Below, in pieces: positions 1 through 64,000 of a DNA stretch of 64,000 bases. This DNA is from Octopus vulgaris. Lineage: Eukaryota. Within the stretch, counting starts at the first letter, position 1. Each line of letters opens with the position of its first letter. The stretch lies in NCBI GenBank assembly GCA_951406725.2, contig OX597820.1, positions 128,402,001-128,466,000 of the forward strand, given 5' to 3'. Under the pieces are notes generated by a model. The model had not been told where the DNA came from. It worked only from the letters and a program-made list of their open reading frames with translations, and searched no databases. Position numbers and translations under genes: made by a program.

Positions 1-539
1 GTATATATGCATGTGTGTGGGTGTTTCTTTGCGATGGACATCAGAAAATCCACCTACCCCCTCTCTCCTTAAAGCTACGTATTCCTTACATCTACCTTTC
101 TACGTGTGTATGTGTGTTGTGTGTATGTTGTTTTTGTTGTGTGTTTGTGCGTGAGTTGTGTGTGTGTTGTATCTATGTATTCACGAAAGTATGTATGCAG
201 CGTCACGTGTATATGACAGCTGTTTTAACGTTTTCATTCCATTGGCACCGCTATTCTCGCCTTCACTTTTCTCTGTTACTACCTTTCTCTCAGACTGATA
301 CTTTTTGCAACCTTCTCATTTTATCATATAATTCGCCCAATGCCCTTGGGGAGCACATTATAGATTTTTATTGAAATTCAATTAGCCTATTATTTAACTG
401 GATGCTAGTATCAGATGTATGCAAAGTTTCGTGAATATTGGTTCGCTGGTTTAGGCACTAAGATGGAAACAGACAGACAAAAATTGCCATTTATATATAT
501 ATATTCTTTTGTTCGTTTCAGCTATGTAGAGCACCACCG

Positions 540-2020
540 TGGTCTTTCTGATTTCCTCAGTCTGGAATGTTTCACATCACCACTTCTGTATGTGCCTTTC
601 TCCCAGTTGTTGGTCCATTTTGTGTACCTCATGTCGAGCTGTTGGTTCATCCGGTATTGTGGAGAGGAGGATATCTAGTTCCTTTTTGAAGACATCTGCT
701 TCCACCTTATGCAGATTTCTTAATTTTTGTGACAGGACAGTGAAGAGTTGTAGGCTTTTGAACCCTAGACTGCTCCAGTACCTGTCCTGAATTTACATGG
801 AGTAGATGGTACTTTTCGTACAATACCGAAATTAGGTACTTCTAGAGTTTTCCATATGTAGATTATTACATATTTGTCGCGCCTTTGCTCCAGGGAGTAA
901 AGTTGCAGTTTTCTCAGCCTATCCCTGTAGCTCATCCGTTGCACAGTTTCAATCTTTTTAGTGTAGTGGCGTTGGACTGCTTCAAACTCCGGTGTTATTT
1001 TGTCACAATGTGGTGACCACAACTGGGAGCAGTAGTCGAAGCGACTGAGAACAAAGGTTCTCCACAGGATCATTTTTCTTGGTCTCTTGTCTTGAAAGAC
1101 CTCAGTATCCATCCTGCCAGTTGTCTGTACTTTGCTGCCATTTTGGCAATGTGCATATAAATTGATGTGTCAGTGCACATACTGATCCCCAACTCTTTCA
1201 CTGCTTGTGACTCTGGGATTGTAGTACCTTCGGGTCGTGTATATGCAGGTTGTAGAGCATTCGTGAGTTGATGGTGCAGTGCTTGAAATTTCCCAGTATT
1301 AAACTGCGTCTGTTGTTTATTTCGGCCCCGCTGTAAGCTTTGCTACGTCATCTGATTTTTTGTTGCTTGTAGTAATTTTCTATCATCGGCACAGCTAGTG
1401 ACGGTGACTGTCTGAGTAATCGTGGGCATGTCTAAGAGGGCTATTATTAACAGTAATGGCCCTAGTTCCATGCTATGTATTGTTCAGTAGCTCTTTTTCT
1501 CTAGGAACATTATCAACTTCTTTCTGATGATTCGCTCCGTAACTTTACTGATATGTGAAGTCAAAGAAATTGTCTTGTTTTTGGCCTCTGCTCTGCTTCC
1601 ACCGTTGTGCATAAGGAATATAATGCCTTCTTTTTTTAGAAAGTTTACACTTGCAAGGAAACTTTAGAAAAGTATCTGAAGTGGTTTCGCTAAAGCCTAC
1701 TTATATGACTTCAAGAGAATAGCTGGGAAGCCATCAGGATCAGTTGCGGAGCTTGAGCTCATTTCATTGATGGCCACTGTTACATTTGTCTCTTCAATGT
1801 TGATGTAACCGTTGGCTGACGCCACCTTTTTTAGACCTCCAATATTAAGAAATTCAGCTGGATTTTTTATCTGCATATCCAAGGAGGGAAATAAAGACAC
1901 TTTTAAATTGTTCACTAAGTATCTCACTATCCTCTCTGGGTCCGCGATCAGTGAGTCATTCCCTTGGAACAATGGTCCTATTTTATATTGTATTGTGGCT
2001 GTTTCCTTTGCGAATTTATA
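540..2020 (-). mobile_element. Degenerate CR1/Jockey-group LINE fragment (RT and C-terminal region)
   Basis: ORFs 765-1112 (LWRTFVLSRFDYCSQLWSP...LQLYSLEQRR) and 1697-1972 (SSATDPDGFPAILLK) are typical LINE RT segments; many stops; same family as 62086-63380. Confidence 0.85.
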
Positions 2021-2061
2021 GAAAACTTTGAGATCTGTTTTATACTTTCACAGCTTTGTTC

Positions 2062-2063
<2 letters not shown>

Positions 2064-2105
<42 letters not shown>

Positions 2106-2224
2106 CCTCTCTCTTTCTCTCTCTCTCTAGCAGCCAAAACCTACCCTAAATTATTTATTTTTATTTTGTTCATGTGTTTACACCCACTTATTATTATTAT
2201 TATTATAATTATTATTATTATTAT

Positions 2225-2274
<50 letters not shown>

Positions 2275-2311
2275 TTGTTATTATTATCATTATTATTATT
2301 ATGTATGTATG

Positions 2312-2362
<51 letters not shown>
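2064..2362. repeat. Compound microsatellite (CTAT)n/(ATT)n/(AGT)n/(AAT)n
   Basis: Directly visible simple repeats. Confidence 0.95.
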
Positions 2363-2365
<3 letters not shown>

Positions 2366-2419
2366 CTTTTAAATGTATATATTTATTTACTTCCATTTGT
2401 TTATTTATCTGTGTATTTT

Positions 2420-3372
2420 ATTTTATTGTGTTTTCAGTTTTGTTTATATTGTAACCAGTTTATGGAGATCTTCTTCTGTCATATGTTGTGGTGTGTGCTA
2501 GTGTTCCATTCCAGTTTCCTATTTAGGCTAGGTTTATCTTCTATTACGTGTGTAGCTTCCGTAATTTGTCTGATTGTTGCGTCTGTTTTATGTCTGGACA
2601 AGATTTTAACTTCTATGTTGTTGATTGAGCCCCCGTGTTCCTGCTCAGCGTGTTGGTACAGAACCGATGAGCTTTTTCCTTCCTTAAGTTCTCTCCAATG
2701 TCATTTACCCGCTCTCCTATGCTCCGTGCCGTTTCCCCTACGTATGTCGTTGTCTTGTTACTGCATCGTCCCTCTATACATCTTATACTATAGACTACAT
2801 TTCTGGCTTTACAGTTTGTTTGTGGGCTAAATCTACACACAGTACAGTTCCTAATCCGTACAGGGGGTTCTACTAAAAGGGTATGTTCTACCGATTATGG
2901 ATTTGATAGGGTTGTCTGGCCGTTCAACAACCTTAATCCTTAGCTCAAGTTTGTCTAGGGCCCTTCTAAAGCGGTACGCCAGTTCACCTCTAGGAGTAGT
3001 GTCGACGAACATGACACTCTGGTATTTGTGGCTATCATACCAAGAATTGGCCTTCCCTATTTTCTTCTTTGTCCTTTCAATAGTGTTCCATGACTTGCTC
3101 CTATAGAGTGGGCAAATCCCATTCCTAACATTACATAAGATAGCATCAAATTTCTTCATGGCTCCTTTGTATACTCTGATCCTTTCGTTATGGCTGTAAC
3201 CTGAGAACTGCATGCGGTGAACGAAATGTTGTATGTGTCTCTTTAACTCTGTAGGCTCGCACATGCGGGACACATTTCGCATTATTCTGACGAGGTCTGC
3301 CATCAAAATATTGAATTTGGGATTGTCCGTGATAGCTGAGTTCCAGTGAATCAAGTATTTGGAGGCCATAGG
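2420..3372 (-). mobile_element. Penelope-like retroelement, 3' part (RT thumb/linker + GIY-YIG endonuclease), 5'-truncated
   Basis: ORF 2851-3369 (KYLIHWNSA...RMQFSGYS) followed by NVVYSIRC...TTTYVGETARSIGERV GIY-YIG motif (2613-2840); flanked by AAT runs. Confidence 0.85.
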
Positions 3373-3407
3373 TTTTATTATTATTATTACTATGATTATT
3401 ATTATAC

Positions 3408-3470
<63 letters not shown>

Positions 3471-3473
<3 letters not shown>

Positions 3474-3964
3474 CACCAGGCAGTGGCTCTCATGGCTTCT
3501 GATCTTAACTGATTGGAAGTGTTATCATGTACATTGTTTTGTCTTGGTATAAAAGATGGGCTACAGCAAATATTCTGCTCAATACCACAGATTTGCTTGT
3601 CAGTTGTTTGACCTTAACCAGTTGAGCATTTCCCTTAGTGGATGACGATATGTGCATCTCTGATCACGAGCAGAAGTAGTGGGGGAACATCATAGCCGTG
3701 TGTTGAGAGGGATTCTTTGGGGTTTGAATAATTCACCTCTGGAAACATGGGTGTTTCGTTCAACATCCTTAAACAACCCTTATTCAGGGACCTTTCGAGT
3801 GGGATGGGTTACTCGACCTGAAGAAGATTCTAACTGGACCCCACCTGCAAGGTCATGTGCTGTTTATCTTGATATGAGATCACCATGTCGCGCACATATG
3901 GATGTGATGCATGTGCCTGGTGTACCCTTATCAGAGGGTAGTCATGATGGGTATACTGGGCTTC

Positions 3965-3966
<2 letters not shown>
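3471..3966 (-). mobile_element. Short non-coding retroposon-like insert inside an (AAT)n array
   Basis: About 500-bp GC-richer unit bounded by (AAT)n on both sides, no credible ORF; strand inferred. Confidence 0.5.
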
Positions 3967-4001
<35 letters not shown>

Positions 4002-4191
4002 GTGGGTGTAAACACATGAACAAAATAAAAATAAACAAAAACAAATTACACGAACGTATATAAACAGGAGATACAAATATTATAGGCATTCCCCACACAC
4101 ACACATACTCACTAAACATAGACGCACATACAGATATACGCATGCGCAAATGAAGACACATACAATAGAAATACAAAATGGCATATATATA

Positions 4192-4258
<67 letters not shown>

Positions 4259-4259
4259 T

Positions 4260-4329
<70 letters not shown>

Positions 4330-5070
4330 TATACACATATATTTACATATATGTATACAGGCTGGCTGCCCCCTCCTTATTGAGTATGGCCATAGCTTAA
4401 CTATTATTGGTGCTGAGATCGAGTGTGACATTTATTTGCTTTTTAAGGCTACAGCCAGCCATTCAGTTGAGACTCACAGCACCATCAACAATCATGAACA
4501 ATGTTGTCACCGTGCAATGCCTGTGCAGGAAGATTTTTTTTAAAGTGAGGAAAGACTGCACTGAGTCAATCCCATTCACTAAGCAACAGCAGCCATAATC
4601 CGAAAAGAAGAACAAGTCAACATCATCGGTAACCACTGAGCCGCAGGTTATCCCAGTTACCTGAGTTACCTTCTCCTAGAAGGATGCCCAAACAAAGGCT
4701 AGGAGTCCTTCACTTCCAATGGTTTAACCGCGCGATCGGGTATTCAGTCCGATTATTTCTATGTCCCCGCGCATGATACAGCCTTAAGACATTTATTGGA
4801 TGGCCGTTGACTCTCAAGAGTTCCTCCGCCCTTTGACGGGTTTTGTTTTTCATCCCGCAGGGTGTCCAATAAACACCCACCTCACCAAGCAAGCTTGGTG
4901 GTGTTGCCGGTTTAGTCGCCGACGACCCGACCATGCAACAGGTAGTACTGGGTTACATGTTACCAGTAGCACACGAAAGTGACCTGCATATATATATACA
5001 TATATATACATACATATATATATATATATATATGTGTGTGTATATGTGTATATATATATGTGTGTGTATG

Positions 5071-5125
<55 letters not shown>

Positions 5126-5199
5126 TTAGCGATAGATCTGTTGTTTGATAACAAGTATACGAGGTGTATAAAGTTAGGCTTTTGTATATACATGTTTTA

Positions 5200-6150
5200 A
5201 TAGTATTAATTGTAGTTTTAAATTTCTTATAATTAAATTAGATAAACTTTGATTAACTTAGATATGTTTCGACTAAAGATTGGTCCAGGCCATGTCTAAT
5301 TTAATAACATAACTTAGCTATTGTTTATTTTTTAATTCGCTAGTTATTCCCATTGATAATTATATTTATAGTATTTATAGTATTTATTCGATACTATATT
5401 ACTACGAATTGATTATTTCTATAAGTATTTTACATAAGATTTCCGAAAGTTCGTTTAAATTTGTTTATTTGTATTTTGAAATTAGCTATTTCATCTTTAA
5501 ATATGAAAAATTAATTTATTAGGTTTTTATTATATGTGCATATATATTTATTTATAGAGATTATTTTAGATCTTAATTATAATATTTATATATATTTATA
5601 TATTTTCATTGATAATTTATATATAATAGTCATTTTTAAACATTTTTAAATATTTATGTAATTAGATATAGATTAATACCGATATTAGATTATAAATTAA
5701 AATTAATATTTAACATTATAGTCGATTTTGATATAACCATAATTGTTAAGTTATATTTCTAGTTTGATGATAGAGTTTATTATGAGTAAAATTATTATAT
5801 TATTTATATCTTTAAAATATTGTTTAAATATTTCTGATTGTTTTTTAGATATTTCAATTAATTTGAAGATTGACTCTGAATTGTTGTTATTCGAATCGTA
5901 CAGCCATGAAACGATCGTAGTGTTTTACTCTTTATCTTTTATTAAACTTTTAATACTTTTGATATATATTTAAAATAATATAAATTAAATTAATTTTATG
6001 TATTGGCTTATGTTTTTCATTGTTTGATTTGCCTAATAGTGGTTTTATCTCTAATTTATTATAATATAATATAATATATTTATACTATAAAATTGGATTT
6101 AATCCTAAATCTGATTTTTCCCAGTAAGTTTGATTTATTCCCTAATATTT
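5200..6150 (-). mobile_element. Very AT-rich degenerate element, probably Penelope-like
   Basis: Extreme AT composition between (TA)n tracts, next to a hammerhead-bearing unit; no intact ORF. Confidence 0.3.
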
Positions 6151-6211
<61 letters not shown>

Positions 6212-6377
6212 AAATTTAGAGGACTGACCACTAGAAGTGGACAGCTTGTATGCTAGATATAGACGTCAAAATCACCATTTTCCACGAAGAATGTGTTCTC
6301 AAGAAAAAATTCAGCAAAAAAACAAAGAGTAAAAATAAGCAAGACAAATGAAAATATACGAAATAAAAAACGATTAC

Positions 6378-6452
6378 CTATGTACTAATTAGTTTCACTT
6401 GTTAATATTTACGTATATAGATACGTAAACATCTGCAAGATCATCAGCATAG
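6378..6452 (-). ncRNA. Type-I hammerhead ribozyme motif (Penelope/retrozyme type)
   Basis: Minus strand: CTATG-CTGATGA-T-CTTG..ATGTTTACGTAT/ATACGTAAATAT..CAAG-T-GAAA-CTAATTAG-TA^CATAG; helix I CTATG/CATAG, palindromic helix III ACTAATTAGT; 10.1-11.1 pair is U.U. Confidence 0.7.
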
Positions 6453-6648
6453 TCTGTCGTTTACGAAACACAATTTCTAGAACTAGATACAGGGCGCTCG
6501 ACTGAAATCCAGCATTGTATAAAGTTCCACAAATTATATTTATGTGTATCTTTCAAATGCCTTCACTTTGGCGTGCTGAGATCGGAAATTACTCTGCAGT
6601 TATTGAACTACAGCAGTCAATTTACCGGTTAGAGAACATCTTTGTATT

Positions 6649-6714
<66 letters not shown>

Positions 6715-6989
6715 TGGGGGAGCAGATAAGAGAAGTGATGTGCGAGAGTAGATATTTATTCCATACGTTTATAGCTGTTTCAAAATCTTGTTAGTTATAA
6801 AAGAGATGCAACATCACTATAAACGCACAAAATATATATATACAGATACGTATGGGTATATGCACATATGTATATACATACATATGGGAACATAAACAAA
6901 CCAGCATCGGTCAAGTGGTGTGCCGCGGACAGACACACACACCTATATATGTGTGTGTGTGTTTATATAAATATCATAAAGGTCAGGAA

Positions 6990-8207
6990 GTAGTCCACCT
7001 CTTCTAGTGCTCATTTATATATACGACCATGATACTCTCGCAGAATGTGACAAAGTGAGGTTTATTTTTCAGCATAGTACTCCTTGTGGTCCATACACTT
7101 CTTCCATCGGTATTGCAGTGCTTACATTCCATTGGTGAAGAAGCTTTCATCCTGTAGATAAAAAAAGTCATCAACAGCAGATATGACGTCATCATCACTG
7201 TGATACTTGTAACCAGCCAAGGGTTTTCTTTGTTGTTTTTTTCATATTGGGGAACAGATGATAGTCAGATTCAAGAGAATAACCGGTTCAAAGCCACAGT
7301 CATGCACAGCAACCATTGAAACGGAGGAGTTCTGTGCTGATTCCTGATGAGACAAGACCCCTTTCTTCCGTTTTCCTGGGTGCTTGGTCTTCATAGCCTT
7401 TACCGACTGCCTCGGCAAGTTGGCAGAGTACTCTCCATTAATGGTGTGGCCCTTTTGAAGATAATAAGCATATTGCTTTTTGCATACCCCAAAACTCTCC
7501 TTCTCTGCAAAAATCACCTTGGCCTTCTTTGGAGCAGTATTTCCACTGCATGGATTGTCTCTTTTTCTCTGATTCAAAGTGATGAACCCAGCACTCATCC
7601 TGAGTTCAAGGAAAGCAATTGGAGCTGCTTCAAACAATGTCACATAATCCTGTGATGTGATCAACCCGGTCTGCTTTTTGAACGGGAGTCAGATGTGGCA
7701 CTTGCCGAACAGAAACTTTCGTCATGCCAACTTCATTGTACAAAGTATTCTCAACTCTCTCACGGGATATGCTAATAGCATTGGTTATTTGATTTGTAGT
7801 CAATCGCTTGTCACCCATCACCATGTGATGAACATGATCTATGTTTTCCTCGGTTGTGGTGTTGAGTCATCTTCAACACTTTCTCTTCCCCTCCTAAATT
7901 CAGCTGTCTACTTTTGCTGGAGCCCCTTCCCCTAATATATCAAGCACATCAGCATGAATGTCCTTGAAGGTTAAACCCTTTCTCTACAGGCACTTAATAA
8001 CACCACGATGCCAAATTCTAACCATTTTCAAGAGAAGTCGCTACTAGTTACTTTTGAAGTCTTCTTTGAACAGTCAGATGTCAGTCTAGCTGGAAAGAAA
8101 CTATGCAATTATTAATAAGAAGATTTAAAATTAATGCTTGCAAGATTCCACAGCTTTAACATCTCTCCTTCACAGTCAGCCTATGAAATTTTCGGTCCAC
8201 CCTCGTA
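6990..8207 (-). mobile_element. Degenerate mariner (Tc1/mariner) DNA transposon
   Basis: ORFs 7630-7824 (DKRLTTNQITNAISISRERVENTL...KVSVRQVP) and 7242-7664 (YLQKGHTINGEYSANL...GVLSHQ) match mariner transposase; terminus TACGAGGGTGGACCGAAAA on minus strand at 8189-8207. Confidence 0.85.
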
Positions 8208-8498
8208 TAAATATTTGAAAAATATAAGATCATGACAAGCCATAAAATCAGGATAACAATAGTTGCTTTCCTTTTATTGTTCCACTTAAATATTCATTCA
8301 GAACTAATGTTGTTTTGTCGGTATTAAATGGAGCTGTTTGAAGTGATAATTAATGAATGCAATATTTCACATCTCTAGTAGCACTTCTTCCAAATCAACC
8401 TATGAACTTTTCAGCTCACCTTTGCGTACACACACACACACACGAATGGGCTGAAAAATTCATATGCTGAGCATGAAGTGTGTATATATATATATATA

Positions 8499-8789
8499 TC
8501 TTTATATATAAAAGTGAAGTTGTGTGAGTGTCTGTCTGCTACGATTTAGATTCCTAACTACTCCCACATTTTGCGGTGCAGTTTAACCAAAAGTGGGTAT
8601 CTTATAGTCGTAATTCATATCGAGCCCTTCTGGGTATTAGCGCGCGTCTACGATGAGTCTACGATTTTTTAAAAAATTACTATCATTTTTTCCCATTTTT
8701 AATGGATTTTTTGCTATTATATAAGGGAAGTAACTCTCTAAAAATGTTTATATAGTTATTTCCCTTACAAACCCGGGCGATACTGCTAG
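8499..8789 (+). mobile_element. Non-autonomous Helitron-like element
   Basis: 5' TC-TTTATATATAAAAG...GTCTGTCT, 3' GC-rich CCCGGGC followed by CTAG, inserted between A and T. Confidence 0.65.
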
Positions 8790-8928
8790 TATGTATATAT
8801 AATTTTTTACATTTATTTCGTCATTGTATTTACTGCGGTGATGTTTTGACCATATCGCACGAGGAGTTATAGGAGGGCAATTTAAACTGGTCGTGTGCAT
8901 ATGTATTCGTATGTTATATCCTTAAATG

Positions 8929-8965
<37 letters not shown>

Positions 8966-8988
8966 ATTTATGTTACTATCTGTGCATA

Positions 8989-9043
8989 TTCCACTGATGA
9001 GGTAAAGCATTTCTTATGCAAGTCAGAAATCCGGGATCTGGAA
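8989..9043 (+). ncRNA. Type-I hammerhead ribozyme motif
   Basis: TTCCA-CTGATGAG..GCAT/ATGC..GAAA-TCCGGGA-TC^TGGAA; helix I TTCCA/TGGAA perfect, near-palindromic helix III; helix II base degenerate. Confidence 0.6.
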
Positions 9044-9224
9044 CTATCCAGCAATTTTTTGCTAGTTTATTTTGTCCTGTTGTCTTCTCTCCTGGTGCTG
9101 TATGAACATTTAATGCAGTTTTAGAGTTTTGGCTGCTATTTTCAACGTGGAGGTATCTCTTAGATACTCTAAATTATATATATATATATATATATGTGTG
9201 TGTATGTGTTTATATATATATATA

Positions 9225-9605
9225 AAAATAAATATAAGAGAATGGTCACTATGTGGCACTAGCAAATCCAAAAGGTTTCAACCACAAAAATACATGTTTC
9301 CCATGAAAGTCAGTACGATTGTTAGCTCACACGAACAGGGCAAATAAAAAATAACAAAAATACAGATTATTTTGGGACAATTGTTTCGCTATTAATGAAT
9401 TAAATGTAATTTTACTTACAAAAAACCCACTTGTAGCTCCTCAGCCAAAACTATCTGGATGAAATCCACTCAATCATACGCCAGATTTTACCATAACGAT
9501 CGTACTGACTTTCATGGGAAACATGTATTTTTGTGGTTGAAACCTTTTGGATTTGCTTGTGCTAGAATGAGCCACATAGTGACCATTCTCTTATATTTAT
9601 TTTTG
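9225..9605. mobile_element. Fold-back element: about 100-bp inverted arms around a hammerhead-containing spacer (Penelope pLTR-like)
   Basis: 9225-9322 is the reverse complement of 9495-9605 (apart from a short indel). Confidence 0.8.
9369..9451 (-). ncRNA. Type-I hammerhead ribozyme with canonical core
   Basis: Minus strand: TTTTGG-CTGAGGA-GCTA..TAGC-GAAA-CAATTG-TC^CCAAAA; helix I 6 bp, helix II GCTA/TAGC, palindromic helix III ACAATTGT, GUC cleavage triplet at 9378-9376. Confidence 0.8.
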
Positions 9606-9717
9606 TATAAATATTATAATATATTATAAAATATTATAATAATCCAGGTTTCTCGAGGCACTGGGCCACTTGGTGTTGAATAGATATACTATTAAATTAG
9701 TATCTAATTCTCTCACC

Positions 9718-9768
<51 letters not shown>

Positions 9769-10106
9769 CCACAGGGGCTTAAGAAGACACTTCTCCAAGG
9801 TACCACGCACCGGAATTGAATCCGAAACCAGGCTATTGGTAACCAAAGTTCTTACCTCCCAGCAATGCATGCTCGAATATCTAATTATGTGGGACGAACA
9901 ACGTTATGTTGTCGTACTTAGTTACATCCCTTAAGGTTAAAGCTGAATTTCGTTTCATCCCTTATAAAATCAATATGTACGAGACACAATTTCGGAATCA
10001 ACAAAACCACCTATACTAGTTAGTTAGTTAGTTAGTTAGTTAATTTGGCTCAAAAGCAAATAGCAAGGCCATGTAGGGGGACATGGAGTTAAGTACAGGG
10101 TGGTGT

Positions 10107-12990
10107 TCATGTAAAGAGTTCAGGCCACTTGAGGTCCAGGGAGGCTTTGAACAAAGCGGTCGTCGGCATCTTCACCATCTCGTCTGGCAGCTTGTTCCAC
10201 GGATCCGCAACCCGGACGGAGAAAGCTCCTCTCCTTTGATTGAGATGAAATCGTCGCAGGTAGAGCTTTTCGGAATGACCTCGCAGCCGACGCTCTGGAG
10301 CAGGAGTGAAGAACAGCTCTTTCGAGAGGTTACACTTTCCGCTTATAATGTTGTGGGCGAGAATGAGATCACCACGGCGGCAGCGTTTTTCAAGAGAATA
10401 AAGGTCGAGCGTCCTCAGCCTTTCTTCGTAGGACAAATTTTTGAGACCATGAACCATGCGGGTAGCCAGCTTCTGGACTCTTTCGAGATGCTGTATGTCT
10501 TTGAGGAGATAAGGAGAAGAGGCTTGAATCCCATACTCCAATATGGGTCTCACCAGCGTGACATAGAGTGGTAGGAATATGGCTGCTGTGAGCATTCCGA
10601 ATGACCGTCGAATCAAGAACAGAATTCCGCGTGCTTTGTTGGCAGCATGGACACACTGGGCCGAAGGCGAAAAGGAGGAATCCACCAAGATACCCAGGTC
10701 CTTTACCTGATCGGTCCTCTCCAGCAGCAGACGACCCGGCTCGAAATCAAGTTGAGTTGCAGGAGGAGAGCCAACAGGCAGATGACAGCACTTTGACACG
10801 TTCAGACACAGGTCCCAATCGTTAGACCACTTCCAAATTTGGTGGAGGCATCGACGAAGATCCTCTATATTACCGCGAGGAGCGACCAGTTTGATATCGT
10901 CGGCAAATAGAAGGGTGTGTTGCGTGAGGTCGTCGGGCAAGTCATTTATGAAGACTAAGAACAACAAGGGCCCAAGCACTGAACCTTGAGGCACGCCACT
11001 GCTCGCACTGGAGACGTCGGACCGCGAACCATTAACTTGGACTTGGAAGGAGCGATCTGAGAGGAAGGCACCAACCCATCGTACAATATCCGGATGGAAA
11101 CTATATGCTTGAAGCTTGACAAGTAATAGGCGGTGGTTTACCGAGTCAAAAGCTTTGGCAAAGTTCAATAAAACGATGTCAACAGCATCACTATCATCGA
11201 GGATGCGCGTCACCAATTCTTCCATTACTAGTAAGTTGGTCAAACATGATCTCTTCGGCACGAAGCCGTGTTGGGAATCAGAGATAGAGGCTGTGTTTAG
11301 GAGGTGGAGCATCATACTTTTCTTAAGGATGGTTTCGAACATCTTGCTGATTATTGATGTAAGGGAAACCGGTCGGTAGTTAAGCGGGTCTTCGCGGCTC
11401 CCTTTCTTGAAAATTGGGCAGATTATCGCTGTTCTCCAGTCTGCAGGTATAACACCCGTCGCCAATGACATATTGAATAGACGTGTTAAGGGCTCGCAGA
11501 TGACCGGAGCCAACGCTTTGATAACCCGTGGGTGTATGCCGTCAGGGCCGTGACCCTTGTTGACATCGAGGCCTTGAATAACAAGTTTGACTTCGTCCCG
11601 CGTGATGACCAATCGAAGCATTGGAGGTACCGATCTATCAAATGGAGGGGGTTCACGACCATCATCTTGTTTGAAAATAGTTGAAAAAGCCTCGGCAAAT
11701 AATTGGCTCTGTTGATAAGGGTCCTCAATCGATACGCCTGTTGAGTCTACCAACGTTGCAATCTGGTTGTTCAAGCGGGAATTCCACTGGACATGGGCAA
11801 AGGTTTTTGGATTGCTACTGGCATTTGCCGCGATTTTGTATTCATAACTGAAGCGGTCTTTCTTTTCAATTTTCACGGCTCGGTCTCGTTGAGTTTTGTA
11901 CACTTCAAAAGCTGCAGTCGAATCCAGATTTTTGAATTCAGCCCAAGCAATATCTCTGAGTCGACGTTCTCGTTTAACCTTCTTCGTCACCCAGGGCTTG
12001 TGTTTCTTCTTCTTGGGAAGCCCAACGGGAACTGCCTGGTCAGTCAACCAGATTACATATGCTTTGAGGGATGACCATAGTTCGTCAACTGAGGACAACG
12101 TCATCAGGGATCGCCAGTCCAGAAGCGCGGAAGCCTCGGTTAGAATTTCAAGATTAATTGCAGAGAAGACTCTACGTGGCAGCGAAGTAGTCGTGGGCGT
12201 AGAAAAAGTTGTGTGCATGACGAACTTCAGGACCGCATGATCACTCTTGGCAAGAGGGGCGCACACAGATACGTCTGACACTGATCTTGGATAGCGGGAG
12301 AATACAAGATCTAGCATAGATGGCTGCTGCCCAGACCGATGCCTTGTCGGATATTCAACATGTTGCGATAGAAAACAATCTTCAGCCACGTCAAGAAGGG
12401 CCTGGCCGAACCGGGAAGATGTTGTACAAATTGATGCGGGCCAATCGATCGTGGGAGCGTTGAAGTTTCCTAGTACCAAACAGTCATGCGAAGCTGAAAC
12501 GAATCTTATCGCTTCGAGTAAATGAGCATCGTCCTGGGGGTCGGCAAGAGGCGGCCTGTAGACAGCTAACACGGGCAGGCAAAACTCGGATAGGCTCAGC
12601 TTGCAATAGACGGCATCGAATTTTGTTGTAGGTTGAGCATTAGTGGGTAGAATACCGCTGGACGGTTTGTGCTCAGACTTAACATACACAGCAACACCTC
12701 CACCTCGCCTTTTTCCTGTCACATCTGAAAAGGACGTAGCCTTGCAGGTGGATTTCTGAGTCCTTTACTGCTGGAGTCAGCCAAGTCTCGGTGATAGCTA
12801 TCACACCAGGGGAGTCACGTATGGCCAGTGTAAATAGTTCACTGAACTTTGGGAATAAGGAGCACAAGTTGGTATAGACGATGCTGAGCTGTGAAGTCTG
12901 AGGGGCAGGAGTTGGGGAACAAGCAGAATAAGGGGTATCAGAGATAGCATCGTTGACGGGGGTATCAACTTCACTTCGATTTGCCCTCAC
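10107..12990 (-). pseudogene. LINE ORF2 (APE endonuclease + reverse transcriptase), frameshifted near 12720
   Basis: IAITETWL (12679-12990 frame), [45 protein letters not shown]; catalytic GDFN reads GNFN and LDFAKAFD reads LNFAKAFD. Confidence 0.9.
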
Positions 12991-14386
12991 TTCACTTTCC
13001 CTGTCAGCACTACAGCATGGGACCAGAGGTAGGACTTGATTATCTGTCCATCTTGGATGCGTAAACCCTTCTCTCCCATTTGTTTCCTCATCTTTAGTTC
13101 GGATATTAGGTTTCTCCGGCGAATTCTCTCTCTTAGTGAGTATTCCTCGCGAAAACCCATATTGGGGTCCTCCCAGGCATGCGTCTGAGCTCTGTTCAGA
13201 AAGACTGAAGCCTCCCGATTGGAAGAAAAGATTACCCTTATTGGGCGTGGTCTAGCATCTGAGGTTGGGTTCGCTTGGAATCTTCCTAGCCGAGCGACCT
13301 TATGGACACAGACATTTTCGTTCACAGAGAACAATTCTCCAACTAAAATGGAAACAAAATTAATGTCATCTTTTAGGCGGTTTATGCCTGTATCACAGGT
13401 GGATTCAACTTTACCATAAATGATTGCTGATCTTGAGTGGGCAAAATGTTCTCTACTATGAGCTGCGGTATTCGATTCTTCATTGGATGATTTCGAAAGG
13501 GTGGTTTCATAGCCATCAGACTTATGTCGGCCTGTGGGGTCGATCGGAATGGGTTTAGTGGTCATAATTTTCCCGCCTGATTTGAAACTGCACTGCCTCT
13601 TCTTCGGTTTGGGGGAGCACCACTCCCCAGATGAACTCACATCGAGATCGTTCAGAATTGGTTGAGCAATGGCATTAATGGGAAGGACAAGTGAGGGAGA
13701 ATCCAAACAGATTTTATCGTGATCAGGTTTCATAGCCAAATCTGCCCTACTGGAGTTTTGACTACGTTTCTTCTTTTGGGGAGAACAACGGTCTTCAAAT
13801 TAGTTGGGAACCTCCGGACCGAAAAGGCAGACGAGGAAGAATCCACACAGGAACGATATGTGCAGAAACGACCGCCGGTTCCTTCGTTTGAGTCTGGACG
13901 CTCCTCAAATTAGGGTTGGGGAACCTCCGGGACCGAAAAGGCAGACGAGGAAGAATCCGCACAGGAACGATCATGTGCAGAAACGACCGCCGGTTCCTTC
14001 GCTTTCTTTGGCCGCTTCGATTTTGTTCCCTTCGGTTTGGACGTCTCCAGGGAAAAAACCAAGGGTGACTCTGCGTCAACAGGAGACTGTTTATTCAGTA
14101 AAAGAGCAACAACAGACTTTAGGTGCTCGACCTCTTGTTTGAGCAACAGCAACTGCTCGTTGAGCTGACTATTGGTAGGACCATCAACTTGATGAGAAGC
14201 CCTTCTTGCAGATCTGTTTCGATCCGTAGGTAGCTGACATGATGGATGGTTGACTAAAAACAATCTTCTATGGGCTCTAGGACAAATCTGAGTTAAATCA
14301 GGAACAAAAAACAGCTGCAATCCTTGTAGGAGTAGGCGACAGCAGACAAAATCTGAGAGTTTGGGCTGAGCCGAATCACAATCCAA
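12987..14386 (-). pseudogene. LINE ORF1 (coiled-coil + RRM-like), split by indels in an internal tandem duplication
   Basis: ORF 12987-13739 (RSAIIYG..ES, ARLGR..RPRPIRVIF, ERIRRRNLISELKMRK.GEK.L.I..G.I) is CR1-type ORF1; upstream coiled-coil ORF 13910-14386; about 113-bp direct repeat at 13797-14000. Confidence 0.75.
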
Positions 14387-15028
14387 GATTGAAAGCAGAC
14401 GGTGAAACGAGTCGGGAACCCTTCCTAATTGTCTGAAGCAGCTTTAGGATAAGGGATAGTAGGTCCAACTTTAGAATATTGATATGCATGTAAAATGTTC
14501 CACACAATTAAATATCATTTGACGTGCCATTTAGTACTTCAATAATTGTGTCTGCGCATGTTTGTACATGTGTGAATAATGTGTTTATGTGCGAGAAGGC
14601 ACATGTTTTTGTCTATCGTTAATTTAGATTATTAAGTTTTTCTTCTTTTTTTTCTCACGTTTTTCCCTTTTAAAGTATTTATTTTTATAGTAATTTATAC
14701 GTTGGAGGGAGGGCTGAGGGTGTGTTTTTATTGTAAATTCTCTTTTCTCCCAACACAGAGAAAGAAAGGGATTTTTCGTTGGTGCCAGACACCAACGGTA
14801 TAATTCAGACACGGGGAAAGACATCTCGGTGTCATCGTCAACTTGAATGTTTCTAATTGTAGCGATAGTAGTAACAGCAGTAAATTCTGATAGCAGCAGT
14901 AGCAATAGTTCATAAAGTGAGATGAAGAACGATCGGTCAAAGAGAGTTCAAATTGTCTGCAATAGTGTTGATGGAATTTGCGAACAGTGACCTTGACTTT
15001 GAGAAAAATCAAGGAGGGGCCGACTATG

Positions 15029-16192
15029 TTAGTTAGTTAGTTAATTTGGCTCAAAAGCAAATAGCAAGGCCATGTAGGGGGACATGGAGTTAAGTACAGG
15101 GTGGTGTTCATGTAAAGAGTTCAGGCCACTTGAGGTCCAGGGAGGCTTTGAACAAAGCGGTCGTCGGCATCTTCACCATCTCGTCTGGCAGCTTATTCCA
15201 CGGATCCGCAACCCGGACGGAGAAAGCTCCTCTCCTTCGATTGAGATGAAATCGTCGCAGGTAGAGCTTTTCGGAATGACCTCGCAGCCGACGCTCTGGA
15301 GCAGGAGTGAAGAACAGCTCTTTCGAGAGGTTACACTTTCCGCTTATAATGTTGTGGGCGAGAATGAGATCACCACGGCGGCAGCGTTTTTCAAGAGAAT
15401 AAAGGTCGAGCGTCCTCAGCCTTTCTTCGTAGGACAAATTTTTGAGACCATGAACCATGCGGGTAGCCAGCTTCTGGACTCTTTCGAGATGCTGTATGTC
15501 TTTGAGGAGATAAGGAGAAGAGGCTTCAATCCCATACTCCAATATGGGTCTCACCAGCGTGACATAGAGTGGTAGGAATATGGCTGCTGTGAGCATTCCG
15601 AATGACCGTCGAATCAAGAACAGAATTCCGCGTGCTTTGTTGGCAGCATGGACGCACTGGGCCGAAGGCGAAAAGGAGGAATCCACCAAGATACCCAGGT
15701 CCTTTACCTGATCGGTCCTCTCCAGCAGCAGATGACCCGGCTCGAAATCAAGTTGAGTTGCAGGAGTAGAGCCGACAGGCAGATGACACGTTCAGACACA
15801 TGTCCCAATCGTTAGACCACTTCCAAATTTGGTGGAGGCATCGACGAAGATCCTCTATATTACCGCGAGGAGCGACCAGTTTGATATCGTCGGCAAATAG
15901 AAGGGTGTGTTGCGTGAAGTCGTCGGGCAAGTCATTTATGAAGACTAAGAACAACAAGGGCCCAAGCATTGAACCTTGAGGCACGCCACTGCTCGCACTG
16001 GAGACGTCGGACCGCGAACCATTAACTTGGACTTGGAAGGAGCGATCTGAGAGGAAGGCACCAACCCATCGTACAATATCCGGATGGAAACTATGCTTGA
16101 AGCTTGACAAGTAATAGGCGGTGGTTTACCGAGTCAAAAGCTTTGGCAAAGTTCAATAAAACGATGTCAACAGCATCACTATCATCGAGGAT
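15029..16192 (-). mobile_element. 5'-truncated near-identical copy of the CR1-group LINE at 10017
   Basis: Near-identical to 10030-11204 including tail and 3'UTR; small deletions cause frameshifts. Confidence 0.95.
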
Positions 16193-17881
16193 AGTACTTG
16201 TGAATAGAGTCGTGTACGAGCAGAGCGAAAACTATAAAGAGTATTTTTTCTGTTCTTTTTTTTTTGTTTCTTCTAATGGTTCAGTGGTTTTTGCATGACG
16301 CAGAACAGCAAGCATATCACTAGTGCAGATACTCGAATAATCAAGTTCCATCATGTATATCTATACTGATCTTACTGGAAAAGAAACGAATTTGTAAAAC
16401 AAACGAAACACTGCTGGAGTGAATAATTGCAAATAAAATATATATAATCATAGATCAAAGGAAACCTAATCCGTTAGTATGATTATATATGGAGTATTAT
16501 TTTCTAGTAATCTAAAAGTCAGCACGATAGACAAAATGCTTAGCGGCATTTTCTCGATCCGAGTTCAACTTTGCCTTTCAGGAGGTCGATAAAACAAGTG
16601 CCATCTGAGCGCTGGAGTCTATGTAATCGACTAATCCTCTCCCTAACATTGCTGGCTTTGTACCAAAATTTAAAACCATTAATTTCTGACAATTTATAAT
16701 AAATGAAAAGCGATAATGTTATAGAAGGCTGCTATAGTTTAGAAATCGCTGGAGGAATTGCCAATAATGAGAATCCACATATTGCTTTTATATTCTAACG
16801 ATTAAACTTATTTGGAGAAAAGGAAATCTAATAATTTTCTACTGAGATACAGATTTTGAAATGAATTTCAAAATATTTTTTAAATGAGATTTCTTATAGA
16901 AAAAATATTTATAAAAGGGACATTACTCTAGCCTAGGCGTAAATATTCCATTAGTCTATCTACTAAATATGAGAAAAATGAGGCAAACACTTTGTAATAC
17001 AGTCACGTCACAAACAACCTGCGGCACCTTTTGAATGGCACGTCTAAACGAAAAATTAAATTCAATGTTTTTAATAGTTTGGCCCGTCTGATGATCTATC
17101 TCTCGAGTGTTATGGTACATGGGTTTTCAAATTAAATTTGACTATTTCTGCTTTGGAGAGCATGAAGATTTAAAGCTGTACTTGCGCCAGGTATGAAAAT
17201 GACTACTGTTCACTGTGAAGAGTGTAAAAGTTGTAAGACGTGACATGAACAGCTGCAGCAGAAACTACGAAGTCGTGGTGAAGTGTTCTGAGCGTCCACA
17301 CACCAAAATTCATCCAACCGCTGTCTGCAACACCAAGGCCATGCAGGTGGCTAAGAAGAGTGCTTGAAGATTACTCCCATGTGCCAGATTCCGGTGCCTT
17401 CAGGTCGTTGTGGAAGCTGAGGACGGCTACATTCAGACAAGTTTCCTAGATGGTGCCATTTTTCATGTCTGTAGCAGGTACTCATTTTTTATGCTATCAT
17501 GTTCTATTCGTTTCACCAACAAGACAGATAATTATATTGATTTAAAGATGATAGAATGAATAGAAATTGTTAAATTTTATGTAATGTTTTCACTCAACAT
17601 TGCTCTGTTTCAAAAGGAAGTTTTGATCATTCAATTGCATATTTTAAACATTCAGAAACTCTGAAATACCAAATATTCTTCCATCATTGTATAAAGAAAG
17701 AGAAAAAATAACCCTTCATGCAGCAACAAGATGAACAAGGTATATAACTGCAGTATAAGTGAACAGCACAAGACAATATTTTGATCATACAATACCAAAA
17801 AAATAAAATCTGAACAGTAATGTAATGTGAACAATGGTTAATAAATGCAACACAAAAGAAAATATTAAACTCAGTAAATTA

Positions 17882-17887
17882 TTTATT
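17882..17887 (-). promoter_or_regulatory. RPS10: Polyadenylation signal AATAAA of RPS10
   Basis: TTTATT on plus strand, 11 nt after the TAA stop; short 3'UTR typical of ribosomal protein mRNAs. Confidence 0.75.
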
Positions 17888-17898
17888 TCCAAAATCCA

Positions 17899-17931
17899 TT
17901 ACTCTACATTCCCTCGGCCAAATCCAGCTCT
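17899..17931 (-). CDS. RPS10: RPS10 last coding exon ([10 protein letters not shown])
   Basis: Acceptor tctttcag at 17932; RxGFGRG C-terminal motif; TAA at 17901-17899. Confidence 0.92.
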   Translation of the reverse strand, partial: RAGFGRGNVE

Positions 17932-20900
17932 CTGAAAGATGACAAAAATTAAAGATCTGATTAGAAATTGTGTATATGATTGAAAAACTATAAACAGTAC
18001 TGAGAAGACAAGTTACAATTTACATATTGTTGTATTTAGGAATGGTCATTTTGCCAGTTTAGCCAATAAAAACACACGCACTATATATTTGGTGTTACTT
18101 TGCTTCAGCATTATTTATTTTTTATATTAATCTTAATTCGGCCAGAGTTCTTTTGTCAAACTCCTGTGACCGCATCAGTGGTCCTTTGCTTTCTTCTTTC
18201 TTATTTGTGTGTCTCTCCTTACTAACACACAAATAAGAAAGAAGAAAGCAAAGGACGACTGATGAGGTCACAGGAGTGTGACGAAAGGACTCTGGCCGAA
18301 ATAAGATTAAGATTAATGTAAAAAATAAATAACACTGAAGCAAAGTAACACCAAATATATAGTGCGTGTGTTTTTATTGGCTAAACTGGCAAAATGACCA
18401 TTCCTCAATACAACAATATATGTTTCAACACATGATTTCACATCAAAAATCTTGCAAAACAAATATATAAATGTAACAATTTACATAATTATTTCTTTTA
18501 ATGATAAAATCAGGATGTATGCATGAAGCAAAGAATGAACTGAAAAGACTAAAAGTGAAAGTTTCAATTCAAGCTCAATCTTTTTTTTTTTTGTTTTCCT
18601 ATTTTTATTTTCTATTTATGAAAGCATGTTTCGTCATTTTAAATTTCTAACAGGGAAATTATCAATGATATATGATATTGGTAGTAAGAGTTCTTGTGAC
18701 AGAAGCAGCAACTGCTTGTTTTGAGATTCAAAATCTAACAGACAGCTCCATGTCAATTTTCATATTATACAGCAGATTATAATTAGAAGTAATTAGTAGT
18801 GTCTAGCATAAACAGTAGGATAGTTTATGCCAGACATACAATAGTTTCATTTAATTGTTTATGTACATTGTTGTTATTGACAGCAGAAAAAAATGTATAA
18901 AATTCAGTGAAGTTAACAAGCTTTTTCTAGTAATTCAGAGACATAAACTATTCCATTCTGTCAAAATAACTACAGCCTTTATTCATAGGTTACATACTTT
19001 AGGGCAAAAGCCTATTTTATAAAAACAGCAAAGCAAGAAACAATAACATGGTGTCTTTTCTACAGCATAGGACAGACATGACTAGTTTAAAAGTTTGTTT
19101 TACAACCTCATGGTCTCCAGTTCAGTACCACTGCACAACTTTTCATCATCATCATTAACGTCCGCTTTCCATGCTAGCATGGGTTGGACGAATGACTGAG
19201 GGCTGGCAAACCAGATGGCTGCACCAGACTTCAATCTTGATCTGGCAGTGTTTCTACAGCTGGATGCCCTTCCTAACGCCAACCACTCCAAGAGTGTAGT
19301 GGTTGCTTTTACGTGCCACTGGCACGGGGGCCAGTCAGGTGGTACTGTCAACAACCTCGCTCGAATCTTTTACACATGCCACCGGCACAGGTGCCAGTCA
19401 GGCGATGCTGGTGACGATCACACTCGAATGGTGTCTTCTACATGCCAGAGGCACGGAGGCCAGATAGCCGTGACATTTTACGTAAATCTTTCAGCATGTG
19501 TTTCCAACATTAATACTGAAAACAGTGGACTATTAAATACACAAAATATCTATCAAAATGTATGCATAAAAAAAAGTGGAGGTTAAAACAATGATGCTAG
19601 CAATAAGTGATTGCTCAAAATACTTACATATTGAATGTCTCTTAAACTGCCTGGACCAGCATCAGTCTTTTTATCACCACCCATTCCTGTAAAAAAAAAA
19701 GCAAAAATAATAACAATGTCACCATTCTAAATATGCCAAAACTGAGAAATTTCAAATTTCAATCACTTATTTTAAGAAGAGAATTGAACCAACTTTTAAG
19801 TATTGGAAAATAGGGTAATATAAATATTATCAAGTGTAGTTCAAGTAATACTAAAACCCACAATTCAAAGTACATGTTGCTCAGAATAAAGCAGAATCCA
19901 AATCCATGATAAAGAGTTAACCACATGTTAAACTCTTAAAATCAAAGATTTGACAACCCACATCTCTGGTTGCTTTCAGGACCCCTGCGCTTATCATCAT
20001 AGCAAAACAGCATTAAATCAGAATTGCATATCAAGAAATTACATTTCTTTTTAGTAAAGCTAATTCCCTACATGGTGATAAGTTTCAAATGATGCCTATA
20101 AATTTCTTATAGTTTATATGAATCATAAATATACAGGAAGAAATAAGCAACATTAACCAATAACTTAGGATTTCCATTATACTGACAAGAACAGAAAAAA
20201 CCAAAAAATGTTTTGGTCTTGAGCCTTCGTTATACTTGCCTAAAAGCCAATTTCCCATATCAATTATTGTTACATTACTAAATACATCACTTACCAGAAG
20301 GTGCTCTCCTGTATTCACGGTCAGATGAAGGGCCACCACGGGACAATTCAGGTGCTAAAAAAATAAATAAAAAACAAATTTAAGAAAATATTTTAAAAAT
20401 GCATTTCTAATTTTTTCAATGTGCCATCAAAACAGATTGCTAACAACGAAAAAGAAAAAAACTGGCCCTTGCTTTTCTCCTAACTCTTCCATTACTATAT
20501 TGCTTACCAAACTGCACCCCTAAAGTGTGTTGCAATTGAATTGAATTCTAAAATAATCATGAATTTATCCATAAAAACATTTATCTATCAACATAATGTT
20601 AGTTTTGGAACACGATTTAACAAAAAGTTCTTAAATTTATTTCACAATTTTTTGTCTCAAGTCTCATCTACATACAGGTAATAAATTCAAAATATAAAAT
20701 TATTTTGATAAATCTGTCAAAAATGAATTAATATTCAATGACTATTGAACAAAATTTTAATACAGAAGAATTGTGCAAATTACTGCATTATCTATCAATA
20801 TAAGACCAAAACTAGGAAATGAAATAGGAATGAAATTCCAAGACATTCCAAATCAAGACTTTTTTCTTCAAATTCACTCAAATAATTTAATTTTCAAGAA

Positions 20901-23900
20901 TTTGATAAACTTTAAATTTCAAATCCTAAAAATTTAGCATTTTGGACTGATGGTATATTTGCATCTGTGAACATGTGTGTGATTGGATAAGACTAAACAT
21001 GTAATCCAGTATACTATGGAGGTAGTTTTATATAAACCTTATATACTATATAGTGAATTTAAAAGCAATTTTAATAATTTCACAAACACTTGGGTGCAGG
21101 TGAAGAATTTGCTTCCTAACCACAAAGTTCTGGCATGGCATCTCAAGTGTCTTTTACAGTACAGGGGGTGAATTTAAGCCCTGTAAGTGGATTTGATGGA
21201 TGTAAACTGCAAGAAGTCCATTGTTCTAAATACGTATGTATATACCTGTCCTCCCCGCATCACCACTCTGTCCCCTTAAATTAGCAGTTTGGCAAATGAC
21301 TGACAAAGTACCAGGCTTTAAAACATAAGCACTGGAGTCAATTCATTTGACTAAAAACCCTTCGAAATAGTGTCCCAGAATGGCCACGGTCCAATGACTA
21401 AGACATGTTGATGCTCAAGTCAGGTGTAATGTGAAAGTAATTCAGTGTAGCTTTTTGCTCACATTATGATCTTCAGCCCAAAGTGGTATGGATATTCATG
21501 ATCTTTTGCTTTGCACAATATTTCACATTTCCATTCATTACTATGACTTTAACACTTTCAACACAAAATACATGATAAATAATGCACATGAGGTTTTGTT
21601 GCGGCTGACAGTAAACCACCACCAACTTTTAACCCAGCTGGGCATGCTCAGCCAATGTTATTCCCAAAAGATTAACATTCTGATGTCACTTTGTTGTGAT
21701 GCTTCTTTTAATCTGAAAAGTTTGATTTCATAATTTCAAAAAGTATTAAAAGGAAAGTGATACTCAGGTAGCATGGTTTTCATTTTGACAGAACACTCAA
21801 AGAGGGTTTTATTTACCTTGTGTCTGGCATTCCTAGCAGAAACAAGATACAGATTGTTTTTGTCTCCATAAAAGATTTTTAAGTGTTTCTTCTAGAGTAA
21901 GAAGAAACATTAGAAAAACCATTAACCTTTTTGTTATATTCTTGTTGAAATTACTTTTGAAAATGAATTTAAAATAATTCTGTTGTTAATAATCTGGAAT
22001 TTGGGACATAAATTAACATGGAATTTGGCTGGAATGTTTTAGTTCAGTCTCAAGTAGGTTGGTATCGAAAGGGGAATCTTAGCGCAGACAATAAAAAACA
22101 AAATTACGTATCATTTAATGTCTGTTCAGCAAGAACAGACATTAAATGATAATGAAGCCAATATATGAAACATATTTTGAAGGAGGATTTTAGATTAAAT
22201 GAAGCTTGTATCAGAACCTGAAGCAGTGTTGGTAACAAAAGGGTTCATTCATTGGGGGCTTTATTTACACCCAACAAATACAACAATATTTATCTACGGG
22301 AGTTATAGATTTCTCCTATGAAAGATATATGAAACTGTCAACATAAGATGGCTATTCAGATTAGATCCAGATCTTATTTGAGAATTTCTTGTCAACTTAC
22401 AGCTTCAAGATTTCCTTTTTATACAACATACATAATTATAATCTTAATCACATATCCATAAAGACTTTTGTTTGCTAAACCAACCAGTTTGTTTAAGCAC
22501 AAAAGGCCAAGATCATTTACTCTTTCAATATCAACCCACATAAAGACTATCCTAGGTCCTATGATACAAACTTCCTGTTTTAACCATTTAATAAAATAAC
22601 TCATTATTGAAGTGGTGTTTAGAAATGTAAATTAACATATTTTGATCTATTTCAATTTAGGTCACTTTAAAACAAGCAACTGTTAAAGAACCAGAGGCAA
22701 TTTCAAACAGGTTGGTATCAGAAGGGTTAAAATGATCTACATTAAAAGTTCATGTTAATTTATTCCAAACCCCAAATCAAGAAAGCTTCTTTTACTAAAT
22801 ACTTTTTTTTCCTTTCAAAATTGAAAGAAAGCAATGTATTCCAACAGAAATATGGTAACAAAAGTGTTCAACTCTAAACATTAAAAAAAATTACTTGCAA
22901 CTTTTAAGTTAATTACTAAAACTGATTTCTGATGGGGTAGCAATTCATCTAATAACAAAGTAACGAGTTCATTAGATTAAGTTTTATTTGTGAAATACAG
23001 ATGCTTTGAATTTGCTGCAGAAAGAGGTTTATGTGTCTGATAGATAGTCGGGGTGGGGGCGCTAGGAATGTGGCCTGGGTGTCGAGGGGGCAGCAACCCG
23101 AAAAAGTTTGGGAACCACTGCCTCAGAGGGATGAAAAGCCAGAGTTCACCACTAAAAGCTATTTTAGAAGTGAACCACCATCATTCACTCGTCTCATACA
23201 ATTCTATGCAGTCAGACAATTCAATAAAAATTTTCAATGACAAAAGTCAGTGCTAAAACAAGAAGCAATTTCTAGTTACAAGCAACATAAAAGGATATCA
23301 CTTACCACATACCTCAAGCAAAGTGCAAATAATCCAGTTACTTGCCTCAAACTTGAAAATTTGAGCATTTCTGTGTATGCATTACAGTAATAGCAAATAT
23401 AAAGTTACACACTACTACAGTGCCATTTCTTTAAACTGAAGAGGACGAAAAATGCTTACCCTTTGGTCTTGGTCCACGAACTGCTTCTGTGCGGGTCTGC
23501 CTCTTCAGTGTGGCAGGCACAATTTCAGATGGCAGGTGGAGGAAATCTCTAAGGTATTGGATACCATCATTGGTTAAGTACCAATAATAATGCCTCCAAG
23601 CAAACTGCTCTGTCACGTAAGCACGAGACTTGAGGGACTAAACAAAGAAATTGAAAACTAGAGTCACAAAAGACAAAATAGCATATAGATATATATATAA
23701 AAGAAAAAGAGCTTCAGAATGCCGGATGGTTGTAAAAATATATATTTATTTACATATCACATATTTCTTTATATTAGCGCCTTCAACTACTGTAGTTTCT
23801 TCTGATGAAACTACAGTCGATGAAAGCCCTAATATGAAGAAATAATGTGATATGTAAATAAATATATATTTTTACAACCATCCAGAGGTGCAGCAATGTC

Positions 23901-26900
23901 AAAGGAAGACTAACTAGGAAAATAGTTTTTGTCTGTGGCAGATGCTCAGGAGCAATAAACACTGGAAATGTGCAGAGACCAACTTCTACCACGTTCCAGG
24001 GAGAAAAACTAGAAGTAGTTGATAGCTTCCGCTACCTAGGTGACCAAGTCAGTAGCGGGGGTGGGTGTGCTGAAAGTGTAACTGCTAGAGTAAGAATAGC
24101 CTGGGCAAAGTTCAGAGAGCTCTTACCCCTGCTGGTGACAAAAGGCCTCTTGCTCAGAGTAAAAGGCAGACTATGATGCATGTGTACATACAGCCATGCT
24201 ACATGGTAGTGAAACATGGGCTGTGACTGCTGAGGATATGCGTAAGCTCACAAGAAATGAAGCCAGTATGCTCCGATGGATGTGAAATGTCAGTGTTCAT
24301 AATCGACAGAGTGTAGGTACCTTGAGAGAAAAGTTGAACCTAAGAAGCATCAGTTGTGGTGTGCAAGAGACGTTTGCGCTGGTATGGTCATGTGACGAGA
24401 ATGGCTGAAGATAGTTGTGTGCAAAAGTGCCATATCCTAGCAGTTGAGGGAACCTGTGGGAGAGGTAGACCCAGGAAAACCTGGGACGAGGTGGTGAAGC
24501 ACGACCTTCGAACTTTAGGTCTGACCAAGGAAATGACTAGAGACCGAGACCTATGGAAGTATGCTGTGCGTGAGAAGACCCGGCAAGATTAGTGAGACCA
24601 TAACCCATGGCCTCTACCTGGTATGTAGCCAGTCGACTTATACATACCTTTCCTCCTTGGGACACAAAACTCCACTTGTGAAGACCCGTTGAGGCAAGTG
24701 AAAATCAAAATCAAATCAGATATCAGAAAGCAGAACCAAAATCGAAGTCGATCAACATCAATAGAAATTGCGACTGTGATACTAGTGCCGGTGACAAGTA
24801 AGCGAACCATCCGATTGTGGCCGTTGCCAGCCCCGCCCCGACTGGCCTCCGTGCCGATGACACGTAAAAAGCACCATCCGTTCGTGGCCGTTTGCCAGCA
24901 TTGTCTGGCACGTAAAAAGCACCCACTACACTCGCGGAGTGGTTGGCGTTAGGAAGGGCATCCAGCCGTAGAAACACTTCCAGATCAGACTGGGCCTGAT
25001 GCAGCCTTCTAGCTTCAGACCCCAGTTGAACCGTCCAACCCATGCTAGCATGGAAAACGGACGCTAAATGATGATGATCCAGCATTCTGAACATCTTTTT
25101 CTTTCATATGTATTAAATCTGTACATCACCCCCAATACTTCTAAAATATGTATGAATATATATTTATTAATTTGTTATTACATGACAGAACGCCCGCATC
25201 CATTTCTAAGTAAGTTTGTTCTTAATATTACTACTGATGTGCACTCTTAACCCTTTCTTCTTTCTGGTTTCCTTTTCTTCTACCTTACTGCCTCTCCCTC
25301 CCTCTCTCATTCTTCATTCTTTCTGATTTTCTCTACAACCATTCCTCTTTCTTCTCTCCCCTTCCCTTTCTCCACCCCTGTCCCGTCGCTGGTCAGCGAT
25401 GAGGAAACTAGTCTTTTCTGACCTTGAGTGTAGACGGCATTTTCTGTTGCTCCTTTGCCGATCTCAAAAATAGCATTCGTAATACTTTATCTCATTTGGC
25501 TTAACAGCCCTTCTTGTCTTGTTATTCACCTTGTCCTGTCTTTTACTGTTTATATTTTGTACTGTCGTTACTGTCCTGTTTTTGTTACCATTTTTACCCC
25601 TCCGCAAAAAAATCTCAAATTTTATTTAATTTGCTTTTCGCGGGAAGGAATATTTCAGTCGAAGTTGCATCTCGCTTTCACCTTCAAAACGCAGAGTAGA
25701 TGAAACCATGGCGACTGAAGAAGGGGAATCTTCCTTGTGTTATTTGTCCTGTACTCTATTTTTTCGTTGTTTAAGAAAAATGTCCGTTTCCTTGGTTTTG
25801 TGTTTATGTTTTTGTTTTTCATTGTGTTTGACGTTTTTTTTTTTTTTTTGGTGTCCTGTACCCATATATGCATGTATATATACATGTAGAGGTAGGTACG
25901 TACATATATGTATGTATATATGCATGTTTTATTTATTTATTAATTTGTTATTACATGACAGAACGCACGCATCCATTTCTAAGTTTGTTCTTAATATCAT
26001 CATCATCGTTTAGCGTCCGTTTTCCATGCTAGCATGATATATATATATAAACACACCTGCTTTACGTGGTTAGATAACCTAGTGAGTTTGTTATTAACAG
26101 TTACTTCCAGTCATTTTATATTAGGTCTCCGAAATTTCATAACATTCCTTATTACTAGGGCTAATACAAAATTTGGATTTATTCGGTTTGACTGCCAGCA
26201 CCAATTCTGTTCAAGCTGATTTCATATTCAGTGTAATGATATATTTGTATGTCAATATAAAGATCCTCACCGGGCACATAAAAAAAATAAATAACTAGCC
26301 TGGGGTGTGTTAACAAGTGTGTGGAAAACGAATATGAAAAAAAAAAATGCGCGCTGATGATTCGGGGGGGGGGGGGCTTTAGGAAAATTCATAAGATCCA
26401 ATTTTCTCGTCATAAATTCGGGTAAAATGGATATATATTGATTTTTTTTTTTTTACGGAATCCCACGTTTTTGGTTATGGAAGAACCGATTCTGAAAAAA
26501 GAATTTTCAAAAATCGTATTTTCGAAATTTCATTATCGCAGTTTTTTGAAATTTGGCTGTTATTTCTAGCATGTGGATAGCCGGCTTGAAGGCCTGAGGG
26601 TATATATTTTTCTTGTTGAAAAATTGAAATTTTACAAACAAACGTTTTTCAGGATCGTAATCCCCACCCCAGGGCCGTCAGCGCGCATTTCTTTTTTCAT
26701 ATTCGTTTTCCGTGCACTTAACACCCCCAGGCTGGGTTTTTATAATGACCCACTTTTATAGGCTAATAAATGACATTGAAATCATTTCCGCTATATACAA
26801 ATCAATAAAGAGTTATGAGCAATTAGTTTGAAAATTTTGGGTAATTTAGCCATAGAATCATTCATGCGTTTCCACAGTAACAAGCAGAATAATGAGAACA

Positions 26901-27066
26901 TAAGAAAATAAATGGATATTCTAACCTGTAGAGCTTTAATTACATGGATATTACAAACATCAATTTCTGGATGCTTCACACCAGTGAAGTCTTTTCTGGC
27001 TACCATCACACCCTCCTTGAAGAGGTGTTCATAAATGGCAACGCGGTTCTTTTTGGGCATCAACAT
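17899..27066 (-). CDS. RPS10: 40S ribosomal protein S10 (eS10), spliced CDS join(27066-26926,23637-23460,20354-20295,19686-19628,17931-17899), 156 aa
   Basis: [26 protein letters not shown]...KALQ|[46 protein letters not shown]...PRPK|[20 protein letters not shown]|[20 protein letters not shown]|[10 protein letters not shown]; all introns GT-AG with consistent phases (0,1,1,0). Confidence 0.97.
18024..18419. mobile_element. About 190-bp-arm palindromic element with a hammerhead core in each arm, in the last RPS10 intron
   Basis: 18024-18212 is the reverse complement of 18225-18419 with a 12-nt loop; 12-bp direct repeat ACAATTTACATA at 18015-18026 and 18476-18487 (TSD-like); CTGATGAG-GTCAC..GTGAC-GAAA at 18259-18286. 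Confidence 0.88.
18692..18812 (-). ncRNA. Candidate intronic box H/ACA snoRNA (last RPS10 intron)
   Basis: Hairpin - H box ATATGA (18765-18760) - hairpin GACA..AGATT/AATCT..TGTC - ACA (18697-18695) + 3 nt; same strand as host. Confidence 0.55.
19143..19470 (-). mobile_element. SINE / RTE-LINE 3' tail ending in (GAT)n
   Basis: Shares GGTTGGCGTTAGGAAGGGCATCCAGC...CCAACCCATGCTAGCATGGAAAGCGGACGTTAA-(TGA)n with many copies (24900-25078, 30306, 51035-51348, 58293, 60786). Confidence 0.85.
19628..19686 (-). CDS. RPS10: RPS10 coding exon 4 ([20 protein letters not shown])
   Basis: ttttacag acceptor, gtaagt donor; DKK..AG.G motif. Confidence 0.93.
19876..20006 (-). ncRNA. SNORD94: Box C/D RNA, SNORD94 (U94)-like; predicted guide for U6 snRNA Cm62
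   Basis: Terminal stem TTGC/GCAA, box C ATGATGA (20000-19994), guide GCGCAGGGGTC, box D' CTGA (19979-19976), box D CTGA (19884-19881); guide pairs over 11 nt with U6 GGCCCCUGCGC and its +5 position faces C62. Confidence 0.88.
20295..20354 (-). CDS. RPS10: RPS10 coding exon 3 ([20 protein letters not shown])
   Basis: tttttag acceptor, gtaagt donor; DR.YRR motif; 60 nt, phase 1-1. Confidence 0.92.
21594..21722 (-). ncRNA. Candidate intronic box H/ACA snoRNA (RPS10 intron 20355-23459)
   Basis: Hairpin AGATTAA/TTAATCT with TCAC/GTGA top; H box ATAACA (21661-21656); hairpin GGCTGA/TCAGCC with CCAGCT/AGTTGG top; ACA (21599-21597) + 3 nt; about 130 nt. Confidence 0.6.
23460..23637 (-). CDS. RPS10: RPS10 coding exon 2 ([30 protein letters not shown]...PRPK)
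   Basis: Core S10 domain; ttctttgtttag acceptor, gtaagc donor. Confidence 0.97.
23724..23883. repeat. About 160-bp palindrome with a degenerate hammerhead core at its centre
   Basis: GGATGGTTGTAAAAATATATATTTATTTACATATCACA...ACTGTAGTTTC / GAAACTACAGT...TGTGATATGTAAATAAATATATATTTTTACAACCATCC; CTGATGA..GAAAGCCCTA in the right half. Confidence 0.85.
23886..25078 (+). mobile_element. RTE-clade LINE 3' fragment with 3'UTR and (GAT)n tail
   Basis: [38 protein letters not shown]; [22 protein letters not shown]; stops and frameshifts. Confidence 0.9.
26297..26733. mobile_element. MITE with about 55-bp terminal inverted repeats
   Basis: AGCCTGGGGTGTGTTAA..GGAAAACGAATATGAAAAAA..ATGCGCGCTGA versus TCAGCGCGCAT..TTCATATTCGTTTTCC..TTAACACCCCCAGGCT. 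Confidence 0.8.
26926..27066 (-). CDS. RPS10: RPS10 first coding exon ([26 protein letters not shown]...KALQ)
   Basis: Conserved eS10 N-terminus; acceptor ccttttacag with one UTR base before the ATG; donor gttag at 26925. Confidence 0.97.
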
Positions 27067-28200
27067 CCTGTAAAAGGAAGACGAAAAAAATGAATTAAGA
27101 ATCGAGTTGAAACAAAAAAAATTCTTTCCATGAAATGAAATGAAAAAGAAACATTCAACAACTTATATTTATATTAATAATTCAAACAACTTCTTAGTTT
27201 CTGGGAAATGTGGGAGAGATTGTGAAGAACCTAAAGGAAACCAGGGATTTTAATAGAACAACGATTTTTAACAGTAAAGTTGCTAATCAACCATTCAAAT
27301 AGAATCCGTTTGAATTATTAAAACATTACAAAGCTATTTGAAGAATTTAATATAACACTCAAAAGCACTTTTTCTTAATTTGGCGAAATTCCGATTAAAA
27401 GTGAGTGAAGTATTAAAATATCACAAGTTTACTTCAAATACCGAAAACGAAACCAAAGACGAGCAAACATAAGAAGTTGATAATTCTTTGTTAAGAGCCA
27501 AAAGAATCTCTCCAACTCAAACATTTCGTTTCGCTGTTTCAATCAGGTTTTTATTATTTTCTTCATTTCGATCGAGAATTGAAGGAAAATTCACAGCAAA
27601 AAAGTCGCTTTTAACGGTTAATATTTTAAGTTTCTCATTAATTGACTTTGAGCCTTAATTTCTCAGGAAACAGGAAAAATAGCAGAGTTAACTTTCAAAT
27701 TCGTCGAGTTTTTAATAATGTTGATAAAATGAATTTTAAAAAGAAATAATTACTTCTAATTGGTAGAATAACCGTTAACTTTTACCGTAATTAATTAAGA
27801 ATGATGCAATTAGTTCTATAATTAGAATGCGAAATAACTTTATTTAGAGAGAAGACACGTGTGGACAGATTTCTCCGAATAACAATTATTCTGAAGAGAT
27901 CAGTGATTTACAATCAATGCTGACTAATAAAACTGAACATCTGATGAAATATAAAAAGCAGTAAAATATAGAAAATATCTAAGACCCATTTTAGCAAAAA
28001 AAAAGAACACGGATTATATATAGTATAACATAATCGATGATAAACTATTGAATATAAATGCTAAATAAACATTCTAAATGAATCAAAAACTCATACAAAC
28101 GATAGAGAAAGAATTAAATTAAATATCTAAAGCATAATGAAAGCTCGATGAACATTTTTAAAAACATAATTAAATAGATAAAGGTGGAAAGCAAACTTAC

Positions 28201-28238
28201 TTGTGCTGTCAGTAAGAGATTACAAACCGGAAAGGAAG
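28201..28238 (-). promoter_or_regulatory. RPS10: RPS10 non-coding exon 1a with 5'TOP / TCT-type start
   Basis: CTTCCTTTCCGGTTTGTAATCTCTTACTGACAGCACAA|GTAAGT; splicing to exon 2 gives ...CACAAG-ATG. Confidence 0.85.
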
Positions 28239-28417
28239 TTTAACGGCCGCAGAGAATGTAAGGAAAGATAACTCAATACAAATTGGATTCATTAAAGAAC
28301 AAAATCGTTTTTTTGTTTTTTTTCTGAGCGAAACAGAAATAGAATAAAATTTCATTAATAAAATTTTGTCTTGGATGAGCATAAAGTACAAACAGATTCA
28401 TTTCAAGAGGAACTTAC

Positions 28418-28462
28418 CTAGTAATACACGTTAGAACCGCACAAACCGGAAGAAAAGGGAAG
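28418..28462 (-). promoter_or_regulatory. RPS10: Second, distal 5'TOP non-coding exon candidate (exon 1b)
   Basis: CTTCCCTTTTCTTCCGGTTTGTGCGGTTCTAACGTGTATTACTAG|GTAAGT. Confidence 0.6.
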
Positions 28463-29559
28463 TTAAGATCAGTAACTCTTAGACTTTATTGTTAAGGAGA
28501 GTTCTATTGCATTCCAGGTGTGACCATCTCGTCTTTTTGTATATTACATATAAGCAGTACTTGAGAAGAGTGGTCCCGGTGCGCGTACTCACGCATCCGC
28601 GCCAGCTAGTCATGACTAGTCGATCCTTACTTTGTGTTATTTTGTTTAAAAAGTTATTCACTTTGTGTAAAAAAATTATTTATTTTGTGTTTTATTTACT
28701 TTGCTAGGTAGTCGTTGCAGGATCGACTACTTACGATTAGCTAGCGCGGATACTCGACTGCGCGTACCGGGACCACTGCGTGAGTTTGTTTACATTTCTG
28801 AAGAAAAAAAGAAACCCTTTTCTCCCACCCCTAACCCTAACCCTAATCCCCCATATATATATAAAAAAACTTTACGGAGAGTGACGATCTTCTTCAAATG
28901 TAAACAAACGCACGTGGCAGTTATGATACTCGTACCGAAAGATGGCCACAGTACCCCTCACCCTTTAGCTTATCTTAGCGATGCGTTTCGAATTCCTAAT
29001 GTTCTCAATTAAATACATGTCTAATGATCAGTGCTGTCACTTCTTCAAATTTCTTGAAACTATTAGACTTATGTCTAATGAAAGTAGAAACAATTATACT
29101 TCCACTATTAGTAGTAATATTTTAGATTAGTAATTTTGGTCCCCAATCTCAGTGAAGGATATGATTTTTTAGTATTATTTGTTGGGGCGGAATTCTGCTT
29201 CAAGCACCCCATATAACTCGTAACCTTTTTTATTTTGGCGAATTTGTATTCTACACATGGGAATTCGTACAATTATGTAAAAAAAATATGTAAGATTTAA
29301 GGGTGACTTAGCTGTTGTTTTTAGCACATCATATGACCATCTGAGACCTTCCTCGTTTCTTTGTCACTGACATGTATCGATGGTTTTCAATATTTTTCAC
29401 GCCATAAACACATTTGATGGAATGATAATGCATCCAAAGGTAGTCCATTTCTATGATTTATGCAAAAACTTCGGATTGTCTATTTTAAACTCTGATTTTA
29501 AAGATTCGAAAAAGAGTGGAACTTTTAGTATTTATAGCGGGATTACTAACTCACTTTGA

Positions 29560-30240
29560 AAGGTTTGCGCTTTCAATCCAGGGACAGGAAATATGAACCA
29601 AATACCTGATGCATAAAAGGGACAGAGATGCAAAAAAAAAACATCAAAATGTGATAACTGATGCAGACTTTGTGGAGTTAACACCAAAGATATCACCCAC
29701 ATCATAAGCAGTTGTCCAGAAATGCTGTCGCTGTATTATCTACCGATGAGACACTATTGTAGCAAAGACACTCTATAATGAGATCCATCGGAAGGATAAT
29801 ACTGAAGCCAAACACATAAGAACCCACAGTATGGGAGAGGCAATATCCACTCATGATCTGAAAGAATACTAGTGGAATGTCCCAGTGAAATCCTCAATAA
29901 AATGTAAATATAATAAACCATAGTCATATGGGATGGAGAAGAGAAAATGTGTACGGTAGTGGAAATCAGCTACTCAGAGGATGTTAACATAAAGCTAAAA
30001 ATCAGTAAAAAAAACCCAAAAAACTACGCTGAATTATTGAGGAATTTGCAGTTACTATACCTGAATAACAAGTTCAAGTTTATACCTCTAATTATTGGGG
30101 CACTGGGATATGTAACAAACTGTCTAAGCGTCAATCTTGGGGAATTGGACTTCTCAAAACCAGAAAGAAAGCTGATTCAAAGACTACAAATCCAGACCAT
30201 TACTGCAACTAAAAATTCCTAATATTTTCTAGAAGTTTAC
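29560..30240 (+). mobile_element. Restriction-like-endonuclease non-LTR retrotransposon C-terminus (R4/Dong-like), degenerate
   Basis: CRLCG...DITHIISSCP zinc knuckle, then KP-IVIW..CTVVEIS...NYAEL...FIPLIIGALG RLE motifs. Confidence 0.75.
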
Positions 30241-31699
30241 CATTTACGTATATATGCGCATGTCTCGACATGCAGCTATATTGCATGAGAATGCATAAAA
30301 CATAATCATCATCGTTTAACGTCCGCTTTCCATGCTGGCATGGGTTGGACAGTTTGACAGAAACTGGCCTACACCAGATTTATCTGTTTTGACACGGTTT
30401 TTACTGCTAGATACCCTCCACCAAGCAGAATGGACTGAGTGCTTTTTACGTGGCACAGAAGTCAGTTTTGACATGGTTTTTACAGCTGGATACCCTTCCA
30501 AACGCCAACCACTTTACACTGTGGACTGGATGCTTTTTGCGTGGCACCAACACTGGCAGGGTCACCAAGTAACTTGCAAGACAAAGATCATTTGAGAGAA
30601 GAGAGGGCATTGGAAGAGGAAGACAAAGATCCTTTGAGAGGAGAGGGGGAATTGGAGGAGGTGATTTTGTGTCAGACGATGAAAGGTTCGAGTGTGACGG
30701 AGAGACAAAGAGGTAGAAGTAAGTGTCTTGTAGAAGAGGTACATGGTTACCCGGACAAAGAGGGATCAAGAATGAGGGCAAAAATAGGTATAAAGGGGAT
30801 ACATGGCGATCCAACCTGAGGGAAGAGAAAGAGAGAGTGGGAGATAGCAAGAGAAACATAGTGGCGAAATGCTAGGGTATACTCACAAGGAACGCAGATC
30901 AGAATATAAATGGGATGGTAGAGTAAATGGAGGGAGAGATAGATGGCGGCAAATGCTCAAGGTATGGAAGTCTTAATGTAAGTGGCAGGGTATTACCAAA
31001 GAAGCATAAGGGCCAAGAGTAGTATAGTGACTGGTGAAAATCTGGGTATATGGAGCGGGTGGGGGACTACGGGACAGCAATGATACAGTGGGCAGGGCCG
31101 TGAGAGATAAGCCTAGTGCATGTAAGGTGTGTGGAAAGTTTTATTGTTACGTGTGGGTGGAACACAGCGCTTCTAGAACTTAGTTCGGCTGACATGGGCG
31201 GGTCTTCTCAAGAACCTCATATCATCAGACATCTCAATCCATTGTCAACTACCTGAGATCGGTTCTCACCACTTCATCCCATGTCTTCCTGGGTTTCCAT
31301 CTTCCACGGGCACCGTCCACTTTCAGAGATCGGCACTTCTTTATAAAGATTAGCGGCAATTCGTCCGTCTTTACGTTCTGAGTTCAAATTCCACCGGGGT
31401 TGACTTTGCCTTTCATGTTTTCGGGGTCGATAAAATAAGTAGCAGTTGAGCAGTGGAGTCGATGTAATCGACTTACCCCTCCCCTGAAATTAGTGGCTTT
31501 GTGCCAAAATTTGAAACCAATGTTCACTGTGTCCATACTTAAGAAGGTTGAATACGATTCGAGGAATATTTCGCTGCTACTTCAAGTGACCCCGCAGTTT
31601 CCTCCACGCAGTTGTCTATATCCTTTATACATTCGGTTGGAACAACTTCCTATGATTACACTGATCTATAAGGTTTTTGGTGTTTAGGAAATAGATATC

Positions 31700-33747
31700 A
31701 TTCCTATACAAAATCGGTCTCCTGTATCCAAATATAACCTTTTTGACCTATCAGATCTAGTTTTTAAGTTATTGAACATCCCCATAGTAAGTACGCAGTG
31801 TTCGTTACCTTATTCTAATTCTAAGTTTATTTTTCCTTTTCCATACTTTTTAGATGTTGTGGTGAACTAAGCAATAGAAAATGAGCAAGATGTCCTCTTC
31901 AAGAAAGTGTTGCATCAATTCTCCAAATGTGTTTTATTATATTTGTGGAGAATACACATTACCTGAAAATCGAAAAAATATCACTGATTTTGTTGAAAGG
32001 GCGTATATGGCATATTTTGGGGTCAAGCTGGAAGACCCAGATAAATATTGGGCACCACATAGAGTCTGCAAACAATGTACAGAACATTTGCGACAATGGA
32101 CGAAAGGGACAAGGAAAAGTATGGGGTTTTATACAGCAATGATATGGCGGGAGCCCTATAATCACGTGGACGCCTGCTATTTTTGTAACCTAAATTTGAA
32201 GGGTATTAACCGGAAAAATCGACAAACATTTGTCTACCCTAATCTTGCCCCTGCTATTAGACCGGTCTTCAATGTCTTGTCTCAGATAACTTTTCCCTCA
32301 ACCAAAGAAGATTCATCACCTGAAGAAGACACTTGAGATCAAGACCTTTCAGTTCAGACTTTACCTCAGCTATTCTCCCAAGTAGGTTCGTGACTTCGAC
32401 CTCCCAAAATATTCTGCAGAACTGTTAGCTGCCCGACCGAAAGTGAAGAATTTTCTAGAGAATGGTGTCCGTATAAGCTGCTATCGGGACGGCATGAAGA
32501 GTTCCTTTCTTTCTTCGCAAAAGAGGAAGCGCTGGTTTACTGCAGAGATGTCAGTGGGGTTCTGAATAAACTTGACATTGAAGAATACAAACCAGAGGAA
32601 TGGCGTGTTTTCATAGACAGCTCTAAGCGTAGTTTAACATGTGTATTGTTACGGAACGGAAATGTATGTGGCTCTGTCCCACTCAGCTACTCAGCAACTC
32701 TAAAGGGAAAATATGAAGAAATTAAGTTGGTTTTAGAGAAGATACTGTATCATGGTCATAAATGGGTTGTCAGCGTTGATTTAAAGATCGTGAATTCTCT
32801 CATGGGACAGCAATCTTGTTATACCAAATACCCATGCTTTCTTTACATATTACGAAAGACTGGTCGCCTCGAACAAATATGGTTCCATATAGAGCTGCCA
32901 ATATATTGGAAGAACGTTTAGGTGAGCGAGATAAAATCATTTGCCCCCCCCTCCTCTTGCACATCAAACTCGGATTGATCAAGTAATTTGTCAAAGCTCT
33001 TGACAAAAATGGGGAGTGCTTCAAGTATATCTGCAGTGTATTTCCAGACTTGACGATTTAAAAACTTAAAGCAAGGATTTTTGATGGACCACATATCCGT
33101 AAACTCTTGAAGGGCACACATTTCGTGAAAACGATGAGCGAAAATGAAGCACCAGCTTGACTAGCCTTTGCAGAAATAGTGCAAACTGTTTTTGAGAAAC
33201 AGAAAATTGAAAACTATAAAGATCTTGTTACCAATTTGATATCAACTTTTCTTGATATTGGCGCGAATATGAGCATCAAAATGTATTATCTTTTTAGTCA
33301 TCTTGATCACTTTCCTGAAAATTTCGGAGATGTTAGCGATGAGCGAGGCAGACGATTCCATCAGGACATCGAGCAAATGGAAACTCAGTACCAAGGACGT
33401 TGGGAGGCTGGGATGATGGTGCTTAAAACGAGATACTCCTGTTGCTCAACATTCACGGTGCTCAAAGAAGCGTAAATTTCTTCCTTGGATTTTCCACCAA
33501 AAACCTTTGCCAGTGTGCATTTTCAATTTTCAATTTTTATTTGTAGTTTTGTTTTGTTTTGTATTATGCTGTCCTTATTGATTCATATTATATATCTCGT
33601 ATGAATAAAACACTTTTTCTATCAGGTCTAGTCAGAAAACTAGACCTGATAGAGAAAAACTGAAGTTATTTTTTAATTTAGCAGGGAAAATCATTCAGGA
33701 ATTCGTTCAATATTCCAGGCACCAGCCTTTTTTTTTTTTGCCTAGTG
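31700..33747 (+). mobile_element. Chapaev3-type (CMC) DNA transposon, degenerate
   Basis: CINSPNVF.YICG..AYMAYFG..DKYWAPH.VC..C..MIWREP.NH..CYFC; VDLKIV..LMGQQS.YTKYPCFL; LFSHLDHFPENFGDVSDERG.RFHQDI; right end TTTTTGCCTAGTG|TTA; subterminal inverted repeat 31745-31765 / 33636-33655. Confidence 0.85.
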
Positions 33748-33937
33748 TTATTCATTGCTAATATTTTGAAATTTGCCGATTTTAGCCCCCATCCGCTGTG
33801 ACTGCAACATAATGTTGTCATGAACTGGGAGTATGTTGAGTTGGGTTTAAATAATATAACGTTTAATTTTTAATTCCACTTGGCGGTTTTATGCAATCAT
33901 GAGTAGATGGGATAAGTTTGTCAGAACGAACCAAGTG

Positions 33938-35960
33938 GGCGGCGGCGAGCTGGCAGAAACGTTAGCACGCCAGGCGAAATGCGTAGCCGTATTTCGTCTG
34001 CCGTTACGTTCTGAGTTCAAATTTCGCCGAGGTCGACTTTGCCTTTCGGGGTCGATTAAATAAGTACCAGTTACGCACTGGGGTCGATATAATCGAATTA
34101 ATCCGTTTGTCTGTTCTTGTTTGTCCCCTCTGTGTTTAGCCCCTTGTGGGTAGTAAAGAAATAGGTATTTTGTCTGCCGCTACGTTCTGAGTTCAAATTC
34201 CGCCGAGGTCGATTTTGCCTTTCATTCTTTCGGGATCGATGAATTAAGAACTAGTTGCGTACTGGGGTCGATCTAATCGACTGGCCCCTCTCCCAAAATT
34301 TCGGGCCTTGTGCCTAGAGTAAAAAATAACGAACCAAGTGGAAACAAATACATAAATAAAATATTTCAAAAACCATTTTTTATATAGATACATATTTTTC
34401 CCGCATTTTCCTTTATGAAGATTTAGGTTGCCGTCAACGAATGAGTGATGTCATAATAAAATACAACGTTACAATTTAATAAATATAAAATTTTCTCTTC
34501 ACAAGTCACGGGCCATTATAAGTATCAAAAATGCCTAGTTTATAGCCGATTAACGGTAAATTCTATTTTTCTTTTCCCAGTTTATAAATGAGCTTTCATG
34601 TGCCTGTTTAGTTCGTTAGTTGTACCCAAAGACTAAACCAAAGTACACGTGAGTTTTATTACTGTGCAATAAGTTGCAAGATCAGTATCCATTGTATTAT
34701 ACATATGCCTTACATATTCACCTTCCATACAATATATGGCGAGGCGCAAAGTAAAGCAGGCAATCTTCTATTTATTGTATAATCTGAGAACTTCTGAGAC
34801 TTCAATCTTCAGACCTAGCTCAGAATTGCCGAGTGATTCACTTGTAAACTGGATTAATCTCACTTCAATCCTCAAATCCTCGACCATTTGATATATCTAG
34901 TTGTAAGTTTTTGCATTTTTTCTAGATATTTTGAACAATATTTTTGTAAAATGATGTACAGACCTTTACTTGTTGACATTATTGACTTTTTTCTATTGTT
35001 ATAAGTTTTTAACCTTAACGTTATCTCTCCCCCGCTTTATTGTTTGTGTATACCCAAGCGTACTTGTACAAAATGTTAACTTTTTTTTCTATGCCTGAGA
35101 CCTACGCAACAAGTAAAAAAAAAATGTTAGATTGGCAGAGCGTTGGACAAAATGCCTTGCGATGTTTCTTCCGGCTTTTTATGTTCTAAGTTCAAATACC
35201 TATTTCTTTACTACCCACAAGGGGGCTACACACAGAGAGGACAAACAAGGACAGACAAATGGATTAAGTCGATTATATTGACCCCAGTCCGTAGCTGGTA
35301 CTTATTTAATCGACCCTGAAAGGATGAAAGGCAAAGTCGACCTCGGCAGAATTTGAACTCAGAACGTAACGGCAGACGAAATACGGCTACGCATTTCGCT
35401 CGGCGTGCTAACGTTTCTGCCAGCCCACCGCCTTTCTAAGTTCAAATACCTATTTCTTTACTACCCACAAGGGGCTATACACAGAGAGGACAAACAAGGA
35501 CAGACAACGGATTAAGTCGATTATATCGACCCCAGTGCGTAACTGGTACTTAATTTATCGACCCTGAAAGGATGAAAGGCAAAGTCGACCTCGGCAGAAT
35601 TTGAACTCAGAACGTAACGGCAGACGAAATACGGCTACGCATTTCACCCGGCATTCTAACGGTTCTGCCAGCTCGTCGCCTTTCTAAGTTGAAATACCAC
35701 CGAAGTAAGCTTTACCTTTCAGTATCGAAAAATTAAGGAATCAGTTAAGTCCTGGGATCAACGTAATCGACTAACCCTTTTCCTCTAAAATTGCAGCCTT
35801 TGAGCGAAAATTTGAATACAAACAGACAGAAACCTTAGCACATCGGACAAAATGATTCGCGGCATTTCTTCTGAGTTCAAATTCTGCTGAAGTCAGCTTT
35901 ACCATTTATATTTGTAGTCGACTGTCTCCCCACCTAAAATGCAGGCCTTGTGTCAAAATT
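33938..35960. mobile_element. Cluster of tRNA-derived SINEs (plus copy 33938-34320; tandem minus copies about 35197-35433 and 35448-35682)
   Basis: GGCGGCGAGCTGGCAGAAACGTTAGCACGCC..GAGTTCAAATTCCGCC tRNA-like head + GGTCGACTTTGCCTTTCATCCTTTCGGGGTCGAT core; further copies near 16525, 31350, 43029 and 55978. Confidence 0.85.
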
Positions 35961-36527
35961 CGAAATATCATTACTATAAGTTTCTTCTACACCTTCTAGA
36001 AGGGCATACAGCATTGACCTCTGAGAGTGTTGAGTTGTGTTTGTATTTAACATTATTCTTTGTTGTACTAGCATACCCGTGTCATATAAAATGCTGACAG
36101 TTTTATTAATGATAGAAAATGGCACATCAACACAATGGGGGAAACCATTAATAAATGTCATAAATCTAGTAAATATATGTACATACACAGAATTGAAGCA
36201 CTTAAAGAACTAAATACGATTGTAACGTCATGTTTGAAAATATCAGCATAATAATGTATGCGTGTGTATGCACACACATATTCACATAGAAACTCACATA
36301 TGTACATATAAATATATATGTACATATAAATACATACATCTATATATAGTGAGAATTTACAAAAAAAAACCCAACAAAAGACTAAGACGGGTGTGTAAAC
36401 AACATACAGATGTATTAGTTTAACGCTCGTTTTACACTTCGAGCCTATGCTCTTCGACAGAAAGGAACACAGAAATAAACAGGGACAGAAAATAGAAAAA
36501 GGTTTAGTGACTAGCGATCTATCATGG

Positions 36528-37057
<530 letters not shown>

Positions 37058-37058
<1 letters not shown>

Positions 37059-38055
37059 TGTCATCGGGTGTACCACAGGGATCTGTCCTTGGTCCCCTCT
37101 TGTTTGTGGCATACATTAATGACATAGATGCCAATTTAAAGAATGCCACAGTATTGAAATATGCAGACGACATCAAGCTGTACCTTGAAATCAAGAGGAC
37201 AGATCCTGATGTCTACAACTCTTTCTTGCAATCAGACCTAGACACAATGCAGCAATGGATCACTGACTGGCAACTGAAACTGGCTGTGGACAAGTGTACC
37301 ACCATGCATTTTGGGAGAAAAAACCCTGCGTCCACATACTCCCTCCACAACACTGATATCAAGAAATCCTCTTGCGAGCGTGACCTAGGCATCACTGTCA
37401 GCAGTGATTTGCGTTGGACAAAGCATATCTCTAAAATTGTCAAGAAGGCCGAGGGTGTCTTGGCATCACTCAGCAAGACTTTTGTTAGCCGCTCTCCAGC
37501 CATCTATTTAAAACTGTATACAGCTATGGTACGACCACACTTGGAATTCGCATCATCAGTTTGGAACCCCTATCTTGCTCAGAACATTGACCTCCTGGAA
37601 TCTGTCCAGAGACGTGCAACCAAACGCATACCCTCCATCAGACACCTACCATATTCTGAGCGCCTTGTTTCCCTGGGCATGGATTCACTGAAGCTCCGGC
37701 GTCTGACGACGGACTTGGTAAACACCCACAAAGTTATCAACCACCTCACCAACAACAACACTGAACACCTTTTTGATCTCCATGTGTCTAACACACGTGG
37801 ACATGCCTACAAAGTCAGAAAACAACACAGCTCCCATGACTTTCGGAAACATTTTTTCACGCTCAGAGTTGCTGAAGCATGGAATAAACTGCCTGCGTCA
37901 GTTGTTGACTGCCATGACACTGCATCCTTTAAGGCCCTCATGCTTTCCGAAATCCGCCGAAACTACACCTGATTATATATACACTTTAGATGAGTTGTAG
38001 TGCACCTGAGCACTGTACACAATTATTATTATTATTATTATATTATTATTATTAT
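37058..38055 (+). mobile_element. 5'-truncated CR1-group LINE (RT C-terminal half) with (ATT)n tail
   Basis: [69 protein letters not shown]. Confidence 0.92.
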
Positions 38056-38635
38056 ATAGCGATAATATTTTTAATTGAAGTCGAGGGTCACCAATTGTAA
38101 CGGGTAAGATTGATTAGATACACAATAATATGAAAAGTCGGGGTCAACAGTTGTAACGATAAAAATTTGTTGTGAGAGTTGTAGGGTGTAGGACGTTGTC
38201 TCACAGTTGCTGACAGTAAACTTCATTTCTCCCTCTGACCAAGGTTCTAGCTGGTCAGCCAAACTTCGTTGTCGCCGAGGTGACTAACTGGTTGAATCGT
38301 CACTGACTGATTTTTGCTTGGGGTATTCTTGCTTTTATAACTATCCAGAAGGATAGATATATCATTGAAAACAATAGATTTAGTTGGTGGTCTTGTAGAA
38401 GAGGTTAGAAAGGGTCAAGTGGTGAAGACATTTCGGCCTAGCTAAAGGCAATCTGGCGAATGTCAAACTGCTGTCACAGAAAAACCATTGTTCCACTGTG
38501 GGAAAGGTTCTGTTGCAGTGTTAATTTAAATTTGGCTATGGTGGATCGAATCCACTTCATGCATGCAAGATCCACTACACACTCACACACACACATACAT
38601 ACAGACACACACACACACCCACACAGATAGCCAGC

Positions 38636-38716
<81 letters not shown>

Positions 38717-38789
38717 GTAGACATAACTATATACATATATATATATTTACATATATACGTTTATGTATATAGTTGTGTGTGTGTGTGTG

Positions 38790-39295
38790 TGTAGGCGCAG
38801 TTACCTCTCTCGACAGCGGCTGTTTAAAATAGCTCGCCACTCGATGGCGCAAGCAGCGCTAAGGTTCGGATGCTAGATCCTGGCACTTCTTTCGCATTGA
38901 GGCACCGGAGCGTAAAGACATGACCTCACCAGCTCTGTTACTAGATACACGCGGCAGCTAGCAGGCATCAAGCAAACACGAGGTAATACAGAGAAGATGA
39001 ACATGGCCTCTATTCATCAAACTCTTTCCATTCTTATTCAATTTGTATATATCTGAGACCGAGAGTAAAGGTATATAAAGTTACAGCTTTGTTCTATGAA
39101 TTCACTGTACCGTGTTTCTTTATCGAATGACATATTACAGCCTTCTGAACAGAGTCATCATTAGATGGCTTCACAACCTGAGAACACCACCAATCTAAAA
39201 TGCTGACCCCGACGCAGCACACGCACCACCAGTTAAAATGGTAACTATGACGTTCTAGATCACAATTCCTTCTGAAATGGTGACCCTTGGACGAA
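38790..39295 (+). mobile_element. Candidate LTR followed by three tRNA-Trp-type primer-binding-site-like motifs
   Basis: GC-rich block starting TGTAGG; TGCTGACCCCGACG (39201), TGGTAACTATGACG (39239), TGGTGACCCTTGGACG (39278) resemble TGGTGACCCCGACG, the complement of the tRNA-Trp 3' end. Confidence 0.45.
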
Positions 39296-41139
39296 TTCCT
39301 GACATGTGGAAACGTATTCCTTTTTCTCCTTCTCGACTTCGTCTACGCAATCAAGCTGCCATTCATTGTATAAGGATACACTACCGATGTCTCTCTCGTC
39401 CCATATTGTTTTCTCCATCAAAAAATTTTGGCGCCATTTCCAAGCAGGAGCTGCACATCTTTTTTTTCCCTCGTGTTGTAACTGAATTTACAACTTGGTC
39501 CTTCGAAGACACAGCTTTCCAGGGGAATTTTCTTCTTGAATGTTAGAAGAAGAAAATTTTATCCGGAATTCACATGGATAACAATTTTTCCTACGTGCCA
39601 GGTATGAGTTTCCCTCTCTCAACCCTACCCAAATTATCCATGTGCTGGCCATTGTTTTGTTCTTTATCCGTTGGCAAGGACTTCTCGCATTTCATCCTCT
39701 GCTGCTGAAAAAATTCCTAGTTCGATGCTCGCCGTGTCTTGTTTCAACTAGGGTGTTTTGATTGCTATTTCTAGCGGCATTTCCTTCAACCAGCTTGTTT
39801 TTCGAGGTATTCCGTTTCCTATTATCGTCTAAAGATGAGTCCTTCGTCTTTCTCGCGTGCTTGTACTTCTTCTGCTCCGGACGACAAACAATCCTCCGAA
39901 ACCTTTCGGGCCATGAGTGAACTGACCCGTCTGACTTCACGCATGTGCATGGACCGTTCGTCTTCATGGAATTATTCTGCAGAGCGGACCAGGCACTGCT
40001 CTTTCTCGCGCGGACGCGCTCTTATTGCTCCACCAGTTTGTTGGTACCATATGACAGCATTTTCAAGCAATGCCACTGAACGGTACCTCTCAACTAGACG
40101 CCTTGTCACGACCGCCACTGCTGCTCCTGCAAATCTTCGAACTGCATTCTACTCTTTGGCGCTTCTTTTTTTAATGAACACTTGTCTTCGACTGTGCCAT
40201 TTTGGGATCCCGGCATCTTTCATATTCACCACGTTATTCACTCTGTACACTGGCATGATGAGCCAGAGGAAATTTTGTACTCCATACTTGTCCCGAGGTC
40301 CTACATTCCTCACTTCGATGACCTCTCTTGCAAAACTCTGTCTTAAAGTAACCATTTTTATTTTTTCGTGGAAATTTCACCACTATACCTGTACAACATT
40401 ACAGTAGCATACTACTGTGTATTATATAGGTGCTGAACGAACGGTTAAGAAGTTCATTTCGAACCACGAAGTCCCAGGTTCGATTCCACTGTGTAGCATC
40501 TTGGGTAACTGTCATTTTCTATAACCGCAGTGGTGGAAACTGTAATTCCAGAGATGCAGATTTGTCCCATATAGTGATCTTGACGTGTACCCCTACTTAC
40601 ATTAAGGGTACACATGTATGGAGCGCACAACCACTTACACATTAATTCAGGGGCAAGTAATTCAATTGATGGAAAAACTGAATCCTCGTTGCATAATGAC
40701 AGAGATATAATGCTATCCATCCAATCATCCTCCCAACCCAGTATTCTCTGCAGGACTGTGAGAATAGAGTTCCCAGGCACCTCCTCAATAGGACCTATCT
40801 GACCCAGTAATGATTTGTTGGAATGGGGCTTATATGTCCTCGTGACCCCAGCATCAACACAAGGACATAAGGGTCATTACCTTCTGTCTAGAAAAGACAG
40901 AGAAGCACAAAATAGAGGAACCAAGGATATTATTCTTGTAGCACCACCAGTCACAATGCCAGAATCCAAGGAGAAGGTCACCTTGTCCTGTATCCCAAGA
41001 GCACACAACCACGAAACCAGGATGTGAAAGTTTGGAGTCAAAAAGTGGAAGCTCACACTAATAGTACAACTCCATTGTTTTGCGATAATGGGTATAAAAT
41101 GGAGACTAGATAAGATTTGCATGCAGCTTACTTACTGTT

Positions 41140-41548
41140 GTTGCATGTGTTAATGAAATAAATGCTAACTTGAAGTGCGTAACTGAATTAAAATAAGCAG
41201 CTATACCTTGAAATAAAAGAACAGATCCTATACGAAAATAGCTCTTGCTTGCAATCAGACCTGGACATAATGCAGCAATGAATTGTTGACTGCTGATTAA
41301 AACTGACAGTAGACAAATGTACATTTTGCATAGAATGTCTTGCAATTTGCCAACACCCTTCACATATAAACCTTAAGACGTCTACTGGTGAACGGAGCCT
41401 AGACATTATTGTCAACAACGATCTGCTTTGAACGAACCACTTTCCTACAGTTGTCTAAAAGGCTGAAGGTGTTTTAACATCACTCTGTAAGAGCCTTGTC
41501 AGCCACTCACCAACTATTTGTTCAAACCTCTCTCTCTCTCTCTCTCTC

Positions 41549-41588
<40 letters not shown>

Positions 41589-41985
41589 GTACTTCTTCAC
41601 TTGCAGTATGGATCTGAGAGTTATGGTTCAAAACTCAGCTGGAGCCTTGCTACACATACTTACAAAATCAAAAAACAGCACAGCAGCATGACTTTCAGAA
41701 ATTCATTTTCTTCATGCTCAGAATTGTCGAAACATGGATGAAACTATCCACATTCACTGTCAGGACACTGCATCCTTCAAAAACTCCATGCTTTCCCAAA
41801 TTTACCAACATTACACCTTTCCTCTTTATAGATCTACTGTTCACTTTTCTGCTTTATGTTTCATCGTGTGTACTGTGCATGAATTGTCGGCTACCATTGC
41901 TGTCATTCTTAACTTGTTGTTGCTTTCTGTCACCTCCCCTTTGTCCTTTTTCAACTAGTTGTATTGCACTGAGCACTGTATAATA
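41140..41985 (+). mobile_element. Highly degenerate CR1-group LINE fragment related to 37058-38055
   Basis: Shared stretches (ttgcaatcagacct.gaca.aatgcagcaatg; aaggctgaaggtgt; aaaacagcacagc..catgactttc). Confidence 0.7.
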
Positions 41986-44247
41986 TGTCATCAAATAACA
42001 GATTACTGTCACGCTCCTCGTTTTTAACACTGCACTTAGAAAATGAATACAGGACACTGTAGAAGAAGCTCCCATATTTTACACGGCCATTAGTGTGCCA
42101 CTAGTACAGGTATGCAGATAGTGTGTTTCCATTGTTTTACCGTTCTTCTTAGTTACCATCATGATTTACATTGGTGCATACCGTGTATTTGTAGATGAAA
42201 CATTTTTCAACTTGTAAAATGCAAACGTTTTTTTTTGCCTCACAATGTATATAGAAAGTCATGCTTATCTTAAAATTGCTATCTATGTATCATATGGAAT
42301 GTATATACATCCTTGGAGGGCATGATACTGCGGTTTTGCTGGAGGGTAAATCTCTTCGTAGACATGCTGTGTTAAAAATGAAATTTATATGGGAGTGAGG
42401 CGAACCTTGTTGTTGCAGTAATTCATAAGAATAGCAGGTACGTTTCGCCCTACTTAGAATTTGCCAGTGCCATGCATCCATTTGTCACTTGCTTAGACTA
42501 AATTCATGCTTCGATATATATAGGAAACATTGAATAATACATTCACTGATATTGTAGAAAGCTGGCCAGGCTGTAATAAACTCAGTGAACGCAATTGAAA
42601 GGACATTAAATTAGAGAGGCACAACATTTACAAGCCCTGAGTAAGGAGAAACACGTCTGTCATTCTTGTGAATCACTGCTGCAACGATGTTCGCTTTGCT
42701 CTGATATATATTGTGTTTTTAACATAATGTGTATGAAGACATTTTCTCTCAGAGAAAAACCACAGCATCATACCTTTCAATGGTGTATATATATTTGGTA
42801 TGATTGACAGATGGCAAAATCAAATTTAGTGTTGTTTCAATTGCATTCATTGAATTGCTTACCTCCGTGTTGGATGATTTCTGATTTAGGATCAAGGCCA
42901 GCAATTTAGATGGAGGACCTTAGCCGATTACATCAATACTTATACTAGACTGCTATCTTATTTTATCAATGCCAGAAGGATGCAGGACAAAGCTAACCTC
43001 AATGATATTAGAATTCAAAGGTGATTCAAGGCGGCAAGCTGGCAGAATCGTTAGCACGCCGGGCAAAATATGTAGCTGTATTTCGTCTGCCAATACGTTC
43101 TGAGTTCAAATTCCGCTGAGGTCGACTTTGCCTTTCATCCTTTCAGGGTTGGTAAATTAAGTACCAGTTACGCACTGGGGTCGATGTAATTGACTTAATC
43201 TGTTTGTCTATCCTTGTTTGTCCTCTCTGTGTTTAGCTCCTTGGGGGTAATAAAGAAATAGGTATTAGAATTTAAAGTACATAAAGTGACAAGACAAATG
43301 CTCTAACGATTCTGCCAGCTCGTCTCCTTTAAATCGTGTATAATAGAATAAGATTTCCCATGCTGTTCAAACATTATTAGTCAAGACAGTTGTCCGAAGA
43401 ACACTGAAGTCTGTTGGGATTTTTGATAAACAAAATTTTATTCTTTTCGTACAAAAAACAAAAAGAAAAATGAGTTGTCCTTACTATGAATGTCAAAATG
43501 TCAAGAGCGTTTTGTTCTTGGTTTAGTTGTAGCAGCAGATAAAGGGTTGTTAGTTGCTAGCTATTGACTTCTACTGACTTCTAATGCTGTTCACTGTTTC
43601 TGTTGGCCAACTTTTACAGTGTTTGTCAATATTCTCTTTGCTGCATCCCAAAGCGCTCTGTCTAATAGTCACGATGTACTCAATTTATAATGGCTGATAG
43701 GCTCCGATGGAAACGCACCAAAAGAAAAATATAATTATAGCTGGAGCCTAGTCAACACGAATTAGTGATTGGTCAGATTCTGTTGATCACGTGGATAATA
43801 TTCTAGCAAATCATGACAATGGGTGATTGCTGAATATTCCTGCTACAGATTTATTAAAGCCTTAAATTCTGCTTTTAAAAAATCTGCAGCGAATTGGTTG
43901 AACATCACTTTCTGACTTTCTTTAAAAAGAAGGGATACATGTGATTGTAGATAGGTGAAATAAATATTAGAGATGCTTTGCCCAATGCAAAAAACTGCAG
44001 AAGCTATTGAAAGATGTTACAACTTCTTCCTTGGCCTGTGACTAAAGACATCATAATGTTGGAAACCCACTCCTATCATCAGCAAGTATTTCAGGTTTTA
44101 GATACAGGTACATGCATGGCTTTGCAAGCACATTGTTTCAGGTTCAGTTCCACTGTGCAACACCTTAGACTTCTGCTATAGCACTGAACCAACCAATGCC
44201 ATGTGAAGAAATAAGCTGATAAACAAAAACTTTATAGAAGCCCATTG

Positions 44248-44289
<42 letters not shown>

Positions 44290-44305
44290 TATATATGTAT
44301 ATACA

Positions 44306-45011
44306 CAGGGTGACCATAAAGTCACACACCATCCTGCAATATGTGAAATTGCTAACATTCTCTTTTTTTATCCTTTTTCACAACTGCCGGTTTTACTCAC
44401 AAACCAATCCTCAATGGATGGAGGCAGATAATCAACAAGATGGGGGCAAGGTAATGGTGTGGTGTGGGATTTGACACAGTCAAGTAATTGGACCATTTTA
44501 TTTTGAGAGCTCTGTGACAGGTGATTTGTATGTGGACATGGCTTGGTAACAAGATGATGCCTCATGTGCATTCACTTGGAAGGGAAATCCTGTCTGGTTT
44601 TTCAGCAGGATGGGGCTCTGCCCAATTATGCATTACAGGTTTGTGATTTTCTGAATGGCCATTTTCCAGGGAGATGGCTCAGTTATCGTGGGCCAATTGA
44701 ATGGGGACCACAGTCACTTGATGTAACTCCCCATGGACTTTTTCATCTGAGATTACATTAAATCCCTAGTGTATTCTGAAAAGATTCATTCATGATCAAG
44801 GACTCTTCTTCAAAGAATTGTTGAAGCGTATGAACAAGTCGAGGGCAATGAAGAGCTATTTGAGAGGGATCATCGCAATTTCAAATTCCATATGTACACT
44901 TGTTTAGAGCTACATGACCAACACTTTGAACATTTGTAATGGATTACCTACTTCACTGCTAATAAAGTGTACTTGATATCTCCTATGGTGCATGACTTTG
45001 TGGCCAACCTG
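44306..45011 (+). mobile_element. Internally deleted Tc1/mariner-superfamily transposon
   Basis: TIRs CAGGGTGACCATAAAGTCA / TGACTTTGTGGCCAACCTG; VMVWCGI, FQQDGA..FPGRW..RGPIEW..S.D.TP motifs. Confidence 0.8.
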
Positions 45012-46254
45012 TATATACATTTATATATATAATCAGGATCCCTTAACTGATGCAGCCAGTTGTTGGGGTGCCACTCTTAGACAATTTCATAGTGAGCCAT
45101 CACCGTTGGTCTCTGTTCTCTGTTTTGCATATCAGGTTCATTGTGCTGTGACCTGTCCAGTCCTTGATGTTGTCAAACCAGGATTTTCTCTGTCTGCCTA
45201 TTTTTCATCCTCCCTCGACTGTGTCCTGAAGAATGGTTTTGTACAGGGAGTTGTGGTGGGATAGATGACCATACCAGGTAAGCTTTCATCTTTTTACCTG
45301 TGCAAAGAGTGGTTCCTAACTGCCAGCATATTTGTTGACTTGCTGCCTGACAAAGCTTTTTTGTATACATATGTATACAGAAATTCTTTTGTATACAAAT
45401 ATACAAAAGAATCTCAAAGCAGACGAAGCAATAAATAAAAATAATAGCATGTAAATATTGGGTTTAAAAAGACCTTTGGATAGAAAAAAGCCGAAGGCTG
45501 CTTCATTGTGTGTGTGTGTATATGTGTGGTGTATGTCTTTGTGTTTGACACTGCTTAACAACTGGTGTTGGTTTGTTTACATCCATGTACATTAATGGTT
45601 CAGCAAAAGAGTCCAATAGGATAAGTACCAGACTTAAAAATAAGTGGTAGTTGGTTTGTTTGACAAAACCATCAAAAGTGGTGCTCCAGCATGGCTGCAG
45701 TGCACTGACAGAAACAAATGAAAAATAGAATATGATATACATTGATAAGTAAATAAATGAACAAAAGGCATCAGAGGGGCAATGCATGCCCTGTGCCCAG
45801 ATAATTTTTTTCGCAAATTAATGTGGCTTACAATGCATTGCTTACCCATGCTTTTTAATTGAACTGAATTATTATTATTTTTTTTAAATATCACCATTAT
45901 AGGTATTTATACTCCGGTGAAATTAAGAAATTAACCTCGTAAATAAAGGAAACCTTCAAATCCATCACTGTACACACAAATATACACACACAGTTGCATA
46001 TCTATGTATGTATTTATGTATGTTTGAAGATAATCCAAAAAAATTTTCATCATTTCAAGCCACTCACCCAATGAGTATTTCTGCCGAAGTTGGTGAAAAT
46101 CTGTTTAGTCATTCTCCAGTAATTTTGCTAACATACAAGCAAAGAAACTAAGATGAGTGATTACAATACTCTGTTTTCACTTATGTGCACAGGGAATTAA
46201 ATAAATAAAAAGTTGAATGGTCAAATATAGGGCACCTTTGCTCAATCAGAGATT

Positions 46255-46349
<95 letters not shown>

Positions 46350-46399
46350 GGCTGGGTTCCAACTTGGGATGCAGCAACAAAGTCCAACCACCACACTTT

Positions 46400-47300
46400 T
46401 AGCGCCGTCATCACTGCCTTGAGGTCCAGGCCAGTGTCTGCAATCAAGTTGTTGATGTATGTGTGACGATGTTTTCCTCTTCTTGCTTCTTCTTAGGTTC
46501 TTCAAGACTAATTTGGATGCTTCCAATTCAGGGTGGTGCATGCAGTGACCAGATAGTCACAGCTATCTTTGCCTGATCTTCTTGCTAACTTTCAGAAGTT
46601 TACTTTAAGGCATTTGTTTGTCATATGTTGCTGCCATTTCAAATTTAGAGCCATTCGTAGCATCCATTTGTTGTTGTTGTTCCTTCTCAAGCCATGCCTG
46701 GCTCATAGGGCCGGTTTCCCAGTTTCCTTGGCGTATAGGTTCCCCACCTGGACAGTACGCTAGTCCGTCGCAGGTGAGCTGCAAGATGCAGGAGGAAAGA
46801 ATGATAGAAAGTTGTGGCAAAAGAGTCAGCAGAAGTTCGCCATTACTTTCTGCCAGAGCCAATTGGAGTTTAGGTGTTTCGCTCATAAACACACACATTG
46901 CCCAGTCTGAGATTCGAACCTGCAATCCCTCAACTGCAAGTGCGCTACTCTACCCACTAGGCCATGTACCTCCACAGCATCCATTTGGCCCATTTGATAA
47001 TTTCTTTGGCAGTGTTCATTTTTCACTGCCATATAATAGCACTGATTCAACAGTTGCAATGAAGTGCTTGGACAATTTGGAGTTCCAGACCTTCTTTAGT
47101 TTGTGACAGGTAGTCCGTGCTTGTGCCTTCTTGCTCTTGATGTCTGCTCTCAAAGTGCTCATCCTACCATCTGAGTACTTGAAGTCTTCAGCAACATTCA
47201 ATTTGGAACTACTCAAAGCAAAACAGCATCACTTGATTGGTTGAATGGTATGTATTCAGATTTCTTGACATTTGTGTGCTGTCTAATTTTAGCAGCTGAT
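46400..47300 (-). mobile_element. Degenerate RTE-type LINE fragment interrupted by a SINE (about 46680-46975)
   Basis: EDFKY..DIK.KKAQA...LKKVWNS..FIATVESVLLYGSE; tRNA-like SINE head on minus strand. Confidence 0.6.
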
Positions 47301-47485
47301 GTTGATATGATCTCTGAGTTAAACAATGACAACAATCTTAGGTTATCGACCAAAAATAAATAAATAAACGAATAAATAAATTCAGTTCTTAAAATCTAAT
47401 GAGGTTCATGTCTAAATAATTATTATATTTAACAATGTTTCCTTTTTACTTTTTAATTGTTTTTTTTTTTTTCCAGTTTACGATA

Positions 47486-58949
<11,464 letters not shown>

Positions 58950-59535
58950 GTAAGTTCAAACCTCAGTTATTTGATAATAGGGCAAAAAACTAGTATAAAA
59001 TGGTTTCTAGTATTGTGTGTGCGCAAGTGTGAGAGCATGTGCCTGTGAGTGAGTGTGTGTCAGTGTGTGAGTGAGTGTGTGTGCGTGTGTGTCTGTGTGT
59101 GTGTGTGTGCGTGCATGCATGTGTGTGTACATACATCTTTTATCTTTTATTTATTTGAGTGCAGCTATAGTGGGGCACCACCTTGAAGAGTTCTAGTCAC
59201 ACACATATTGACACCAGAACATCTTTTTAAGTCTAGTACTTATTTTATCAGACTCTTTTGCCAAACCACTAAGTTATGGGGGACATAAACACACCAACAC
59301 TGGTCGTCAAGCAGCAGTGAGGAAGAAACACAGATACAAAGACACACACATAGATATATATATACAATGGGCTTCTTTCAGTTTCCATCCTCGAAACCTC
59401 ACAAGGTTATGGTGTGTCTGAGGCTATTGTAGAAGACATTTGCCCAAGGTGCCACACAATGAGACTGAACCTGGAACCATGTGGTTGAGAAGCAAGCTTC
59501 TTACGACACAACCATGCCTGCACCTATATACATAT

Positions 59536-60192
59536 CAGCCATGTGTGTATAAATGTGAACAAATATTTGTTTTTTTTATTAGAAGCATTGAAATGTGTTA
59601 TTGTACAATACAAATAAGAAGATATTTTTGAAAATTTATTGTTGCCATTAGAACAGCAGAGATACAGGGTAAATTACTCTTACAAGGCAGAAAGATTTGT
59701 CAACAACCAGCCATAGAATCAAACCCATACCCCTCAAAGACTCATGTTGAGTGCTTTATCATTAAGCTAAACTACCACTGACAAATTCAACCATGTGTGT
59801 GTAAATGTAAACAAACAAATATTTGTTTTTTTTATTAGAAGTGTTGAAATGTATAATGTAAGGGTAATTTGACCCAGAATTTCTGCTCTTCTAATGGCAA
59901 CTCTGCATTTCAAAAAAATATCATCTTCTTATTTGTATTGTACAATATTCATTTTGATGCTTCTAATAAAAAAAACAAATATTTTCTTGTTTACATTTCT
60001 ACATACATGGTTGTTCTATACAGCTAAAACTACTTAGCACTCAGCCCGAGTCTTTGAGAAAATGGGTTTGAGTCCTACAGCTGACTGTTGACAAACTTTT
60101 TCACCTTGTAAGTAATTTAACCTGTATTTTTGCTGTTCTAACAACAACTCTGCATTTGAAAAAATATTATCTTCTAATTTGTATCATACAAT
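59536..60192. repeat. About 255-bp unit arranged as partial tandem plus inverted copies
   Basis: CCATGTGTGT..AACAAATATTTGTTTTTTTTATTAGAAG at 59538 and 59790; reverse-complement copies across 59860-60190. Confidence 0.75.
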
Positions 60193-60263
60193 ATATATAT
60201 ACATATATATATATACATATATATATATACATATATACATACATATATATATATACATATATA

Positions 60264-60299
<36 letters not shown>

Positions 60300-60339
60300 T
60301 GTATGTATGTATGTATGTATGTATTTATGTATGTATGTA

Positions 60340-60434
<95 letters not shown>

Positions 60435-60538
60435 ACATGTATTAGAATTTTCTCTGATTTTTCAGATTTTGTATCCTAGGCTACTGGTTTTAAATTGATA
60501 TTAATTAAATTAATATTCAATTTATCTCCCTCATTACT

Positions 60539-60636
<98 letters not shown>

Positions 60637-60713
60637 CACATATAATATATATATATATATATACACATATATATATATATACATATACATATAATATATA
60701 CATATACATATAA

Positions 60714-60785
<72 letters not shown>

Positions 60786-60787
<2 letters not shown>

Positions 60788-61789
60788 TCATCATCATCAT
60801 TTAACGTCCGTTTTCCATGCTAGCATCGGTTGGACGGTTCAACTGGGGTCTGGTAAGCCAGGAGGTTGTGCCAGGCCCAGTCTGATCTGGCAGTGTTTCT
60901 ACAGCTTGATGCCCTTCCTAACGCCAACCACTCCGAGAGTGTAGTGGCTGCTTTTTATGTGCCACCTGCACAGGTGCCAGATGAGGCTGGCAAATGGCCA
61001 CGATCGGATGGTGCTTTTTACGTGCCACCGGCACAGAGGCCACTCGGGGCGGTGCTGGCAACAGCCACCTTCGGACAGTTCTCTTACATGCCACTGGCAC
61101 TGGTATCTCAGCTACAATTTCCATTGATGTTGAAAGATTTCGATTTCGATTTTGATTTTGATTTTCACTTGCCTCAACAGGTCTTCACAAGTAGGGTTTG
61201 TCACAAGAAGGAACGGTATGCATAAGTGGGCTGGCTACGTCCCAGGTAGAGGCCACGGGTTATGGTCTCACTTGTCCTGCCGAGTCTTCCCACGCACAGC
61301 ATACTTCCAAAGGTCTCAGTCTCTGGTCATTTCCTCGGTGAGGCCTAAATTTCGAAGGTCGTTCTTCACCACCTCGTCCCTGGTTTTCCTGGGTCTACCT
61401 CTTCCACAGGTTCCCTCAACTGCTAGGGTGTGGCACCTTTGCACACACCTATCTTCATCCATTCTCGCCACATGACCATACCGGCGCAAACGTCTCTCTT
61501 GCACACCACAACTGATGCTTCTTAGGTCCAACTTTTCTCTCAAGGTACTTACACTTTGTCGAGTATGAACACTGACATTACACATCCATTGGAGCATACT
61601 GGCTTCATTTCTTGCGAGCTTACGCATATCCTCAGCAGTCACAGCCCATATTTCACTGCCATGTAGCATGGCTGTTCGTACACATGTTTCATACAGTCTG
61701 CTTTTTGTTCTGAGCAAGAGGCCTTTTGTCACCAGCAGAGGTAAGAGCTCTCTGAACTTTGCCCAGGCTATTCTTACTCTAGCAGTTAC

Positions 61790-61790
<1 letters not shown>
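60786..61790 (-). mobile_element. RTE-clade LINE 3' fragment (same family as 23886-25078)
   Basis: [44 protein letters not shown]; (GAT)n tail. Confidence 0.9.
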
Positions 61791-61832
<42 letters not shown>

Positions 61833-61845
61833 ATGTATGTATATG

Positions 61846-61884
<39 letters not shown>

Positions 61885-61895
61885 GTATGTATATG

Positions 61896-61938
<43 letters not shown>

Positions 61939-61992
61939 ATATATATATATGTATGTATATATATATGTATGTATATATATATATATGTATGC

Positions 61993-62085
<93 letters not shown>

Positions 62086-62089
<4 letters not shown>

Positions 62090-63380
62090 ACCCAGCATGG
62101 TTTTCGACCAGGTAGGAGCTGCCTGACCCAGCTCTTACAACATTATGACTGGGTGTTGAGGCAGTTACTCAACAAATCAAATGTGGACGTAATCTACCTT
62201 GATTTTGCAAAAGCTTTTGACAAGGAGGATCATGGTATGATATGCCACAAACTGAGTGACCTCGGCATAGCTGGAAAACTTGGAGTGTGGTTACATGACT
62301 TCCTGAAAAATAGGAGTCAGGCAGTAGTGGTTAATGGAGCCACCTCTATGAACACACAAATAGTGAGCTGTGTTCTACAGGGCACTGTCTTGGGACCACT
62401 GCTTTTTATAGTGGCCCTCTCAGATATGCCCTCAAATGCCCGAATAGCCACTCTGGCCCGCTATGCAGACAATACGAAAGTCTCGCAGAAAATTCAGAAC
62501 CCCAGCGATGTTGCACACCTGCAATAGGAGTTGGACTCAATCTACAGATGGGCTGAGGATAATAATATGCAGTTTAATGCTGAAAATTTCCAGGCCCTGC
62601 GCTACCAGCATCCAAAACTGAATATTAAACTTACAGGATACACTGGTCCACAGGGAATTTCAATCCCAGAGCCTAAGTCTGTGAGTGACCTGGGTATCGA
62701 CATGAGTGATGATACCTCTTTCCAAGTGCACATTACCAGGATGGCGACAAAGTGCAGACGACTGGCTGGGTGGATCCTAAGAACATTCAGAACCAGAGAT
62801 AAGGAAACCATGATGGTCCTCTGGCGGACATTCATCCTCAGCCGCCTGGATTACTGCTAACAGCTGTGGTCACCCACCAGTGTAAAATTAACAGCGGACC
62901 TTGAAGCAATCCAGAGAAGATTCACAAAGAAGATTGTCTCTTTGCAACAGCTCAGCTACTGGGAAAGGTTGAAACAGCTAAGACTCTACTCCCTGGAGAG
63001 AAGACAGGAGAGGTATGCAGTAGTATATGTCTGGAAGATCCTGGAAGGAATTGTGCCAAATTTTGGCATTGAAAGCTACACCAATGCTAGAACGGGACGA
63101 CACTGCATAGTGCCAAAGATCCCAGCAATGCCATCACGCTTCAGGACCAGCTTCTGCAACAGCCTGGGTTTCAAGGGCCCACAGCTTTTTAATATTCTCC
63201 CAAAGAGTCTGAGGAACTTGCACAAAGTAGATGTAGCGGTTTTTAAATCAAAGCTGGACATCTTCCTGTCAAGAGTCCCAGATGAACCTACCTCACGGCA
63301 TGAGGTGCAAATGAGAGTAGCTATATCAAACTCCATTCTTCACCAAGTGCCACATATTAGACGAGGTTCTTCGCAATAAC
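62086..63380 (+). mobile_element. 5'-truncated CR1/Jockey-group LINE (RT) with in-frame stops
   Basis: [72 protein letters not shown]. Confidence 0.92.
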
Positions 63381-63458
63381 AGTGTAGCACAAAACAGCGG
63401 TGCATCAGCATGGCCGCAGCTCTGAGCTGAAACTAGAAAATAAAAAAATATATATATA

Positions 63459-63504
<46 letters not shown>

Positions 63505-63560
63505 ATATATTATATATATATAAATATGTATATATATATATATATATTATATATAATATA

Positions 63561-63678
<118 letters not shown>

Positions 63679-64000
63679 GTATATATATACGACGGGCTTC
63701 TTTCAGTTTCCATCTACCAAATGCGCTCACAAGGCTTTGGTTGGCCCAAGGCTATAGTAAAAGACACTAGTAAGTTTCTTCTTACCATACAGCTACTCCT
63801 GTGCTCTATGTATGACAAATTATTCCCTCATTGGGTACTAGACAACCCAATGTCATAGTAGAAAGCTTCTTCCACAAATTTCCCTGCAATGTAATTGAGC
63901 CCAAATTCACAGGGTAACAAAGTGGAATTCTTCACTAGACAGCCATACATACAACTGCATACTCAATTATTTAAAGTGGTATCTATTTTCTAGTAGATCA

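Follow-up and report, generated by a model that had tools for sequence, protein, structure and literature searches.

The window analysed here is a stretch of 64,000 nt of the Octopus vulgaris genome. Its minus strand carries the RPS10 gene, with five coding exons, GT-AG introns and a reading frame of 156 aa with no internal stops. An intron of this gene contains, in the sense orientation, a candidate snoRNA of the box C/D class, the stable small RNAs bound by fibrillarin, NOP56, NOP58 and SNU13. The gene and the candidate are laid out as follows.

26926..27066, minus strand: RPS10 coding exon 1; PF03501; 47/47 identical to PDB 9EHO chain LL
23460..23637, minus strand: RPS10 coding exon 2; PF03501; best PDB match 9EHO chain LL
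20295..20354, minus strand: RPS10 coding exon 3, on the 5' side of the host intron; splice joint
19687..20294, minus strand: host intron of 608 nt with GT-AG ends, the third to interrupt the RPS10 coding sequence; splice joint seen in runs X19 (RNA) and X17
19876..20006, minus strand: SNORD94-like box C/D snoRNA gene; Rfam RF00613 over its full length, covariance model R1, fold
19628..19686, minus strand: RPS10 coding exon 4, on the 3' side of the host intron; splice joint
17899..17931, minus strand: RPS10 last coding exon with stop codon; loose end of the spliced contig in X17

The original prediction had named RPS10 as the host, and this was confirmed by the five-exon reading frame, by the splicing of the intron and by Pfam, where both RPS10 exons tested matched the S10 domain (PF03501). 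The PDB chain to which exon 1 is identical is likewise 156 aa long, and its entry was deposited by an octopus ribosome preprint. Contigs that skip the 608-nt intron were found in two of four runs, X17 and X19, the latter on record as RNA. The contigs of X19 cover exons only, which has no bearing either way on snoRNA production. Comparison of the runs revealed one substitution within the element, in one run, and the runs are too close to the window to give a conservation signal; this variant turns an A-U pair of the predicted fold into G-U. An 87-nt contig present in two runs (X12 and X14) aligns with no more of the element than its 3' end (19866-19899), where 30 of 34 letters agree and four differ. 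We rejected it as a match to the element, since its flanks are unrelated and the likeness is probably due to chance or a repeat.

The surroundings of the element include, at 18024-18419 in the last RPS10 intron, a foldback some 400 nt long, with arms of 114 nt (96% complementarity) and 92 nt (91%) and sub-threshold matches to many miRNA families. It is likely a MITE-type element and possibly a double-stranded editing substrate. Downstream of RPS10, the open stretches at 15111-16231 on the minus strand have translations that we take to resemble part of a LINE-type retroelement, its reverse transcriptase region.

Within the element, the complete set of boxes and the terminal stem described in the original prediction were all located on the minus strand. 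Its parts are listed here in 5' to 3' order of the RNA, the two arms of the stem first.

20002..20005, minus strand: terminal stem, 5' arm (UUGC); sequence, folds
19877..19880, minus strand: terminal stem, 3' arm (GCAA); sequence, fold
19994..20000, minus strand: box C (AUGAUGA); sequence
19980..19990, minus strand: 11-nt antisense element to U6 58-68; pairing with human U6
19976..19979, minus strand: box D' (CUGA); sequence
19953..19973, minus strand: hairpin 1, 6 bp with a 9-nt loop ending AUGUG; covariation, absent from the Rfam consensus structure
19900..19951, minus strand: hairpin 2, a long interrupted stem; fold
19921..19927, minus strand: tip of hairpin 2, a C-G pair and AUGUG pentaloop, candidate LARP7 site; 7SK likeness, shuffles
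19889..19893, minus strand: YGC-containing element, predicted to pair with the guide 5' end; 5/5 pairs
19881..19884, minus strand: box D (CUGA); sequence

As in box C/D snoRNAs, the element is closed by a terminal stem, with box C near its 5' end and box D near its 3' end. It lies in the sense orientation of a spliced intron and carries just upstream of D' an antisense element that exceeds 10 nt. The stem has four base pairs (20005-20002 with 19880-19877) and 120 nt span box C to box D. The predicted fold is more stable than expected (z = -3.12), and only one of 200 shuffles was equally stable. A search for the pattern of box C, guide and D' had a single match in the window and none in 100 window shuffles; the test is partly circular, since this site and the Rfam consensus supplied the pattern. 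The internal C' box that partners D' is often degenerate in box C/D snoRNAs; here D' is canonical, no C' box was recognisable in the element, and inspection of alignments A1 and A3 by eye revealed no conserved C' consensus. We considered a second guide ahead of box D and rejected it, as the only conserved letters at that place are the YGC triplet, for which a pairing partner exists within the RNA. In vertebrates the favoured distance from box D to the 3' splice site is 70-80 nt; it is 194 nt in the octopus intron, and we counted this against our main reading.

The guide pairs at all 11 positions (10 Watson-Crick and one G-U) with nucleotides 58-68 of U6, as scored against human rather than octopus U6. 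The human stretch, from position 55, was taken from PMC13109388, which prints its end as 58 while its 14 letters reach 68. By the +5 rule (PMC11863803), the base of human U6 that is selected is C62, which faces the fifth guide base from D'. The predicted antisense element and its target were thus both recovered, except that the guide begins 3 nt past box C and not directly after it. That human U6 Cm62 is guided by SNORD94, as had also been stated, agrees with PMC6894857 and PMC7960923.

To examine the relationship with SNORD94, the element was compared with covariance models. The Rfam SNORD94 model (RF00613) matched 19876-20006 over model positions 1-137 with 37.6 bits and an E-value of 4e-7 in a search of 701 nt (6.7e-6 in 11.5 kb); the next-best family on the element reached 18.9 bits. 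The match proposed as a check by the original prediction was therefore found at full length, but its score lies under the gathering cut-off of 60 bits. Since 37.6 bits is below this value, we regard the element as a homologue that lies beyond the current Rfam boundary, not as a member of RF00613. In the 64-kb window no Rfam family, U6 included, reached its gathering score, and an e-value Rfam scan of 17000-28500 revealed no second snoRNA in the RPS10 gene.

Scanning metagenome data with the pattern of box C, guide and D' gave 51 loci; the same pattern had no match in viral contigs and none in prokaryote genomes. Nine homologues were chosen by eye because similar sequence continues after D', and a covariance model (R1) was built from these nine loci with the window excluded. 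R1 scored the octopus element at 64.3 bits and its sole other match in the window at 15.4 bits. When applied to the 51 loci, R1 gave 77.5-111.8 bits for the nine training loci, as it would by construction, and at most 28.4 bits for the 42 others. These 42 pattern-only loci serve as decoys, since the selection itself ensured that box C, guide and D' are common to them, and the gap between 28.4 and 64.3 bits indicates a likeness exceeding what the target forces. In the 5' part, 32-38 of 47-48 columns are identical between the element and each of the nine homologues, boxes and guide counted; the 3' halves have little primary sequence in common. All 10 copies agree exactly at guide positions 2-11 and in the C62 register.

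The homologues differ in their Rfam scores and in their hosts. At the gathering level four of 14 loci tested pass as SNORD94 (L036, L037, L042 and L048). At the e-value level, L004, L012, L041 and L051 match SNORD94 sub-threshold (24.8-36.3 bits), while the remaining two of the six loci examined, L029 and L035, have no listed SNORD94 match. L035 was dropped as a homologue, since it scored 28.4 bits with R1, lacks the loop motif of hairpin 1 and has no Rfam SNORD94 match at E 0.05. The copies for which coordinates were recorded are as follows.

L036:2494-2631, L042:450-588 and L048:750-884: Rfam-passing SNORD94 copies in RRM2 introns
L004:186-294 and L041:2428-2531: short SNORD94-like copies in cytoplasmic dynein heavy chain introns
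L012:407-520, L029:2420-2529 and L051:290-425: SNORD94-like copies in PRPF8 introns

The RRM2 assignment comes from Pfam for L036 and L042 and from translation for L048; we guess that these three copies are from fish. L037 lies with an mS39/PTCD3-type repeat that scored 26.5 bits in Pfam, just under the cut-off of 27. In human, SNORD94 is hosted by PTCD3. Chicken U94 is located in PTCD3 as well (PMC2653536), so that with three copies in RRM2 the host differs among vertebrate-type copies too. The two dynein copies are similar, come from one dataset and measure 93 nt from C to D, possibly reflecting a duplication within one gene. The three PRPF8 copies occupy different introns, as judged by their flanking exons. 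All five dynein and PRPF8 copies lie on the host strand, with a splice donor on one side and more exon sequence on the other. The dynein exon has its best named relatives in arthropods, at about 52% identity, and for the dynein and PRPF8 exons tested the highest scores are to human or other animal-type entries, from which they differ by substitutions. Their sequence suggests that these hosts belong to non-vertebrate animals. Within the spliceosome U6 is held by the PRPF8 protein, whose gene is here a host of SNORD94-like copies.

Across the 10 copies there are five host genes. The five further animal-like copies below threshold, in dynein and PRPF8 introns, indicate that the guide is not mollusc-specific and that host change is frequent. 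By its sequence, the RPS10-hosted element is one of several invertebrate-type SNORD94-like copies in various hosts. The original prediction had proposed an invertebrate orthologue in a different host gene that extends this guide to molluscs. The host is indeed RPS10 and not PTCD3, yet such a difference is ordinary for SNORD94. The presence in a mollusc is borne out by the identity of exon 1 to the octopus ribosome entry, but it is not special to molluscs. Homology beyond the guide is supported by the Rfam match, the R1 score and two shared internal hairpins, while strict orthology cannot be demonstrated as there is no synteny.

These hairpins are additional to the Rfam consensus structure of SNORD94, which shows the terminal stem only. 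In the alignment of the 10 sequences, hairpin 1 is a 6-bp helix that begins 2 nt past D', and RNAalifold predicted the same helix. Paired bases occupy 98.3% of its cells, and four of its six pairs show double changes, two of them from the octopus window. When the partners were slid, 20-48% paired. None of 500 shuffles reached the covariation score, a control that ignores relatedness and was applied to the same 10 sequences in which the hairpin had first been spotted. Hairpin 1 with a loop ending UGUG or UGGG is present in 10/10 homologues and in 0/42 pattern-only loci.

Hairpin 2 carries at its tip, in the window and in all four vertebrate-type loci, a C-G pair that closes an NNGUG pentaloop. 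The pentaloop reads AUGUG in two of these five copies, GAGUG in two and GUGUG in one, so that it varies at its first two positions only, and the stems below it differ in sequence. It is absent from the five other copies, which are of the non-vertebrate type. Shuffling of the window segment yielded such a pentaloop once in 2000 trials. Of 1580 fixed 81-nt tiles none had the pentaloop; this control is weak because it missed the element itself. The GUG loop is placed in hairpin 2 in vertebrate copies, in hairpin 1 in the other invertebrate-type copies and in both in the octopus RNA. Closer to the 3' end, pairing with the start of the guide is possible for the YGC element ahead of D, through 5/5 positions in the window and 3-5 of 5 in all nine homologues.

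We propose, with a probability of about 0.87, that the element is an intron-encoded box C/D guide homologous to SNORD94, likely cut from the RPS10 intron and predicted to direct fibrillarin in the 2'-O-methylation of U6 C62. By analogy with known guides, the RNA would be released from the spliced intron lariat and trimmed, and the box C/D core proteins would bind its C/D motif. The guide would then pair with U6 58-68, so that fibrillarin would methylate C62, five bases from D'. More tentatively, the GUG-ended hairpin loops may bind the xRRM of LARP7, which would then link U6 with the guide; the short internal pairing that covers the guide 5' end would first have to open.

It is highly unlikely that the element is instead a decayed or silent SNORD94-like copy, with a working copy elsewhere in the genome. 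Its sub-threshold Rfam score would fit such decay, and the two dynein-intron copies in one dataset show that the family duplicates. However, every box is perfect, the guide shows no damage and double changes have kept the stems paired. The fold is also more stable than 199 of 200 shuffles, and the sole variant in a related run exchanges A-U for G-U in the predicted fold.

We see an equally slim chance that the RNA, once made and bound to U6, modifies another base, such as C63 or C60, or serves only as a U6 chaperone, its C'/D' motif being degenerate. No clear C' box is present, the human table in PMC7960923 gives no guide for Cm63, and one snoRNA with a weak D' affects neighbouring bases (PMC11863803). 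The D' box of the octopus element, by contrast, is a perfect CUGA, and its C62 register equals that of the four vertebrate-type copies that pass Rfam.

Independent evolution of an unrelated guide that converged on the U6 C62 site is more improbable still. While the host gene differs, the 3' half has little likeness and the antisense letters would be forced on any guide to this site, convergence would not readily account for the shared order of elements, for the covarying hairpin at an equal distance from D', for the pentaloop of hairpin 2 or for the 5' identity with each of the nine homologues. A chance arrangement of motifs in an AT-rich intron can be set aside almost entirely, for although the 21-letter pattern occurs without hairpin 1 and its loop motif in 42 of the 51 metagenome matches, these decoys score far below the octopus element with R1 and the window shuffles did not produce the pattern at all.

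Beyond the guide function, the hairpin loops of the proposed SNORD94 homologue may have a role in protein recruitment. The LARP7 xRRM binds the loop of the 7SK 3' hairpin (PMC10083321). In the human loop, A310-U311-G312-U313-G314, the base that LARP7 binding cannot do without is G312, U313 is also important, and positions 310, 311 and 314 tolerate changes; a U-tail is needed as well (PMC3632141). LARP7 binds SNORD94 among six U6 guides (PMC11863803), and binding of the xRRM to stem-loops in LARP7-type U6-guide snoRNAs is mentioned in PMC10484740. The octopus hairpin-2 pentaloop, AUGUG, is identical to the human 7SK loop. Since the SNORD94 pentaloop varies only at two positions tolerated in 7SK, it is a candidate LARP7 docking site; from the analogy with 7SK, we would give this about even odds. 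We put a little below an even chance on the wider proposal that SNORD94 is animal-wide, with at least five hosts (PTCD3, RRM2, PRPF8, cytoplasmic dynein heavy chain and RPS10), and carries a conserved mimic of the LARP7 loop of 7SK. If this is true, LARP7-bridged U6 methylation and its RNA docking signal would go back to the ancestor that molluscs and vertebrates share, and the loop would provide a searchable signature for missing U6 guides.

Among the papers listed by literature searches, none reports an invertebrate SNORD94 in its title or abstract opening, a scope too narrow to establish absence from print. In the passages searched, PMC6984369 and PMC3511168 do not mention SNORD94 or U94, and a Drosophila preprint names neither a U6 site nor a guide. 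In human U6, efficient formation of m2G72 in the catalytic stem-loop requires both Cm62 and Cm63 (PMC13109388), and a mollusc guide for Cm62 would imply that this modification step is old in animals. Host change per se is ordinary snoRNA mobility, a known trait of these RNAs (PMC3511168), and the GUG-loop motif may already have been published for human. What the octopus element adds is the conserved internal structure and, within it, a specific mutable loop as a candidate site of LARP7 docking. The divergence of the octopus sequence exposes internal structure that is missing from the Rfam consensus, and the Rfam model misses invertebrate copies, six in our set being under its cut-off.

Among known systems, SNORD94/U94 is the closest. 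As the original prediction had stated, vertebrate SNORD94 shares the layout of the octopus element, with box C, 3 nt, guide and D' in the same order, and the two also agree in guide letters, C62 register, similar length, hairpin 1, hairpin-2 pentaloop and a sense intronic position. They differ in D' (CUGA in octopus, CGGA in vertebrate SNORD94), in the guide, which in octopus pairs one base further (G58), and in hairpin 1, whose stem letters are exchanged and whose loop ends UGUG in octopus and UGGG in SNORD94. The octopus host is RPS10, whereas the SNORD94 hosts are PTCD3 or RRM2. SNORD7, 8, 9, 10 and 67 and the fission yeast snoZ30 and sno530 likewise guide U6 methylation as box C/D RNAs and require LARP7 or Pof8 (PMC11863803, PMC10484740), but they target other U6 bases, and none is among the Rfam matches to the element. 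The likeness to 7SK SL4 is in the AUGUG pentaloop, the C-G closing pair and a bulged stem (PMC3632141, PMC10083321); the octopus candidate loop, in contrast to that of 7SK with its U-tail, is internal to the snoRNA, has no adjacent 3' U-tail and sits on a stem of different sequence.
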